The translations under genes and the position numbers were made by a program. 64,000 nt of DNA from Myxococcota bacterium. Its GTDB lineage: Bacteria > Myxococcota_A > SURF-8. Location: NCBI GenBank assembly GCA_965140415.1, contig OZ223209.1:224001-288000 (forward strand), read 5' to 3'. This document shows, in pieces, positions 1-64,000 of this stretch. Positions within the stretch are counted from its first letter, which is position 1. The number at the start of each line of letters is the position of its first letter. The notes under the pieces are model-generated. The model saw only the letters and a program-made list of their open reading frames with translations. It did not search any database and was not told where the DNA came from.

Positions 1-44
1 AATCGTTTGAAGGAGTTCGTATTTCTTAGTAGTGATGTCTTCTT

Positions 45-69
45 GTAGTGGCGAGGCGTGAGCCCGCCG
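45..69 (+). repeat. GTAG-family REP-like palindrome (family A), single copy
   Basis: GTAGTGGCGAGGCGTGAGCCCGCCG matches the copies at 13563 and 52009-52074; flank 9-44 also resembles the reverse complement of 52075-52110. Confidence 0.7.
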
Positions 70-409
70 TTTTAGAGTAATAATAATTTGAAATGCGCCA
101 TAACCAAGGGTGCCGCGGTCTTTCGCCTGTAAGGCGAATGGCCGTGCAAATTCAAATAATCCGGGCCATCGATTCGTACCGAATCGAAGACCCGGGCACC
201 CACTTCCAATCACTCAAATCAACTAACGGTAACTATAGTAATCTGACATTTTTGTCGCTGCGCCGTTTTTTTGCTGTCTATCAAAGCACACTCTTCCAAA
301 TCGCCTTTTCAGACCGGACTGGTTTGCTTAACGAAAGCCTCTCTCTAACTTGTTGATATCTATAGGATATCTATATAATTATACATTGGAAATGTTTAAG
401 AATAGATTT

Positions 410-424
410 TGGCACGTTGATTGC
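410..424 (+). promoter_or_regulatory. sigma54 -24/-12 promoter
   Basis: TGGCACGTTGATTGC is a consensus match (GG-N10-GC), about 50 nt upstream of the ATG at 476. Confidence 0.75.
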
Positions 425-736
425 TCAGTCCTTTGGGTCTTGTGTCGATTGAAGCAATTGAATATGGAGATAATCATGAAAAAGACTTTTTCGCTGTTAT
501 TGGCTGTTGCCTTCATTCTCGTGCTTTTCACTTTTAGCGCTTGTTCAAGCAGCAACGGTATTGGTATCGATCCGCAGACCAGCGAATGCGGTGGCTTCGA
601 TGGTGACGAAACGTTGGCAAAGGTGAAACGCATTGCAGACGATGCAGCGCTTGATATGTGCGAGGAAACATTGGAATGGACGACGGAAATCGAAACCGGC
701 GATATTCTTTTCATGCACAAGCACACCATACTTAAT

Positions 737-1333
737 GTCAGTCGATGGGTTTAAATCCCTCGCCTTTAGGCGAAACCTTGAGGTTTTTCAATTGAGCGTG
801 ATAATGTCTTTGTCATGGAGAAATATCGCACCAGTTCGCATTCGCGTTTCGACCTGAAGTATCACTTTGTTTGGATAACGAAGTATCGGAAACCCATTCT
901 TTCCGGCGCGGTAGGCAAGCGACTAAGGGATTTGGTAATTGAAGTTTGCAAGGCGAATGAGATCGAAATACTGCAAGGGCATGTAGCCAAAGATCACGTT
1001 CATCTGTTCGTGTCGTGTCCTCCGAATTTGTCTCCAAGCAAGATCATGCAGAAGATCAAAGGAAAATCGTCACGGAAACTGATGATGGAGTTCAAGCACG
1101 TGCAAAAAGCTTTCTGGGGTCGTCATTTGTGGGCGCGAGGCTACTTTGTTGCGAGCAGCGGTAATGTGACGGATGAGACGATTCAGGAATATATCCGATT
1201 GCAGGAAGAAGGGGAACCGCCGGACGGTGGAGCCAATTTCAGAGTTGAGGGCGAAGATGCGTGACGACTTGAGTCGTCACGCCGTTGAACGACCACCCAT
1301 AAATCCTTCGCCTTTAGGCGAAGGTAGTTTAAT
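737..1333 (+). mobile_element. IS200-like element 1 (597 bp)
   Basis: TCGCCTTTAGGCGA hairpin near both ends, TTAAT at both junctions, tnpA inside. Confidence 0.9.
815..1264 (+). CDS. tnpA: IS200/IS605 Y1 (HUH) transposase
   Basis: YHFVWITKYR, HUH motif DHVHL, LWARGYF, catalytic YIxxQ. Confidence 0.95.
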   Translation: MEKYRTSSHSRFDLKYHFVWITKYRKPILSGAVGKRLRDLVIEVCKANEIEILQGHVAKDHVHLFVSCPPNLSPSKIMQKIKGKSSRKLMMEFKHVQKAFWGRHLWARGYFVASSGNVTDETIQEYIRLQEEGEPPDGGANFRVEGEDA

Positions 1334-1626
1334 TGTTGTGGCAAACACTCGATTAAAGTCGATCAGGAAGAGGATTTGAGCTTCACCCTGTTTGAGAAAG
1401 ACAAGCCCGGCTTTGGAGGTCGTTGCGACTGCATGTGTCCCTTCGACTTTTCGATCGAAATGCCCGCTCTCTTGGAGCCGGGCGTCATTTCGGTGAAACT
1501 GTTGCAGGATGTGACCGATTCCGAACATAGCGCACGGATTCTCTGGGAAGGTCAGATCGATACCCGCGAAGGTTCCGGTACGATAGTTATCGGCGAGACG
1601 GAGTGCTACTAGAGTAGGTATTACTC

Positions 1627-1790
1627 ATTTCTGACCATCGAGTAATCACGATGTGTCATGGTCTCGCGGAATGGAAATTCCGGGAGGCCGTGTGTAACTT
1701 ATTGAAGACACACAGCCTTCCACGATCTTCGATCGCGTAAGACTATGGCACACATTCTTCAAATTAGTGGCTAAAAATGATTAAGAACCG
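1627..1790 (+). repeat. ~160-nt structured dispersed repeat, copy 1
   Basis: Aligns with 17816-17976, 36135-36291 (reverse) and 60241-60378. Confidence 0.9.
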
Positions 1791-1851
1791 CTACTAGTTC
1801 CGGCCTGGATCGAATCGAAGTAAAGCGCTCTATTTAAAGTCATGTATTCTC

Positions 1852-1880
1852 AAGCCGGGCTGAGCAACCCGGCTTTTATT
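1852..1880. terminator. intrinsic terminator between convergent genes
   Basis: AAGCCGGG-loop-CCCGGCTT followed by TTATT. Confidence 0.6.
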
Positions 1881-1998
1881 ATGAGTAATTACCTACAAGG
1901 CCGACTGCTTTTATTCTGACGAATTGTCAGAGTGATCCTACACAAAAGGCCAAAAATTATTTGTGAATTTAAGATAGACAGAAGAGAGCGGGACCGGT

Positions 1999-2430
1999 CT
2001 AGTTCGAGCGATCCAGGGGCATGCAGCGATGACACACACCATAGAATTGCACCTGGTGTGCCTGAATCGTGAAACTATCCTTCAGCTGCCGGGGGGCGCG
2101 CAAGTCGGAATAGTCCTCGAACACGTCCATGATATGACCACAATGTCGACACATCGCATGATGATGCGTGCTGGTGTCTGGATCGTAGTGGCGTCGTTCA
2201 TGGTCGATGTTCAACATCTGCACCTGTCCGATTTTGCACAAGGTCTCCAACGTGTTGTAGACCGTTGTGAAGGAGATGGACGGGTAACGTTGATTCAGTT
2301 CCTGGTAAATCTGTTCCGCCGAGGGATGACTGGTGTTGTCTTCCAAGATTTCCAGAATGGCGATTCGCTGCGGGGTGATTTTCATGCCCTTCGCCCGAAG
2401 AGTTTCCAATACTTCCTGAACGCTTTTCAT
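1999..2430 (-). CDS. Fur family transcriptional regulator (PerR-like)
   Basis: ITPQR, HPSAEQIY, TVYNTL, HHHxxCxxC and C-terminal CxxC. Confidence 0.92.
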   Translation of the reverse strand: MKSVQEVLETLRAKGMKITPQRIAILEILEDNTSHPSAEQIYQELNQRYPSISFTTVYNTLETLCKIGQVQMLNIDHERRHYDPDTSTHHHAMCRHCGHIMDVFEDYSDLRAPRQLKDSFTIQAHQVQFYGVCHRCMPLDRSN

Positions 2431-2586
2431 CTCGAACTCCAGATTTGCCGACCTGTGTTCCAGGTCGGAACAAAGAGAATAACGGTTCCGTTTATCCTAA
2501 ACAAAAACCGGCACAAGGCAAGCATGAACTTGCACGAAGTAAGTTTTTTTTTAAATATCAGCATAAAAAAGACAATTTGACTCGGT

Positions 2587-3996
2587 TTATTCTCGAATAC
2601 GACAGTCAAGCGCATGTTTCAGTCGCTGTAATTCGGCGTTGGAAACCGCGCAGGTACCGTCTTTAAGCATGGGGGTTCCCTGAAAAACCGGACCGAAATC
2701 ACGCGGCAATGGATCGGGTAACAAGCCTTTTTCCTGGCATTGTTCGAATAAACGGGTTCCCGGTAACGCAACGGCGAATTGCATCCAGGGGCGCGCCCCA
2801 TATCGTTCGTACATGCGGGTGGCAAATGCAAACGTCTGGCCGATTTCCTGTCGGCTTTCTCCCGGCAGACCGACGATGAAATGCAAGGCGACCGGCAGCC
2901 TGGCTTTATAAGCCTGCTGTGTGGCAAGTTCCACCGCTTCCAATGACTGTTGCTTGCCGATGATGCGCGAAAGTACGGTGGCTGCACCCGACTCCGGAGA
3001 AAGCGACAACAGCGAAATAAGTTCCGCCAGGCGTTCGATTTGATTTTGAGTCAGCAGATCGGCGCGCAAGCCGTTGGGAAATTCCAGCTTCAGTCCCGCT
3101 TTGTAAGCAAGCTGCAACAAGCGATCGAAATGATCGCGACCGATGTTGGCGGCTTCATCCAGCACCAGTAACTTCTCTACTCCCGGTCGTTCGGACAGCC
3201 AGGAAAGCTGCCGCTCCAACGCTTCGGGAGAAAGCGGACGCCATTCGCGACGTGCGCCGCTGGCGTGGGCGGGATGGCTGGTGCAGAACGAACAGGAAAA
3301 GCAGCAACCCCGGCTGCTTTTAAATGGCAGGGTGGCTGTGTTGACGGCAAACGGATTCGGGCGTTGCTCCTGTTGCAGCATGCGGGACAGCAATTCCCGG
3401 TATGCATCCAGATCGACCAGCGCGTAGCCTCCGTCGCCTTGTAATGGTCCGCTAAGAGGCACACCGTCGATGACCTTCTTGGAAATGTTTCTGTCGTTTT
3501 CCAAGGCTGTCAGCAGCTTTTCCAATTCCACTTCGGCTTCGTAACGCAATAAAATATCCGGCCTGCCGGGGGAAGACAGGAACCGGGAAGGGTCGTATGC
3601 CACGTAATTCATGCCGCCGATATGCAGATCCGCCAGCACGACGGTAACACTCGGATGCGCCTGACGCAGCGCTCGAATCAGAAAAAACAAGTTGTCGTCG
3701 TCGGGAGCCTGAACCGCAAAGGGTCCAAGCTGCACGATTGCCACTTCCGCTGGTTGCTCGTTTGCACGGTTTTGGATTTCTTCAAGAAGTCGATTCTGTG
3801 TCACTCCGATTCGGATGTGCTCCGGTTCGCGCTTCCAGTCGGATGCGGGCAGGCAATAGGCGTCGATCAGGCTGACATCATGACCTTTGATTTTCAGGTA
3901 ATCGGCGACATTCCAGGCGGCCAGTGACTCGAAAGCCGGATAGTCGATGTAATTGGGATGTACCCGTTGTGATGGATGCAGAATTAAAACCCGCAT
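2587..3996 (-). CDS. B12-binding-domain radical SAM protein
   Basis: SRGCCFSCSFC (CxxxCxxC), FPNGLRAD, ESG, GLPGE; N-terminal Rossmann-like region. Confidence 0.85.
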   Translation of the reverse strand: MRVLILHPSQRVHPNYIDYPAFESLAAWNVADYLKIKGHDVSLIDAYCLPASDWKREPEHIRIGVTQNRLLEEIQNRANEQPAEVAIVQLGPFAVQAPDDDNLFFLIRALRQAHPSVTVVLADLHIGGMNYVAYDPSRFLSSPGRPDILLRYEAEVELEKLLTALENDRNISKKVIDGVPLSGPLQGDGGYALVDLDAYRELLSRMLQQEQRPNPFAVNTATLPFKSSRGCCFSCSFCTSHPAHASGARREWRPLSPEALERQLSWLSERPGVEKLLVLDEAANIGRDHFDRLLQLAYKAGLKLEFPNGLRADLLTQNQIERLAELISLLSLSPESGAATVLSRIIGKQQSLEAVELATQQAYKARLPVALHFIVGLPGESRQEIGQTFAFATRMYERYGARPWMQFAVALPGTRLFEQCQEKGLLPDPLPRDFGPVFQGTPMLKDGTCAVSNAELQRLKHALDCRIRE

Positions 3997-4456
3997 GAAT
4001 AACTCCAGATTGTGAGTCGCGCCGATCTCGTCATGATTTCACCAGTATTCCTTGATTTCTGTATCGACACCATCGAATTGATCAGGTCCGTTCTTTACGA
4101 CTTCTGTATTGCTGATGGCGGGTCTTACAGAAAGTAAAAAACACAAGAGTTATCGTGAGATGGATTGAAACTGAACATGCTGTTCATTTTTGTTCATGTT
4201 TCCAAAATAAACGCCGATATTGTATCTATGATCGGAGAATTTGTCACGGATAAAGCGGTATTAGAGGACATTGGCATCGCCTTTAACCTATTGGTAACGC
4301 TAGTTTGAAAAAAGGCTAACACATTAATATCTTGCAATAATATGTCCTATGGATTACTCTAATAATTGGAGAGTTCTTGTGGCGACAACCTGAAAATAGA
4401 GAGCGCGAAAAGGCTGTCGTTCGTTTTGTATTGTATTGCATTAAAGAGAAGGTTTT

Positions 4457-5065
4457 ATGGGCCGACATCAGTATGCCATCAAACATAATGGTCGCACCCT
4501 GGGTATTCACGATCAGGAGCAGTTGTCTCGGTTAGTTTACTCCGGTGAACTGAAGGCCGATGCCAGTGTTTTCGTGATCAAGGATAAACGTTGGGTAAGT
4601 TTAACTTCGTTGCTTGATGTTGAGAGTGCTGTACAGCAAAAAGAGACTGTTCCGCAGCCGGCGCAGATTGCTGAAGAGCAGGATTTGCCGCCAATCCAGG
4701 AATTCTCTTCGCTGATCAATGAAATCGAAGTAAAAGAAGACAAGAGCGCCAGGGTTCCCACTCAACGTGAGTTGGAACGGGATCTCTCCATTGAAACCGG
4801 GCGCACAATTCATAAGCTTCCCGCTCTTGCAGCGGGACGTTCCGCTCGCCTTTCCGAACCCGCCGTTGCGGCCAAGGTGCCGAATCCGGAAGGTTGGTTC
4901 GGTGAAACCAGGCGTGCCATTGCCGTAATGGCTCTGGCTCTCTTCCTGGGTCTGGCTGCCGGGTTGTTTGGATCGACCATGCTTCAAGACGATCTGTCCA
5001 ATACAAACGGTTCTGCCATTCGACAAGCCGAAAGCCACAGCGTATCACCCAGCACAGCAGACTAG
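4457..5065 (+). CDS. GYF_2 (DUF4339)-like domain membrane protein
   Basis: N-terminal YAIKHNGRTLG...LVYSGELKADASVF...W pattern, low-complexity linker, one C-terminal TM helix. Confidence 0.65.
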   Translation: MGRHQYAIKHNGRTLGIHDQEQLSRLVYSGELKADASVFVIKDKRWVSLTSLLDVESAVQQKETVPQPAQIAEEQDLPPIQEFSSLINEIEVKEDKSARVPTQRELERDLSIETGRTIHKLPALAAGRSARLSEPAVAAKVPNPEGWFGETRRAIAVMALALFLGLAAGLFGSTMLQDDLSNTNGSAIRQAESHSVSPSTAD

Positions 5066-5425
5066 CATTTTCCCCTTTTTCTTTCTGTTTCTTCAGACAA
5101 GCATAGCCAGTATAGGTCTTCGGTCTTAGCCTGTTGGTTTCTCGAACAAGTCTTTAAAATGACATCTATTTAATATAATATATTGTTATTACAGAGTGTT
5201 GGCCTTTAGAAAAGAAATGCGATCCGACAATGCGCATTGTTTGTTCGATCGATTGTTTCTATAATAGGTGTTGGTTCGTAGATTTTGTTGTTAAGGTGTT
5301 CAAAATGTTAACACTATAATTATTGATGTAAAAATTGTTATTTTTTCCTTGCATTGTAAGTAAAGAAGTATTACACTGTGCTTGATGAGGAAAGGTCGCC
5401 TCGTCGTAAAAAGGAAATGAGGTGT

Positions 5426-6220
5426 ATGATGGCCGCACAATTTAAGTATGCAATAAGGAGGGGGGAGAAGAACTTCGGCATTCAAAGCGTTCGACAATTG
5501 CGCGATCTGGCTGGCAGGCGCAAGATTGTGCCACAGGATTATGTCTATTCCTATGAAAGAAAGGAATGGGTGCGCGCCGGACATTTGTTTGAATTGTTCG
5601 AAGTATTCAATGTACAGACCGGAGGTGGGCTCATTCAGGGATCGCCTCCGCAAGACAGTCTTTCCGCGCCGGAATTGCGAAATACGGACTGGAAGCAGAT
5701 CGCGGCCAAAGCTCCAGTGGAAGATGCTTCTCTATCGAGCACTCCATTTACTCCCTCTCGACCTAGTGTGCGATCCGGTATTACGAAAAGCAAAGGGTTG
5801 CGTTCGGAAATCAGCGGATTGTTTGAGGATCTGATCGACGAAGCAGCGGAGAAACATCGAAATCCGTTGACAGGTCTGGAGCAGCCGGTCTTGCCTGACA
5901 GCAAGCAGGATGCGGTTTTACGTCACTTCAGCAGTCAGCCGAAGCCGCAAGCACCGGCGACACCTCCGCCAGCGCCACAAGCTTCTTCACCCGTTACTGC
6001 TACAGCTACGACGAAGTTTCACGTCGGTTCACTGGAGTTATCCAGGCGAGCAAGTATGCTATTACTGCTTTTATTGATTTTGCTGGCCGTTACGTTGGGC
6101 TTCTCTGCCGGATTGGGTCTCAATCGCAATGACGATCATCAGTACACCTTGCGAATCGAGGAACAACCGAGCTTGCCCATTCGAAAGGTCGATGCGAATA
6201 CGGGTTTTCAGCGGCGTTAA
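5426..6220 (+). CDS. GYF_2-like domain membrane protein with the same architecture as 4457
   Basis: YAIRRGEKNFG...LRDLAGRRKIVPQDYVY...W, Pro-rich linker, C-terminal TM helix; RBS GAGG before the ATG at 5426/5429. Confidence 0.65.
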   Translation: MMAAQFKYAIRRGEKNFGIQSVRQLRDLAGRRKIVPQDYVYSYERKEWVRAGHLFELFEVFNVQTGGGLIQGSPPQDSLSAPELRNTDWKQIAAKAPVEDASLSSTPFTPSRPSVRSGITKSKGLRSEISGLFEDLIDEAAEKHRNPLTGLEQPVLPDSKQDAVLRHFSSQPKPQAPATPPPAPQASSPVTATATTKFHVGSLELSRRASMLLLLLLILLAVTLGFSAGLGLNRNDDHQYTLRIEEQPSLPIRKVDANTGFQRR

Positions 6221-6245
6221 CGAGTGCCGTATCGGCATGGATTAA

Positions 6246-6725
6246 CTAGTGTTTTTCGGCAGGCTTCCGGTTTTGGAATGCAGGAGTTTTTGGAGCTTGC
6301 CGGGGAGGTGACAGGGTAGATAGAAGCCAACGCTTTTGCGAGTTGTCCCAGCGCCAACGCTGCTGAACGACACGAATGTGGTCGTTTCCCTCGATCTTCA
6401 AGCCCACTCGTACCTTGCCAACGGTGTTTTTGTCAGTCATTTCAACGGATAGGACTTTGCTTTCAAGAATCGGGTGCTGTTTGGCCCACTCGCGCCGATG
6501 TGCGACATAGCTTTCCGCATTTTTCAAGAAATCGACTTTTCCACTCAGCCGTTCGGGAGCGAACGAACGGTAGCATTGCTTGAACTCACCACGTTGCTGG
6601 CATGACCAGAAATCATCAACGGCCTTGGTTAATGGTGTTGTAGGTTCATCGGAGCAGTTTATCAACAGCAGACAGAATAGAAGCAAAGCTAACCGAAGAA
6701 TATTCAAGGATAATCTCCAATCCAA
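6246..6725 (-). CDS. lipoprotein, possibly NTF2-like fold
   Basis: Signal peptide ending LINC; alpha+beta pattern. Confidence 0.6.
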   Translation of the reverse strand: MDWRLSLNILRLALLLFCLLLINCSDEPTTPLTKAVDDFWSCQQRGEFKQCYRSFAPERLSGKVDFLKNAESYVAHRREWAKQHPILESKVLSVEMTDKNTVGKVRVGLKIEGNDHIRVVQQRWRWDNSQKRWLLSTLSPPRQAPKTPAFQNRKPAEKH

Positions 6726-6862
6726 CAGCCTGGTGTCTTTTACACGTATACAGCAAAATGCGAAACGATCTTAATACCTGAAGAAAAATTCCCTGTCAAC
6801 CATAATTTTCATGTTATTTTTCTGTTTTGAAAAAAGCATGTAATCTCAAACCGATGTCGAAG

Positions 6863-6908
6863 TTACTCACATTTTTGTGGATAACCTGTGGATAACCCCT
6901 GTGAATAA
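6863..6908. promoter_or_regulatory. DnaA-box cluster
   Basis: TGTGGATAA at 6876 and 6887, TGTGAATAA at 6900, and an opposite-strand one-mismatch box TTACTCACA at 6863, in an AT-rich divergent intergenic region. Confidence 0.7.
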
Positions 6909-7254
6909 AAGCAAAAAATCGAGAGTTTTCAAGGGGATTTTCCGCTTTGCTGAACTTTTAAGCAAATTCGATTTTCTTAGTTCTTTCAATGGTTTATGTG
7001 GTTGACCTTATGAAGGCGAAAAAGGAAGCATTGCCGATTTGCCGAGCAGGGTCAGAAGTAAGTCACAATCCACAGACGCTCAATTCTGCTAGACGCTTGA
7101 AAATGCTGTATTTCTTTCCAAATACAGTGGAATTGCAACCCGATTTCGGGAAAAGCATTGACGTCAAACCTGCCTGAGGGTACCCTAAGATGTTCCGTAA
7201 TCGAATCAATGGGTTTATACCAACGAACGTCAGACGTGAATTCAAGGAAGAAGG

Positions 7255-8499
7255 ATGAGACAGTCAATCCGCTCTCTGATTGCCGGTATCGTACTTGTAA
7301 CGTTTTGGGTCAGCCTGTCCAGTGTGGGATGGGCCGCTGCTATTGGTGGGCATTCCTCTGACGGGGTATTGCTGCTGAGCGCCGCAAAGAAAAGTACGAA
7401 GAAAAAGAGTAAGAAAAAGAAATCTGTCAAGAAATCAAAGGCTAAGACAAAGCCGGTCGAGCAAAAGAAGGAAAAAGCGCCCGCACAGGACGATGCCGAC
7501 CTGTTCAGCGACGATGCCGCCGGAGCCTCATCGGAGCCTCAAGCGGAGAGCCAGCCGCAAATGGTTTCGGTGTTACTCGATCTGAGTCCCGCAGACGCTT
7601 CGGAAGCGGTGGCCCAGTTGGCTTACGACAGCATTCTGGAGACTCTGCGACTCGCACCTGATCTGGGAGAGATCCTCTCGCGTGAGGATCTGGGCAAGGA
7701 GACGATCTACCGCCACGTCGTCAAAACCTGTCGGGGGATGGACAACTACCGCTGCCTGCGAAGTTTCGCGGCGGCCATCAATGCTCGTATCGCCTTTTTC
7801 GGCGAGATTCGCGATCTGGACGATTTGTACCTGGTTTACATTGAAATGCTCGATGTCAAAACCGGGCGCTCGATGGACTCGATCCGGGTACAGGTTGCGA
7901 AACCAGGTAAAGATTTGCGCGAAGTGGTGGCACAGGCCACTTGTAGATTGACCCGGCCCTTTGGCTGTGAACGCCAGGGACCGCCCGTCTACGCAGAGCC
8001 GGTCGCTCCGGTGGGAAGTACCACTCCGCCCTTGACGGCTTTGGAGGAGCTGCCGCAGGATTCTCCTTTGGAACAACGTCCGGTTGTCGGTCAGACGGAT
8101 GATTCCGGGGCATTGGGCGTACAGGCGCGGCAACGGCGCGAAGCGGAAAAGTTAAGTGGAATGGAAATCGGCGGCTGGGTGCTGGCCAGTTTGGGTGTCG
8201 GTGCGGCAGCGGGTGGCATCGCGATGACCGTATTGATGTACCAGGCCAAAGATGACTACGATAACGCTACAACGAAACAGCAGGCCGAGGATCATAAAGA
8301 CACGACCCTGTCCCGGCAGTGGACCTCTATCGGCCTGTATGCGGGTGCAGCGGCTTTGGGAGCTGTAGGAATCGGGTTGATTATCGCCGGCTATCAAAAG
8401 CGCAAGCAGGCCGGTTCGGGAGGTGGAGTCGAGACTCCCTGGATCGCCCCCGCGATCTCTCCCGAAGGTGCCGGAGTGGTGCTGGGTACGAGCTTCTAG
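7255..8499 (+). CDS. exported/outer-membrane protein with Lys-rich N-terminus, alpha/beta domain and Gly-rich hydrophobic C-terminal helices
   Basis: Signal peptide, poly-K tract, two Gly/Ala-rich helices, terminal strand GAGVVLGTSF. Confidence 0.7.
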   Translation: MRQSIRSLIAGIVLVTFWVSLSSVGWAAAIGGHSSDGVLLLSAAKKSTKKKSKKKKSVKKSKAKTKPVEQKKEKAPAQDDADLFSDDAAGASSEPQAESQPQMVSVLLDLSPADASEAVAQLAYDSILETLRLAPDLGEILSREDLGKETIYRHVVKTCRGMDNYRCLRSFAAAINARIAFFGEIRDLDDLYLVYIEMLDVKTGRSMDSIRVQVAKPGKDLREVVAQATCRLTRPFGCERQGPPVYAEPVAPVGSTTPPLTALEELPQDSPLEQRPVVGQTDDSGALGVQARQRREAEKLSGMEIGGWVLASLGVGAAAGGIAMTVLMYQAKDDYDNATTKQQAEDHKDTTLSRQWTSIGLYAGAAALGAVGIGLIIAGYQKRKQAGSGGGVETPWIAPAISPEGAGVVLGTSF

Positions 8500-8526
8500 T
8501 GTTGCAATCTACGTAAAGGAAATCCG

Positions 8527-10926
8527 ATGAGTGAGCAGCAGCTACTGAGATCTTCCCACCTGATAACGCTGGCTTTACTGGTTTTGCTGGCAATCGGTGG
8601 TTGTTCGAAATTCGATAATCCGGTGGAGTTGGACGGCGGCAGCAGTACACCTAGTGTCACCGGGGCTGTTACAGTGAACATCAATGGCATCGATCCCACC
8701 GCCACCGTTTTGGTGGTTGAACTCGATTGGGCCGAGTCCAGTAATGCCCCCGAAGCATTGTTGCGTAAAACCGTGGCGTTGGATGGCCGTTTCGGTGAAC
8801 TTTCCTTCACCATCGATGGCCTGGGCGCAGGAATCGGCACCGCGCATGCGGGAACGTTTGTCGGATCGCTGCCCTGGCAGGAAGTGATGGACAGCGAACC
8901 GGTGCAACTCGAGGAAAACGAGCAGAAGAGTGTAACCATCGACCTGGTCGCACCGGATGGCGACGTCGATTTCAACTTCGATTTCGATCCCTTGGGACCG
9001 GATGGGGATACCGTAGACGGCGATACGACTGACGGCGATGCAACCGACGGCGACACCACCGACGGTGATTTGACCGACGGTGACGACGATATTGACACGC
9101 AGCCGTGGACGCCTTCCGCAATTTTTGATGTGCCCTATACGCCCAACGAGCCCGATTTCAACGGTGAGGTGGATCGCTTCAACGAATGGTACTATTCCGA
9201 TGTGGTCGAATTCGCTACCGCAGCCGGTTCGGGGACGCAGGTCTTCGCCATGCATACCACCGACCGGTTGTATCTTGCAGCGGTCATTCCGAGCATGATG
9301 TCCAGCAGCGAAGAAAACGACAGCTTCGGCTTTGCCTTCGATCCCGACATCGAAACGCCCGGCGACGAGTTCGTGCTGTATTTCTCGCGTCTACAGGCGA
9401 TTCAGTCCTGTCAGGCACTGGGTCAGCCGACCTGTTTGAGCCTGCCAATCGGTCAGAGCAACGCTTACAAGCTGCGCCAGTCCGAATGGGCGCTGGGTTG
9501 GCAACTGGAAGTTTATGTAACCTATAATGCGCTGGGAATATTGCAGAACATTCCCAAGCGCATGCGCTTTGCGGTGATCAACGAAGACAATAACCAGCTT
9601 TACTACTGGCCCAACGCCGATGTGGACATCGAAGACATTCTCAGTTGGGGTGCTATGGAAAGCAGTGATGACTGGGGGTATGTGAATTACCCCGATGGCG
9701 ACACGCCAGTGGATGGCGACACGCCTGTGGATGGTGACACGCCTGTCGATGGTGACACGCCTGTCGATGGTGACACGCCTGTTGACGGCGATACGCCGGT
9801 TGACGGCGATACGCCGGTCGATGGCGACACACCGGTCGATGGTGACCAGCCGATCGATGGGGATTCCGACGGCGATGCGGAGATCAGCGAAGGCGATCCG
9901 GGGTTCTGTGTGCCCTATCGCAAATACTGCTTCGAGGACAATGGCGATTGGTACATGCGTCCCTGCAACTTCGATGGTACCGCGTTTGCCGATAACGTAT
10001 GGTGCCACGATCCCAACGGCTGCACAGACGATCTGTGCATCGAGGGTGAAATTGGTTGCTATTACGAACCGAATTCAGCTCCCTGTGACGATGGCAACTT
10101 CTGTACGGAAAACGATACCTGCGGTGGAGGGACTTGCAGTGGTGACGCAATCGATTGTGACGACGGCAACGAATGCACCTACGATGAACCCCGCAGCAAT
10201 CTGCCGGGCTGCTGCCTGTATACGGCCACCAATTTCGATCAGGCCTGCGACGATCACGACGAATGCACGACCGACACAACCTGCAACAATAACGGTGAAT
10301 GCACCAACGCCACGGTAATCCCCGGTTGTTGCACCGGTCACCCGGACATGGTCAAGCTTTCCGGTGATGTCTGCATCGATAAGTATGAAAGCGTCATTGC
10401 CGATGAGCCTTACTGCGCCGGATTGGGTGGCACACGCTATGGTGAATCGTCGGATGATTACCCGGAAAACGGTTTCCCGGACAATGTTTCGAGCAGCACC
10501 CAGACCACGATTCTTTACGCCTGCCAGCTTGCAGGGGACATTCCATCAAGTTTCATGACTTACAGCCAGGCATTGACCGCCTGCGAAAATTCCGACAAGC
10601 GCCTGTGCAGTGAAAGCGAATTCACACAAGCCTGCGGCGGGGCGTCGTCGCAGAGCTATCCCTATGGTGACAGCTATCTTGGAAGCGTGTGCAATGGCTC
10701 CGACGCCGGCATTTCCGTGGCGGCATGTGGCAATTACGCCAGTTGCGAACGCGATGGCGTGTACGATCTGTCCGGCAATCTGGAGGAATGGAGCAGCGAG
10801 CAGACCGCTTGTGGCGGCTCCTTCAATTCCCTGGAAAGCGATTTGACCTGTAGTTCCTGTGAAGTTCGCAATCCGGCTGGCGCTACCGTGGTGCGTGGCC
10901 TGCGCTGCTGCATCGATCAGGATTAG
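8527..10926 (+). CDS. multidomain lipoprotein: DGD linkers, CBM9/DOMON-like domain, Cys-rich repeats, C-terminal FGE-sulfatase (SUMF1)-like domain
   Basis: Lipobox IGGC; CDDGNxCT repeats; CIDKYE, KRLC, GVYDLSGNLEEW, GLRCC. Confidence 0.85.
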   Translation: MSEQQLLRSSHLITLALLVLLAIGGCSKFDNPVELDGGSSTPSVTGAVTVNINGIDPTATVLVVELDWAESSNAPEALLRKTVALDGRFGELSFTIDGLGAGIGTAHAGTFVGSLPWQEVMDSEPVQLEENEQKSVTIDLVAPDGDVDFNFDFDPLGPDGDTVDGDTTDGDATDGDTTDGDLTDGDDDIDTQPWTPSAIFDVPYTPNEPDFNGEVDRFNEWYYSDVVEFATAAGSGTQVFAMHTTDRLYLAAVIPSMMSSSEENDSFGFAFDPDIETPGDEFVLYFSRLQAIQSCQALGQPTCLSLPIGQSNAYKLRQSEWALGWQLEVYVTYNALGILQNIPKRMRFAVINEDNNQLYYWPNADVDIEDILSWGAMESSDDWGYVNYPDGDTPVDGDTPVDGDTPVDGDTPVDGDTPVDGDTPVDGDTPVDGDTPVDGDQPIDGDSDGDAEISEGDPGFCVPYRKYCFEDNGDWYMRPCNFDGTAFADNVWCHDPNGCTDDLCIEGEIGCYYEPNSAPCDDGNFCTENDTCGGGTCSGDAIDCDDGNECTYDEPRSNLPGCCLYTATNFDQACDDHDECTTDTTCNNNGECTNATVIPGCCTGHPDMVKLSGDVCIDKYESVIADEPYCAGLGGTRYGESSDDYPENGFPDNVSSSTQTTILYACQLAGDIPSSFMTYSQALTACENSDKRLCSESEFTQACGGASSQSYPYGDSYLGSVCNGSDAGISVAACGNYASCERDGVYDLSGNLEEWSSEQTACGGSFNSLESDLTCSSCEVRNPAGATVVRGLRCCIDQD
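9694..9855 (+). repeat. 18-bp coding tandem repeat (DGDTPV x8 plus DGDQPI)
   Basis: The eight DGDTPV units differ only at synonymous positions. Confidence 0.95.
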
Positions 10927-10941
10927 AAACGGGGAACGCAG

Positions 10942-11394
10942 ATGCGGGTGGTAGCGCAGCGAGTCAGCCGTGCTTCGGTAACGGTCGATGGTGAAACGCT
11001 TGGCGAGATCAGGTGCGGCTTGCTGTTACTCGTTTCGGCGGGTCAGGACGATACCGACCGGGATCTGGAATGGATGGCAAACCGGGTGCTGAATCTGCGC
11101 GTATTTCCCGATGAAAAAGACCGCATGAATCGCAGCGTGCTGGATGTCTCCGGCGAACTGCTGGTTATCAGTCAATTCACTCTACATGGGGACTGCCGCA
11201 AGGGGCATCGCCCCAGCTTTGTACGTGCCATGGCCCCCGATGCTGCAAAAGATTTCTTCGACCGCTTTCTAAAGCGATTGGAAACGAGCGAGTTGAGTAA
11301 GGTCGCTACCGGTCGTTTCGGTGCGAACATGCAGGTTTCGCTGATCAACGACGGTCCCGTAACTCTGCTAATCGATTCGAAGAAAGAATTCTAG
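10942..11394 (+). CDS. dtd: D-aminoacyl-tRNA deacylase
   Basis: MRVVAQRV, SQFTL, NDGPVT. Confidence 0.97.
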   Translation: MRVVAQRVSRASVTVDGETLGEIRCGLLLLVSAGQDDTDRDLEWMANRVLNLRVFPDEKDRMNRSVLDVSGELLVISQFTLHGDCRKGHRPSFVRAMAPDAAKDFFDRFLKRLETSELSKVATGRFGANMQVSLINDGPVTLLIDSKKEF

Positions 11395-12100
11395 AGAAAG
11401 GCCGAAAGCGCCAGCCGCGTCAGCGGACCGATCCCCGCAACGGTTTCCATCACCTCGAAAACCCAGTTGCATCGTCCCAGTTCTTCCGCCTGTTTCGTCA
11501 AAGCCGCCATCTGGCCGGACGCCAGCTGAAACGTGGAGAAATGCGCCTCGATCAGCGTTTTGATCTCGGTCGGCATGACTTGCAGCAGACGTTGCTTCCA
11601 GGCGCTTTCGGTCGTCAAACTTCCAGAGGCACCGGCCAGTCCGTATTCCCGCAAGAGCGCTTTGGCCGCGTTTCTCGCCTGGGTCATGATTTTCACCTGT
11701 AACTGTCGAGTTCTCAGCACCGAACGCAATTTCCGCATCGATTCGGGAGGCAATCGTACTTCCCGTAAAAGCGCACCGGTACGCAGATTCGTACACAGAT
11801 CCTGCGCGTCGCGGGCGTCGGTCTTTTTCTTTTTTTAAGCGGGTTTTGCTGGCCACCTCGTCGGCAGGATACACGTGCGGATCTCCTCCCAATTCGGCGA
11901 TGATGCCGCTGACAACGTAAGCTTTCGAGCAGGCTTCCATGCCGACCGAAGAGCTGGGGTGTTCTTGCAGTACGGATGCGTGCGCTTTTTTCAAGCCATT
12001 GAAATCCGTCGGGTATGAATCGAGCTGCACTTGCTTTCCTTCTTCATCTTGAATGCAGAATGTCGTTGACTTCTGATGCACGTCTAATCCAATACAAAAC
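11391..12100 (-). pseudogene. IS110 family recombinase remnant (frameshifted, truncated)
   Basis: CIGLDVHQ and VGMEAC in one frame, KTDARDA and VAGIGP in another; no start codon before the GLD motif; C-terminal part absent. Confidence 0.85.
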
Positions 12101-12245
12101 GATTTGAAACACCGAAAAGCTCTTCAATGCAACTGTCCGGTTGACTTTTTTGTTCAACCCGCTATTCTGAATTTGTAAAGGCAGCGTTCTGGTTTACCAC
12201 GCACGATGTGTGCTGCGCGGATTACCATTAAAGACAAAGGTCGGT

Positions 12246-13148
12246 ATGACAGCGGACAAGCATAATCTTTCCGCTCCCATCGAGGATCTGCTGAACGAAC
12301 TGGCTCTCAGTCACCCCGAGTTGATCCTGCTTTGGGCGGAGAAAATGCGGCAGGTGGCCGCCGTTGCGGCGGGCGTCGCCCATGAAATCAACAATCCGCT
12401 AAGCGGCATCATGCAAGCCACGCAACTGCTCACGCGCGGGTTGGACATGACGCATCCGCGCACGAAAGATAAACTGACGGAATTCGGTTTTTCCGAGGCG
12501 GAACAGCAGAAACTGCAACAGTACATCGAACAGCGCGGCCTGCTGACTTTTACCGACATGATTCAGGATTGCGGAACGCGCACCGGTGAACTGGTATCCG
12601 ATTTTTTGCGTTATGCGCGGCGGGCTCCGCTAAAGGAACAGCCGGTCGAGTTGACCTCCCTGCTCGAGCAAACGTTAAAGCTCGTGCACCACGATGGCGA
12701 TCTGCGGCGTTTGGAGATGCACCAAAGCGTAGAAGTGACAACCGATTTTCGGGATGGTCTTGTTGAGGTACTCGGAGATCGGGTCATGATGCAGCAAGCC
12801 TTGATCGGCGTACTGCGTTTGTCGTTTTTACGCCTGCACCGGCATTGGAAATCCGTTCCGGAATTTTCACCGGAACTACGAATGACCGTGTTTCGGGAAG
12901 CGAATCAAAGCGGGGTCGTCTGGATCAGCGATAACAGCCCCGAACTTTCTCTGGCGCAACAGCAACGATTGCTGCCTCCGGATTCCCAACCGCTCAAGCC
13001 ACAGGGCGAGTTGTGGTTTGGATACGCTATCAGTCGGCGTATCGTGGAAAAAATCGGCAACGGTCGTTTTTCCATGTCCTGCCAATCCGGAAATCGTATT
13101 GAAATCGAGTGGCCGCTCGCAAGTTCTCAAGAAGGAAACCTGGAATGA
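12246..13148 (+). CDS. sensor-less histidine kinase-like protein with a degenerate ATPase domain
   Basis: H-box AHEINNPL intact; N, G1 and G2 boxes degenerate. Confidence 0.8.
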   Translation: MTADKHNLSAPIEDLLNELALSHPELILLWAEKMRQVAAVAAGVAHEINNPLSGIMQATQLLTRGLDMTHPRTKDKLTEFGFSEAEQQKLQQYIEQRGLLTFTDMIQDCGTRTGELVSDFLRYARRAPLKEQPVELTSLLEQTLKLVHHDGDLRRLEMHQSVEVTTDFRDGLVEVLGDRVMMQQALIGVLRLSFLRLHRHWKSVPEFSPELRMTVFREANQSGVVWISDNSPELSLAQQQRLLPPDSQPLKPQGELWFGYAISRRIVEKIGNGRFSMSCQSGNRIEIEWPLASSQEGNLE

Positions 13149-13537
13149 CTCCCATTTCCGTGCTGATTATCGAAGACGAACCCTACATTCGCGACAGTCT
13201 GGCCGAGTTTCTGGTGGATGAAGGATTTATGGTGGAGATCGCGGAAAGCGGCGAAGAGGCTCTGGACTGCTACCGCAAACGCCGTTTTCACCTTTGCATC
13301 GTGGACATTCGACTGTCTGGTATGGACGGCACCCGCGCCATTCAGAAAATCAAGGATCTAGATCCGCAAACCCGAATTCTGGTTTTTACCGGCTCCTTGG
13401 AATTTCAGATCAATGCCGATCTGGCACGACTGGGATTGACGGAGGAAAACGTCGTCTATAAACCGGTCAGCGATCTGGATGTAATCCTGCGCAAGATAGA
13501 AGGTCTTGGTTTCCGCCTGCCCAATCCCGTGTCGTAA
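13145..13537 (+). CDS. single-domain response regulator (receiver)
   Basis: IIEDE, phosphoacceptor VDIRLSGMDG, T and KP motifs; ATGA overlap with the kinase gene. Confidence 0.92.
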   Translation: MTPISVLIIEDEPYIRDSLAEFLVDEGFMVEIAESGEEALDCYRKRRFHLCIVDIRLSGMDGTRAIQKIKDLDPQTRILVFTGSLEFQINADLARLGLTEENVVYKPVSDLDVILRKIEGLGFRLPNPVS

Positions 13538-13562
13538 TTTCCTTTATTAGCGTTGCTTTATT

Positions 13563-13699
13563 GTAGCGGCGAGGCGTAAGCCCGCCGAAAAGCACTAGTT
13601 GATTTCAGGGTGGCGCGGGCTAAACCGTAGGTTTGCCCGTGTTCGAGGGTCAGCTTCGTTTCTCTCCGCTTGGCCCATGGGCTTACGCACCGCTGCTAC
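13563..13699. repeat. REPIN-like element: two inverted family A REPs flanking an ~80-bp module B
   Basis: GTAGCGGCGAGGCGTAAGCCCGCCG ... GGGCTTACGCACCGCTGCTAC; interior matches the reverse complement of 54893-54984. Confidence 0.8.
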
Positions 13700-13764
13700 A
13701 GCAACTGTTATTGCTAAAAATGACAGAGAATCCGTTAATCGACCAACCGAAAGCCATCATGTGC

Positions 13765-14592
13765 TTAACGTAAGGTGGCCATGCCGGTCAGAAATTCCAT
13801 TTTCTCCGTGAATCCGAACGAGTGATACAAGCGCCTGGCAACCGGATTGGCTGAGGCCACGTTCAGCCCGATCAAGCGTCCCGGCGCTTCGATGTGCTGC
13901 AACAGCGCCTGCATGATGCCCGCTCCCCAGCCTCGACCACGGGCTTTCGGATCGACGCCGACACTGCCGATGGCCGCAATATTGGATTCTGGTACGAAAA
14001 TATGAGTGCCTCCCATGGCGACGAGCTTTCCCTGACTATCGAAACCACCTACAAACGGGTTCTGCTCGAACTGTGCCTGCGTGAACCAGATTTCCGGCAC
14101 CTGCTTATACAGTTTCCGGATATCGGGTAGATCTTCCGAAGTCAATTTTCGGATGCCGGAATGCGGCTCCTTTTTCGGGGTCTGTTGCGGGTTCGTTCGG
14201 ACCATGCGCATGTGCGGTTTGAGCCAATCGAAACGAAAACGCTGCTGAAAAGCATCCAGCATTTCCATGGGAAGATGAATGATCGCCCGGTGCGGAAGCG
14301 ATAACTGTTGCAGGCAGGCGAAAATCGCTTTGTTTTCACCGCCGCAGAGTAAGGCGGCGTTGTCACCGTCTTGAAAGTGCAGCCATACGCCCCGGATGTC
14401 GCCGGTTGCGGTTTCTCCGGTGTAGAATTGCGATTGGCTGGCGTAGGGTTCTTCCAGATCGCCTAGGAAATACAGGTAAGCTGCCGGATCGCTTTGTAAA
14501 AAACGACGCAACGTCGGATCGTTGGTGTTTCGCTGCCGGACCTGCAACGGTGCGATATCTTTGTTTTTGCCCGATTTTGGGGTTTGCTTCAT
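13765..14592 (-). CDS. GNAT family acetyltransferase (FR47-like)
   Basis: VGVDPKARGRGWG motif A, NPVARRLYHSFGF. Confidence 0.9.
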   Translation of the reverse strand: MKQTPKSGKNKDIAPLQVRQRNTNDPTLRRFLQSDPAAYLYFLGDLEEPYASQSQFYTGETATGDIRGVWLHFQDGDNAALLCGGENKAIFACLQQLSLPHRAIIHLPMEMLDAFQQRFRFDWLKPHMRMVRTNPQQTPKKEPHSGIRKLTSEDLPDIRKLYKQVPEIWFTQAQFEQNPFVGGFDSQGKLVAMGGTHIFVPESNIAAIGSVGVDPKARGRGWGAGIMQALLQHIEAPGRLIGLNVASANPVARRLYHSFGFTEKMEFLTGMATLR

Positions 14593-15902
14593 GGAGTAAG
14601 TGTTTTTCGTAGCTGGAAGCGATCCAGCACCTGTTCGCCATTACCACTGTAAGCGGTTGCGCTTAATTCGCCGGCTTGCACCTGCACAACCACGTAATTT
14701 CCAAGCTTTCCATGCGCCGAGGTCGCCGTCCACCAGTTGCTGCCGTTGGAATAGCCGGGCGCGTAAAATCCACCGGCAACGACGTACACCGTGCCTTTGC
14801 CGTCAATAGCGCGCTTGCCGTTGCGGATCGGATGGCTGCGTTCGTAGTTGTGATCGTGTCCGGTGACGACCAAGTCCACGCCGTAGCGGTCGAACAGCGG
14901 TTCCCAATATTTTTGCAGATATCCGGTATTGCCGTGCCTGGACGAAGAATACACGGCGTGATGGCACATCACCACCGTCCAGCGCGTGGCGGGATCGGTG
15001 CTGGCTTTTTTCAAATCGCGTTCAAGCCAGGCGACTTGCTTTTTCGCGAATTTTTTGTTCAACGAATTCAAGCCGATCAAATGCACCCGGCCCACATCCA
15101 CCGACCAGGCGCTTTCCTGCAACTCGGAAGGCAGATTCGCATATCGTGGCAGAACGAACAATTCGTGGTACAAATCCCACTCCCGCTCGTGATTGCCGAT
15201 CACCGGCATCAATACCCGCGTCATCAGCACCGGTTGCATGGCGGAAAACCACTGCTGCCATTGCTGCGGTTCACCATCGTCGGTCATGTCGCCGGAAAAG
15301 AGCCAGAAGTCCGCTTCGATCTTGGCCAGCCGTTCGATGTTGTGCCGGATACCCTCGATGCCGCTACGGCTGTCACCGGCAACGACGAAGGTCAGTGGCG
15401 CATCGCTGCCTCGTTCGGGAGTGGTGCGGAAAGAACTCATGGGCGAAAGCGTCGGACGCACGAACATGCCCGACTGCGGATCGTGGCTTTCGAAATCGCC
15501 TGCACGATAGCGATATTCCGTATCCGGTTTCAGTCCGGTCAGGGTCACGCTCCAAAGCGGGCTGCGACCATCATGTTGTTGAATCGGCTGTGCCTCGCCG
15601 CTTTTAATTTGGCCGCCCATTGCCGCCGCGCGATTGTTCAATGCGGCAGGTGCATACCAGACCTTTGGAATATAGTTTTTAGTGGGTCGCGTCGTGCGCC
15701 ATTGGATGGTGATGCTGGTGGCGGGGTCGTCGCTCCAGCTTAGATGCAACGATTCCGGCTTGGAGGCGATCCGGGCGGATTCCGAACTTTGCACCTGTTC
15801 GGCGGCGTCCAATGACATCCACTGGAAGATTCCCACGCCCAGTAGCAGTGCGACAAACGGAATCCATAGCGCAGCCCGCAGCGATGTACGTTTTAACGAC
15901 AT
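14589..15902 (-). CDS. purple acid phosphatase-like metallophosphoesterase with N-terminal FN3 domain
   Basis: GDS, GDM, GNHE, HH, GHDH motifs; N-terminal signal/TM segment. Confidence 0.92.
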   Translation of the reverse strand: MSLKRTSLRAALWIPFVALLLGVGIFQWMSLDAAEQVQSSESARIASKPESLHLSWSDDPATSITIQWRTTRPTKNYIPKVWYAPAALNNRAAAMGGQIKSGEAQPIQQHDGRSPLWSVTLTGLKPDTEYRYRAGDFESHDPQSGMFVRPTLSPMSSFRTTPERGSDAPLTFVVAGDSRSGIEGIRHNIERLAKIEADFWLFSGDMTDDGEPQQWQQWFSAMQPVLMTRVLMPVIGNHEREWDLYHELFVLPRYANLPSELQESAWSVDVGRVHLIGLNSLNKKFAKKQVAWLERDLKKASTDPATRWTVVMCHHAVYSSSRHGNTGYLQKYWEPLFDRYGVDLVVTGHDHNYERSHPIRNGKRAIDGKGTVYVVAGGFYAPGYSNGSNWWTATSAHGKLGNYVVVQVQAGELSATAYSGNGEQVLDRFQLRKTLTP

Positions 15903-15988
15903 TGCGTCCTCCTCTCTCTGTCCGAGCTTACGAGGGGGAGAGGGATCCTGTCAAGTTGCTTGTCGGTGTCGTAAGAAGAATCGTGTGG

Positions 15989-17272
15989 CTATTTCGAGCG
16001 CTTTGCAAATTCGTATTCTTTGATCTTCTGGAGGTAGACCCCGAAATAAAACGGCAGGCGGACAAGCCCTTCGCGCAGAGAAAGAGAATTCCCGGTGAAG
16101 TGCTGCAAACAGGTTCTGAAACGAAAGCCTTTCGACAAGTGCTTTCCTGCGTGATAGTAGTAGGGAATGTTTCGATAGTTCGAATCGTCTGCACCAATCG
16201 ATCCGCACAGTAGCGCCACGTTTCCGCCAAATGCGCCGATGCGATCCAGCGCCGTACTCGGGTCGCTATTTTCGCTTAGTCCAATTTCTTTGGCGATCGT
16301 GGAGAAGCAGAAAAGGCTATCCACCGTGGAATCGGATTTCAACACGTTTGCCCGGCAAATCGGATCCAAAAGAGAATAACCTATGGTGTTTGCGCCCGGT
16401 TTCTGCTCGTCGATGGCCGGTAAATTCGGTGTGATCGTAACAACGGCGGCAATGTTTTCCCGAGAAACTTGACCGAGAAGCTCGGCTAAAAGCGTTTCGT
16501 CAATGGCATGATTGACCCTGCCGAAGCGAATGATTTCGGGTGTTTGGTGCATGTTATCATTGAAAGCGGGCAAAAATTGTAGATCATCCAGCGGTAACTG
16601 TTGCCTTTTTACTTCCGTAACCAGAGCTCTGATTTCCTTTGGATATTTGGAGGTCAGGGAGTTGGCGTGCAGCCTGTAGCGATACAGAATTTCACGCACC
16701 GCTTTAAAAGGAAAGTGCTTGCGCGCCCGAATCCAGTATTCGTAATCCTCCACGCCCTGAATGCTTTCGTCGTATTCACCGGTGCGTTCGTAGCATTGCC
16801 GGGTAAACAGGAAGCAACATCCGACCTGATTGCAGCCCATCGTGCAGAGAGACGGGCAACCGGGCCAGACAACGCTTCCCTGTTCCTCCTCGGCATGTTC
16901 GGCAATCGCTTCCCAGGCGGAATAGACCAGACCGACGGTTTCATCTTTTTGCAAATGAAAAATCAGTCGCTCGATAGCATGCGGAAGAAATTCGTTGTCG
17001 TCCGAGGTCCAAGTCAGGTACTCGCCTTTCGCCCGGCGAAAACCGGAATTCAAACTGGCGGGTAAGCCCCGGTTCACGTCGTGTTCGATGATAACCAGCC
17101 GCCTATCCGAAAAACGAGACAAGACTTCCGCCGTGTTGTCCATCGAACCGTCGATCACGACAAGGCATTCGAGATTGCGGTAAGATTGGGAGAAAACGCT
17201 TTTCAGCGCTTTTTCAAGATGCATCGCTCCATTGTAGGTCGGCAATATGATCGATACGAGCGGCTCTTTCAT
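15989..17272 (-). CDS. GT2 glycosyltransferase with uncharacterised C-terminal extension
   Basis: VSIILPTYN, IDGS, SDD, EDYEYW; start chosen at MKEPL. Confidence 0.88.
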   Translation of the reverse strand: MKEPLVSIILPTYNGAMHLEKALKSVFSQSYRNLECLVVIDGSMDNTAEVLSRFSDRRLVIIEHDVNRGLPASLNSGFRRAKGEYLTWTSDDNEFLPHAIERLIFHLQKDETVGLVYSAWEAIAEHAEEEQGSVVWPGCPSLCTMGCNQVGCCFLFTRQCYERTGEYDESIQGVEDYEYWIRARKHFPFKAVREILYRYRLHANSLTSKYPKEIRALVTEVKRQQLPLDDLQFLPAFNDNMHQTPEIIRFGRVNHAIDETLLAELLGQVSRENIAAVVTITPNLPAIDEQKPGANTIGYSLLDPICRANVLKSDSTVDSLFCFSTIAKEIGLSENSDPSTALDRIGAFGGNVALLCGSIGADDSNYRNIPYYYHAGKHLSKGFRFRTCLQHFTGNSLSLREGLVRLPFYFGVYLQKIKEYEFAKRSK

Positions 17273-17539
17273 CTCTGCCTTCGTTCTGTTCGTTTTCCTG
17301 AAATCAGGATATCTGATTAAGTGGTTCTCCCTATTCTTCAAGCAAGTTACATGAAATCCACCGAATTTCCAAATGAACTTTCATTGTGGGAAGGCCAGGG
17401 GGCCATGCGTAAGTGACATTCTTTACAAGGACGTAAGAATACGATTTTACTAGTATCTTGTAGGAATAATAGTATTATCATAACTGGTCTTCCATCTGGT
17501 TACGATAAGGATCTATTTTTGTTGGAAAGGGGATATGCA

Positions 17540-17746
17540 ATGGCGGATTGTAAGCTGCTTGCCGGATGCGCGTTTTTCAACAAGGCTATCGGACCGCTTG
17601 CCGAAATGATGCGCGTCAAGTATTGCCAGGGCGATTTCGAGAACTGCGCACGGTATATGATTGCAACCAAACTTGGAAGAGAAAAGGTGCCTCAAAGCCT
17701 GTTTCCAAACATGCAGGAAAAAGCGAAACAAATTCTTGCTGGTTAG
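17540..17746 (+). CDS. small four-Cys hypothetical protein (68 aa)
   Basis: RBS AAGGGG; C-x5-C...YC-x5-CARY...P-x2-LFPN pattern. Confidence 0.7.
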   Translation: MADCKLLAGCAFFNKAIGPLAEMMRVKYCQGDFENCARYMIATKLGREKVPQSLFPNMQEKAKQILAG

Positions 17747-17815
17747 AGGTGCAAGTCAGCCTGTTTGTTTGCAACTGCCGCTTGATTGAATCGCCTGTTT
17801 TGGAGACGACACCTG

Positions 17816-17976
17816 TCTGCCCATCAAGTAATCGGGATGTGGCCTGTTCTAACGGAATGGAGATTCCGGGAAGCCGTGTGTAACTATAAGAAAATACACA
17901 GCCTTCCACGATCTCGGATCGCGTAAGACTATGGCACAAACTCACAGAATCTGTGACTAAAAATGATTAAGAACCG
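17816..17976 (+). repeat. ~160-nt structured dispersed repeat, copy 2
   Basis: Aligns with 1627-1790. Confidence 0.9.
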
Positions 17977-18019
17977 GTATATCGATCATGAAAGCAAGGT
18001 TTAAATATAAGATCAAAGA

Positions 18020-18637
18020 ATCATGACCGCCCCTGCAAGGGGCGGTTTGACTTTGGCCCTATAAGGGCCCGGTACCGGCACAACCTAAAGGCCGCCTGTT
18101 CCGACTTCTGCATTGCTTACTAGCTACCCTTAAAAGGGTCTGTATGCCCTATCAAGCTTAACTGGTCCGTCATCTTGTCACGAGTATCCTGCTCCCTGAT
18201 ATACTTGACAATGCTTTTCTCGTTGATACCAACCGTGCTCACGTAATACCCTTTGCACCAGAAGTGACGGTTCCCGTACTTGTATTTCAGGTTCGAAAAC
18301 TGTTCGAATATCATCAACGAACTTTTCCCCTTCAAATACCCCATGATCTCGGAAACACTGTACTTCGGCGGAATATTCAAGCACATATGAATGTGGTCCA
18401 CACACGCATTCGCTTCTACAATTTCAATTCGCTTGTACTCGCAAAGCTTGCGAAGAATCGCTCCAATCTCACGCTTGTATTTGCCGAAAATGATCTTCCG
18501 ACGAAACTTCGGCTCCCACACAATATGGTATTTGCAATTCCACTTCGTGTGCTCTAAACTACTTTCCATTACCACTCTCCTTGCTGTATATGATGGAAGT
18601 CGGAACAACTCCTTTATACACGGAGAGTGGTTTTGTC
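18020..18637 (-). mobile_element. IS200-like element 2 (boundaries approximate)
   Basis: Right-end hairpin ACCGCCCC-TGCAA-GGGGCGGT; 5' stem ACCACTCTCC/GGAGAGTGGT covering the RBS; tnpA inside. Confidence 0.8.
18120..18569 (-). CDS. tnpA: IS200/IS605 Y1 transposase
   Basis: HTKWNCKYHIVW, DHIH, FWCKGYYVSTVG, YIREQ. Confidence 0.95.
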   Translation of the reverse strand: MESSLEHTKWNCKYHIVWEPKFRRKIIFGKYKREIGAILRKLCEYKRIEIVEANACVDHIHMCLNIPPKYSVSEIMGYLKGKSSLMIFEQFSNLKYKYGNRHFWCKGYYVSTVGINEKSIVKYIREQDTRDKMTDQLSLIGHTDPFKGS

Positions 18638-18770
18638 ATAGATTCCCCCGGGTAAACCCGGGGTACTTACTGTTACGGTTCTGTTGGAACCGACCCACCG
18701 CTGCTCAACCGCAGCGACGGGAAGGCTCATTCATCCACGGGCAAGCCCGTGGTATTCTGTCTTCGACTGC
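18638..18770 (-). mobile_element. 133-bp non-autonomous IS200 derivative, copy A
   Basis: Near-identical to 27699-27831; ends match IS element 47418-47949; lies 3' of TTTAT. Confidence 0.9.
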
Positions 18771-18772
18771 AT

Positions 18773-18805
18773 AAAAAAAACGGGAAGGCGTGCTGCCTTC
18801 CCGTT
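18773..18805 (-). terminator. intrinsic terminator of the 18836-19480 gene
   Basis: AACGGGAAGGC/GCCTTCCCGTT stem with a U-tract on the minus strand. Confidence 0.8.
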
Positions 18806-18835
18806 GATGAATCCGAAGTGGGATTCGATAACAGC

Positions 18836-19480
18836 TTATTGGTCGCCGTCAGCGGCTTCCGCATCGCCGTCCACATCGCCATCGGGCATCAGAGCGCCGG
18901 TAGCGGCGGCGGCAACGTCAGGATGCACACAGGCTTTGACGCCGTCGAAGTAGGCATCGTAGTCAGCCTGGGTCAGCAGACCGTCGGTGACCCACTGCAT
19001 CGGGTCGAGGCATACGCTTTCGACTTCCGCGCGGCAGTCGCTGGCGTCGTTGCAGGGTTTCAGGCAGATGCCCATCGTCGCGAAGTCCGCACCCATGAAG
19101 GGGAACAGGCTCAGGCACAGGCCGCCAGAAGTATCATTGCAGGTGTCATCGCCGGCGATATTGCACATAACCGACGAGCAGTAGCCGCCTTCAACCGTAA
19201 GACCGGTCAGGCCCAAACCGGCAGCCGATTCCGCGGTCAGGCAGAAGTCGGTGACGCAGTCGGTGTCGGCGGCGCAGGCCGCGCCAACCATCTCGCCAGC
19301 GGCGGTGTCGCCATCAGTGGTGTCGCCGTCAGCGGTGTCGCCGTCAGCGGTGTCGCCGTCAGCGGTGTCGCCATCAGCGGTGTCGCCATCGACGGGATCG
19401 TCATCGTCGTCACTGCAACCCGCTACGAAAAGCGTCATCGCCAGAAGCATCAGCACCATCAAAAAAGCCCATTTTTTCAT
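18836..19480 (-). CDS. Cys-rich lipoprotein with DGDTA repeats
   Basis: Lipobox VAGC; GGYCS and CLKPC motifs; RBS GGAGG. Confidence 0.85.
   Translation of the reverse strand: MKKWAFLMVLMLLAMTLFVAGCSDDDDDPVDGDTADGDTADGDTADGDTADGDTTDGDTAAGEMVGAACAADTDCVTDFCLTAESAAGLGLTGLTVEGGYCSSVMCNIAGDDTCNDTSGGLCLSLFPFMGADFATMGICLKPCNDASDCRAEVESVCLDPMQWVTDGLLTQADYDAYFDGVKACVHPDVAAAATGALMPDGDVDGDAEAADGDQ
19301..19390 (-). repeat. 15-bp coding tandem repeat, DGDT(A/T) x6
   Basis: Six 15-nt units read directly from the sequence. Confidence 0.95.
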
Positions 19481-19912
19481 TGTTTCCCTCCTAACACGTT
19501 AAAAGTACACGTCTACGATATCCCCTCTCCAGGATATTCAAATACTCATTCCACTTTTTTTGAAACGGCTCCAACTTCCTAGAATGTGCAATTAATTTAC
19601 CACTGATAGCGGAAATAGTCAAGAAAAAGCTTAGATTTCAGCATAGTTACCGGATTTTTCTTTACAAGCTGGCTACTTCATACTAGAGTTCCAGCCTGTA
19701 CTAGGGATTGCCCCGAAACAGCATCTCGAATCCGTGCGAAAAGCCATGCGGATGGCTGTAAACCGGAGCATCTCTCGGTATCTTATTCCAAAACGATGAT
19801 ATCAGGTTGTGGAATCCAACCACTGGATTCCGGCAGCGGTTGCTAATCGGAGCGCTTGTTAGGCCGTCGCGTTCCCGTTCAAAGCGATTTTTACAAGTCG
19901 CAATGGTGAGAG

Positions 19913-21427
19913 GTGGATGATATGATTTCGAGATGGTTGGCTGCGTTATTCATTATTGCTTCGTTAACTGTCCCTGCCGCCGCCTTTGCCAATAGCGCCG
20001 AAACGGTGCCTGAAGGCATTTTTGTCATCGGAGTCAAAGGTGGAGCGAAATGGGCTGACGATCACTTCGGTTCAAGCTTCAGTCACAAGCGGGAATCCAT
20101 CGTCGAAGATTACAACATCACGCTGACCGGAGCCGATCTCGATCCGAACATGTTCACCACCAAGGACATCATCGGTACGCTGGACGCTTCCTATAACGGT
20201 CTGGGTGCGGAAATCAGCATCACAGCCGCTTACGGCATTACCGACAACATCGCGTTGATGATGATCATTCCGGTTCAGTACGCCCATGCCGAGTATAGTT
20301 TCGAGTTGAACGACAGCAACATGTACATGGTGCGCGACAGCCAGAACAATCCCTATGCCGTCGCCAACAAGGAACAGATCGAAACCATCTGGTCCGGTTC
20401 TACGTTCTCCGTGGCTGATAAACCACTGGATGCCGATGATCTCAAAGAAGTGCTTACCTGCCGCGCCGACACGCCGCTGTGCCAGTTCCGTTACAACAAA
20501 ATCAAGGACATCAGCCGCTGGGGCGTAAACGACATCATCACCGGTCTGCGCTACAAATTCTTCGAGTCCAAGCGCTGGCGGCAGAGCTTTACCCTGTTCA
20601 ACAAATGGGGAACCGGCAAGCACAAGAATTACGACGATATCTTCGATGTCAACTTCGGCGACCAGCAGATCGACATCGGTTTCTGGTACGGCGTTGATTT
20701 CACTCCGATCAAACCCCTGGTGTTCAACGTGTCCTTCGGTTACACCGATCAGTTGCCCGAAACCAAAGTGATGCGCATCAAGACCCGCACCTACAACGAA
20801 AAGGGCGAGGAAGTCGGAACGATTCCTCTCGTGCCGGCGGCGAACAAAATGCGCGTACATCGCGACATCGGCGGCAACTGGGATCTGTATTTCGGTTTCA
20901 CCTGGAACATCACGGATTATATCAGCTACGGAAACGAATTCTATTTCTTCTGGAAATACGAAGACAATTTCTGGGCGGCGGAAACGATTCCCGATTCTTT
21001 CGGCGGGTTGGAGCCGGATTGGCGCGCCATGGAATGGGGTACCAACCAGGCGGCCTTGCAAATGACCAACATGCTTTCCTTTACCACTCTGCCCTGGGTA
21101 ATGAGTGGCGACTTCCCGGTGCCGTTGATGCTGGGTGTCGGCTATACGATCGGCATCGCCGGACAGCATTTCGATCGTGACCAGACCATCTTCGCCTCTC
21201 TCGATCTCATCGGAAGCATTTACATGCTCGAAGACGCCAAAGAGGAAAAAGAGGAAGCCAAGGAAAAAGAACAAGATCAACTTAACGATTTCCAGCTTCC
21301 CGGCAACGCATACCTCGAAGCCGTCGACGAAGACGCCCTGGCCGAATCCGAGAAGAAAGCGCGCCGCTACAAGCAAGCGCAGGATTTCCAGAAATCCTGG
21401 GGCAAAGTCACCAAACTGCGCTGGTAA
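19913..21427 (+). CDS. probable outer-membrane beta-barrel protein with charged C-terminal tail
   Basis: Signal peptide AFA; alternating aromatic beta-strands; AAYGITDN and GVNDIITGLRY resemble transporter-type barrels. Confidence 0.65.
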   Translation: MDDMISRWLAALFIIASLTVPAAAFANSAETVPEGIFVIGVKGGAKWADDHFGSSFSHKRESIVEDYNITLTGADLDPNMFTTKDIIGTLDASYNGLGAEISITAAYGITDNIALMMIIPVQYAHAEYSFELNDSNMYMVRDSQNNPYAVANKEQIETIWSGSTFSVADKPLDADDLKEVLTCRADTPLCQFRYNKIKDISRWGVNDIITGLRYKFFESKRWRQSFTLFNKWGTGKHKNYDDIFDVNFGDQQIDIGFWYGVDFTPIKPLVFNVSFGYTDQLPETKVMRIKTRTYNEKGEEVGTIPLVPAANKMRVHRDIGGNWDLYFGFTWNITDYISYGNEFYFFWKYEDNFWAAETIPDSFGGLEPDWRAMEWGTNQAALQMTNMLSFTTLPWVMSGDFPVPLMLGVGYTIGIAGQHFDRDQTIFASLDLIGSIYMLEDAKEEKEEAKEKEQDQLNDFQLPGNAYLEAVDEDALAESEKKARRYKQAQDFQKSWGKVTKLRW

Positions 21428-21450
21428 TCTAGACAAAAAGCAGAGCATAC

Positions 21451-21485
21451 ACCGCCGGTCGGGTTTTCCTTCCGGCGGTTTTTTT
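21451..21485 (+). terminator. intrinsic terminator
   Basis: ACCGCCGG...CCGGCGGT followed by a T run. Confidence 0.85.
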
Positions 21486-21585
21486 GTCGTGATGTTCGTT
21501 TGATCCGATGTCTGCAAGCTTGCACAGTTTTTATTTTCTGCTATCGTATACCGTGATCGTATTCAACACAGAAGGAGCCAAACTC

Positions 21586-22692
21586 ATGTCCAGTACGATT
21601 ACTTTCGTGCCCTACCATATCCACAAGAATCCCAAGGATGTGCTTACGCGCCTTGCCGGTGCATGCCGGGAAGCGGGGATGGACCAGATCGTGCGCAAGG
21701 GTGATCTGTGCGCCATTAAAACGCATTTCGGGGAGCAGGGCTTGACGAGCTACCTCCGACCGGTCTACGCGAGGACAGTCGCCCGCTTGTGTCAGGATAT
21801 CGGTGCGCGCCCCTTCTTTACCGACAGCAACACGCTCTATCGCAATCAACGCCACAACGCCGTGGATCACCTAATGCTTGCCGCCCAACACGGATTTTCC
21901 GTCGGTTCCATCGGAGCGCCGATCATCATTGCCGATGGCCTGCGCGGGCATGCCTATCAGGACGTGCATTTCGACGGCGGACAACATTTCGAAAGCGTTC
22001 AGGTGCCGGACGCCATCCACGACGCGGATTGCCTGGTCACGCTCACTCATTTCACAGCGCATCTGGCCAGCGGTTTCGGCGCTACCATCAAAAACCTTTC
22101 GATGGGCTGCTCCAACCCGCAGGGAAAACGGCGCATGCATTGTCACAGCAAACCCACGGTCGATGAAGACCTTTGTGTGGCTTGTGGTGAATGTACACAG
22201 TGGTGCCCCACCGGCGCAATTACAATTGAAGACTATGCCATGATCAATACGGAAGAATGCATGGCCTGCGGCGAATGCACCGTGGTCTGTCCGCATGAAG
22301 CCGTCAAGATTCCCTGGGATGAAAACAGCTCGGTCTTGCAGGAAAAAATGGTCGAATACGCCAAGGCGGTCTGTGAACAGAAAAAGGAGCGCCTGTTCTT
22401 TATCAGCGCGCTGGTCGATCTGACGCCGCATTGCGATTGCATGGGCCAGAGCGAGCCCGCCTTTATGCCGGATATCGGCATTTTAATCGGAACGGACCCC
22501 GTAGCCATGGATCAAGCCGGGTTGGATTTCATTTCCGGTTCGATTCGTTGGAACGGACACGAAATCGTGCAGGGAGAAACTTCCGATCCGCTGCATGAGA
22601 TCTACCCGAAAATCGACTGGCAGGTGCAGACCGACTATGGCCAGAAAATCGGGTTGGGATCGAAGGAATACGAATTGATCGTGGCGCGCTAG
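21586..22692 (+). CDS. DUF362 domain protein with a 2x[4Fe-4S] ferredoxin domain
   Basis: KTHFGE, TDSNTLY, two CxxCxxCxxxCP motifs, CDC, DPVAMD. Confidence 0.9.
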   Translation: MSSTITFVPYHIHKNPKDVLTRLAGACREAGMDQIVRKGDLCAIKTHFGEQGLTSYLRPVYARTVARLCQDIGARPFFTDSNTLYRNQRHNAVDHLMLAAQHGFSVGSIGAPIIIADGLRGHAYQDVHFDGGQHFESVQVPDAIHDADCLVTLTHFTAHLASGFGATIKNLSMGCSNPQGKRRMHCHSKPTVDEDLCVACGECTQWCPTGAITIEDYAMINTEECMACGECTVVCPHEAVKIPWDENSSVLQEKMVEYAKAVCEQKKERLFFISALVDLTPHCDCMGQSEPAFMPDIGILIGTDPVAMDQAGLDFISGSIRWNGHEIVQGETSDPLHEIYPKIDWQVQTDYGQKIGLGSKEYELIVAR

Positions 22693-22718
22693 CCACAGAA
22701 CACAAAGGGACGTAACGC

Positions 22719-22958
22719 ATGCAACCGGAGCGCGAATACAATCCCGGACTCGCGGCAGTTCTGTCGCTGGTGGTGCCTGGTGTGGGGCAGATCTACAACG
22801 GTGATTTTCTACGCGGCATATTCTGGCTGATCATCACACCCGGGTTCTGGATCGGTACAGGCGGTCTGCTTGGCTGGGTTTGCCACCTGATCGCCGCCTT
22901 CACTGCCTACAATCGCAGCATGGACAAACGCAATCCCAATCCGGACAATGCCGGTTAG
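22719..22958 (+). CDS. small membrane protein (PGxGQxY family)
   Basis: NPGLAAVLSLVVPGVGQIYNG and hydrophobic helices. Confidence 0.8.
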   Translation: MQPEREYNPGLAAVLSLVVPGVGQIYNGDFLRGIFWLIITPGFWIGTGGLLGWVCHLIAAFTAYNRSMDKRNPNPDNAG

Positions 22959-22982
22959 AGAAGACGTGTCCGCCTGTTCATT

Positions 22983-25925
<2,943 letters not shown>

Positions 25926-25943
25926 GAGATATTTCTCCTGTTT

Positions 25944-25958
25944 TCCTGTTTTTCAGGA
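25944..25958. promoter_or_regulatory. palindrome TCCTG-N5-CAGGA, candidate activator site
   Basis: Identical 15-mer at 26721-26735. Confidence 0.55.
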
Positions 25959-26188
25959 CAAATCCAGCAGTTTTTCAAGGAATTTATCCGTTTACTGGAA
26001 AGCGTCAACTTGTTTTGGATATCTACCAATCTTAGCCAGTATACCATAAGTGATACTGGCTTGACTATCCGAAAACAGGAAACGTCTTGATAATTCTTGC
26101 ATAGTCTGGACATTTATGTCGTGCCGTTCTCTTGACACCTTGACTGTATGAACAGGAAAACTGAAACAATTACAGATTGACACAGAGT

Positions 26189-26203
26189 TGGCATGAATGA
26201 TGC
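26189..26203 (+). promoter_or_regulatory. sigma54 -24/-12 promoter (weaker second candidate at 26222-26236)
   Basis: TGGCATGAATGATGC has GG-N10-GC spacing. Confidence 0.55.
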
Positions 26204-26330
26204 TTCTATTATTTCTGAATTCGGCACGCAACGAGCGAATAAGCCGAATCTTGAAATCCTGGTTGTATCATCCTAAGCATTGGTTGTTGCAATGCATGAG
26301 ATGACTGACAATCGTACAAAGGAGATTCTC

Positions 26331-26543
26331 ATGTCACACCCAGTAGCAGATGCTCGTTACCTGATCATTTCATTTTCCTGGGAAGCAGAGACGGAAGATG
26401 GCTGGGACGAAACGATCACCGAGAAAGTTCTGCTGTACAATCCCGAGTTGTATGGAGGTCAGTTGGAACTGATGGATGTTCCATATGAAAATGGACTTAC
26501 GGAAGAACGATCCATTCCAGGTTGGCAGGTTGGTAGCTGCTGA
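26331..26543 (+). CDS. small acidic hypothetical protein (70 aa)
   Basis: RBS AAGGAG; downstream of a sigma54-type promoter. Confidence 0.6.
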   Translation: MSHPVADARYLIISFSWEAETEDGWDETITEKVLLYNPELYGGQLELMDVPYENGLTEERSIPGWQVGSC

Positions 26544-26720
26544 TGTTGTTTGACTGAATCGATTTTTCTGTTCACGTTCTCCCCCGCTCCCGTTCCTGCG
26601 ACAGCAATCGCGGCGGTCAGGGGATCCTCCGCGACGCTTTTTCTTCTCTTCAGATCCACATAATCCACAGTTTTCGCAAAAAACCTTTTCACCTATGAAA
26701 TCGTATAGGAAAGGCAAAAA

Positions 26721-26735
26721 TCCTGTTTTTCAGGA
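26721..26735. promoter_or_regulatory. palindrome TCCTG-N5-CAGGA, candidate upstream activator site
   Basis: About 100 bp upstream of the sigma54 promoter at 26837; duplicate of 25944-25958. Confidence 0.55.
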
Positions 26736-26836
26736 TTGGTCCAATTTCTTCGAATCGCGACATCTCTGTCGTGATTCTTTCGCTTTTCTCCTTGCTATAA
26801 AATCATATCTATCTGATAATACAAGATGTTTTGTTA

Positions 26837-26851
26837 TGGCACATCCGTTGC
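26837..26851 (+). promoter_or_regulatory. sigma54 -24/-12 promoter
   Basis: TGGCACATCCGTTGC is a consensus match. Confidence 0.8.
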
Positions 26852-26923
26852 AAGTCTATCGGCTTCAAGTCTATCACCTGTTCTTTGATTGTGTTGAGTC
26901 GAAATGGACGGAGGAGGAAAAAG

Positions 26924-27637
26924 ATGTATCGAAGATCCAAGATCGTGGCTGTGTTGCTGGCGCTGGCGTTAATGGGAGTATGTAGTGCGGCAATGGCGGA
27001 AGTGAGCTGTGAAAGCGAAAAAGGAAGTTGTGTGTTGAATGCGAGCGGCTATCGTTGTGAATGCGCCGATGGCTCCGCCTCCGCAGTCTCCGTACTTAGC
27101 GATGGCGACGGCAGCTTACCCGACGGCGACGCCGTGCATCCCAATCAGGAAGATTGCGAAACCCAGTTGTTGCAGGAATGTCCCAACGATCCTCCCGATC
27201 CGGAAGTGGATTGCAGCGACGATCAACATGAATTGTGCGTGGAGTTGGAACAGGTCTTTTTTGCCTGTTTTGAAGAGGAACGCAGCGACAATCCCAATAT
27301 CCAGATCGTGAAATGCTGCAAGGACTACGACGAATACGAAACGTCCATGCGCTGGCTGCTTGCCTGCTTGAATGAAAACGAGTGTGATCAATGGGTTGAC
27401 CGTTGTTACGACCAGGTCACAGTCAGTTGCGACGGTGACGGTTGCCCGGATGGTCCCGTCGATCCAGGCTTGACGCTGAGTTATAAAACAGCCGACGAAA
27501 TGAATGGTTTCGAGCAGGTGATGGAAGAAGACGACGAAGGCTGCCAGAGCGGTGGAACGGCCAGCGGCCTGGCGTTAATTCTGCTATTGCTTGCCGTTGT
27601 TTTCCGGCGGCGTTTGGTGGTATCGCGGACGCGATAG
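26924..27637 (+). CDS. Cys-rich surface protein with MYXO-CTERM-like sorting signal
   Basis: RBS GGAGG, signal peptide, C-terminal EGCQSGG followed by a TM helix and RRR. Confidence 0.8.
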   Translation: MYRRSKIVAVLLALALMGVCSAAMAEVSCESEKGSCVLNASGYRCECADGSASAVSVLSDGDGSLPDGDAVHPNQEDCETQLLQECPNDPPDPEVDCSDDQHELCVELEQVFFACFEEERSDNPNIQIVKCCKDYDEYETSMRWLLACLNENECDQWVDRCYDQVTVSCDGDGCPDGPVDPGLTLSYKTADEMNGFEQVMEEDDEGCQSGGTASGLALILLLLAVVFRRRLVVSRTR

Positions 27638-27655
27638 CAAATGAGTTCTTTACTG

Positions 27656-27689
27656 AAAAAGCCGGATGTCTCGCTCATCCGGCTTTTTT
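27656..27689 (+). terminator. intrinsic terminator, possibly bidirectional
   Basis: A5-GCCGGATG...CATCCGGC-T6. Confidence 0.85.
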
Positions 27690-27698
27690 CCTGTTTAT

Positions 27699-27831
27699 GC
27701 GGTCCTTGACAGAATACCACGGGCTTGCCCGTGGATGAATGAGCCTTCCCGTCGCTGCGGTTGAGCAGCGGTGGGTCGGTTCCAACAGAACCGTAACAGT
27801 AAGTACCCCGGGTTTACCCGGGGGAATCTAT
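27699..27831 (+). mobile_element. 133-bp non-autonomous IS200 derivative, copy B
   Basis: 3' of TTTAT; hairpins CCACGGGCTTGCCCGTGG and CCCCGGGTTTACCCGGGG; ends CTAT. Confidence 0.9.
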
Positions 27832-28055
27832 GTGAGGATTGTATCATTTGAAGCAATTGAACATCAAGAGTAATTGTCGAACAGAAAATCTGTCCGACCT
27901 CCTCCTTCTCCCCATCATTGAATATTGCCTATAGGACCCTGAGTAGTCCCCAGTTTTGCGAACAGAATGGGGGAAAGGAATATTGCCTTCCAAGTACAAA
28001 AAGCCTATAATAGATAGAATGAAGTGCTGTGTTCTGAGATTCAAGGAGATCCAAT

Positions 28056-29123
28056 ATGTCCCGCAGTTGGATGGTATTCGCCCTGGTGTTGCTGGTGCTG
28101 CTTGGCTATGGCTGTAATTCAGGGGGAGACGAGGTAGATGGCGACCAGGAGAGCAGCGAACAGCCTGCCGGACTGACACTGGGTATGCTCTGCACCAGCC
28201 CTTTGCAATGTTCGGGCGGTATCTGCAATGCGGATGACGGCGGGGATTTCTGCACCATGGCCTGTGCGGCGGATTCTCAGTGTCAAGAGCAATTGGCCAA
28301 TAGCTGCTGCATGCGTGTGGACAATCAGAACATTTGCCTGGTGCCCAGTCTCTGCCCGAACACTCCCGATGGCGACAGCGATCTTCCCGACGGCGATTTC
28401 GATTACGACCTCGACCTGCCCGACATGATTTGCAGTCCTGATGAATTGAAATGCGATGAAAACAGCGTGGTCCGCTGTAACTCGGTCGGTACGCGCTGGC
28501 TTCCTCAAATGGACTGTTCTCAGTATGAACGCTGCGAAAACGGCGCCTGCATCATGATTACCGATGGCGATGCGGACGAAACGACGGAAAATGACGAATC
28601 CGATACCGATGGTTTTGCCTGTGGCGATCCGAGCAACCGCCCCGACGCCATTCTGCGCCAGGCCGAGCGCCTTTTCCAAGAAGATGAAAGCACCCCCGCC
28701 AACGCGGCGGAAATCGCCTACAGCGACAATCCCGCCTTCGAAGACGATACCTACGTGCGGCTCAACGCCGACGACTACGACCAGGAGATGGTATTCGAAA
28801 TCGATATCGATAAGGAATTCGAATACGTGTTCATGATCGACTTTGTATGTGGACGAGATTGGGGCGAAGCATCGTTGTTCCTGGATGACGGCACCGAACC
28901 GATTCCGCTGGCGGATGGCTCCGACCGCATCAACCTGTTCTGCAATCCCGGCGGCAACGAGGAAAAGCCGATCCGCAACATCGACTTTCAGCCGCTTTGC
29001 ATTCCCCCGAACGACCGCCACAAACTGCGGGTGCGCGTCGTCGGCAAAAACGCCGATTCCAACGGCTACACCATCGGGGTAGACTATATCTCCCTGCTGC
29101 CCTATACGTCGCCGGAGGAATAA
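28056..29123 (+). CDS. Cys-rich lipoprotein with DGD linkers and a C-terminal CBM-like beta-sandwich
   Basis: Lipobox GYGC; C-terminal HKLRVRVVGKNADSNGYTIGVDYI. Confidence 0.75.
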   Translation: MSRSWMVFALVLLVLLGYGCNSGGDEVDGDQESSEQPAGLTLGMLCTSPLQCSGGICNADDGGDFCTMACAADSQCQEQLANSCCMRVDNQNICLVPSLCPNTPDGDSDLPDGDFDYDLDLPDMICSPDELKCDENSVVRCNSVGTRWLPQMDCSQYERCENGACIMITDGDADETTENDESDTDGFACGDPSNRPDAILRQAERLFQEDESTPANAAEIAYSDNPAFEDDTYVRLNADDYDQEMVFEIDIDKEFEYVFMIDFVCGRDWGEASLFLDDGTEPIPLADGSDRINLFCNPGGNEEKPIRNIDFQPLCIPPNDRHKLRVRVVGKNADSNGYTIGVDYISLLPYTSPEE

Positions 29124-29402
29124 ACGGATATATGCGGTGTTCGCCGTAGCAAGTGGTAATCGAGGAATAATTCACGATACAATCGGGTTTCCCCAATACG
29201 GGTGAATGGTTCAATTCGGCCAAAAGCGGCTGTTTGCTAAAAATTCGCACTGAGCGGTTTACTTTATTTCTTTTCCTTCGCAGTTTCGCTATAATGCGCC
29301 CGCTTTAGGGAGGGTTCGCGATTTCATCCGAATCGCTAAAAGTGATTGAGAAATGCGATTTGTAGCAAGGCGATAACCAAACGACTCGTTTCAAGGATTT
29401 CG

Positions 29403-30920
29403 ATGACAGCAGACGATAACGGCAAACGCGACACCCGCGACATCGTGCGCGGTGCTCTGGTCAATTTTATCGGCGTAGTCGCGCGCAGCTTGAATTTTGC
29501 GTTTTACATTTTCCTGGGCCGCCTTTACGGTGCGGAAGCCACCGGTCTGTACCTGCTTAGCTGGGCCAGTGTGGATGTGGCCAGTAAGCTGGGAATTCTG
29601 GGGCTGGATCGCGCCATTTTAAGTGTTGTGGCCCGGCATCACAGCGAAAAAGACGAAGACGCCGTTTATCGCGCCATCGGACAGGCACTGTGTATCGGTG
29701 CCTTGGCGACCGTGATTATCGTTGCCACAATGGAACTGGTTGCTGCGCCCATTGCCCTGCATTTCTACGACAAGCCGGAACTTGTACTGCCACTACGTGT
29801 CATGGCCTGGGGTATGCCCTTCTGGACGATTTCCGCCATTTTCCTCTTCGCCACCCGCGCACTGCGTGTGATGCGCTACGAAGTCATTACGAAAAGCGTG
29901 ATCGAGCCGCTGGTGATGCTGACACTGGCGGTGCTTTTCTTTTTCCTGGATATGGGTATGTTCGGATTATCCTTGGCGTTTCTTTGCTCGGTAGCGGCAG
30001 GAGCGCTGGTTGCCGTTTATTTCTTCAGCCGGGAACTCTCGTTAAAGCGGGTCGTGCTTGCCGTTCTGGACAAAGAAGGTCGCTCGGGCCTGCTGCGCTT
30101 TGCGGCTCCGATCGGGTTTTACGATATGCTGAATCTGCTGTTGCAGCGCATCGATATGTTCATGGTGGGGCGCTATGTCCCTACCGCCATGGTCGGTGTT
30201 TACGGCATCGCCGAGGAAGCCGCCTTCACCGTGAAAAAGGTGCGGCAGTCGTTCGATCCGATCTTCATTCCGGTCATTTCCGCCGCCCATCAAGTCAAGG
30301 ATCGGGCGGGTATGCTGCTGCAATATCGTAATGTCACCCGCTGGATTCTGTTGCTTGACGGCGCGGCTTTGGGTGTGGTAATTCTGGCGGGCCGTCCGAT
30401 CATGGGCATTTTCGGAGCGGATTTCAGTACCGGCGCAGTGACGCTGGGGCTGCTGTCGCTGTCGGTCGTGATCAACGGTGTTTTCGGCGTATCCGAGCTC
30501 TTTTTATTGATCAGCCGACCGATGGTCAACCTGATGAACACCATTGGGACGATCATCGTCAATGTCGGGTTGAACCTGCTTCTGATTCCACGCTACGGCA
30601 TGGAAGGCGCGGCGCTGGCGATCACGATTTCGTATGCATTCATGAATGCCGCCCGCGTCATCGAAGTGTCGGTGTTGTTCAAACTTCACCCCTTTACCCG
30701 GCAGCATGGTAGAATTCTACTGGCCTGGGTGCTGGCCTTTGCCGCCATGTTCGGCCTGCAATTGGCGCTGAACAAGCCCGGCACCGGACCGGATCTGGCG
30801 TTTGCCGGAATCTACCTGCTCGTCTATGGTCTGCTGCAATGGCTTATCGGACTGATGCCGGAAGAAAAACAGATTGGTTACAAGATCTTGCGAAAACTGG
30901 GTCTACACTCGGGAAGCTAG
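29403..30920 (+). CDS. Wzx/MOP-superfamily flippase
   Basis: Many TM helices; GLYLL, RIDMFMVG, VGVY, NLLLIPRYGMEGAA. Confidence 0.9.
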   Translation: MTADDNGKRDTRDIVRGALVNFIGVVARSLNFAFYIFLGRLYGAEATGLYLLSWASVDVASKLGILGLDRAILSVVARHHSEKDEDAVYRAIGQALCIGALATVIIVATMELVAAPIALHFYDKPELVLPLRVMAWGMPFWTISAIFLFATRALRVMRYEVITKSVIEPLVMLTLAVLFFFLDMGMFGLSLAFLCSVAAGALVAVYFFSRELSLKRVVLAVLDKEGRSGLLRFAAPIGFYDMLNLLLQRIDMFMVGRYVPTAMVGVYGIAEEAAFTVKKVRQSFDPIFIPVISAAHQVKDRAGMLLQYRNVTRWILLLDGAALGVVILAGRPIMGIFGADFSTGAVTLGLLSLSVVINGVFGVSELFLLISRPMVNLMNTIGTIIVNVGLNLLLIPRYGMEGAALAITISYAFMNAARVIEVSVLFKLHPFTRQHGRILLAWVLAFAAMFGLQLALNKPGTGPDLAFAGIYLLVYGLLQWLIGLMPEEKQIGYKILRKLGLHSGS

Positions 30921-30932
30921 AGAGGAAAACAC

Positions 30933-32261
30933 ATGCGAGGCATTATCACCGCGACCAAACAGGGAAATACGCCCGATATGGGCTTGACGGCGTTGATTAA
31001 AATCGGCGGTATCACCTTACTGGAGCGACAGGTACGCATTTTAATGAAAGCCGGGATCAAGGATGTCCTGGTGGTGGCTACGGGGCGCAACGACGCGCTA
31101 CAGGGCGAAATCGACCGCTTCAGCAAGTTGAAGGGGATGCGCGTACGTCTGGTGTGGCCCGGCTGCGAAAGCGGGCTCGATCTGTCCGGCACCTTTGCCG
31201 AAACGGACGACGAACCCTGGATGCTGCTGGATGGTGCATCGATTTTCGACGAGCGCGCACCGAAACTACTGGGTGAAGTCAATGGCGAGCGCGTGGCCTT
31301 GATCGCAAAAGATCAGGTTGAAACCGCTGATGCGGAACAGGGCATGGAGTTCGAAGTCAACGGCAAGCCCTATCTGTTCATGGGGATCGCCCAGCTTCAA
31401 AGCGGCATCACACATAAGATTTTCCCGGACGACGGCGACCAGTGGTTAAAAGATCTGCTGACCGAAGTCGTAGCCAAAGGCGAAGAAGTTACGCTTGCAA
31501 CCGATACGCTGCCGACCTACAACTACGATCTGCGTCGCAACGATCCGTACTATTGGATACCGATTCGCAGCGCAGAGGACAATCCACGCGCCAAGCGCAT
31601 CCTGCTCAACCACGCTCAGAAAAGCGTGTTGGACTGGCCCGCCTGGTACATCCATCGTCCCATCGAAAAGGGCATCATCTACCACCTGTGCGAAACCGCC
31701 ATCACACCGAATCAGTTGACCTTGATCAACAACATCGTGGCCTTTATCGGTGCCTACTATTTCTTCACCGGTTCCTGGTTTCTGGCGCTGATTTTCTCGA
31801 TGGCCGTTGGCATTCTCGATGGCCTGGACGGCAAGCAGGCGCGTACCAAAATGATGACCAGCGAATTCGGTCGCATCGAGGAAGTGCTGGACAAGATTTA
31901 CGAAAACACCTGGTATCTGGGCATGGCCTGGTATCTGGCTCACAGCGGATTCGGTACGCTGCCATACATCCTGTTCGGCATCATCTTTATGGTGAATATG
32001 ACGGATATCGGCATCGGTTTGTACTTCAAGTCCAAAAAGCACTGCCAGTTGGACGATTTCGGCCCCTTCGAACGCAAGTTCCGGGTGTTTTCCGGTCGTC
32101 GCAACACCTATATCTGGACGCTGATTCCCTTTGTGCTGTTCGGGGCGCTCTACGCCGGATACTGGATGATCACGATTTACGCGCTAATCACCCTGGGCGT
32201 GCGTTTCTGGCGCTGCACCTATCATATTCGCAACGATAGCGAGCGCGTCCTGCCGGAATAG
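30933..32261 (+). CDS. nucleotidyltransferase-like domain fused to a CDP-alcohol phosphotransferase (IPCT/DIPPS-like)
   Basis: LIKIGGITLLER; ITPNQLT; DGLDGKQAR. Confidence 0.85.
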   Translation: MRGIITATKQGNTPDMGLTALIKIGGITLLERQVRILMKAGIKDVLVVATGRNDALQGEIDRFSKLKGMRVRLVWPGCESGLDLSGTFAETDDEPWMLLDGASIFDERAPKLLGEVNGERVALIAKDQVETADAEQGMEFEVNGKPYLFMGIAQLQSGITHKIFPDDGDQWLKDLLTEVVAKGEEVTLATDTLPTYNYDLRRNDPYYWIPIRSAEDNPRAKRILLNHAQKSVLDWPAWYIHRPIEKGIIYHLCETAITPNQLTLINNIVAFIGAYYFFTGSWFLALIFSMAVGILDGLDGKQARTKMMTSEFGRIEEVLDKIYENTWYLGMAWYLAHSGFGTLPYILFGIIFMVNMTDIGIGLYFKSKKHCQLDDFGPFERKFRVFSGRRNTYIWTLIPFVLFGALYAGYWMITIYALITLGVRFWRCTYHIRNDSERVLPE

Positions 32262-32399
32262 GCGAACACGAAACTGTATAGGCCGGAGCCTCTTGTCCGG
32301 CCACAACGGCTTCCGGCTGTATCGCCGAAGCCTGCAATACGTCCAAGACCTCTCCTCATCGCCGGTTTCCAAAGAAACCGGCAAGCACAGGAGTCGACT

Positions 32400-35144
32400 A
32401 TGATTCAACGTTTCCTGATTCTGCTGGCCCGTTTCGTTCATCGTTTTCCGCTGCCGATTTTCTTCATCTCCCTGCTGCTCACGATTCTGGGTGTGTATTA
32501 CGCTTCCTCGCTGAAGATCAAGACCAATATCGGCGACCTGCTCCCCGAGCACACCTTCTCGGTCACTCACCTGCGCGAAGTGATGGACGAGATCGGCGCG
32601 GCGGGCTACCTGATGGTGATGGTCGAAGGCTCCGATACGGACCAGATGAAACGCTTCGGACATGCGCTCACCGATGAATTGCTGAAAGTCAAGCAGCAAC
32701 GCAAGCAGGAAGGGAAAGAGATCTTCGTTCAGGCGGTCGATCTGCGTAACGACATTCAGTACTTCAAGGACCGCGCGCTCTATTTCCTGAGTCAAGACGA
32801 ATTGATGGACATCTGGGAGCGCATCGACGACCGTGTCCGCAAGGAAAAGCTCAAGGCCAATCCGCTGTTTGTGAACCTGGACGACGAAGAGGATGAGAAA
32901 GAGGATGACAGCGCCGAGGTATTCAGCCTGCGCAGCCTGCACCAGAAATACCGGACCGGTGACTTTAAAGAATACTTCATTGCCGACGACAACTCGGTGT
33001 TGGGCGTACTGGTGCGCCCCACCCAGCCTTCCTCCGATCTGGGCTTCAATAAGCGCCTGCTCGAACATGTCCGCGCCGTTGGCGACCGCGTGATCAAAAA
33101 CGGCGAATTCGGCGATACGAGCTTCGATCTGGGTGGCAGCTATCGCAATAAAAGCGTGGAAAAACAGAGCATCATCGACGATCTGGTGCGTTCGCTTTCC
33201 ACGACGATGATTCTGCTGGTGCTGGTATTGACGCTCTACTTCCGCCGGTTGCGTTCGGTGGTTGTAATCATGACGCCGCTGGTGATGGGGGTCGTTTGGG
33301 CACTGGCGGTGGCCGAGTTCAAATACGGTCACCTGAACATGATTACGGCCTTTATTTTCGCCGTGTTACTGGGACTGGGCATCGACTTCGGCATCCATTT
33401 CCTCAATCGTTACATGGAGTGCCGCCACAAGGGCATGAACACCCTGGATTCGCTGATCGAAGCGGAAGGCAACACGGGGCGCGCCATCTTTACCGGCGCC
33501 ATGACGACCTCGGCGGCGTTTTTCTCGCTGACACTGGCCGACTTCCGTGGCTTCTCGCAGTTCGGTTTTATTGCCGGAATGGGCTTGGTATTCTGCGTTA
33601 TCGCCTCTTTCCTGGTACACCCGGCGATGCTGCTGTTGTCGGAAAAAATGGTTCCCATCGTGAAAAAGGATGGACCGACTAAAGACATCAAACCGGTGTC
33701 GATGCTGCATCCGGGCTTGATCGTGCTGGTGACACTGCTGATTGTAGCCTACGGCGGCTGGGCGGTAGCACAGAGCTTCAAATGCCACTCCGATGCACCA
33801 TGGTACAGCGATACGGCCCGTTGCGGTCCCGATTCCAAAGACTGCTGCGAACCGCCCATCGACTTCGAATACAACTTCGCCAAGCTGCGCACGCGCAACA
33901 ATCCGGTGCTCAACATGAGCAAGAAATATGGAAAAGCCATGCCGCTGTCGTTGCAACCGGTCATGGTTGTTGCCGAAGATCTGGAAGATACCCGGCTGCT
34001 GCACGAGCGCGTGATGGAAATGCGCGATACCACCGAGCGTTCCACCTTGAAGGTCACACGCTCGCTTTACACGTTCCTGTCCGGCGATATGAACGCCAAG
34101 CAGAGCATCATTAAACAAATTCGAAAACTATTGAACAACGACAACCTGGAGCTGATCAAAGATCCGCAGACCAAAGCCGACGCGCAGGAACTGCTGCGCA
34201 TGACGTTATCCAAACCGATGACGTTGTTCGGTTTGCCGGAAAAAATCATCCGCACCTTCAGCATCGTGCGTCCGGGTAAAGAGGAGATCATCCCCTTCCT
34301 GAAGGATGTTATGAAAGACTGGCAGGGGCGCACGCTGGACGACCGTTTCGTACAGGAACTGAGCCGCCGCTGGAAAGATCTGAGCGAAGAAAAGCGCGAG
34401 CAAGTCAATGCCTGGGTGGCGGACGTGGAGATTCCGAAAGGCTCTCCGCTGGCGAATATCGACGATGTCACGTTGGCGCGTTTGATCCGCTGGACCCAGC
34501 ATCGGGTCGGCGTGTTGAACATGATCTATACCAACGTGGACACCTGGAACGGCATCGCCTGTATCCGGTTCAACCAGGAAGCTTCGGTCATCAAAGCCGG
34601 GGATCGTACCTATCATCCGGTTGGCGAGGCGTTTGTTTTCGCCGACACGATGTGGGCCATGGAAAAAGACGGCGTCAAGGCCATCAGCGCCAGCATTCTT
34701 GTGGTCTTCTTGTTGCTGCTATTCGACTTCCGCTCGTTGAAACACACCTTGCTGGTCATGGTGCCGCTATTCACCGGCATTCTGGGGATGTGCGCTTTCA
34801 TGGCGCTGACCGGCGTCAAAATTTCCTTCTTCAACATGGTGGTATTGCCAACCATTGTCGGAATCGGAGTGGACAACGGCGTTCACATCTACCACCGCTA
34901 TCTGGAAGAAGGCCCCGGCTCGATCCCGCGCGTTCTGGGCTCCTCCGGCTGGGCGGTGACACTGTCTTCAATCACCACCATGATCGGTTTCGCCGGAATG
35001 AACACCGCCAACCACGCCGGCTTGAACTCCATCGGCGAACTGGCGATCATCGGTATGACCGCTTGTTTGCTGGCTTCCACGCTAAGCTTCCCCGCGCTGC
35101 TCACTCTGCTGGACAAACGGCGCGAACGAAAGGAACGAAACTAG
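32400..35144 (+). CDS. MMPL/RND family transporter (HpnN-like)
   Basis: GLGIDFGIH and GIGVDNGVH motifs; two TM bundles. Confidence 0.9.
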   Translation: MIQRFLILLARFVHRFPLPIFFISLLLTILGVYYASSLKIKTNIGDLLPEHTFSVTHLREVMDEIGAAGYLMVMVEGSDTDQMKRFGHALTDELLKVKQQRKQEGKEIFVQAVDLRNDIQYFKDRALYFLSQDELMDIWERIDDRVRKEKLKANPLFVNLDDEEDEKEDDSAEVFSLRSLHQKYRTGDFKEYFIADDNSVLGVLVRPTQPSSDLGFNKRLLEHVRAVGDRVIKNGEFGDTSFDLGGSYRNKSVEKQSIIDDLVRSLSTTMILLVLVLTLYFRRLRSVVVIMTPLVMGVVWALAVAEFKYGHLNMITAFIFAVLLGLGIDFGIHFLNRYMECRHKGMNTLDSLIEAEGNTGRAIFTGAMTTSAAFFSLTLADFRGFSQFGFIAGMGLVFCVIASFLVHPAMLLLSEKMVPIVKKDGPTKDIKPVSMLHPGLIVLVTLLIVAYGGWAVAQSFKCHSDAPWYSDTARCGPDSKDCCEPPIDFEYNFAKLRTRNNPVLNMSKKYGKAMPLSLQPVMVVAEDLEDTRLLHERVMEMRDTTERSTLKVTRSLYTFLSGDMNAKQSIIKQIRKLLNNDNLELIKDPQTKADAQELLRMTLSKPMTLFGLPEKIIRTFSIVRPGKEEIIPFLKDVMKDWQGRTLDDRFVQELSRRWKDLSEEKREQVNAWVADVEIPKGSPLANIDDVTLARLIRWTQHRVGVLNMIYTNVDTWNGIACIRFNQEASVIKAGDRTYHPVGEAFVFADTMWAMEKDGVKAISASILVVFLLLLFDFRSLKHTLLVMVPLFTGILGMCAFMALTGVKISFFNMVVLPTIVGIGVDNGVHIYHRYLEEGPGSIPRVLGSSGWAVTLSSITTMIGFAGMNTANHAGLNSIGELAIIGMTACLLASTLSFPALLTLLDKRRERKERN

Positions 35145-36125
35145 ATGACCGGACCCCGATTTTCGGATAAAGCCGCCAATGTGGCCGGCATTTTAAAGCA
35201 ATTTCTGCTGGATCGACCGCGCCTGCCCATCGGTTTGAAAGATCAGCTTTTCTTCAGCCCCTTTCTGGTGCAGATGGTTGTGACACGCCGCTGCAACCTG
35301 CATTGCGGCTACTGCAACGAATTCGATAACACAAGCGAACCGGTGCCCACCGAAACGCTGAAAGCCCAGATCGATAAAATCCACGAAATGGGCGCATTGG
35401 CCGTTGAATTCACCGGCGGCGAACCGTTATTGCATCCGGACATCGTCGAGGTGGTGCGCTATGCTACACAAAAGGGTTTCGCGGCGCGCATGATGATCTC
35501 GAACGCCTACCTGTTTACGGAAAAGAAACTGTTGGAACTGAACGAAGCCGGTTTGACGGATTTGCAGGTCAGTATCGACGGCGTTAAAACGAACGACATC
35601 ACCATCAAGGTGCTCGATCCATTGCGCGACAAACTGGAGATGATCGCCCGGCTGGGACGCTTTCGCGTACAGCTAAACGGTGCGGTGGGTGTGGCTCCGC
35701 CGGAAGAAACGCTGGAGATGATCGATTTCGCCAAGGCGCACGGCTTCCGTCCGCGCGTGCTGTTGGTGCATGACGGCGACGGCCAGGTGCGGCTGAGTCG
35801 CGAGCAACTGGCCACCTACGAAGAAGCCAAGGGGCGCATCGGAAAGCGCTTCAAGGAATCGCACGGCTACCGGGAAAAACTATTAGACGGCGGACCGGCC
35901 TTTTTCAAATGCCGCGCCGGGGCGCGGTATCTGTACGTCGATGAATTCGGCATGGTGCGCTGGTGCAGCCAGCAACGCGCCGCCTTCGAGAAACCGCTAT
36001 TGGACTATACGCTAGAGGATTTGAACGAGCAGTTCTACCGCGCCAAAGGCTGCGAGGATTACTGCTCGGTAGGTTGCGCCCGCACCAGCAGCGCCTACGA
36101 CGAGCATCGGGAATATGGGAAGTAG
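35145..36125 (+). CDS. radical SAM protein with C-terminal Cys cluster (SPASM/twitch-like)
   Basis: CNLHCGYC, TGGEPLL, CRAG...WC...CEDYCSVGC. Confidence 0.9.
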   Translation: MTGPRFSDKAANVAGILKQFLLDRPRLPIGLKDQLFFSPFLVQMVVTRRCNLHCGYCNEFDNTSEPVPTETLKAQIDKIHEMGALAVEFTGGEPLLHPDIVEVVRYATQKGFAARMMISNAYLFTEKKLLELNEAGLTDLQVSIDGVKTNDITIKVLDPLRDKLEMIARLGRFRVQLNGAVGVAPPEETLEMIDFAKAHGFRPRVLLVHDGDGQVRLSREQLATYEEAKGRIGKRFKESHGYREKLLDGGPAFFKCRAGARYLYVDEFGMVRWCSQQRAAFEKPLLDYTLEDLNEQFYRAKGCEDYCSVGCARTSSAYDEHREYGK

Positions 36126-36134
36126 AGTCTGAAC

Positions 36135-36291
36135 CTTCTATTTTTAGCCGCAGATCCTGTGAGTTTGTGCCATAACCTTACGCGACCGAAGATCGTGGAA
36201 GGCTATGTGTTTTCTTATAGTTACACAAGGCCTCCCGGAACTTCCATTCCGTGAGACCATGGCACATCCCGATTACTCGATAGGCAGAAAT
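36135..36291 (-). repeat. ~160-nt structured dispersed repeat, copy 3
   Basis: Reverse complement aligns with 1627-1790. Confidence 0.9.
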
Positions 36292-36305
36292 GGATGATGT
36301 CTGCT

Positions 36306-37535
36306 CTAAATATAAAACCGGAAAAGCAAACTGGCGCTGTAGGGATAGCTGCCGAATTCGGAGCGCAGGCGTGGCAGAATGCGCCAGGGTCGTTGTACGC
36401 CCGGTTTTCTGCCAAGCGGAATACCCAGCGTGGCGATCATGTCGATGTTGTCATCCAGGCTGTAGGTGGCGGCTCCGGTAACGTAAAACGAGGGATCGGT
36501 TACGTTCATCAGCGCCACGGCCTGCAACACCAATAACGGCGTGGCTTCGCCACTGATGGACAGACCCAAAAAATGACGTCCCAGGTAGGGGTCGGCAAAG
36601 TCAGTCATCGTCGCCGCCTGCGTCAGGTAGTCGTCCGGACCTTCCGCTCCCTGGCCGCGATAGTAATATTCCAACGCCAGCTGCACCGTGTTTTCCCAGC
36701 GCTTGTCGAAGCCGACGGCAAAGCGTCCGTACCACTGATCGATATCGTCTTTGGGAAACGTGATATTGCCCTCGCCGCGCACGCCCAAGCCAAGCACTTC
36801 ACCGGTAAACGCGCCGCCGAAGACGTAGCGGCGATCAAGCTGGCCACCTAAAACGGAGAAATCGAAGCTGTCGATGTTCATCTGCCCGCGCAGAATCGCC
36901 GCACAGCGTTCCCAGGCCGGTTGGTCGTTTTCATCGTAGCCCATCGCTACGATGGCGGTAATCTGGGAGAGGTAGCTGGGCATGGCATCGATGCGAATGG
37001 CGTCCACGCCGGGGCGGAATTCGCGATCGGCGGCGGTGCTGGCGAAGGGATGGAAGAAATCGTTGGGGGTGAAAATATAGTTCGTGGCCAGCCCGATCGG
37101 CTGGCGTCCGATGGTGACATCCACCGGGCCGCCGTAGATTTTCAGTGACAGGCTGTCGACAAAAAACGGAAAATTGAAATCGTCGTCGCTGAACCAGTCG
37201 CTATCCAGATAGGTGGTGCGGTAGCTGCTGTCGTTGGCGGAGAAAAGGCTTTGACCGTTTGTATAGCGTGCCCCCTGATACAGGTTCACGTCCAGATTCA
37301 GCCGATCGACGAACAGGGCATTGACCAGCAGGCGCAGGCCGATAAAGGCATCCCCGGTGACCTCATCCGGGTAAAGCTGCTTGGGTCCGGGGTTGATCTG
37401 CACGCCACCGCCGCCATCGATGGCCAGCCGCGCATTCAAGGAAACCGTGTCCGTTTCCACATCCGCAAAGCCATAGGCCAAGGCCGCGTTCAGCCACAAG
37501 ATGACCGCTATCCAACCGGTACATACACGTTTCAT
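36306..37535 (-). CDS. probable outer-membrane beta-barrel protein
   Basis: Signal peptide; IGRQPI, RPGVDAIR, aromatic C-terminal strand. Confidence 0.75.
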   Translation of the reverse strand: MKRVCTGWIAVILWLNAALAYGFADVETDTVSLNARLAIDGGGGVQINPGPKQLYPDEVTGDAFIGLRLLVNALFVDRLNLDVNLYQGARYTNGQSLFSANDSSYRTTYLDSDWFSDDDFNFPFFVDSLSLKIYGGPVDVTIGRQPIGLATNYIFTPNDFFHPFASTAADREFRPGVDAIRIDAMPSYLSQITAIVAMGYDENDQPAWERCAAILRGQMNIDSFDFSVLGGQLDRRYVFGGAFTGEVLGLGVRGEGNITFPKDDIDQWYGRFAVGFDKRWENTVQLALEYYYRGQGAEGPDDYLTQAATMTDFADPYLGRHFLGLSISGEATPLLVLQAVALMNVTDPSFYVTGAATYSLDDNIDMIATLGIPLGRKPGVQRPWRILPRLRSEFGSYPYSASLLFRFYI

Positions 37536-38233
37536 GCGACGGCTTCTCTCGCTTCGTCATTGATGATCTTGCCATCCCGCAGCGTGATGATGCGATGAGC
37601 GCGGGACATGACGCGCGGATCGTGGGTGCTGAAAACGAAGGTCGTGCCGCGTTTTTCGTTAAGCCGCTGCATCAGATCCAGCAACGCTTCGGCGGTTTTA
37701 CTGTCTACATTGGCGGTCGGCTCATCCGCCAGCACCAGCGCAGGTTCGGCCACCACGGCGCGCGCGATGGCGACACGCTGCTGCTGCCCACCGGAAAGCT
37801 GATCGGGACGCCGGTCTAACTTGTCACCCAAGCCGACTTCTTCCAGAATGGCCGTGACTTTCCGCCGCCGTTCTTCTTCCGGTACGCCGCGCAGCAGCAA
37901 TACGAATTCCGCGTTTTCATAGGCGGTCAATACCGGGATCAGGTTATAAGCCTGAAAGATGAAACCGATCTTGTCCAGCCGCACCTTGGCCAGATTTCCA
38001 GCCGACACGGTGCCGTAATCCAATCCATCCACGATAATTCTACCGGAAGTGGGAGAATCGAGCGCGCCGATGAGATTCAAAGCCGTTGTCTTGCCCGAAC
38101 CAGACGGACCGCTTAATGCGGCGAATTCACCGGGCTGTATTTCAAGGCTGATGCCGTCTAAGGCCTGCACCTTCATCCCACCCTGGTAATAAGTACGAAC
38201 GACCTGGTCGAGTTGTACGATTGCTTGTGACAT
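37532..38233 (-). CDS. ABC ATPase (LolD/MacB-like)
   Basis: GPSGSGKT, LSGGQQQR, LADEPT. Confidence 0.95.
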   Translation of the reverse strand: MSQAIVQLDQVVRTYYQGGMKVQALDGISLEIQPGEFAALSGPSGSGKTTALNLIGALDSPTSGRIIVDGLDYGTVSAGNLAKVRLDKIGFIFQAYNLIPVLTAYENAEFVLLLRGVPEEERRRKVTAILEEVGLGDKLDRRPDQLSGGQQQRVAIARAVVAEPALVLADEPTANVDSKTAEALLDLMQRLNEKRGTTFVFSTHDPRVMSRAHRIITLRDGKIINDEAREAVA

Positions 38234-38242
38234 GAAAACCTC

Positions 38243-39475
38243 CTACAGTCCTTTGATGACTTCCACCGGCTTGGTGCGGGTGGCCAGAAATGCCGGGTAA
38301 ATTCCCGAGAGCAGAATAAGCAGGAACACTCCGCCGACGATGGTTGCAACGTGGTCGACGTACAGAATCGATTTGTACACCGGGTCCAGCGCCACACCGC
38401 CGAAACTCTGTTCCTCTTTCATCCACTGGCTGGTGTCCAGTCCGGTGGTGCTGAGATACCAGTACATCAAAAACGATACCCCTAGCCCCACCACGATTCC
38501 GACGATGGCCAGCCACACCGTTTCGGTCATGATCAAACGCCACAGGCGGCCATGAGTCATACCTACCGCCAACATGATGCCGAATTCGCGGAAGCGCTCC
38601 AGTACGCTCATCATGATCGTGTTCAATATTCCTGCCGTTACCAGCAGGAAAATGAAGATCTGGAAAATATAGTTACTGCCGCGATCCATGGCGATGGCCC
38701 CGGCCACTTCCGGCATCGTCTGATGCCAGCTTACCGCTACGGCGCTGTGATCCGCCGCCAGCGGTGTGACTTCCTTTGCAATCTGAGCCGCTTCGCGCTG
38801 ATCGGTAATGTACAGGGCAATCTGGGTGGCGTCATTCGCATCGTATCCCAATAAACCGCGCATGAAATCGATCGGCAACAGAATCATGTAATTGTCGATT
38901 TCCAGAGTGCCGGTTTCGAAGATGCCCACGACACGCACCAGGCCGTTTACGACTTCGCCGCTTTTATCCGCCAGTGTCAACACCAGCTTGGATTTCAGCT
39001 TGACGCCCAGGCGCTTGGCCATACCCGAGCCGATCATCACCTTGCGCCCCGTGCGACCGGGCAGGCTTTCGCCTTCGATGATGTGCTCGAAGGGAAACAG
39101 GATCTTGCTTTCGATAGTCGGATCGACGGCGGCAAAGGCGGCACCGGTCGTTTCGGCGGCGCTGGCAACCATCACCTGCCCTGCGATGCGCACTGCAACG
39201 TGATCGATGTCTTCTCGCATCGTCAGATGCTCGGCCAGCCGGTAGCTGTCCGACACCACCAGATCCGTTCCCGGCTTGTCGCGATAACCGATCGGCTCCA
39301 CTGTTACATGGCCGTAGCCGCTGCGCGCGGCGCTGTCGATCATCTTGGCGTAACTGCCGTCAGCCAGGGTGGTGAAGGTAAAGGAAAGGAAAAAGGCGAA
39401 CACCACCGAGATCAATGTAATCAGGGTCCGGCGCTTGGCGCGCCACAAGTTTCTCCAGGCCAGTTTGAATATCAT
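38243..39475 (-). CDS. ABC permease (LolE/FtsX-like)
   Basis: LAWRNLWR, ERFREFG, four-TM layout. Confidence 0.92.
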   Translation of the reverse strand: MIFKLAWRNLWRAKRRTLITLISVVFAFFLSFTFTTLADGSYAKMIDSAARSGYGHVTVEPIGYRDKPGTDLVVSDSYRLAEHLTMREDIDHVAVRIAGQVMVASAAETTGAAFAAVDPTIESKILFPFEHIIEGESLPGRTGRKVMIGSGMAKRLGVKLKSKLVLTLADKSGEVVNGLVRVVGIFETGTLEIDNYMILLPIDFMRGLLGYDANDATQIALYITDQREAAQIAKEVTPLAADHSAVAVSWHQTMPEVAGAIAMDRGSNYIFQIFIFLLVTAGILNTIMMSVLERFREFGIMLAVGMTHGRLWRLIMTETVWLAIVGIVVGLGVSFLMYWYLSTTGLDTSQWMKEEQSFGGVALDPVYKSILYVDHVATIVGGVFLLILLSGIYPAFLATRTKPVEVIKGL

Positions 39476-39484
39476 GATTCCCCC

Positions 39485-40708
39485 CTACTGATGGTGCATG
39501 GCGTCGACTGGATTCAACCGTGCGGCTTTCATCGCCGGGTACACGGCAGCCAATAGCGCCAATACAATTAGAGAAATCAACGGGATCGCAATCACGCGAG
39601 CGGTGAGAGCCCCGCGCCAGACCGGGTCCATGGCAATACCGCTGATCGCCAGCCCCTCGCCATTACCCAGTGTCGCCAGATCCAACCCCGTGTTTTGCAG
39701 ATAGTGCAATCCAGGAATCCCGAAGGCTTCTCCCAGCACCACTGCCGCCAGCGTCATTAAAAGCGTTTCCATCAACACCAACATGAAAATCGACCACGGC
39801 CCCACGCCAAGCGCTTTCATCACACCGTATTCGCGGATACGCTCGAAGACCGCCATCAGCATGGCGTTTAAGATCACGATGCCAACCGCCACGTACACCA
39901 GAATCGTCATGGGAATCAACATGACTTCCCAGATGTCCAGCATTTCCGCCAGCGCCGGGCTGATCTGCTTCCAGGTCGCGACTTCCATATTCGGCACCAA
40001 CGTTTTTATTTGTGCCGCCGCCGCAGTCAGCTTTACGTCCTTGGGCAGGCTTACAATGATTTCGTGTGCGCCCTGCTCCATGACCATCAAGTCACGAAAG
40101 GTGGCCGCGTTCATATAAAAGCCGCCGCGATCCAGACCGTCGCCGACGCTCTTTAAAACGCCACGGACCTTGAACAAATCGTTTGCCAAGGATCCGTCCG
40201 CAGCCTGTGAAACAATAACGACCTGATCGTCCACCTTGGCATTTAGCGACTTGGCCAGTTTCTTCCCAAGCACCACACCGTTCGGATCGGCTGCATCCAG
40301 CCATTTCCCGGCCAGCAGGTGCTCCGGCAGTTCCAGCGTTTCATCCTCCAGCGTCGCATCCACGCCGCGCAGAATCGCTGCCGAAGAGGAATTGTCTTTT
40401 GCCGCCAGACCGGTAGCAAACAGACGATAACTGGCCCTGTAGCCTTTTTCTTTCAGTTGTGCGATCAGCTTTTCCGGCTCCGGCACCTGCTTGTACAACG
40501 ACGGTGACACGCGGTACTCGGGGTGGTGGATCTGAATGTCGCCCATCTCCATTTCGGTAATAATGCGCTTCATGTCCAGCAGCAGCCCCTCCATCAACCC
40601 GTCGTACATCGTCATGATGCCTAACGCCAGCGCCATTGCCGCTACGGTGATAAAGCTTCGCCGTTTGGCGCGCATGATGTTGCGCGCCGCCATTCGCCAG
40701 CTTTTCAT
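39485..40708 (-). CDS. ABC permease (LolE/FtsX-like)
   Basis: MAARN, ERIREYG, YPAMKAARLNP. Confidence 0.92.
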   Translation of the reverse strand: MKSWRMAARNIMRAKRRSFITVAAMALALGIMTMYDGLMEGLLLDMKRIITEMEMGDIQIHHPEYRVSPSLYKQVPEPEKLIAQLKEKGYRASYRLFATGLAAKDNSSSAAILRGVDATLEDETLELPEHLLAGKWLDAADPNGVVLGKKLAKSLNAKVDDQVVIVSQAADGSLANDLFKVRGVLKSVGDGLDRGGFYMNAATFRDLMVMEQGAHEIIVSLPKDVKLTAAAAQIKTLVPNMEVATWKQISPALAEMLDIWEVMLIPMTILVYVAVGIVILNAMLMAVFERIREYGVMKALGVGPWSIFMLVLMETLLMTLAAVVLGEAFGIPGLHYLQNTGLDLATLGNGEGLAISGIAMDPVWRGALTARVIAIPLISLIVLALLAAVYPAMKAARLNPVDAMHHQ

Positions 40709-40718
40709 ACCGACCTCC

Positions 40719-41519
40719 CTACTTGCGCCTCAATTGATTGAGCGAGAAGAATGATGCGTTGATCTTGATGTCGAAGGTGATTTCCTTGTAGATCAACTCG
40801 GTGTATTCTTCCGGTTTATCCTGTGGCGTCATTTTCATGTAATGTGGAACCAGCCGCCCGGAATCCGTACGAAAATCGGAAAACGTCATGGTGCGCGCGA
40901 TCTCTTCGTCTTCGTCGTAATACACCATGGTCAACGGCATGAAGTCCTTTTCCCGCACCATCACCACGACCTTACCCCACACCACGGGCGCATCGGGTTT
41001 GGGTTTGGCGATGATCTCGATCAGCTTCTGCCCGTTACGCTCGCCGACAAAGCCGAGCTTGGAGCTATAGTCGTCCGACCAGCGACTTTCACGCACGAGA
41101 TCGTCGTTGGTGAAGTGGCTGCCCATCCAGGAACCCATCATCATGGCCGCCGTCAGTTTGATGGTACGATCGGTCTTGGGCAGGTAGTTCCAGATGTCTT
41201 TATCCACCTTCAAGGTCGCCGTGTCGCGCTCCTTGATCGGTTTCAACACCTTCACCAGCGATTTCTCTTCGCCCAGCGACCACATCTTCATGGTCATCGA
41301 GCGTTGCCAGTGCTGCGTTTTCACGTTCATTTCAACCAGCGATTCACTGGATTTTCCGCGCAGCAGATCATCCACCTTGTTCATGATGCTATCGACATCA
41401 TAGGCCGGTTTCTCGGCTGGTGTGGCTTTTGCGGTCTCCGCCGCCTGCGCCGCGAAAACAGGAGTTACTAAAAAAGCCATTGCGATCAGAACCGAAAGGA
41501 TGGATTTGAATAATGCCAT
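40719..41519 (-). CDS. outer membrane lipoprotein-sorting protein (LolA-like)
   Basis: Signal peptide; WNYLP, SWMGSHFTNDD, FFSLNQL. Confidence 0.85.
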   Translation of the reverse strand: MALFKSILSVLIAMAFLVTPVFAAQAAETAKATPAEKPAYDVDSIMNKVDDLLRGKSSESLVEMNVKTQHWQRSMTMKMWSLGEEKSLVKVLKPIKERDTATLKVDKDIWNYLPKTDRTIKLTAAMMMGSWMGSHFTNDDLVRESRWSDDYSSKLGFVGERNGQKLIEIIAKPKPDAPVVWGKVVVMVREKDFMPLTMVYYDEDEEIARTMTFSDFRTDSGRLVPHYMKMTPQDKPEEYTELIYKEITFDIKINASFFSLNQLRRK

Positions 41520-41530
41520 AATGGATCACC

Positions 41531-42172
41531 TCACTTTCGTTTGGGACGAGTCTGCGGTTTGCGACTTGGCGCTGCCGCTCGTTTTTGCGGATCGTTCATA
41601 ATGCCATAAAACAAGAAATTGTTCACCTCTGCGGTCATTTCTCCGGTACTGGAAAAAAGCGCTACGAAGGCTTCGTCTGCAACCAGTTCCTGCATTTTCA
41701 GGATCATCATATACACAAACTCCGGGTCCAGGCTGGCACGGATTTCCCCGGTATTCTGTCGATGAACGATGAACCTTTGAAACTCCGCCATTCCCTTTTG
41801 GGTCAGTTCATCCAATAGATCTTTCAACCCGAAATCGGGATCGTACATTTCCTGAACCAGTTCCGGGCACATCTGGTTCGCCAGCTTCTTTTTTTCCCGA
41901 ACAATGGTGGTAACGATTTCCTCGGCAGACCGATCCGAGTCGATGATGTTCGAGAAATGTTTTATGGACGCATTCATTGTATCCTGAATGATCCTGGCGG
42001 CAAGATCCAGTTTATTAGGAAAGATTCTGTAGAACGTGACTTTGCTGACTTTGGCCACCCGACAGATTTCCTCGATGCTCACTCGACGGATGCCGTGCCT
42101 GAACATCAGTTCACGTCCTGCTTCAATTAAGATCTCTTCCTTATTTCCTCTGGAACTTTGTTTTACCGCCAT
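41531..42172 (-). CDS. TetR family regulator
   Basis: GIRRVSIEEICRVAKVSKVTFYRIFPNK HTH. Confidence 0.92.
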   Translation of the reverse strand: MAVKQSSRGNKEEILIEAGRELMFRHGIRRVSIEEICRVAKVSKVTFYRIFPNKLDLAARIIQDTMNASIKHFSNIIDSDRSAEEIVTTIVREKKKLANQMCPELVQEMYDPDFGLKDLLDELTQKGMAEFQRFIVHRQNTGEIRASLDPEFVYMMILKMQELVADEAFVALFSSTGEMTAEVNNFLFYGIMNDPQKRAAAPSRKPQTRPKRK

Positions 42173-42192
42173 ATTACGAATTCCTTTGTAGT

Positions 42193-42245
42193 TTACGATA
42201 ATCGTTAATTAGTACGATTATCGTAAATAAGTACGATGAATGTAA
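42193..42245. promoter_or_regulatory. three tandem palindromic operators at 19-bp period
   Basis: TTACGATAATCGTTA, GTACGATTATCGTAA and GTACGATGAATGTAA directly upstream of tetR. Confidence 0.7.
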
Positions 42246-42375
42246 ACTTAGTTCCAATTCGTATCATTTGTCAAGAACTTTCGCTGAATATTGTTTTTCG
42301 TGTATAATATCGCCTGTTTTCTTTATCGTGACAGCGGTTTGACTGTCCGTCCATCAACGTGAGAATGGCGAGATA

Positions 42376-43401
42376 ATGCTTTTTCCCTTTACCAAACGCT
42401 TTTTCGAACTCGCGAAAATCCGGCGCGACTTCGTTCCAACGGTGATCAACGATCTGGCCTCCCGCGACTTCACCGGTCACGTCGTGCTGCTGGATGAACG
42501 ACAATCGCAGACCGTGACGTTGGAATCCGGCCAGCTACGATCTACGGCCATGTGGCGCAGTCCGGCAGGCTTCGAGCGTCGCTGTGCCTCGCGCGATCGG
42601 CACTTTCAGAGTTTCGAGGAAGATGTCAGTGTTGAAATTCTGGAAGCGGATGTCGGCATGGCGGCATTGTCGCATCAATTCTGCCGGGCACAACCGGTGT
42701 GGCGCGGTGTCGGAAAACGCTGGCTGGAAGAAGCAAAACGCGAATGCATGGAAACCGGCATGGCGGTACTGGGACGCTTGCAGGGACCGGTATGTGAACT
42801 GGCGCTGGTTCGAGAACGCCGCATTGAAGTTGCCTATCGTTTCGATGTCCACGAGGGAGTCTATCGCCAAGTTGGCGAGAATTTCTGGGAAGACGAATTA
42901 CAGGCAGATACGGCGCTGGAACTGGTACCGCTGGGGGCAACGCTGTATCCGCAACCGGAACTGGCCGCAAGCGATGCGCTGACGGCGACCGTGGAAAAAT
43001 ACACACTGGTACTCGACTGGATCTGCGAGCACCTGAGTTCTTCGTTGGGTTCAGGCGGCATGAGTTCGGTAAATGCCCTGGTGGAAGTGTTTAAAAAGAA
43101 ATATCCGCCCCTATATCGCGGCGTGTATATGAATCCCGAAACCGGCAAAGTGAATTGGGATCATTTAATGAACAATCGCGAACGGGTCAACCTGTCGTAT
43201 CGGTACGACATGTTCCTGCTGTATCTGGATGAACTGATCATGAAGTTTACCCAACTGCTTTACGAAAAAGTCGGTGTAGACGGGTTGAAAGCCTTCGGCA
43301 AGGAAGTCATGCGCATGCGCAAAATCACCCCGGATATGGACATCGAAGCTACACGCACGTTCTTCCGCAAACTGGATAAGCTGGTTCAAGCCGGAAAATA
43401 G
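42376..43401 (+). CDS. hypothetical cytoplasmic protein, possible DUF4388/PATAN-like N-terminus
   Basis: 341-aa ORF; weak FTGHVVL...ESG pattern. Confidence 0.6.
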   Translation: MLFPFTKRFFELAKIRRDFVPTVINDLASRDFTGHVVLLDERQSQTVTLESGQLRSTAMWRSPAGFERRCASRDRHFQSFEEDVSVEILEADVGMAALSHQFCRAQPVWRGVGKRWLEEAKRECMETGMAVLGRLQGPVCELALVRERRIEVAYRFDVHEGVYRQVGENFWEDELQADTALELVPLGATLYPQPELAASDALTATVEKYTLVLDWICEHLSSSLGSGGMSSVNALVEVFKKKYPPLYRGVYMNPETGKVNWDHLMNNRERVNLSYRYDMFLLYLDELIMKFTQLLYEKVGVDGLKAFGKEVMRMRKITPDMDIEATRTFFRKLDKLVQAGK

Positions 43402-43527
43402 AAAAGACGAAAACGGATTTACCGCCGGAAATTACGATTGCAACCGGATGGTCATGGAACAAAAAAAGCTCCCGACAAACGGGTCGGCCTGCCGGAAGCG
43501 TGTTTCGTATTTTTACAACACTCGTTT

Positions 43528-46500
43528 CTAATCTTCCGGTGCGACGTATCGGAATGCACCATCTTCGCGCATGAGCGAAAACTGCATGGTACCCGGTGAC
43601 GCATTGATCTTGTAGGCATCACCGGTCAACATCCAGGTCGGTGTAGGGCTGTCGTTCAAATAGATCCGGAAAGTGAGGTTAGCCGAAACCGGATCGCAAT
43701 GCTCCACCGGAACGCAATGCTCACAGCTACCACAGCAGATACGCAAGGCATAACAGAAAGGCGGGCAGGTGCAACCGCACAAATCACAGTTGTCGTCGTA
43801 CCAGCGGCAATCGTTTTCCGTGTAACAGGTCTCCCAATGGCTGACGTACTCGGCCACGATGTTGTAGATACCATCATCCGGATTATCATGCCTGAAGGCT
43901 TCGGGTGTCAGTCCGTCGTCTGAACTATGCGTGAATTGTGGTGTTCCCCAATCCCCCCAATCGGGATTTTCATTTCCTTCGTGACAATCGCCCGAACTTT
44001 CCAGCGTGCCGGAAGGTCGCAGGTAGTGCAGATCGACATCACCGGAGCCGGTCCATACCAGCTCGACGCGGATGCTGTCGTTGGCGATGGCATGAACTTG
44101 AATCTCAGCCCGATCCGCGCTCACGCGCCCGTCGTTGTCTTCGACTTCCAACAGAACGTCGTAATAGCCGGGCGTATTGAAGGTGTGACTGGGTTGCGGA
44201 TCGTTGCTTAACGGGCTCAGTTCCCCGTCGGGATGTTCGCGCAGATACCAGCGGTACGCCACGATTTCGCCGTCCGGGTCGGTGGACTGCGTTCCGTCCA
44301 AACGTAACGGGATCTTGGCCTGGGCAGTCACGGAGGTCAACCCGGTACCCAGTTCTGTGGCAATGGCGATCGGATCACCCTGCACCGCAATTTCCAGACG
44401 AGAGTCGGAAGAAGGTAGACTCTGCGCGTTTTGTGTGTCGGTCACCTGCAAGCGCACGGTGTATTGCCCCGACTGCCTGAAGGTGATGGAAGTGGCGACC
44501 TGATTCAAGCCTGCCGCGCCCCAGACGTAGCCGGAAGTCTGGTCGATAGACCACTGGAAGCTTTCGACCGTATCGCCCGTATCCGGATCGGTACTGGCCG
44601 CACCGCTTAACTCCACAACCTGATCGATGGCCACCACGCGCTGGTGCGTTGCACCGTCGTTCGGATCCCCTGCGGGCGACTGAATCACCGCCTCCGGCGG
44701 ATGGTTGGGCGAATACACACCGGAAAGCAAAACGTTGAACTCGGGATAATCGTCACCCGGTTCTGCGCCCAATCTTGCGGCATCTTTATCGTTGTGACGC
44801 AAGACCAGTGCGCCGTTCTGTACGTCGCCCTGCGGATTGAAGCGCACGTCGATCTGCATGTACTCGCCACTGACGCCATAGAGCGTCCAGCCATCTTCGC
44901 CCGCCTCGGGAGTGACGTTCAGAATCTCGAAGTCATCGGTTCCCAGAATCTCGATACTTTCAATATTCAACTGGTACGGGCGCTGATTGACGACGATCAC
45001 CGAAATTTCATCTCCGGCGATCTGCGTGAAGTCCAGTTCGTCGGGGGTCACGATCAGTTCCAGTTCGATCGGTTCGGCGTTGAGACTGATCTCATAGGCA
45101 TGATGCCCTTCCGTTTCACAGGCTTCGCTGCTGCCCAAGGCGTTGACGCCATCGTTGCATAAGATGATTTTCCCATGGTTCACAACCTTCTCGGTCGGTC
45201 CCCACAGAATGTCGAAGCTCATGCTTTCACCGGGCTGAACCGTGATCGGGAAATCTTCTTCGTCCAGATCGATGCCCCAGACCGCTTCGTCTCCGGTTTC
45301 GGGCTGGATGCTGGAAATATGCAGCGGCGCACCGCCGACACTCGAGACCGTTACGCGGTTCTTCGCGACCCAGAGTTCGCGCTCGGTTTCGGTCATTTCG
45401 CCCATTGGCTTGGGCAGCTTCTGTACGCGGTCGTCGAAACCGTAATAATCCAGGTCCACGTCGATCAACGATGAAATCCCGCAGCCTTTCAGGTCCACCA
45501 TGTAGTAGATCACCGGCTCGGTACCCAGCGCAATGGTCAGACTTGCGGTTTCTTCCGCGATCTCCACATTCGGCGCATATTGCACGTCCAGTTGCAGCGA
45601 TTCCCCCTGGTGCAAAGTGACGGGGAATGCAGGCGGCGTGGGCAGGCTGAACACCTGAGATTGCTGAACGAAAGCCGTATCGATGATGATTTCACCTTCG
45701 CCCTGGTAGTCGATCGTGACCGGCAGCGACAAGGTGGAACCGACCTGCACACACTGATAATCCAGCAGACCGGGGGTAATGCTCAAAGCGGGAGGAATTC
45801 CCTGCCCGGTCAGGGTAAGAGTGCTGACCGATGCATCATAGCTATTGGAATAGATTTTATAAGTCGCTGCAACTTCTCCAATGGCCTGCGGTTCGAAGGC
45901 AAATGTCAGGGTCTGAGTCTGACCCGGTTCGATATCGAAGGGGAAGGAAATGTCCGGGCTCTCGACATAGCTGAATACCGGCGAACTGCCGGGACCGAAC
46001 TCGCCTTCCTGCACCGTCAAAGTCAAACCGCCGTTATTGCGCAACGTGGCCTGCATTTCACGCCGATCACCCACCGGGATGGAGGCAAAATCCAACACAC
46101 TGGTATTGAGACTCAATTCCGGCACGGTTCCGATCACATGCAACGCCACTTCCAAGGGATAGGCAATCGTCGGATCGTTGTGATATAGCAGCAAGGTGCC
46201 GTTTTCTTCTCCAGCCTGATTCGGTAATGCATCCAGCGGCAGTTGCAGGGTGCCGCCCGGCTCGATTGTGAACGGTGGAATCGAAGCGGCAGAACCCAAA
46301 AAGAAGGTGTTGCTTTCAGAAATGATCTGGACGTCGCTGACGATCACCGTTCCCGCGCCGTCGCCCTCTTCCAGATTGCGCAGACTCAAGTTGCTACTGG
46401 TGCGCTCGCCGACCGGAGCCAGACCGAATTCCATCATTGCAGGATCGACGGCAAACTGTACCCGTCCGTTATCTTCGGCGATCAGATACAGTGTTCGCAC

Positions 46501-47196
46501 CGGCTTAAGTACATCGTTGGACTCGATTTTCAAACGCGCCTGCGCCTCACCCTCTCCGGAGCGCGTAAACCGCAGACTCACATGAACCGAGGTGCCCATT
46601 GAAATCGTAAAGGGCGGATCGACCGGCGCGGTAAACACGAAAACGCCTGCATCGCTCTGTCCCACTTCGATGGTCATATCGATGATGCGCAGATCTTCTT
46701 CGCCGACACTGGCCAACTCAAGCTCACGCGTGGAAGACTCACCCTGTACCACGGAACCGAAATTCAGCGGATCGGGACTGACCTCCAACTTGGGACCATC
46801 CGGAATTTCAAGCTCGCCTTCCTCTTCCGGCTCCAATTCCGGAGCGACTTCTTCATCTAAATCGCCATCGACGGGACGTAATTCACAAACATGATCCCTG
46901 CACCAGTATCCGGGCGAGCACTGGTTGTCGTTGACACATTCGTAATCGGGATCTTCTTCTTGAATGATTTCGACCAGTTCCGGGTCTCCATCGGGCAAAG
47001 CATACTGACAGATATCACTGATACACACCAGCGTTCCGTTGCAGCTACCATCGGAAAAGCAGGGTTCACCGAATCCGCCGGCTTTTTCATCGCCATCTGG
47101 GCTTTCGATATTCGCACTGGAGGAACATCCCGTGGCTAGCATCAGAAGCAACATCAGGACAAAGCCAAAAAAGAGACCGATCCTTTGACTACTCAT
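43528..47196 (-). CDS. large surface lipoprotein: choice-of-anchor-D/ASH-like Ig repeats, two PKD domains, YfaP-like C-terminal domain
   Basis: Lipobox ATGC; repeated LxFG/PFxIxPG units; STDPD and YxVxLxV; VELVWTGSGDVDLH. Confidence 0.85.
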   Translation of the reverse strand: MSSQRIGLFFGFVLMLLLMLATGCSSSANIESPDGDEKAGGFGEPCFSDGSCNGTLVCISDICQYALPDGDPELVEIIQEEDPDYECVNDNQCSPGYWCRDHVCELRPVDGDLDEEVAPELEPEEEGELEIPDGPKLEVSPDPLNFGSVVQGESSTRELELASVGEEDLRIIDMTIEVGQSDAGVFVFTAPVDPPFTISMGTSVHVSLRFTRSGEGEAQARLKIESNDVLKPVRTLYLIAEDNGRVQFAVDPAMMEFGLAPVGERTSSNLSLRNLEEGDGAGTVIVSDVQIISESNTFFLGSAASIPPFTIEPGGTLQLPLDALPNQAGEENGTLLLYHNDPTIAYPLEVALHVIGTVPELSLNTSVLDFASIPVGDRREMQATLRNNGGLTLTVQEGEFGPGSSPVFSYVESPDISFPFDIEPGQTQTLTFAFEPQAIGEVAATYKIYSNSYDASVSTLTLTGQGIPPALSITPGLLDYQCVQVGSTLSLPVTIDYQGEGEIIIDTAFVQQSQVFSLPTPPAFPVTLHQGESLQLDVQYAPNVEIAEETASLTIALGTEPVIYYMVDLKGCGISSLIDVDLDYYGFDDRVQKLPKPMGEMTETERELWVAKNRVTVSSVGGAPLHISSIQPETGDEAVWGIDLDEEDFPITVQPGESMSFDILWGPTEKVVNHGKIILCNDGVNALGSSEACETEGHHAYEISLNAEPIELELIVTPDELDFTQIAGDEISVIVVNQRPYQLNIESIEILGTDDFEILNVTPEAGEDGWTLYGVSGEYMQIDVRFNPQGDVQNGALVLRHNDKDAARLGAEPGDDYPEFNVLLSGVYSPNHPPEAVIQSPAGDPNDGATHQRVVAIDQVVELSGAASTDPDTGDTVESFQWSIDQTSGYVWGAAGLNQVATSITFRQSGQYTVRLQVTDTQNAQSLPSSDSRLEIAVQGDPIAIATELGTGLTSVTAQAKIPLRLDGTQSTDPDGEIVAYRWYLREHPDGELSPLSNDPQPSHTFNTPGYYDVLLEVEDNDGRVSADRAEIQVHAIANDSIRVELVWTGSGDVDLHYLRPSGTLESSGDCHEGNENPDWGDWGTPQFTHSSDDGLTPEAFRHDNPDDGIYNIVAEYVSHWETCYTENDCRWYDDNCDLCGCTCPPFCYALRICCGSCEHCVPVEHCDPVSANLTFRIYLNDSPTPTWMLTGDAYKINASPGTMQFSLMREDGAFRYVAPED

Positions 47197-47417
47197 ATCC
47201 TACTCCTTATCCGACGTACGCACGTGATTTGCCATCGGGTTTCCATTGTGTTGTTTTAAACGGGTTATCGCCGCCGTGCGGCGAGCGTTTCCGATTGCTA
47301 CAGAACATTTATTGTAGGCTGTGCGGCTCACCCCCGTCAAGTAAAGACATCGCACTCCCATGTCATTTCACGTATCGGTTGCAATTCATTACCGAAATTG
47401 TGCGCCTTGCAACACCA

Positions 47418-47949
47418 ATAGATTCCCCCGGGCAAGCCCGGGGTTCTTACCGTTACAGCTTCATGCGAAGCTGACCTGAATCCTGGCGTCCCTGGTGTTC
47501 CACATAGTTCTTAATCGTGTCTTCGTCGATGCCTACACTGCTGACAAAGTAACCCGGCGACCAGACAATGTTTTCTTTCCAACACACCTTTGATAACCAT
47601 TTGAAAGTCTTGCGCATATGGGACGACGATTGGCTCTTCAATCTGCTCATCACCTCGGCAATGCTGTATTTCGGAGGAATTACCATCACCATGTGCAAAT
47701 GATCCTGATCAAAGCCAATCGTCTCGATCATAACGCCGGGCATACTTCGCAGCAACTTCGGCAGAACGTTGCGCAAATAACCGCAGACGTCAGGCTTCAG
47801 GATCCGGCGGCGGTATTTGCAGGCCCACACAACATGGTATTGGAGGCAATAGACACTGTGCGCTGTTTTGATGCATTCCATATCTCCATTATACCACCGC
47901 CGGGCTCATTCATCCACGGGCAAGCCCGTGGTATTCTGTCAAGGACCGC
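47418..47949 (-). mobile_element. IS200-like element 3 (532 bp)
   Basis: Terminal hairpins shared with the 133-bp elements; lies 3' of TTTGT; ends CTAT. Confidence 0.9.
47453..47881 (-). CDS. tnpA: IS200/IS605 Y1 transposase
   Basis: YHVVWACKYRR, DHLH, WSPGYF, YVEHQ. Confidence 0.95.
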   Translation of the reverse strand: MECIKTAHSVYCLQYHVVWACKYRRRILKPDVCGYLRNVLPKLLRSMPGVMIETIGFDQDHLHMVMVIPPKYSIAEVMSRLKSQSSSHMRKTFKWLSKVCWKENIVWSPGYFVSSVGIDEDTIKNYVEHQGRQDSGQLRMKL

Positions 47950-47965
47950 ACAAATACTCCAACAA

Positions 47966-47994
47966 GTAGGATGGTCAATTGCTTTACCCATCAC
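47966..47994 (+). repeat. GTAG REP-like palindrome (family C)
   Basis: GTAGGATGG...CCATCAC, 29 bp; second copy at 54833-54861. Confidence 0.55.
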
Positions 47995-48114
47995 TCTGAA
48001 ATATTTGTCCGACCCACCCAGTTCTATCCCTCTCTCAATCTGTAATGAATGTCAAAAACGTCGTTTTCGATCCGCGAGACACGCCACCAAAACCGGACCA
48101 CCCGTGCCGCAAAC

Positions 48115-48290
48115 AGTCGCTAAACGACCGCAAGACGACCACAAGATGACCGCATTAGACACCTAAACGCGCAGTCGCTCATGCTGCCTGTTGCTGCGTT
48201 ATGCAGTGTTTAGCAGCATAATGTGACCTCATGTTGCACTAAGAAGTACTGTCGATCTACGGTCATATAGTGGTCGTTTAGCGGTCAAAC
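48115..48290. repeat. helically phased inverted repeat array
   Basis: GACC at 48126, 48137, 48148 and GGTC at 48261, 48272, 48283; 10-bp periodic block between them. Confidence 0.6.
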
Positions 48291-48324
48291 AGGGGACACC
48301 TGCGGTTCTGGTCGAAATCCGCAT

Positions 48325-48364
48325 AAAAAAATGCCGGAAACAAGGCGAACCCTGCTTCCGGCAT
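48325..48364 (-). terminator. intrinsic terminator of RRM gene 1
   Basis: ATGCCGGAA/TTCCGGCAT stem with a U7 tract on the minus strand. Confidence 0.75.
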
Positions 48365-48375
48365 CGATTACGCTG

Positions 48376-48654
48376 TTACCAACGTCCGCCGCCGCCGTTG
48401 TTACGACGCGGTTTGTCCTCGGCAATGTTGACCTTGAGTTCACGGCCATCAAGCTCTGTACCGTTCAGAGAAAGAGCTTTCTCGGCATCGCCTTCATCGG
48501 CGAAAGTCACAAAGCCGAAACCACGGCTGCGACCTGTTTCACGATCCGTAATTACCTTGGCTTCTTCGATCGTTCCGAAAGAGGAAAAAGCGTTCTCCAG
48601 CCCGGAACTATCCGTCGCCCAAGCTAAACCACCGACATAAAGTTTGTTCTGCAT
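48376..48654 (-). CDS. RRM RNA-binding protein with Gly-rich tail
   Basis: KLYVGGL (RNP2), RGFGFVTF (RNP1). Confidence 0.95.
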   Translation of the reverse strand: MQNKLYVGGLAWATDSSGLENAFSSFGTIEEAKVITDRETGRSRGFGFVTFADEGDAEKALSLNGTELDGRELKVNIAEDKPRRNNGGGGRW

Positions 48655-49194
48655 TTTTATCTGTCCTTTCAACACAAGTAACTTGGTTCCGGGACCATTC
48701 CCGTAAAGGCTAAGAACAGAAAATTCGGTGGATGTTATCTTGAATGGTAATATCACTAAGACATCGAAGGGAACATAACCGTTATTCAATTTCGTAACCA
48801 AAAACCAAATGGCAATGTACACACATATAATTAAAAATACAAGATAATAATAAAATTATTATTTTATGCCAAAATTTGGCTGTTTCTTTAACGGAAAAAG
48901 AATGATTAATCCTTATAAAGTCCGGACACTTAGAGCGGTTGTCGACCATTTCTGGTGATGTCGTAACGCCTCTAACTTCCACCGGATAAAGCAGGGTGAG
49001 TTTATCTTCGACCGCATAAAAAAAGAAATCCCCGCCAACTGGCGGGGAGATACTCAATCGATTTCGATTTTCCGATACGATCCAAACGAATACACGAAGT
49101 TTTAACAAACCGAAAAAACCCGTATCACTTTTCCCGCCTACTAAAACAAAATTTCAGCGAGTTCCCCCCGAATCGTACCCGTTCGACCTATCGC

Positions 49195-49458
49195 TTAGTA
49201 GCGCGGTCGATCGTTGCGCGAACGAGCGAAATTGACGATCACGGAGCGCCCTTGCACTTCCTGGCCGTTCATTTCCAACGCACGCTCGGCGTCATCCGGA
49301 TTATCGAAGGTCACGAAACCAAAGCCGCGACTGCGACCCGTTTCACGGTCCGTAATCACTTTCGCTTCCGTAATCTGGCCGTAGTTAATAAACGCGTCCT
49401 CAAGACCTTTGCTGTCAACGGCCCAGGCCAACCCACCCACATAAAGCTTGTTGTTCAT
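49195..49458 (-). CDS. RRM RNA-binding protein (paralogue)
   Basis: KLYVGGL, RGFGFVTF. Confidence 0.95.
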   Translation of the reverse strand: MNNKLYVGGLAWAVDSKGLEDAFINYGQITEAKVITDRETGRSRGFGFVTFDNPDDAERALEMNGQEVQGRSVIVNFARSRNDRPRY

Positions 49459-49641
49459 ACTGAATCCTTTACCCAAACACATTCTACCAGACGCCGGGCC
49501 AATTACCCTAAAACCCGGCCCACAGAAATATTGAAGCATCATGTTCAAAAAAACACAAGCAAAAATTCCCCCTAACCCAAATGTAACAGGAGTTTGGATG
49601 GGCAAAGAATGGTGCGATTGCAGCCCGACTGCGTAGCCGCG

Positions 49642-50682
49642 CTACTCGACGAGCACGTGCGAAGCCTGGCTCGTGGCTTCGATCACACCGATTTCCAGCA
49701 GCTTCTCGCCTTCGCTTTCAGCCGCCTGGCGCAAGGCCGGAACCTGATCGGGCGCGGCGATGGCGATCATGCCGATACCCATATTGAAGGTGCGGTACAT
49801 TTCGTGCTCGTCGATACCCTGATGTTGCAGGAACTTGAAAATCGGCGGCACCTGGAAGCTGTCGCGTCGAATGATGGCACAGGTATTTTCCGGCAGCACA
49901 CGCGGGATATTGTCGAAAAAGCCACCGCCGGTGATATGCGCCAGCGCTTTGACCTGGCCGGTGCGTACCATCGATAAAACCGGCTTGACGTAAATGCGGG
50001 TGGGGCGCAGCAATTCGGCAGCCACGTTGCCGGTGCAACCCGGCAATTCGGTATCCAGCGCATAACCGAGTTGATCGAAAATGACTTTACGAACCAGCGA
50101 ATAGCCGTTGGAATGCAAACCGTTGGAAGCCAGCCCCAGTACGACGTCGCCCGGCTGCACGTTTTTGCCGTTGACGACATCGTCTTCATCCACGATACCG
50201 ACCGCAAACCCGGCTACGTCGTATTCGCCCGGCTGGTAAAAGCCCGGCATTTCAGCCGTTTCTCCGCCGATCAACGCGCAACCGGCAAGCTGACAGCCCT
50301 GGCCGATGCCTTTGACGACTTCGGCGGCCTGCTCGGCGGACAAGCGCCCGCAGGCGTAATAATCCAGGAAAAAGAGCGGCTCGGCGCCCTGCACTACGAG
50401 ATCGTTGACGGACATTGCAACCAGATCGATACCGATGGTATCGTGACGATTGGCCCACATCGCGACTTTCAGTTTGGTGCCCACACCGTCGGTGCCTGCA
50501 ACCAGAACCGGTTTTTTGTAGCGACTCAGATCCAGCCGGAACAAAGCTCCGAATCCACCGATATCGGTAGCCACTTCGGGACGGTGAGTGGCTTTGACAT
50601 GCGGGCGGATCAAGTCCACCAGCCGGTTGCCTTCGTCGATATCCACACCTGCATCGCGGTAAGTCGTTTTCGTGTCCGCCAT
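49642..50682 (-). CDS. purM: phosphoribosylaminoimidazole synthetase
   Basis: TYRDAGVDI, DGVGTK, GGETAEMP, HSNGYSL, HITGGG, TFNMGIG. Confidence 0.98.
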   Translation of the reverse strand: MADTKTTYRDAGVDIDEGNRLVDLIRPHVKATHRPEVATDIGGFGALFRLDLSRYKKPVLVAGTDGVGTKLKVAMWANRHDTIGIDLVAMSVNDLVVQGAEPLFFLDYYACGRLSAEQAAEVVKGIGQGCQLAGCALIGGETAEMPGFYQPGEYDVAGFAVGIVDEDDVVNGKNVQPGDVVLGLASNGLHSNGYSLVRKVIFDQLGYALDTELPGCTGNVAAELLRPTRIYVKPVLSMVRTGQVKALAHITGGGFFDNIPRVLPENTCAIIRRDSFQVPPIFKFLQHQGIDEHEMYRTFNMGIGMIAIAAPDQVPALRQAAESEGEKLLEIGVIEATSQASHVLVE

Positions 50683-50847
50683 CGTTTTCCTCCTTGCGAA
50701 TTCTGCGCCGCCAACCTAGCGGATTTTGCTCGTCTTGTCAACGCAGGGAAAGCGGGAAAATCGTATCGATACGACGCCCTGCTTGACAAGCGATTCGGCA
50801 TGACCGAAGATCGGGAAATCGAATTCGGTTGTAGTACGGAGAACATC

Positions 50848-51975
50848 ATGTCGATTCGCGTAAATACCTGCTTTCTCTTCATCACGATCGTTTCGGCCTT
50901 GCTGCTTTTCGGTTGTTCGAAAAAAAGCGAACCGGCCAGGACCGTCTCTGCCAAAACGGAAAACCAACCCGTGCAACGCTGCCAGGTTCTATTGGCCGAT
51001 CCTTCAGGAAATCTCCAGGCTTCGGAACATACCTGCCTATCCTTGAAGCATCCCGATAAGCTGCATGGTGATGCCGCTCTGTTCTTTCGCAACGACAGCA
51101 TTCCCCATATGAACCTGCTGCCCAATTCTTCGCGGCAGAAAGGGATTCTTACTTCGCAAAATCCGCAGGAACTCAAATTGATGGGCTTGTATGCCCGATT
51201 CGAAGAGGCGCGCGATTTCGCCAATCGATTGGGGTTACCGGAAAAGGCGCGGCGTGAAGCGAAGGTGGTATACCCGCTGCCTGCAAATCCCCAAAGACGT
51301 CCCTTGGCGCGTTTGCATTACGATTTCGAGCAAAAGGTGTTGTGGCTGGCTCAACTGACCGATTCGGATGCAGCGGAACCGGTACTCGCTCCCGGCATTG
51401 CCGTGCGCGCGTATCTGCTATTCAATCTGGCGACCTATTTTCCCAACCTGACCTGGAGGAATGAAGAGGAAGCGCTACAAACGCGCTGCGATCACGTCCG
51501 GCAGGCACTGGTTCTGGCGTTTGCGACTTATGGTGGAGCCGCCATCGCCGATAACCTGGGCTACATGGACGCCTTTCTGTCCCCACGCCACGGGTCGTTA
51601 CGAAAGATCAAACCGATCTCACAAGAGAATTACGCACTGACGGTCAGCGAATACAATACCGACTTCGATCCCGTTCCGATTGCAAACAATATCGCGCACT
51701 GCTTATGGCAAGGGCGTGAAACGATCGGCGTCGATTCGCACCGTATCGCCTACGACCGCATGATTTTCTCGCTCGTCAACGACCCGCGTTTTCCGGCCTG
51801 GTCGATCGGTCCCGACTTGATCGAACTGCTCAAATGGATCGGGCGCAAAGCCGCACCGACTTATCTTCCCGCGATTTGCGGCTGCATGGATAAGGCATTT
51901 ACCGGTGTAGTCGATGATGTGGTGGATTGCCAGGTGGCCTTGGGCCGCCCGGTTGAAGGCGATCCAGTAGAATAA
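50848..51975 (+). CDS. lipoprotein, possible inactive thermolysin-like (gluzincin) homologue
   Basis: RBS GGAG, lipobox LFGC; the upstream part of track ORF 50071 is purM antisense. Confidence 0.65.
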   Translation: MSIRVNTCFLFITIVSALLLFGCSKKSEPARTVSAKTENQPVQRCQVLLADPSGNLQASEHTCLSLKHPDKLHGDAALFFRNDSIPHMNLLPNSSRQKGILTSQNPQELKLMGLYARFEEARDFANRLGLPEKARREAKVVYPLPANPQRRPLARLHYDFEQKVLWLAQLTDSDAAEPVLAPGIAVRAYLLFNLATYFPNLTWRNEEEALQTRCDHVRQALVLAFATYGGAAIADNLGYMDAFLSPRHGSLRKIKPISQENYALTVSEYNTDFDPVPIANNIAHCLWQGRETIGVDSHRIAYDRMIFSLVNDPRFPAWSIGPDLIELLKWIGRKAAPTYLPAICGCMDKAFTGVVDDVVDCQVALGRPVEGDPVE

Positions 51976-52008
51976 TCATTTTTAGCGATATGTGTTTTCT
52001 TGATTTCC

Positions 52009-52074
52009 GTAGCGGTGGAGCGTAAGCCCACCGTTTTCAAGGCGTTTTTCGACGGGCTTACGCCTCGCCGCTAC
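52009..52074. repeat. REPIN-like element: two inverted family A REPs
   Basis: GTAGCGGTGGAGCGTAAGCCCACCG, short spacer, CGGGCTTACGCCTCGCCGCTAC. Confidence 0.85.
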
Positions 52075-52170
52075 AAGAAGACATCGCTAATATTCAATAA
52101 GAACTCCTTTCCGTTGGAGCATGGCGGGAGCCATGATCCATCGGATGAAATCCCGATTCATCGCATGGTG

Positions 52171-54684
52171 CTAGTCGTCCAGTTCGTAGATAAGCTGGTA
52201 ATTGTTCTCCGCGCCGGAATAGCCGGTTACCTGTAAGTAATACGTGGCGCTATTGGGCGCGAGGAAAATAATGGCTTCGTTGTTGCTGGTGCTGGTACTG
52301 CGCGCCACGACATCGCCGTAGCCGTCGCGCAGGTACAGATCCAGATCGCCCTGGCTGTGCTGGAAAATCAAGCTGATCAATGCCGTGCGCCCCGCTTCGG
52401 GAGCCAGGGCGTACCAGTCTTCATTCCCCTTGCAGATATTCAAACCGGGGATGTCCACCGGCGGTTGCAGAATCGTCGAACTGTAAATGTCGTCGTTGGG
52501 TTCGAAATCATCTTCCGGGCAGATGTTAACATCCAAACTGTAGGCCGTTTCGATGGCGACCTGGGGCCGAATCCACAGCGCATAGGTGCCGTTCTGGGTG
52601 ATTTTTCGTGTCAGCTCGTAACCGTCTTCGGTCGCCGAAGCCCCGGTCATCGGAATCTGGTTGGAATCGAAGAGCATGACCTGGGCGGCAGGAACGGTCG
52701 TGGGGAAATGTACGCTGATGGTCAGAATGTCATTGGTGGCAAGGCTTAATGAGTACCAGTCTTCCTCGTTGCGGCAGAGTTGCAGCTCGTCGTATACGCC
52801 CTCTTCCGGCAATAGCGCCGCCTGTGCGAACTGGTTGTTGTCCTCGAACGCATCGTTGTTGCAGAGTTGTTCGTTCACGATCTGCACCTGCAAATCGTAG
52901 CTTAGCTCCAGTCGTCCCTTGGCGGCGTAGATCTGCGCGTAGACCGTGCGCGCGGCTTCGGCGTAATGAATCAGGCGTTCGTTATCGGAAAGCGAGTCGC
53001 CCACATCGAGCGGCTGCATGCCGCTGTCGTACAGCACCGCGTCGATGTCGCCGTTGGAATGCGTAAAGAGAACATCCAGTTGCAGCGACTGCCCCGCCTG
53101 TAGATCGAAGGCGTACCAATCGACATTGTAAGGACACAGCTTGAACTCATCCTGCGCCTGAATATCGCTTCCGTCGGCGGCATCCTGCATGCGGTCGTTG
53201 GCTTCGAAGCGGTCGTCGGAGCAGGCCTGACTCGATTCCACCGTCACTTCCAGCGAATACTGGTTTTCGTCGTCACTGGGAGAAAACACGCGAATGTAAT
53301 AGGTTCCCGCTTCCGTGGCCCAAAACTGGATCTGCTCGTTATCCGTGGTGCTGTAGCTGGTCAGATACACCGAGCCGGTGGATTTATACAGGTATAGATC
53401 CAAATTGCCCTGCAAATGCACGAAACTCAGATCCAGCGTTACGAAATCCTGCTGTTCCAGGCTGATGACGTAATAGTCGTCGTTTTCCGGGCAGACGGTC
53501 AAATCGTCGTAGCGCACGGCGCTGATGACCTGGGCGCTTTCCAGACTGTCGTTGGGTTCCAGGCGATCATCATCGCAGGTGGGAATTTCGATCAGATCCT
53601 TATCCGGGTCCACTTCCTCCAACTCGATCTGGTCCTGTTCCATGATGTCGCCATCGACCAGCACGTCGATCTGCACGGATAGGTGATAATCCACGCTGCC
53701 GCCACCGGCGGCATAAACGAACAAATAATATTCGCCATGACCGGAAAACTCGACCTGTTCGTAGTCGTGGGAACTGCTGGAACTGATCACCTCGTAGTCG
53801 TCCTGATCGTTGAGAAGGAAGAGGTTCAAGTTGGCCTGATCGTTATCGAATTCAATACGCGCCGTCAAGGAGCCGCCTGCCGGCAGGCTTACGGCGAACC
53901 AGTCCAGATCCGAGGGGCAGATCGACAGATCCAGTTCGTCGTCGGCATACACCATCCGGGATTCTCCCCGGCTTTCATTGGGTTCGTAGGTATCGTTCAG
54001 ACAGGCCGGATCGTCCGCTTCCCAGTCCAGGTCGCCGTCGATTACATGCTCTTCGATTTCAAAGAAATCCCCGTCGCTTTCATCCAATTCGAGATCGTCA
54101 TCGCTTTCAAAGGTTTCCGGTTCCAGATCGCCATCGGAAGCGGGAATGCAACGCGCATGACCGTTCCGGTCGATATCTTCACAACCGAGTTCGCAGTTTT
54201 GCTGCACCTGGCAATTGCAACCGTTGTCGGGCAGGCAGGCCGGAGGCGCAGGCGGGCGCGGCTCACAAAATAATAACGTACTGCCGCCGCAACGTGTACC
54301 GGATTGTCCCGGTTCGCCGTTCTGGAAACAGACGGCTGCGGGTGGTGTATCGCAATCCATATCCAGATCGCCGTCAACCGGATTTTCCGGTTCCGGGTCG
54401 CTGTCGGGTTCCAGATCGCCATCGATCAAATCCAAATCGGCGTCTTCTTCGCTTTGTTCGGTCACATCGCCATCGGGTGTTTCCGCCGCATCCGGTTCGG
54501 CATCGAGATCGCCGTCAACCACATCGATTTCCGTATCGCCATCAACCGGTTGTGGAGTTTCGGTGCGGTCCCCATCGGGGGAGGTGTCGCCGTCCGTTTC
54601 GTCGCTGCCGCCGGAGCAGCCGGAAAATGACAAGAGAAACAAGGAGATGATTATCACAACCTGAAACGCTCGAACGTGCTTCAT
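52171..54684 (-). CDS. lipoprotein with DGD-rich stalk and five PPC-like (pre-peptidase C-terminal) repeats
   Basis: Lipobox FSGC; five CxxDxxExN...DWY/DYY units. Confidence 0.85.
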   Translation of the reverse strand: MKHVRAFQVVIIISLFLLSFSGCSGGSDETDGDTSPDGDRTETPQPVDGDTEIDVVDGDLDAEPDAAETPDGDVTEQSEEDADLDLIDGDLEPDSDPEPENPVDGDLDMDCDTPPAAVCFQNGEPGQSGTRCGGSTLLFCEPRPPAPPACLPDNGCNCQVQQNCELGCEDIDRNGHARCIPASDGDLEPETFESDDDLELDESDGDFFEIEEHVIDGDLDWEADDPACLNDTYEPNESRGESRMVYADDELDLSICPSDLDWFAVSLPAGGSLTARIEFDNDQANLNLFLLNDQDDYEVISSSSSHDYEQVEFSGHGEYYLFVYAAGGGSVDYHLSVQIDVLVDGDIMEQDQIELEEVDPDKDLIEIPTCDDDRLEPNDSLESAQVISAVRYDDLTVCPENDDYYVISLEQQDFVTLDLSFVHLQGNLDLYLYKSTGSVYLTSYSTTDNEQIQFWATEAGTYYIRVFSPSDDENQYSLEVTVESSQACSDDRFEANDRMQDAADGSDIQAQDEFKLCPYNVDWYAFDLQAGQSLQLDVLFTHSNGDIDAVLYDSGMQPLDVGDSLSDNERLIHYAEAARTVYAQIYAAKGRLELSYDLQVQIVNEQLCNNDAFEDNNQFAQAALLPEEGVYDELQLCRNEEDWYSLSLATNDILTISVHFPTTVPAAQVMLFDSNQIPMTGASATEDGYELTRKITQNGTYALWIRPQVAIETAYSLDVNICPEDDFEPNDDIYSSTILQPPVDIPGLNICKGNEDWYALAPEAGRTALISLIFQHSQGDLDLYLRDGYGDVVARSTSTSNNEAIIFLAPNSATYYLQVTGYSGAENNYQLIYELDD

Positions 54685-54832
54685 AATACCTGCCCTAATG
54701 CTGCTGCCACCGATCGTCCTGTGCAAATCACAACCAATCTGGTGGCCAAAGTAGATCTTGTAATTATACCGCAAGTCGCTTCGCAACGTGAAGGTAAAAG
54801 AGGGGGGTCAGGGTGTTTCAATTCTGGATCGA

Positions 54833-54984
54833 GTAGGATGGGCATTTGCCATGTCCATCACATGGGAAAGAATATGCAGATGGGACGTGTGGCATGGGCC
54901 AAGCGGAGAGAAACGGAGCTTGCCCATGTGGCTCTTGATGACCACGGGCAAGCCTGCGGCTTAGCCCGCGCCACCCTGAAATCA
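54833..54984. repeat. family C REP (54833-54861) plus module B (54893-54984)
   Basis: Matches 47966-47994 and the reverse complement of 13599-13679. Confidence 0.7.
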
Positions 54985-55319
54985 GACAAGTTTGTAATGT
55001 TTTGTGATGTAATTCGGATATGGATAAACTCCAACTCCGCGGCCAAGATCCGCACACACGACATGACAGCATCTGCCAATCTCCCCCATTCGCTTGAAAA
55101 TGCAATCGAATTTGCCTTCTTTCAATCATTCTGCTAGGATCGGTTCACTTCACGTGATGTGCCTGGATTCGCTACCGCGACGCCGCACGGCGCGACCATC
55201 CGAGCCCCCCAATAACGGGCCTGGTTGTCTTTCCGTTCGAGTCTAAAAACATCACAAATTCCGGATTGGATGTACGTGTTCAAGCGATTCGTGCTTGAAG
55301 TCTGATGGAGTGCTAGAAG

Positions 55320-57674
55320 ATGAAACAGCATCGCAGCAGGAAACAAATCGCCGACTTCGCGGAATTTCTTCTCCGCTGGCGAATTCCGATCATTCTGTTG
55401 ATTGTAATTATCGCCGGTGCCAGTGCGTACTATTTCAACAAGATACCGCGCGACCCGTCGGTCGAGGCGATGGTGCTTGAAGACGATCCGGATTTGCAGG
55501 CCTACAACAAATTCAAGGAAATCTTCGGCAACGATGAGTTTGTTTTATTGGCAACGAAGGTGCGCAACATTTTCGCCGAATCCGTGATGCGCGATGTGGA
55601 GGCGCTGCGGGAAAAAATCGAAACGGTTGAATACATCAAGGATGTCACGACCTACACCAATATCCGCACCGTGCATGGACAAGACGACTCCATCGTTGTC
55701 GAGGAGATGATCCCCGCGTTTCCGAAAAACGCCGAAGAATCCAAGGCCTTGCGTGAAAGAGCCTTACTGGAAACGGATTATATCGGCAACCTGTATTCAC
55801 AAGACGGCACCACACTTGCGATTCTGGCACGACTGGTACCTTTAAAAGGCGAGGAAGATTCCACCGAGACACGCTCGGCCATCACCTCCGGCATTCGCAA
55901 ACTCTGCCAGACGGAGCCCTTTAATCGCTACGACTGGAAAGTCGGAGGAACGCCGGTACTGAAAACCGATCTGGCCGAGACGCAACGCAAGGAAAGCACC
56001 AAGTTCCAGTTGATCATCTTCGCCATGCTTTCGGTGTTGTTGTTCGTGATTTTCCGCACCCTGGGAGGGGTGTTCGTGACGCTGGGAGCGGTGCAGGCGG
56101 GCGTCTTCATGCTGATGGCGGGTCATTATTTCTCCGGCATTCCGCTGACCATGGTTTCCACGATCCTGACACCATTGATGCTGATTTACGGCGTGTCCAG
56201 TTCGGTACATATTCAAACCCATTACGCCCTGCGCACCGCCGGAAATCTTACCAAACGGCAGGCTTTAATAGGTGCCGTGGCCGCCACGCTGATTCCCTGT
56301 TTCTTCAATTCCACCACCACTGCGGTGGGATTCGGCTCCAATCTCGTTTCGGCCATCAAACCGATTCGAGAATTCGGTATGTTCGCCAGTAGCGGCATCA
56401 TCTTGAGCCTGATTCTCTCTTTCCTGCTGGTTCCGACGCTGCTCTCTTTTCTTCCGGCACCCGGTAAAGCCACCCACAAGGCCCACGAATCCGGCCTGCG
56501 TGTATATGCCCTGGAATTCATTATCAAGCTCACCCAGCGTTACCGCTGGCTCATGATCGGTTCAGCATTGGTATTGCTTGCAATCAGCATTTACGGCATG
56601 AGCCTGATTCGCGTGGAAACCAAGTTGCTGGACTATTTCCGGCCCGAGTCGCCCATTCGTTCCTCCTACACATTCATCGATGAAAACCTTTCGGGGATCT
56701 CCTCGATGGAAATCATGATCGACACTAAAACACGCGGCGGTATGAAAGATCCCGAAGTAATCGCCAAGGTCGATGAACTGACTACCTACCTGCAACAGGA
56801 AGAAAAAGACACCACCAGCGTATTGAGCCTGGGCAATTTCTACAAGCGCATCAACATGGCCCTGCACGGCGACGATCCGGCCTGGCGCAAGGTGCCCACC
56901 ACGCGGCAGGAAGCCGCACAGTTTCTGCTGCTTTACAGCATGAGCGCCCCGGAAGGGGATCTGTTCGATTTCGTCTCGTCCGACTATCGCTACGGGCGCA
57001 TTTCCACACGCATTCGAACGCTCAGTTCGGCGCAACTGCAAGTGTTGGTGGAACGCATCAAAACCAAGACCCACGAGATTTTCGCCCCGATCGAACACAA
57101 AGGGGTGGCGGTCAATGTGACCGGTTCGGTCGTGCTGTACGCCAACATGAACAGTTCGCTGGTGATGGGTCAGTTTAAATCCTTTTCGCTTTCGCTGCTG
57201 TTGATTTCCATCATGATGATTCTGGTTGCGGGTGAAATCGGATTGGGGATCGTATCACTGTTACCGAATCTCATGCCGATTGCGTTGACGATGGGATTTA
57301 TGGGCTTCGCCGGCTATGCGCTGGATTCGACAACCGCCATGGTTGCCCCGATTGCCTTGGGAATGGCGGTGGACAGTACGATTCACTTTATGGTCCGTTT
57401 CCGCACCGAATATCTGGAGTCCGGCGACTATGAACTTGCCGCAGCACAGACGGTACGCATCATCGGGCGTGCCATGATCGGCACTTCGATTCCGTTGGCC
57501 TTCGGGTTCCTGGTGCTGGTCACATCCGAATTCATGCCGGTGATGGTCTTCGGGCTGCTGTCCGGCATCGTTGTCTTCTTGGCCATGATCTTCGATCTGA
57601 TCCTGACACCGATCTGCATGGCACTGTATAAGCCATCCTACCGCAAGCGGGGGCTGATCGACCTGTTCGAATAG
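55320..57674 (+). CDS. MMPL/RND family transporter
   Basis: Two TM bundles; TTAVGFGS, GMAVDSTIHF. Confidence 0.9.
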   Translation: MKQHRSRKQIADFAEFLLRWRIPIILLIVIIAGASAYYFNKIPRDPSVEAMVLEDDPDLQAYNKFKEIFGNDEFVLLATKVRNIFAESVMRDVEALREKIETVEYIKDVTTYTNIRTVHGQDDSIVVEEMIPAFPKNAEESKALRERALLETDYIGNLYSQDGTTLAILARLVPLKGEEDSTETRSAITSGIRKLCQTEPFNRYDWKVGGTPVLKTDLAETQRKESTKFQLIIFAMLSVLLFVIFRTLGGVFVTLGAVQAGVFMLMAGHYFSGIPLTMVSTILTPLMLIYGVSSSVHIQTHYALRTAGNLTKRQALIGAVAATLIPCFFNSTTTAVGFGSNLVSAIKPIREFGMFASSGIILSLILSFLLVPTLLSFLPAPGKATHKAHESGLRVYALEFIIKLTQRYRWLMIGSALVLLAISIYGMSLIRVETKLLDYFRPESPIRSSYTFIDENLSGISSMEIMIDTKTRGGMKDPEVIAKVDELTTYLQQEEKDTTSVLSLGNFYKRINMALHGDDPAWRKVPTTRQEAAQFLLLYSMSAPEGDLFDFVSSDYRYGRISTRIRTLSSAQLQVLVERIKTKTHEIFAPIEHKGVAVNVTGSVVLYANMNSSLVMGQFKSFSLSLLLISIMMILVAGEIGLGIVSLLPNLMPIALTMGFMGFAGYALDSTTAMVAPIALGMAVDSTIHFMVRFRTEYLESGDYELAAAQTVRIIGRAMIGTSIPLAFGFLVLVTSEFMPVMVFGLLSGIVVFLAMIFDLILTPICMALYKPSYRKRGLIDLFE

Positions 57675-57811
57675 CGAAGATTCTGCGATTGCCGCCTGTG
57701 AAAAGTTGGCGTTGCGTTGCTTTTCTGCTATGACTGAATGGTGGTTGTGGTTTTCTTGATTGCTTAGCAGGCAAAGGGAACACATCGGTACTTTTCACTA
57801 GGAACGGCTCC

Positions 57812-59548
57812 ATGGCAAGCAAGGCCTTAATTCTGATTATCGACGACGAGCGCCCTATCCGCGTGACGTTTCAGCTCTTTCTGGAAAACGAAGGATACGA
57901 GGTCGTTACCGCCGCCGACTACGAACAGGCCAATCTGGTGCTTGGCGAAGTGACTCCCGATGCCATTATTACGGATATCGTTCTGGGTAATAAAAGCGGA
58001 GTGGATTTGCTGCGCGATGTCAAACTGGCGGGTATCGAATCCCCGGTGGTGCTGATTACCGGCGAACCCAACCTGCATACCGCCATCGACGGACTGAGAC
58101 TGGGAGCTTTCGATTACCTGACCAAACCGGTCGATAAACAGAAACTGGTCGAAGTCACCTTCCGGGCGCTGCGCTATCAGCAATTGCTCAAGGAGCGCAA
58201 GCAGCTTTCCGAAGAGCGCGAATCCATGCGCAAGCGTATGCAGGCGGTTTTCGACAGTGTCGGAGAAGGTTTGCTGCTGCTGGATGAAGAACTGCGCGTG
58301 CGTGAAATCAATCGCGCCGGTCTTAAATTGTTGCGCATTTCCCGCGAAGAAACCCTGGGGCGTAGGCTGAGCGTTCTGTTCCCCAGAATTTACGAACAGA
58401 TACAGACCGATATTCCAACGGTGCTGCAACGACGTCACGCCTTTGTCGAAGCCACGGTCACCGATCCCTGCCAGCGGGGAGGGGAAGACGTCGTGTACGT
58501 GCGTTTGTCGCCGACTCAGCAAGACGGCGCACATGGCGATAAAGCGGTGGTGGTGATTCGCGATATCACCAGGCTGCGTCACCTGGAACAGCATGTGGTC
58601 GAACGGACGCAGTTCCATCATCTTATTGGTCGCAGCAAACCGATGCAGGAAGTGTATCAACTGCTCGAAGCCTTGAAAGACACCGACACCACGGTTCTGA
58701 TTCAAGGTGAAAGCGGCACGGGAAAGGAACTGGTGGCCGCCGCGCTGCACTATCAGGGTCCGCGCTCTACCGGACCGTTTATTCCTGTCAACTGTACCGC
58801 CTTGAACGAGCAATTGTTGGAGAGCGAGCTTTTCGGTCACGTCAAGGGCGCCTTCACCGGGGCGATTGCCAGTAAAATGGGGCGCTTCGAAGCGGCTGAA
58901 AACGGTACGATTTTCCTGGATGAAATCGGCGATATTTCACCGAAACTGCAAACCAAGCTTTTACGAGCCTTGCAGGAACGCACCATCGAGCGAGTCGGTG
59001 AGAATCGCCCTCGAAAGGTGAACGTGCGGGTAATCGCCGCAACCAACTCGGATATGGACGCCAAGGTTCGCGACGGTCTGTTCCGGGAAGATCTCTTTTA
59101 CCGGCTCAATGTCGTGCGCATCATGATGCCGGCATTACGCGAGAAAAAAGAAGACATTCCGTTACTGATCGAAAACTTCCGCCAAAAACAGCTTGCCCGC
59201 ATGAAAAAACCCATCGAAGGCTTTACCGATGAAGCCATGCAGAGCATGATTCTGCATCAATGGCCGGGCAACGTGCGCGAATTGGAAAATGCAGTCGAGC
59301 ACGCGTTTATCATGAGCAACGGTCCCCTGATCGACATCATGCATCTGCCGAAATCCGTAATCAACCGACCCGCCGGAAAAACCTCCGGGATCTCCACGTT
59401 GCGGGATTTGTCCGAGCAGGAAGAGTTACGCCAGGCGCTGATTTCGGCTGGTGGCAATCGTGCCAAAGCGGCGCGCCTGCTGGGCATCAACCGTACCACA
59501 TTGTATCGGCGCATGCAGCGCTGGGGAATGTCCGACAGCTCGCAATAG
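57812..59548 (+). CDS. sigma54 response regulator (REC-PAS-AAA+-Fis HTH)
   Basis: IIDDE receiver, PAS region, GESGTGKE, GAFTGA, AARLLGINRTTLYRR. Confidence 0.95.
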   Translation: MASKALILIIDDERPIRVTFQLFLENEGYEVVTAADYEQANLVLGEVTPDAIITDIVLGNKSGVDLLRDVKLAGIESPVVLITGEPNLHTAIDGLRLGAFDYLTKPVDKQKLVEVTFRALRYQQLLKERKQLSEERESMRKRMQAVFDSVGEGLLLLDEELRVREINRAGLKLLRISREETLGRRLSVLFPRIYEQIQTDIPTVLQRRHAFVEATVTDPCQRGGEDVVYVRLSPTQQDGAHGDKAVVVIRDITRLRHLEQHVVERTQFHHLIGRSKPMQEVYQLLEALKDTDTTVLIQGESGTGKELVAAALHYQGPRSTGPFIPVNCTALNEQLLESELFGHVKGAFTGAIASKMGRFEAAENGTIFLDEIGDISPKLQTKLLRALQERTIERVGENRPRKVNVRVIAATNSDMDAKVRDGLFREDLFYRLNVVRIMMPALREKKEDIPLLIENFRQKQLARMKKPIEGFTDEAMQSMILHQWPGNVRELENAVEHAFIMSNGPLIDIMHLPKSVINRPAGKTSGISTLRDLSEQEELRQALISAGGNRAKAARLLGINRTTLYRRMQRWGMSDSSQ

Positions 59549-59550
59549 CC

Positions 59551-59706
59551 GCAACACTTCTGTTGCACTGCAACAAGATTTGCGCACCACTACTGTTGCG
59601 CCAAATTTTTACTCCGCAACACTTTTCAACACTTGCTTCCTAACTAGCCGGTATAACAAAGGAATTAAAAACGTCATTTTCTGTTCATTGTTGGCATGAA
59701 CATTGC
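59551..59706 (+). promoter_or_regulatory. sigma54 enhancer and promoter
   Basis: Palindrome TGTTGCACTGCAACA (59561) plus further TGTTGC/GCAACA half-sites, AT-rich spacer, TGGCATGAACATTGC (59692-59706). Confidence 0.7.
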
Positions 59707-60240
59707 AGAAAGTAAGTGCCGTTCCGATTGGCAATCTCTCTATCTTTTTGTAATATGCTCACGATTTATTTTCGGGCCGTTTCTTACTGTGGGCTTTTAC
59801 AGAGAAATTGGTAAGCGGGCAAGTTGAGATGTTTTCTGCTCTTTGCACCAGAATAATCGAGAAAAACACTCACGCACTGCTTAAAAATAGATAAGACTTT
59901 ACGGTGTGTGTGTCACATAGCTTGAAATCCCGGAGGGACGCACGCCTCTGGATCAGTCGCCCTGGGCCCTCGACCCGTTTCCAATCCAATCCGATTCCCG
60001 AATTCCCAGGGAGGCGACCCTTCCATTATTTTTTTCTGTGCGAATCTTCATTTTTCTCCCCCCTTGTAGGAGCCTCTTCCGCGCCACACCGGAAGAGGTT
60101 TCCCTTTTTATGCCCCCATTTTCTCTGTAAGACGAGTCGGTAAGAAAAATATTCACAATAATGTGAGTGATTCACAAAAAAAGTGGCTTGCTCTTTGGGA
60201 TGGCGGTCGTTAAACGGGTTATTAGAGGAGATATCATTCG

Positions 60241-60378
60241 TTTCTGCCCATCGAGTACTCGGGATGTGGCATGGTCAGACCGTGTGTAACCTATTGAAGA
60301 CACACAGCCTTCCACGATCTTCGATCGCGTAAGGCTATGGCACAAACTCATAAAATCAACGGCTAAAATTGATTAAGA
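60241..60378 (+). repeat. structured dispersed repeat, copy 4 (one hairpin deleted)
   Basis: Aligns with 1627-1790 except that the CGGAATGGAAATTCCG arm is missing. Confidence 0.88.
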
Positions 60379-60430
60379 GTTACTATAGACCGCGCCACCC
60401 CGAAATCAGTTAGCTTTGTAAAAATCGAGC

Positions 60431-60844
60431 TTAGCTCAACCCTTGACCGGTAGTGGTGGGAATGAATTTGCCGTATTTCACGCCACGCACGCTCACCAAG
60501 GCTTCGCCGAGTTTCTGAATGTCGCGGGTTTTTCCCTTTAAAATCAGAATTTCCAGGCAGTTGTCGTGATCGACATGTACGTGTAAGGTGCTGACGATAT
60601 TGGCGAAATGATCGTGCTGGACATCGGCCAGGCGCTGGCTTAAATCCAAGGTGTGGTGATCGTAGACCATCATCACTACGCCCATGCTGCGACTGGCCGC
60701 CGATTGCCACTGTTTCTGCACCAGTTTTTCACGGATCAAATCGCGTACCGCTTCGGAACGGTTGGTGTAACCCCGTTCGGAGATCAATTCATCGAACTGC
60801 TCTAAAAGATCATCTTCCAAAGAAATTCCGATTCGTTGTAACAC
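60431..60844 (-). CDS. nikR: nickel-responsive regulator
   Basis: RIGISL, GYTNRSEAVRD, YDHH, HVHVDHDNCLE. Confidence 0.96.
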   Translation of the reverse strand: MLQRIGISLEDDLLEQFDELISERGYTNRSEAVRDLIREKLVQKQWQSAASRSMGVVMMVYDHHTLDLSQRLADVQHDHFANIVSTLHVHVDHDNCLEILILKGKTRDIQKLGEALVSVRGVKYGKFIPTTTGQGLS

Positions 60845-60866
60845 GTCGTTTCCTTTCTAGGGAAAG

Positions 60867-61967
60867 CTAAGTGGACGATCCGCCGTTAACGACTTTCTCA
60901 ACCTCTTCATCGAAACGCTGGATGACCTTGTCCACCGTGTAATTGTCGTAATAATCCAGCCGCTCGCGGTTGCGCAAGGTGTCCAGATTCAGCGAAGCCT
61001 GCCGCAGCATGTCCACCAGTTCGGTGTTATTGCGATACAGGTGTTGTTTGTGTTTGTCTTTCGGAATGAATTCCGGGTACACCAGCCGATCGGGCAGGAT
61101 CGGGAAACAACCTGCCAGCACCGCTTCGGCTACGGAAATCCCAAAGTATTCCTGCCGTGCACAACTTACGATGACATCGCAACTGCGCACCCAGGCATTA
61201 TATTCGGAGCGATCCTGGACGTAGCCGTAACGAGCGACCCGATCTCCCAGCTTCTCCCGCGAACGATCGAAGATCGGAGGGCGCGACCGGAAACCTTCTC
61301 CCAGTACGACCACTTCAAAATCCACATCGCTGGCTGCCAGCAATTCCAATGCCTCGAAAAACACTTCCGGGGCTTTGTCGTATTCCCAACGATGATTCCA
61401 GAGAATGCGCAGGGCATTCCCTTTGGGAACGACCGGCTCCGCTTCCGGCAGAGGGCGGATCGGTATCGGCATCACGCTGCTTTTTTCTTCGATTTCACCG
61501 GAAACGTGAGTCGGCACGAAATCCGGGAACTGGGAAAGAAACGGATCGATGGCATCCAGGAAAGTGCGTCGATGAAAATCGGAGTTGAACCAGACGGCGT
61601 CACTGACGGCGGCGCTGTTGATATTGATCATGCCGAAGTGCACGTCGGGCTGATCGTGCTCGGAAAGCGGATACACGATTTGGTTTTCGTGAAAATAGGT
61701 GACTTTAGGTAATTGCGCGGCGCGATGACCGGCTAGTGCAACAAACGCGGCGACGTCGATGGCGTTACTGAACAACAGCAGGTCCAGCTTTTCATTGTCT
61801 TTTTTAAACTTGTCGGCAAATAAAAACGGCGCACCGGAAAGCCGCCATTTCCAAAAACGGGGCGGCATCGTTTCGGCGAGAATTTCATGCCGGGAGTTTT
61901 TCTGTAGCGTTTTCACAAAGGATTTATGTGATCCGCCATAATAAGGTTCAAGTGCAAGTATCCGCAA
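60867..61967 (-). CDS. DUF3524 + GT4-type glycosyltransferase (GTDC1-like)
   Basis: EPYYGGSH, WKWR, YFHENQ, WNHRWEYDK, EYFGISVAEA. Confidence 0.88.
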   Translation of the reverse strand: MRILALEPYYGGSHKSFVKTLQKNSRHEILAETMPPRFWKWRLSGAPFLFADKFKKDNEKLDLLLFSNAIDVAAFVALAGHRAAQLPKVTYFHENQIVYPLSEHDQPDVHFGMININSAAVSDAVWFNSDFHRRTFLDAIDPFLSQFPDFVPTHVSGEIEEKSSVMPIPIRPLPEAEPVVPKGNALRILWNHRWEYDKAPEVFFEALELLAASDVDFEVVVLGEGFRSRPPIFDRSREKLGDRVARYGYVQDRSEYNAWVRSCDVIVSCARQEYFGISVAEAVLAGCFPILPDRLVYPEFIPKDKHKQHLYRNNTELVDMLRQASLNLDTLRNRERLDYYDNYTVDKVIQRFDEEVEKVVNGGSST

Positions 61968-62021
61968 TTCATTCCCCTTGCGCCAGTCGTGGTAGATGAC
62001 TCTCTGCCGCTATGTGCCCAA

Positions 62022-62228
62022 TCAACTCGCTTTGTCTTTGTGAACGAACAATCTCACCGCACCAGCCGCGACGGGAGCCAGTATCGCGACTGCCATGGAA
62101 CCCCAAACCAGTAACGTCATGCTGATACCCAGCGAACTGGAATTCGGGTTATATCCCAGGCGCAGCGCTCTTACCGCGCGTGGTTTTCTATTCGTGGTGC
62201 TGTTACGGTCCTTTAGAAGTCGCATCAT
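62022..62228 (-). CDS. small membrane protein with GYNPNSSS motif
   Basis: Basic N-terminus, LRLGYNPNSSSLG, one TM helix; co-directional with its neighbours. Confidence 0.5.
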   Translation of the reverse strand: MMRLLKDRNSTTNRKPRAVRALRLGYNPNSSSLGISMTLLVWGSMAVAILAPVAAGAVRLFVHKDKAS

Positions 62229-62319
62229 TGGTTGCTTTCCGTTCTCTTGTCGAATCAGTATCAATATATAGCCTAAGCCGAATGGCTTGTAAAGGGTCCG
62301 TTGGTTCAAGTTTTGTAAA

Positions 62320-62979
62320 TCATTGCGAATCGGGGGGTGATTTGCGAAGGGCAAGCCGCAATGCATACAGTAAAAACAGCAGTAAAACAAAGGCTGTTAC
62401 GCCATAGGCAATCATGACGTACTGTGTTGCCACCCGAAAAAGCAAAACTTCCGATTCGGGTAGCGACGGAATGGGAGAATCGTCGGAACCGGAGAAGGAA
62501 GGTTTTTGTTCTTGCTGATTCGGATCGCGAGGCCGACCGCAAGTCACCCAAGGGGACTGCTCCCAGTTTTTGTCGATCTCATGCAGCAGTTGCCACAAGG
62601 GCGCTGGAATTTCGCTGCTTAAAGTGGGAGGACTGGCGCTGTAGGCGAAGATTTGCCAGTCGTTTTTCTGGTTTCCGCTCGGGCGATGCGCACGCAAGAG
62701 CAATTGTCGTTCTCCGGAAAGAATGGTGAGCGATAAGCTATGGGCCTGCACGTTGAGGTCAAAGACTTTGAATTCGGTGGTTTTTGTTTGTTGAATTGTC
62801 TGGAATCGTTGCAGAAATTCTTTTTGCACATCGGGAGGAAGACAGTAGCTATTTTCTTCGATCGTTTCAGCCTGAAGCAAACCGGTCATCATTGCAAACC
62901 AACAGGTCACAAGCATCCCCACGCGCCAGGAAAACTGGCGGATACGTTGCGAGGTTTTCTTTGTATCGGCTCCCAACAT
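62320..62979 (-). CDS. hypothetical exported protein with C-terminal TM helix (start uncertain)
   Basis: Signal-like segment and C-terminal hydrophobic helix. Confidence 0.55.
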   Translation of the reverse strand: MLGADTKKTSQRIRQFSWRVGMLVTCWFAMMTGLLQAETIEENSYCLPPDVQKEFLQRFQTIQQTKTTEFKVFDLNVQAHSLSLTILSGERQLLLRAHRPSGNQKNDWQIFAYSASPPTLSSEIPAPLWQLLHEIDKNWEQSPWVTCGRPRDPNQQEQKPSFSGSDDSPIPSLPESEVLLFRVATQYVMIAYGVTAFVLLLFLLYALRLALRKSPPDSQ

Positions 62980-62990
62980 TCGCGTTCCTG

Positions 62991-64000
62991 CTACTTCAAT
63001 AACGTCGGCAGCGCTTCTTTATCCTGCCGCCAGCTAAGCAATTCTACCGGTCCCATACTCGATACATACTTGCTTTTTACGCGCAGCTCGACAATGCCTT
63101 CTTTTCCGTTCTGTCCGGCTTCGAGATACCAGCTACGTCCCGAATCGAAAGGTCCGCCTTGCAGACCTGATAAGCTTTGCAGTTGAATTTCGCGTTCTTT
63201 CCCAAACGGGCAGATGAATAGCTCATCGTCCGTCAAGATCTTTATCCGTAAGCGCAGACTCTGCCATTCCGTTTTTTCCGGTCTGCATGGACCACTCGTG
63301 TTTAACCTGGGATAGCCGTCCCGTTTTCCATTCCACTTTACCGATACATCCTGCCAACTCGTTTCATTGTCAAATTCACAGAACTGTTGCCTTCCGGTCA
63401 CAACAAAATCGGAAGTGGCGGGGGCTACGATCAAACGGTTCTCGTCGGATAAGCGTGTAACTTTCCAATCCGACGGGGTTTTCAACTTATCCCAATCTTG
63501 AGACGGCTTCATTTCCGTGAAAACGAGCAAAGGCTTTTTAACTTCTGCTGTAACGGATTCCGGTTTCGTTTTCGCAGGTAAAAACAGTTGCAAGCCGCCC
63601 AATAATCCGCGCCATTGCGGCGAACGGATTCGCTGGAACACTTCGGCATAGTCGTCAATTCCCATTTCCGTTAAATCTTCTGCGACTGTTTTGACTTGGG
63701 TAAAGGTGATCGGACGAGGAATGGCAGCCTGTTGATGCTGAAAATAAAGAAAAGCCAATGCAAAAACGGCTGCTAATGCATATTCAATCCAACCTCTGTA
63801 TTTGAAAGCAGGAATTTTCCTTTGCAGCAAATCGTATAGTGCAACCGGAAGCAGGGCAAGAATTGGAAAAACCGGTGACAGATAACGGGTTTCCGCAGGC
63901 TGGTGAAACAGCATGAATCCACCGAAAACACTCGCCAGATAACCGCCGCCAACAACTAATATTATCCACTGAACCTGCTTCCGCTGATTCTTGAAACGCC
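62991..64000 (-). CDS. 3' part of a polytopic membrane protein, possibly GT-C glycosyltransferase-like (partial)
   Basis: Frame is open to the window edge; RYLSPVFP after TM helices, then a soluble domain. Confidence 0.55.
   Translation of the reverse strand, partial: RFKNQRKQVQWIILVVGGGYLASVFGGFMLFHQPAETRYLSPVFPILALLPVALYDLLQRKIPAFKYRGWIEYALAAVFALAFLYFQHQQAAIPRPITFTQVKTVAEDLTEMGIDDYAEVFQRIRSPQWRGLLGGLQLFLPAKTKPESVTAEVKKPLLVFTEMKPSQDWDKLKTPSDWKVTRLSDENRLIVAPATSDFVVTGRQQFCEFDNETSWQDVSVKWNGKRDGYPRLNTSGPCRPEKTEWQSLRLRIKILTDDELFICPFGKEREIQLQSLSGLQGGPFDSGRSWYLEAGQNGKEGIVELRVKSKYVSSMGPVELLSWRQDKEALPTLLK

Follow-up and report, generated by a model that had tools for sequence, protein, structure and literature searches.

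With a probability of roughly 0.7, the multi-hairpin repeat found in four copies in the window (the whole stretch of 64,000 nucleotides analyzed here) is a composite non-autonomous selfish element, in which a REPIN-like doublet lies between the arms of an IS630-type MITE. Because the ends of the repeat match an IS630-type insertion sequence (IS) and its center is an inverted pair of REP-like units, it can most likely be classed as selfish DNA rather than as a new RNA gene. An earlier note on this DNA had described a closing stem enclosing three arms and had suggested a mobile, strand-specific structured RNA or single-stranded DNA element, naming a 3′-UTR element, a non-autonomous element of the HUH kind or IS110 passenger, and a new class of non-coding RNA as options. 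Among these, the mobile, non-autonomous element of the HUH kind agrees with the results: the core is of the Y1 RAYT/REP type and, in a related genome (G004), a RAYT gene lies in the P3 loop between exact half-cores. A new RNA class is not called for, the anatomy being explained without RNA. The features of the four copies, with helices numbered P1 to P4, are as follows.

1610..1796, + strand: copy 1, whole element including the bordering TA (1610-1611 and 1795-1796), from the alignment of 42 copies and string positions.
1612..1651, + strand: copy 1 left arm, IS630-type terminal inverted repeat, paired with the right arm in the fold; over the first 23 nt it matches one IS630-family end of G004 at 82.6%.
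1652..1752, + strand: copy 1 core, read as a REP doublet with a predicted four-way junction, from string positions, folds, pair counts and the half-cores that flank the G004 RAYT.
1652-1664 with 1740-1752, P1; 1667-1682, P2; 1683-1720, P3; 1721-1737, P4: helices of copy 1.
1753..1794, + strand: copy 1 right arm, IS630-type terminal inverted repeat, identical over 27/27 nt to the other IS630-family end of G004.
About 17801..17981, + strand, core 17838-17938: copy 2, left arm and 5′ strand of P1 degraded; model score 78.8 bits.
36123..36308, - strand, core 36166-36266: copy 3; model score 94.1 bits.
60223..60387, + strand, core 60265-60344: copy 4, P2 arm deleted; below the 1e-14 cut-off of the model search.

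The four window copies are related as had been claimed, with a mean column identity of 79% in their alignment (A1). The arm that copy 4 was said to lack appears in A1 as a 21-column gap over P2, and the degraded closing stem of copy 2 is evident both from its sequence and from A1. The extent of the element and its copy number, in turn, needed correction. Borders were set by aligning 42 full-length genome copies with their flanks, together with string positions for copy 1; similarity begins about 15-20 nt beyond the coordinates of the earlier note on both sides, giving the wider spans listed above. A genome-wide blastn search with copy 1, the copy-number check that the note had proposed, returned 82 HSPs, which merge into 80 places, not four, in the single-contig genome of 5,975,757 bp (52.4% G+C); decay or truncation affects many of these copies. 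At full length the element measures about 185 bp, and it is non-coding, the ORFs that overlap repeat copies being shadow frames, and as a multi-copy sequence of less than about 300 bp it falls within the definition of a MITE. The stop codon of one ORF (1376-1612) is made up of the TA border and the first base of the element.

Terminal inverted repeats and a target duplication had not been seen earlier; at the revised borders, inverted repeats are present, as is a candidate duplication. The outer ~30 nt of the two element ends form imperfect inverted repeats that pair with each other in the fold, and outside the TA..TA borders the similarity among the 42 full-length copies drops away at once. 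TA is present at the 5′ border in 29/42 of these copies, at the 3′ border in 33/42 and at both in 26/42, and is absent from one or both borders in 16/42, compared with a genome-wide TA frequency of 3.3%. The IS630 family duplicates TA on insertion. No empty-site joints were found among the contigs of three DNA-type sequencing runs, contigs breaking at the repeat, and it is for this reason that we infer, and do not report as observed, that the TA is a target duplication.

The origin of the arms was sought in 40 relatives. G004, which belongs to the same family and another genus, has isolated places where 27 nt agree perfectly with the 3′ end of the element, and two of these places are elements of ~1.09 kb bounded by inverted copies of the 27-nt end sequence. 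Element positions 160-186 are 100% identical (27/27 nt) to one end of this IS630-family element and positions 1-23 match its other end at 82.6% (19/23 nt), so that a match to a known IS end, which the earlier note had named as refuting its own reading, is found at both termini. The ~1.09-kb element encodes an ORF of 122 aa with HTH_23, HTH_28 and HTH_29 and an ORF of 202 aa with DDE_3 (PF13358, E = 5e-28), which together are the make-up of an IS630-family transposase. This parent contains no core and was found only in the other genus. In the source genome, a protein search, a Pfam DDE_3 search and tblastn all came back blank for an IS630-type transposase, the control of the DDE_3 family search being positive in 5/14 known genomes; the ~80 copies therefore look like orphan MITEs, and their DDE transposase would since have been lost from this genome. 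A further G004 locus (L087, G004:C5:8164-8286) has a core 86-90% identical to the source-genome version and keeps part of the IS630-type right arm. Because of this partial arm, the composite would either predate the split of the two genera or have passed between them.

The halves of the core are inverted copies of each other, each comprising a head block, a hairpin and a second block. P1 and P3 would accordingly represent pairing between the inverted units and P2 and P4 the private hairpin of each unit, with the four-way junction as the probable form of the doublet when single-stranded. The closing stem and three arms described earlier stand, the fold lying far beyond shuffled sequences both for the whole of copy 1 as RNA (-67.8 kcal/mol, z = -6.2 on the + strand; z = -4.6 on the - strand) and for the core as DNA (-25.6 and -25.3 kcal/mol on the two strands, z = -5.3 and -6.5). 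The left half-core alone folds as a REP-type DNA hairpin (-13.3 kcal/mol, z = -4.5), and the right half-core folds as a DNA hairpin only on the opposite strand. A covariance model (R1), built from 24 cores and the four-helix structure, gives the opposite strand almost the same score in some genomes (70.7 vs 61.9 bits), and the G·U pairs of one strand are offset by A·C positions, which are G·U on the other strand. The small hairpin reported 5′ of the closing stem (CGA-GTAA-TCG) is not kept: most copies read ..TCACGA.. at this place and others TCGGGA or TCATGA.

Conservation was assessed in 63 distinct cores from 7 genomes, left from 79 model matches once 14 duplicates on the opposite strand and 2 identical sequences had been removed. 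Hardly any sequence variation is seen in P1 and at the base of P3, and P2 and P4 vary by paired substitutions that keep the pairing. Column pair 33/51 is AT in 35 cores, CG in 22, TG in 2 and TA in 2, and pair 34/50 is TA in 35 and CG in 21; likewise, pair 167/181 is CG in 54, AT in 4 and GC in 4, pair 168/180 is GC in 52, CG in 4, AT in 3 and TA in 2, and pair 169/179 is AT in 32 and CG in 30. The P4 pair 166/182 is A·C in 39/63 cores and a standard pair in 24. Alignment A2 has 90.3% of its cells paired, 29-44% with partners slid by 1-3 columns, and 31 cells changed on both sides vs 11.1 ± 2.6 in shuffles. Because the alignment of the 63 cores was fitted to the model, the column-pair counts taken from it lean towards structure. 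The more distant cores of G001, G002 and G003 display extra P2 and P4 variants, with the P3 loop going from 14 to 45-48 nt.

An RNA would equally be expected to show the paired changes of P2 and P4. These changes bear, together with the RNA fold (z = -6.2), on the alternative that the repeat is a structured RNA of 3′ UTRs or a small RNA, for which mobility is only the means of spreading; it might, for example, shield upstream mRNAs against 3′ exonucleases or serve as a terminator or insulator. We consider this alternative unlikely: both strands fold equally well, and P1 and P3 are sequence-fixed on both strands, as for paired inverted DNA units. The Rfam comparison proposed in the earlier note likewise yielded no family, with 0 matches to Rfam 15 at gathering scores in the whole window and chance-level matches only (E above 4) in a permissive scan around copy 1, and no run of T follows P1 in any of the four window copies.

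The core has a narrow distribution and occurs in several contexts. R1 finds it in 7/10 genomes of the order (the source genome and 6 others) and, with stricter filters, in 0/141 other genomes sampled from the phylum, and an exact-pattern scan of 185,579 species genomes gave matches only in three MAGs labelled 'Myxococcota bacterium' (G004, G006 and G009). Copy number differs about tenfold between genomes. The central ~100 nt are present in other genomes at 72-86% identity and the arms are not. In the case of G004, G006 and G009, many cores lie within a MITE of ~265 bp that has a different terminal inverted repeat (TIR) and is derived from the IS5 family; in G009 the core also occurs in a third TIR context, in G001 it is located between REP-like hairpins, and in G004 one locus (L091) is a bare core. 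The parent of the second MITE type is present in G009 as an element of ~870 bp (L144, G009:C74, about 117-990), whose two overlapping ORFs, with DUF4096 and DDE_Tnp_1, assign it to the IS4/IS5 family. G009 also has a core-less MITE of 82 bp that consists of two inverted copies of the IS5-type end (L141, G009:C3, about 229-308); no obvious full-length pairs turned up when inverted IS5-type TIRs were sought by pattern, and the parent element was reached from a single match. Since the flanks differ between genomes and a core-less 82-bp MITE exists, core and arms are separable modules.

Passages in PMC3337134, PMC2817692 and PMC5581495 describe REPINs as REP doublets that form hairpins and are associated with REP-associated tyrosine transposases (RAYTs; see also PMC3116915), and RAYT genes as about 500 bp long and flanked by inverted REPs. 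A corresponding locus is found in G004, where two facing copies of the P1 15-mer, separated by 613 bp, enclose a Y1-transposase-like gene. The order at this locus (L110) is P1 5′ strand, P2-type hairpin, P3 5′ strand, an ORF of 161 aa, P3 3′ strand, P4-type hairpin and P1 3′ strand, and complementarity between the flanking arms (22 and 15 nt) is 100%. The ORF is a RAYT (NF047646, 90.2 bits with a cut-off of 80; Pfam Y1_Tnp, E = 2.4e-7) with the motifs HVH and Y..NP. Because the transposase gene occupies the P3 loop, the multi-copy core corresponds to the L110 structure minus the gene, and the position of a RAYT in this loop between exact half-cores identifies the core as a REP doublet (REPIN-like). 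The 15-mer that flanks the RAYT occurs 12 times in G004, vs 0 for the reversed control.

Orthologues of the L110 RAYT, with 50-57% identity, are present in G006, G003, G002, G007 and the source genome. Those of G003 and G002 (52-53% identity) keep the four-helix flank layout with other P3 and hairpin sequences, and in both genomes P3 is not the same in the RAYT flanks as in the multi-copy cores. The RAYT flanks in G006, G007 and the source genome consist of a GGGTGG head followed by a self-pairing hairpin; the head of the core is GTGC in most cases and GTGG in a minority. A cognate RAYT between exact half-cores was found only in G004, such flanks not being found at the 10 other RAYT loci searched. 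No strong core match lies within about 1.5 kb of 18 of the 20 RAYT or Y1 loci searched; strong matches occur only at L102 and L104, and two other loci have weak ones (E of 0.009 or more). G009 (90% complete, 70 contigs) and G001 hold cores, and an intact RAYT of the L110 clade was not found in either. The source-genome RAYT of this clade has an in-frame TAG (C1:4582411-4582875; L124 1471-2046), and its flanks are degenerate REPs with a GGGTGG head instead of half-cores. The source genome has one more RAYT, intact and from another clade, with its own GTAGG-type REP in about 5 copies.

A RAYT of another clade, situated between two cores in G001, was considered as the cognate gene and rejected, because it has its own GTAGG-type REPs, the cores are part of the surrounding 377-bp direct repeat and the link is non-systematic. 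At this locus (L102, G001:C2, 1078-2481), the RAYT, with perfect 29-nt inverted GTAGG-type REPs, lies exactly between two 377-bp direct repeats, each of which holds a core flanked by REP-like hairpins; the direct repeats look like a duplication from insertion or recombination.

That exact half-cores occur at only one RAYT locus leaves room for another account, in which the repeat is an ordinary IS630-type MITE, its center leftover or random palindromic filler, and the likeness to a RAYT locus either coincidental or the result of a RAYT inserting into one existing copy. The match of the arms to IS630-family ends and their presence in all 42/42 full-length copies of the source genome agree with this account. 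It is nevertheless very improbable, given that cores without IS630-type arms occur in 6 other genomes, including within IS5-type MITEs and bare, that three RAYT orthologues have the four-helix flank layout in common, and that the G004 IS630-family element itself is without the core.

The genomic placement of the repeat was evaluated with home-made, crude gene calls based on codon usage (4,096 genes, 88% of the genome). Among the 78/80 scorable copies (two at the contig end were skipped), 48 lie between convergent genes, 29 between tandem genes and 1 between divergent genes, and 77/78 are downstream of at least one gene. Convergent spacers thus hold 62% of the copies, vs 16.6% of all spacers (p = 6e-19) and 19.3% of spacer bases (p = 3e-16). 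For the four window copies, the codon-usage calls bear out the earlier statement that the element always lies between convergent genes; genome-wide the statement fails, only 48/78 copies being so placed. Earlier, length-based gene calls gave 40 convergent, 34 tandem and 2 divergent placements of 76 and mis-called the neighbors of copies 1 and 2. In tandem spacers no orientation bias was found (18 co-oriented vs 11 anti-oriented, p = 0.26), and orientation relative to the replichores derived from GC skew is also unbiased (Fisher p = 1.0). The orientation counts and the near-identical DNA folds (-25.6 vs -25.3 kcal/mol) do not bear out a strand-specific element, and the fixed orientation to a host gene that goes with a 3′-UTR element is likewise not seen.

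Downstream of copy 1, a terminator-like G+C hairpin followed by TTTTATT is present on the + strand (window 1853-1880), and for this reason copy 1 is probably within the 3′ untranslated part of the upstream transcript. Its position between a stop codon and this hairpin fits the RNA alternative, as do the share of copies between convergent genes (62%) and the location of 77/78 copies downstream of at least one gene. Purifying selection on insertions, however, also yields a bias towards 3′ ends, the tandem spacers show no orientation preference, and the anatomy is fully accounted for by the RAYT locus. In the composite reading that we prefer, the concentration at gene 3′ ends would most simply reflect the survival of the least harmful insertions.

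With respect to the chromosome as a whole, 46/80 copies lie within 1 Mb, and 31 within 0.5 Mb, of the cumulative GC-skew minimum (~417 kb); as the skew maximum is at ~3.13 Mb, the two replichores would be unequal. This clustering, together with inverted blocks of 15 bp and 11 bp that two families have conserved on both strands, would suit a DNA site recruited by the host, double-stranded or extruded, and kept for chromosome organization in the manner of REP/BIME sites for gyrase or IHF. Such a site is distinctly improbable as the main explanation: no binding protein is known, copy number varies about tenfold between genomes, many copies are decayed or truncated, and origin-proximal clustering could also arise from local hopping or replication gene dosage. 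An RNA role or a role as a host DNA site could still be a secondary use of the element.

Other mobile sequences are found close to the window copies. A 603-bp element of the IS200/IS605 family occupies 732-1334, with tnpA at 815-1264 (+) encoding a Y1 transposase of 149 aa; it has five 100% identical copies in the genome, and the one in the window is ~275 bp from copy 1 (tnpA 347 bp away). Contigs of the single metatranscriptome (run X4, with 7% of the words) map on this tnpA (815-1264) and at other places, away from the repeat element. Copy 2 has a single-copy IS200-type Y1 gene (18120-18608, - strand; 162 aa, with ~33% identity to the first) at a distance of 147 bp. IS200 genes were rejected as general partners of the repeat, the four other identical copies of the first gene being 10-33 kb from any repeat copy. 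Moreover, two additional REP-like modules are located at 13562-13587 and 13608-13641: in one, a GTAG-type head precedes a GC-rich hairpin whose loop is GTAA, and in the other a GGGTGG head precedes a hairpin, as in the flanks of the broken RAYT of the source genome. A blastn search with window positions 13530-13720 returned 72 HSPs genome-wide, many of which adjoin MITE copies, resulting in BIME-like mosaics.

According to the composite reading, the ~80 copies would have been spread by an IS630-type DDE transposase acting in trans, with duplication of TA, a RAYT being the alternative mover. The fold would matter as single-stranded DNA recognized by the RAYT and not as RNA. Given the lack of an IS630-type transposase and the in-frame stop in the RAYT of the matching clade, the copies are probably now stranded. 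A broader proposal, which we regard as possible and rather doubtful, is that REP doublets of one RAYT clade repeatedly became central MITE cargo: in an IS630-type MITE here, in IS5-type MITEs in three relatives and in at least one further type. As a capture route, the HUH enzyme may preferentially land on the apex of a MITE hairpin, where the DNA is single-stranded; alternatively, a strong central fold may help the MITE ends to meet. If the cargo reading is true, the repeat would be a 'two-key' element, movable by an HUH or a DDE transposase, and a REPIN lineage could in this way grow to about 80 copies and persist after its own RAYT was lost.

Comparison with known systems places the repeat nearest to three kinds of elements. 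Like REPIN-RAYT systems, it has two inverted REP-type units and a spacer that form a hairpin in single-stranded nucleic acid, a cognate HUH/Y1 gene of ~500 bp flanked by inverted units (in G004), and extragenic, multi-copy, lineage-restricted units whose hairpins are kept by compensating changes. Unlike them, its unit is ~45 nt long and comprises a head, a 9-bp stem and a nested hairpin, and because each unit is this long the doublet forms a four-way junction and not a single hairpin. Its head is mostly GTGC, with GTGG in some copies, as opposed to the REP head GT(A/G)G; its host is labelled Myxococcota and not Proteobacteria; and the source-genome copies are all inside the arms of a DDE-type MITE, with no matching intact RAYT in that genome.

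The Correia elements of Neisseria are described as IS630-derived in a passage of PMC2817692. Together with RUP of Streptococcus pneumoniae, these IS630-derived MITEs resemble the present element in being small and non-coding with IS630-like TIRs and TA borders, and in having dozens of intergenic copies that, by analogy, would be moved by a transposase in trans. They differ from it in that the center here is a REP doublet of an unrelated HUH system, not IS-internal sequence, and that the parent IS was found only in another genus. ERIC/IRU and BIME-type mosaics of enterobacteria are similar in being imperfect palindromes of 100-200 bp in intergenic, often (in enterobacteria) transcribed DNA, and the present element is, as in such mosaics, often beside other REP-type repeats in mosaic clusters. 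To our knowledge ERIC has no known parent transposase, whereas both parents of the element here can be named; the present element, moreover, has no sequence similarity to any repeat RNA listed in Rfam.

Against the known background of REPINs, RAYTs and IS630 MITEs, novelty lies in the long unit with its four-way fold, the host lineage, and the occurrence of one doublet in MITEs of two unrelated DDE families; a limited literature search, which is no proof of absence, found no description of a doublet inside MITEs of two unrelated transposon families. What stood as a candidate 'new ncRNA class' gives way to a concrete anatomy, and a lineage labelled Myxococcota gains a REPIN-RAYT system whose units are unusually long and fold four-way. 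In practical terms, repeats of this kind break short-read assemblies and create false ORF ends. If the hitch-hiking of the doublet in MITEs is true, REPINs would not be strictly tied to a single-copy RAYT, which bears on ideas about REPIN-RAYT co-evolution.
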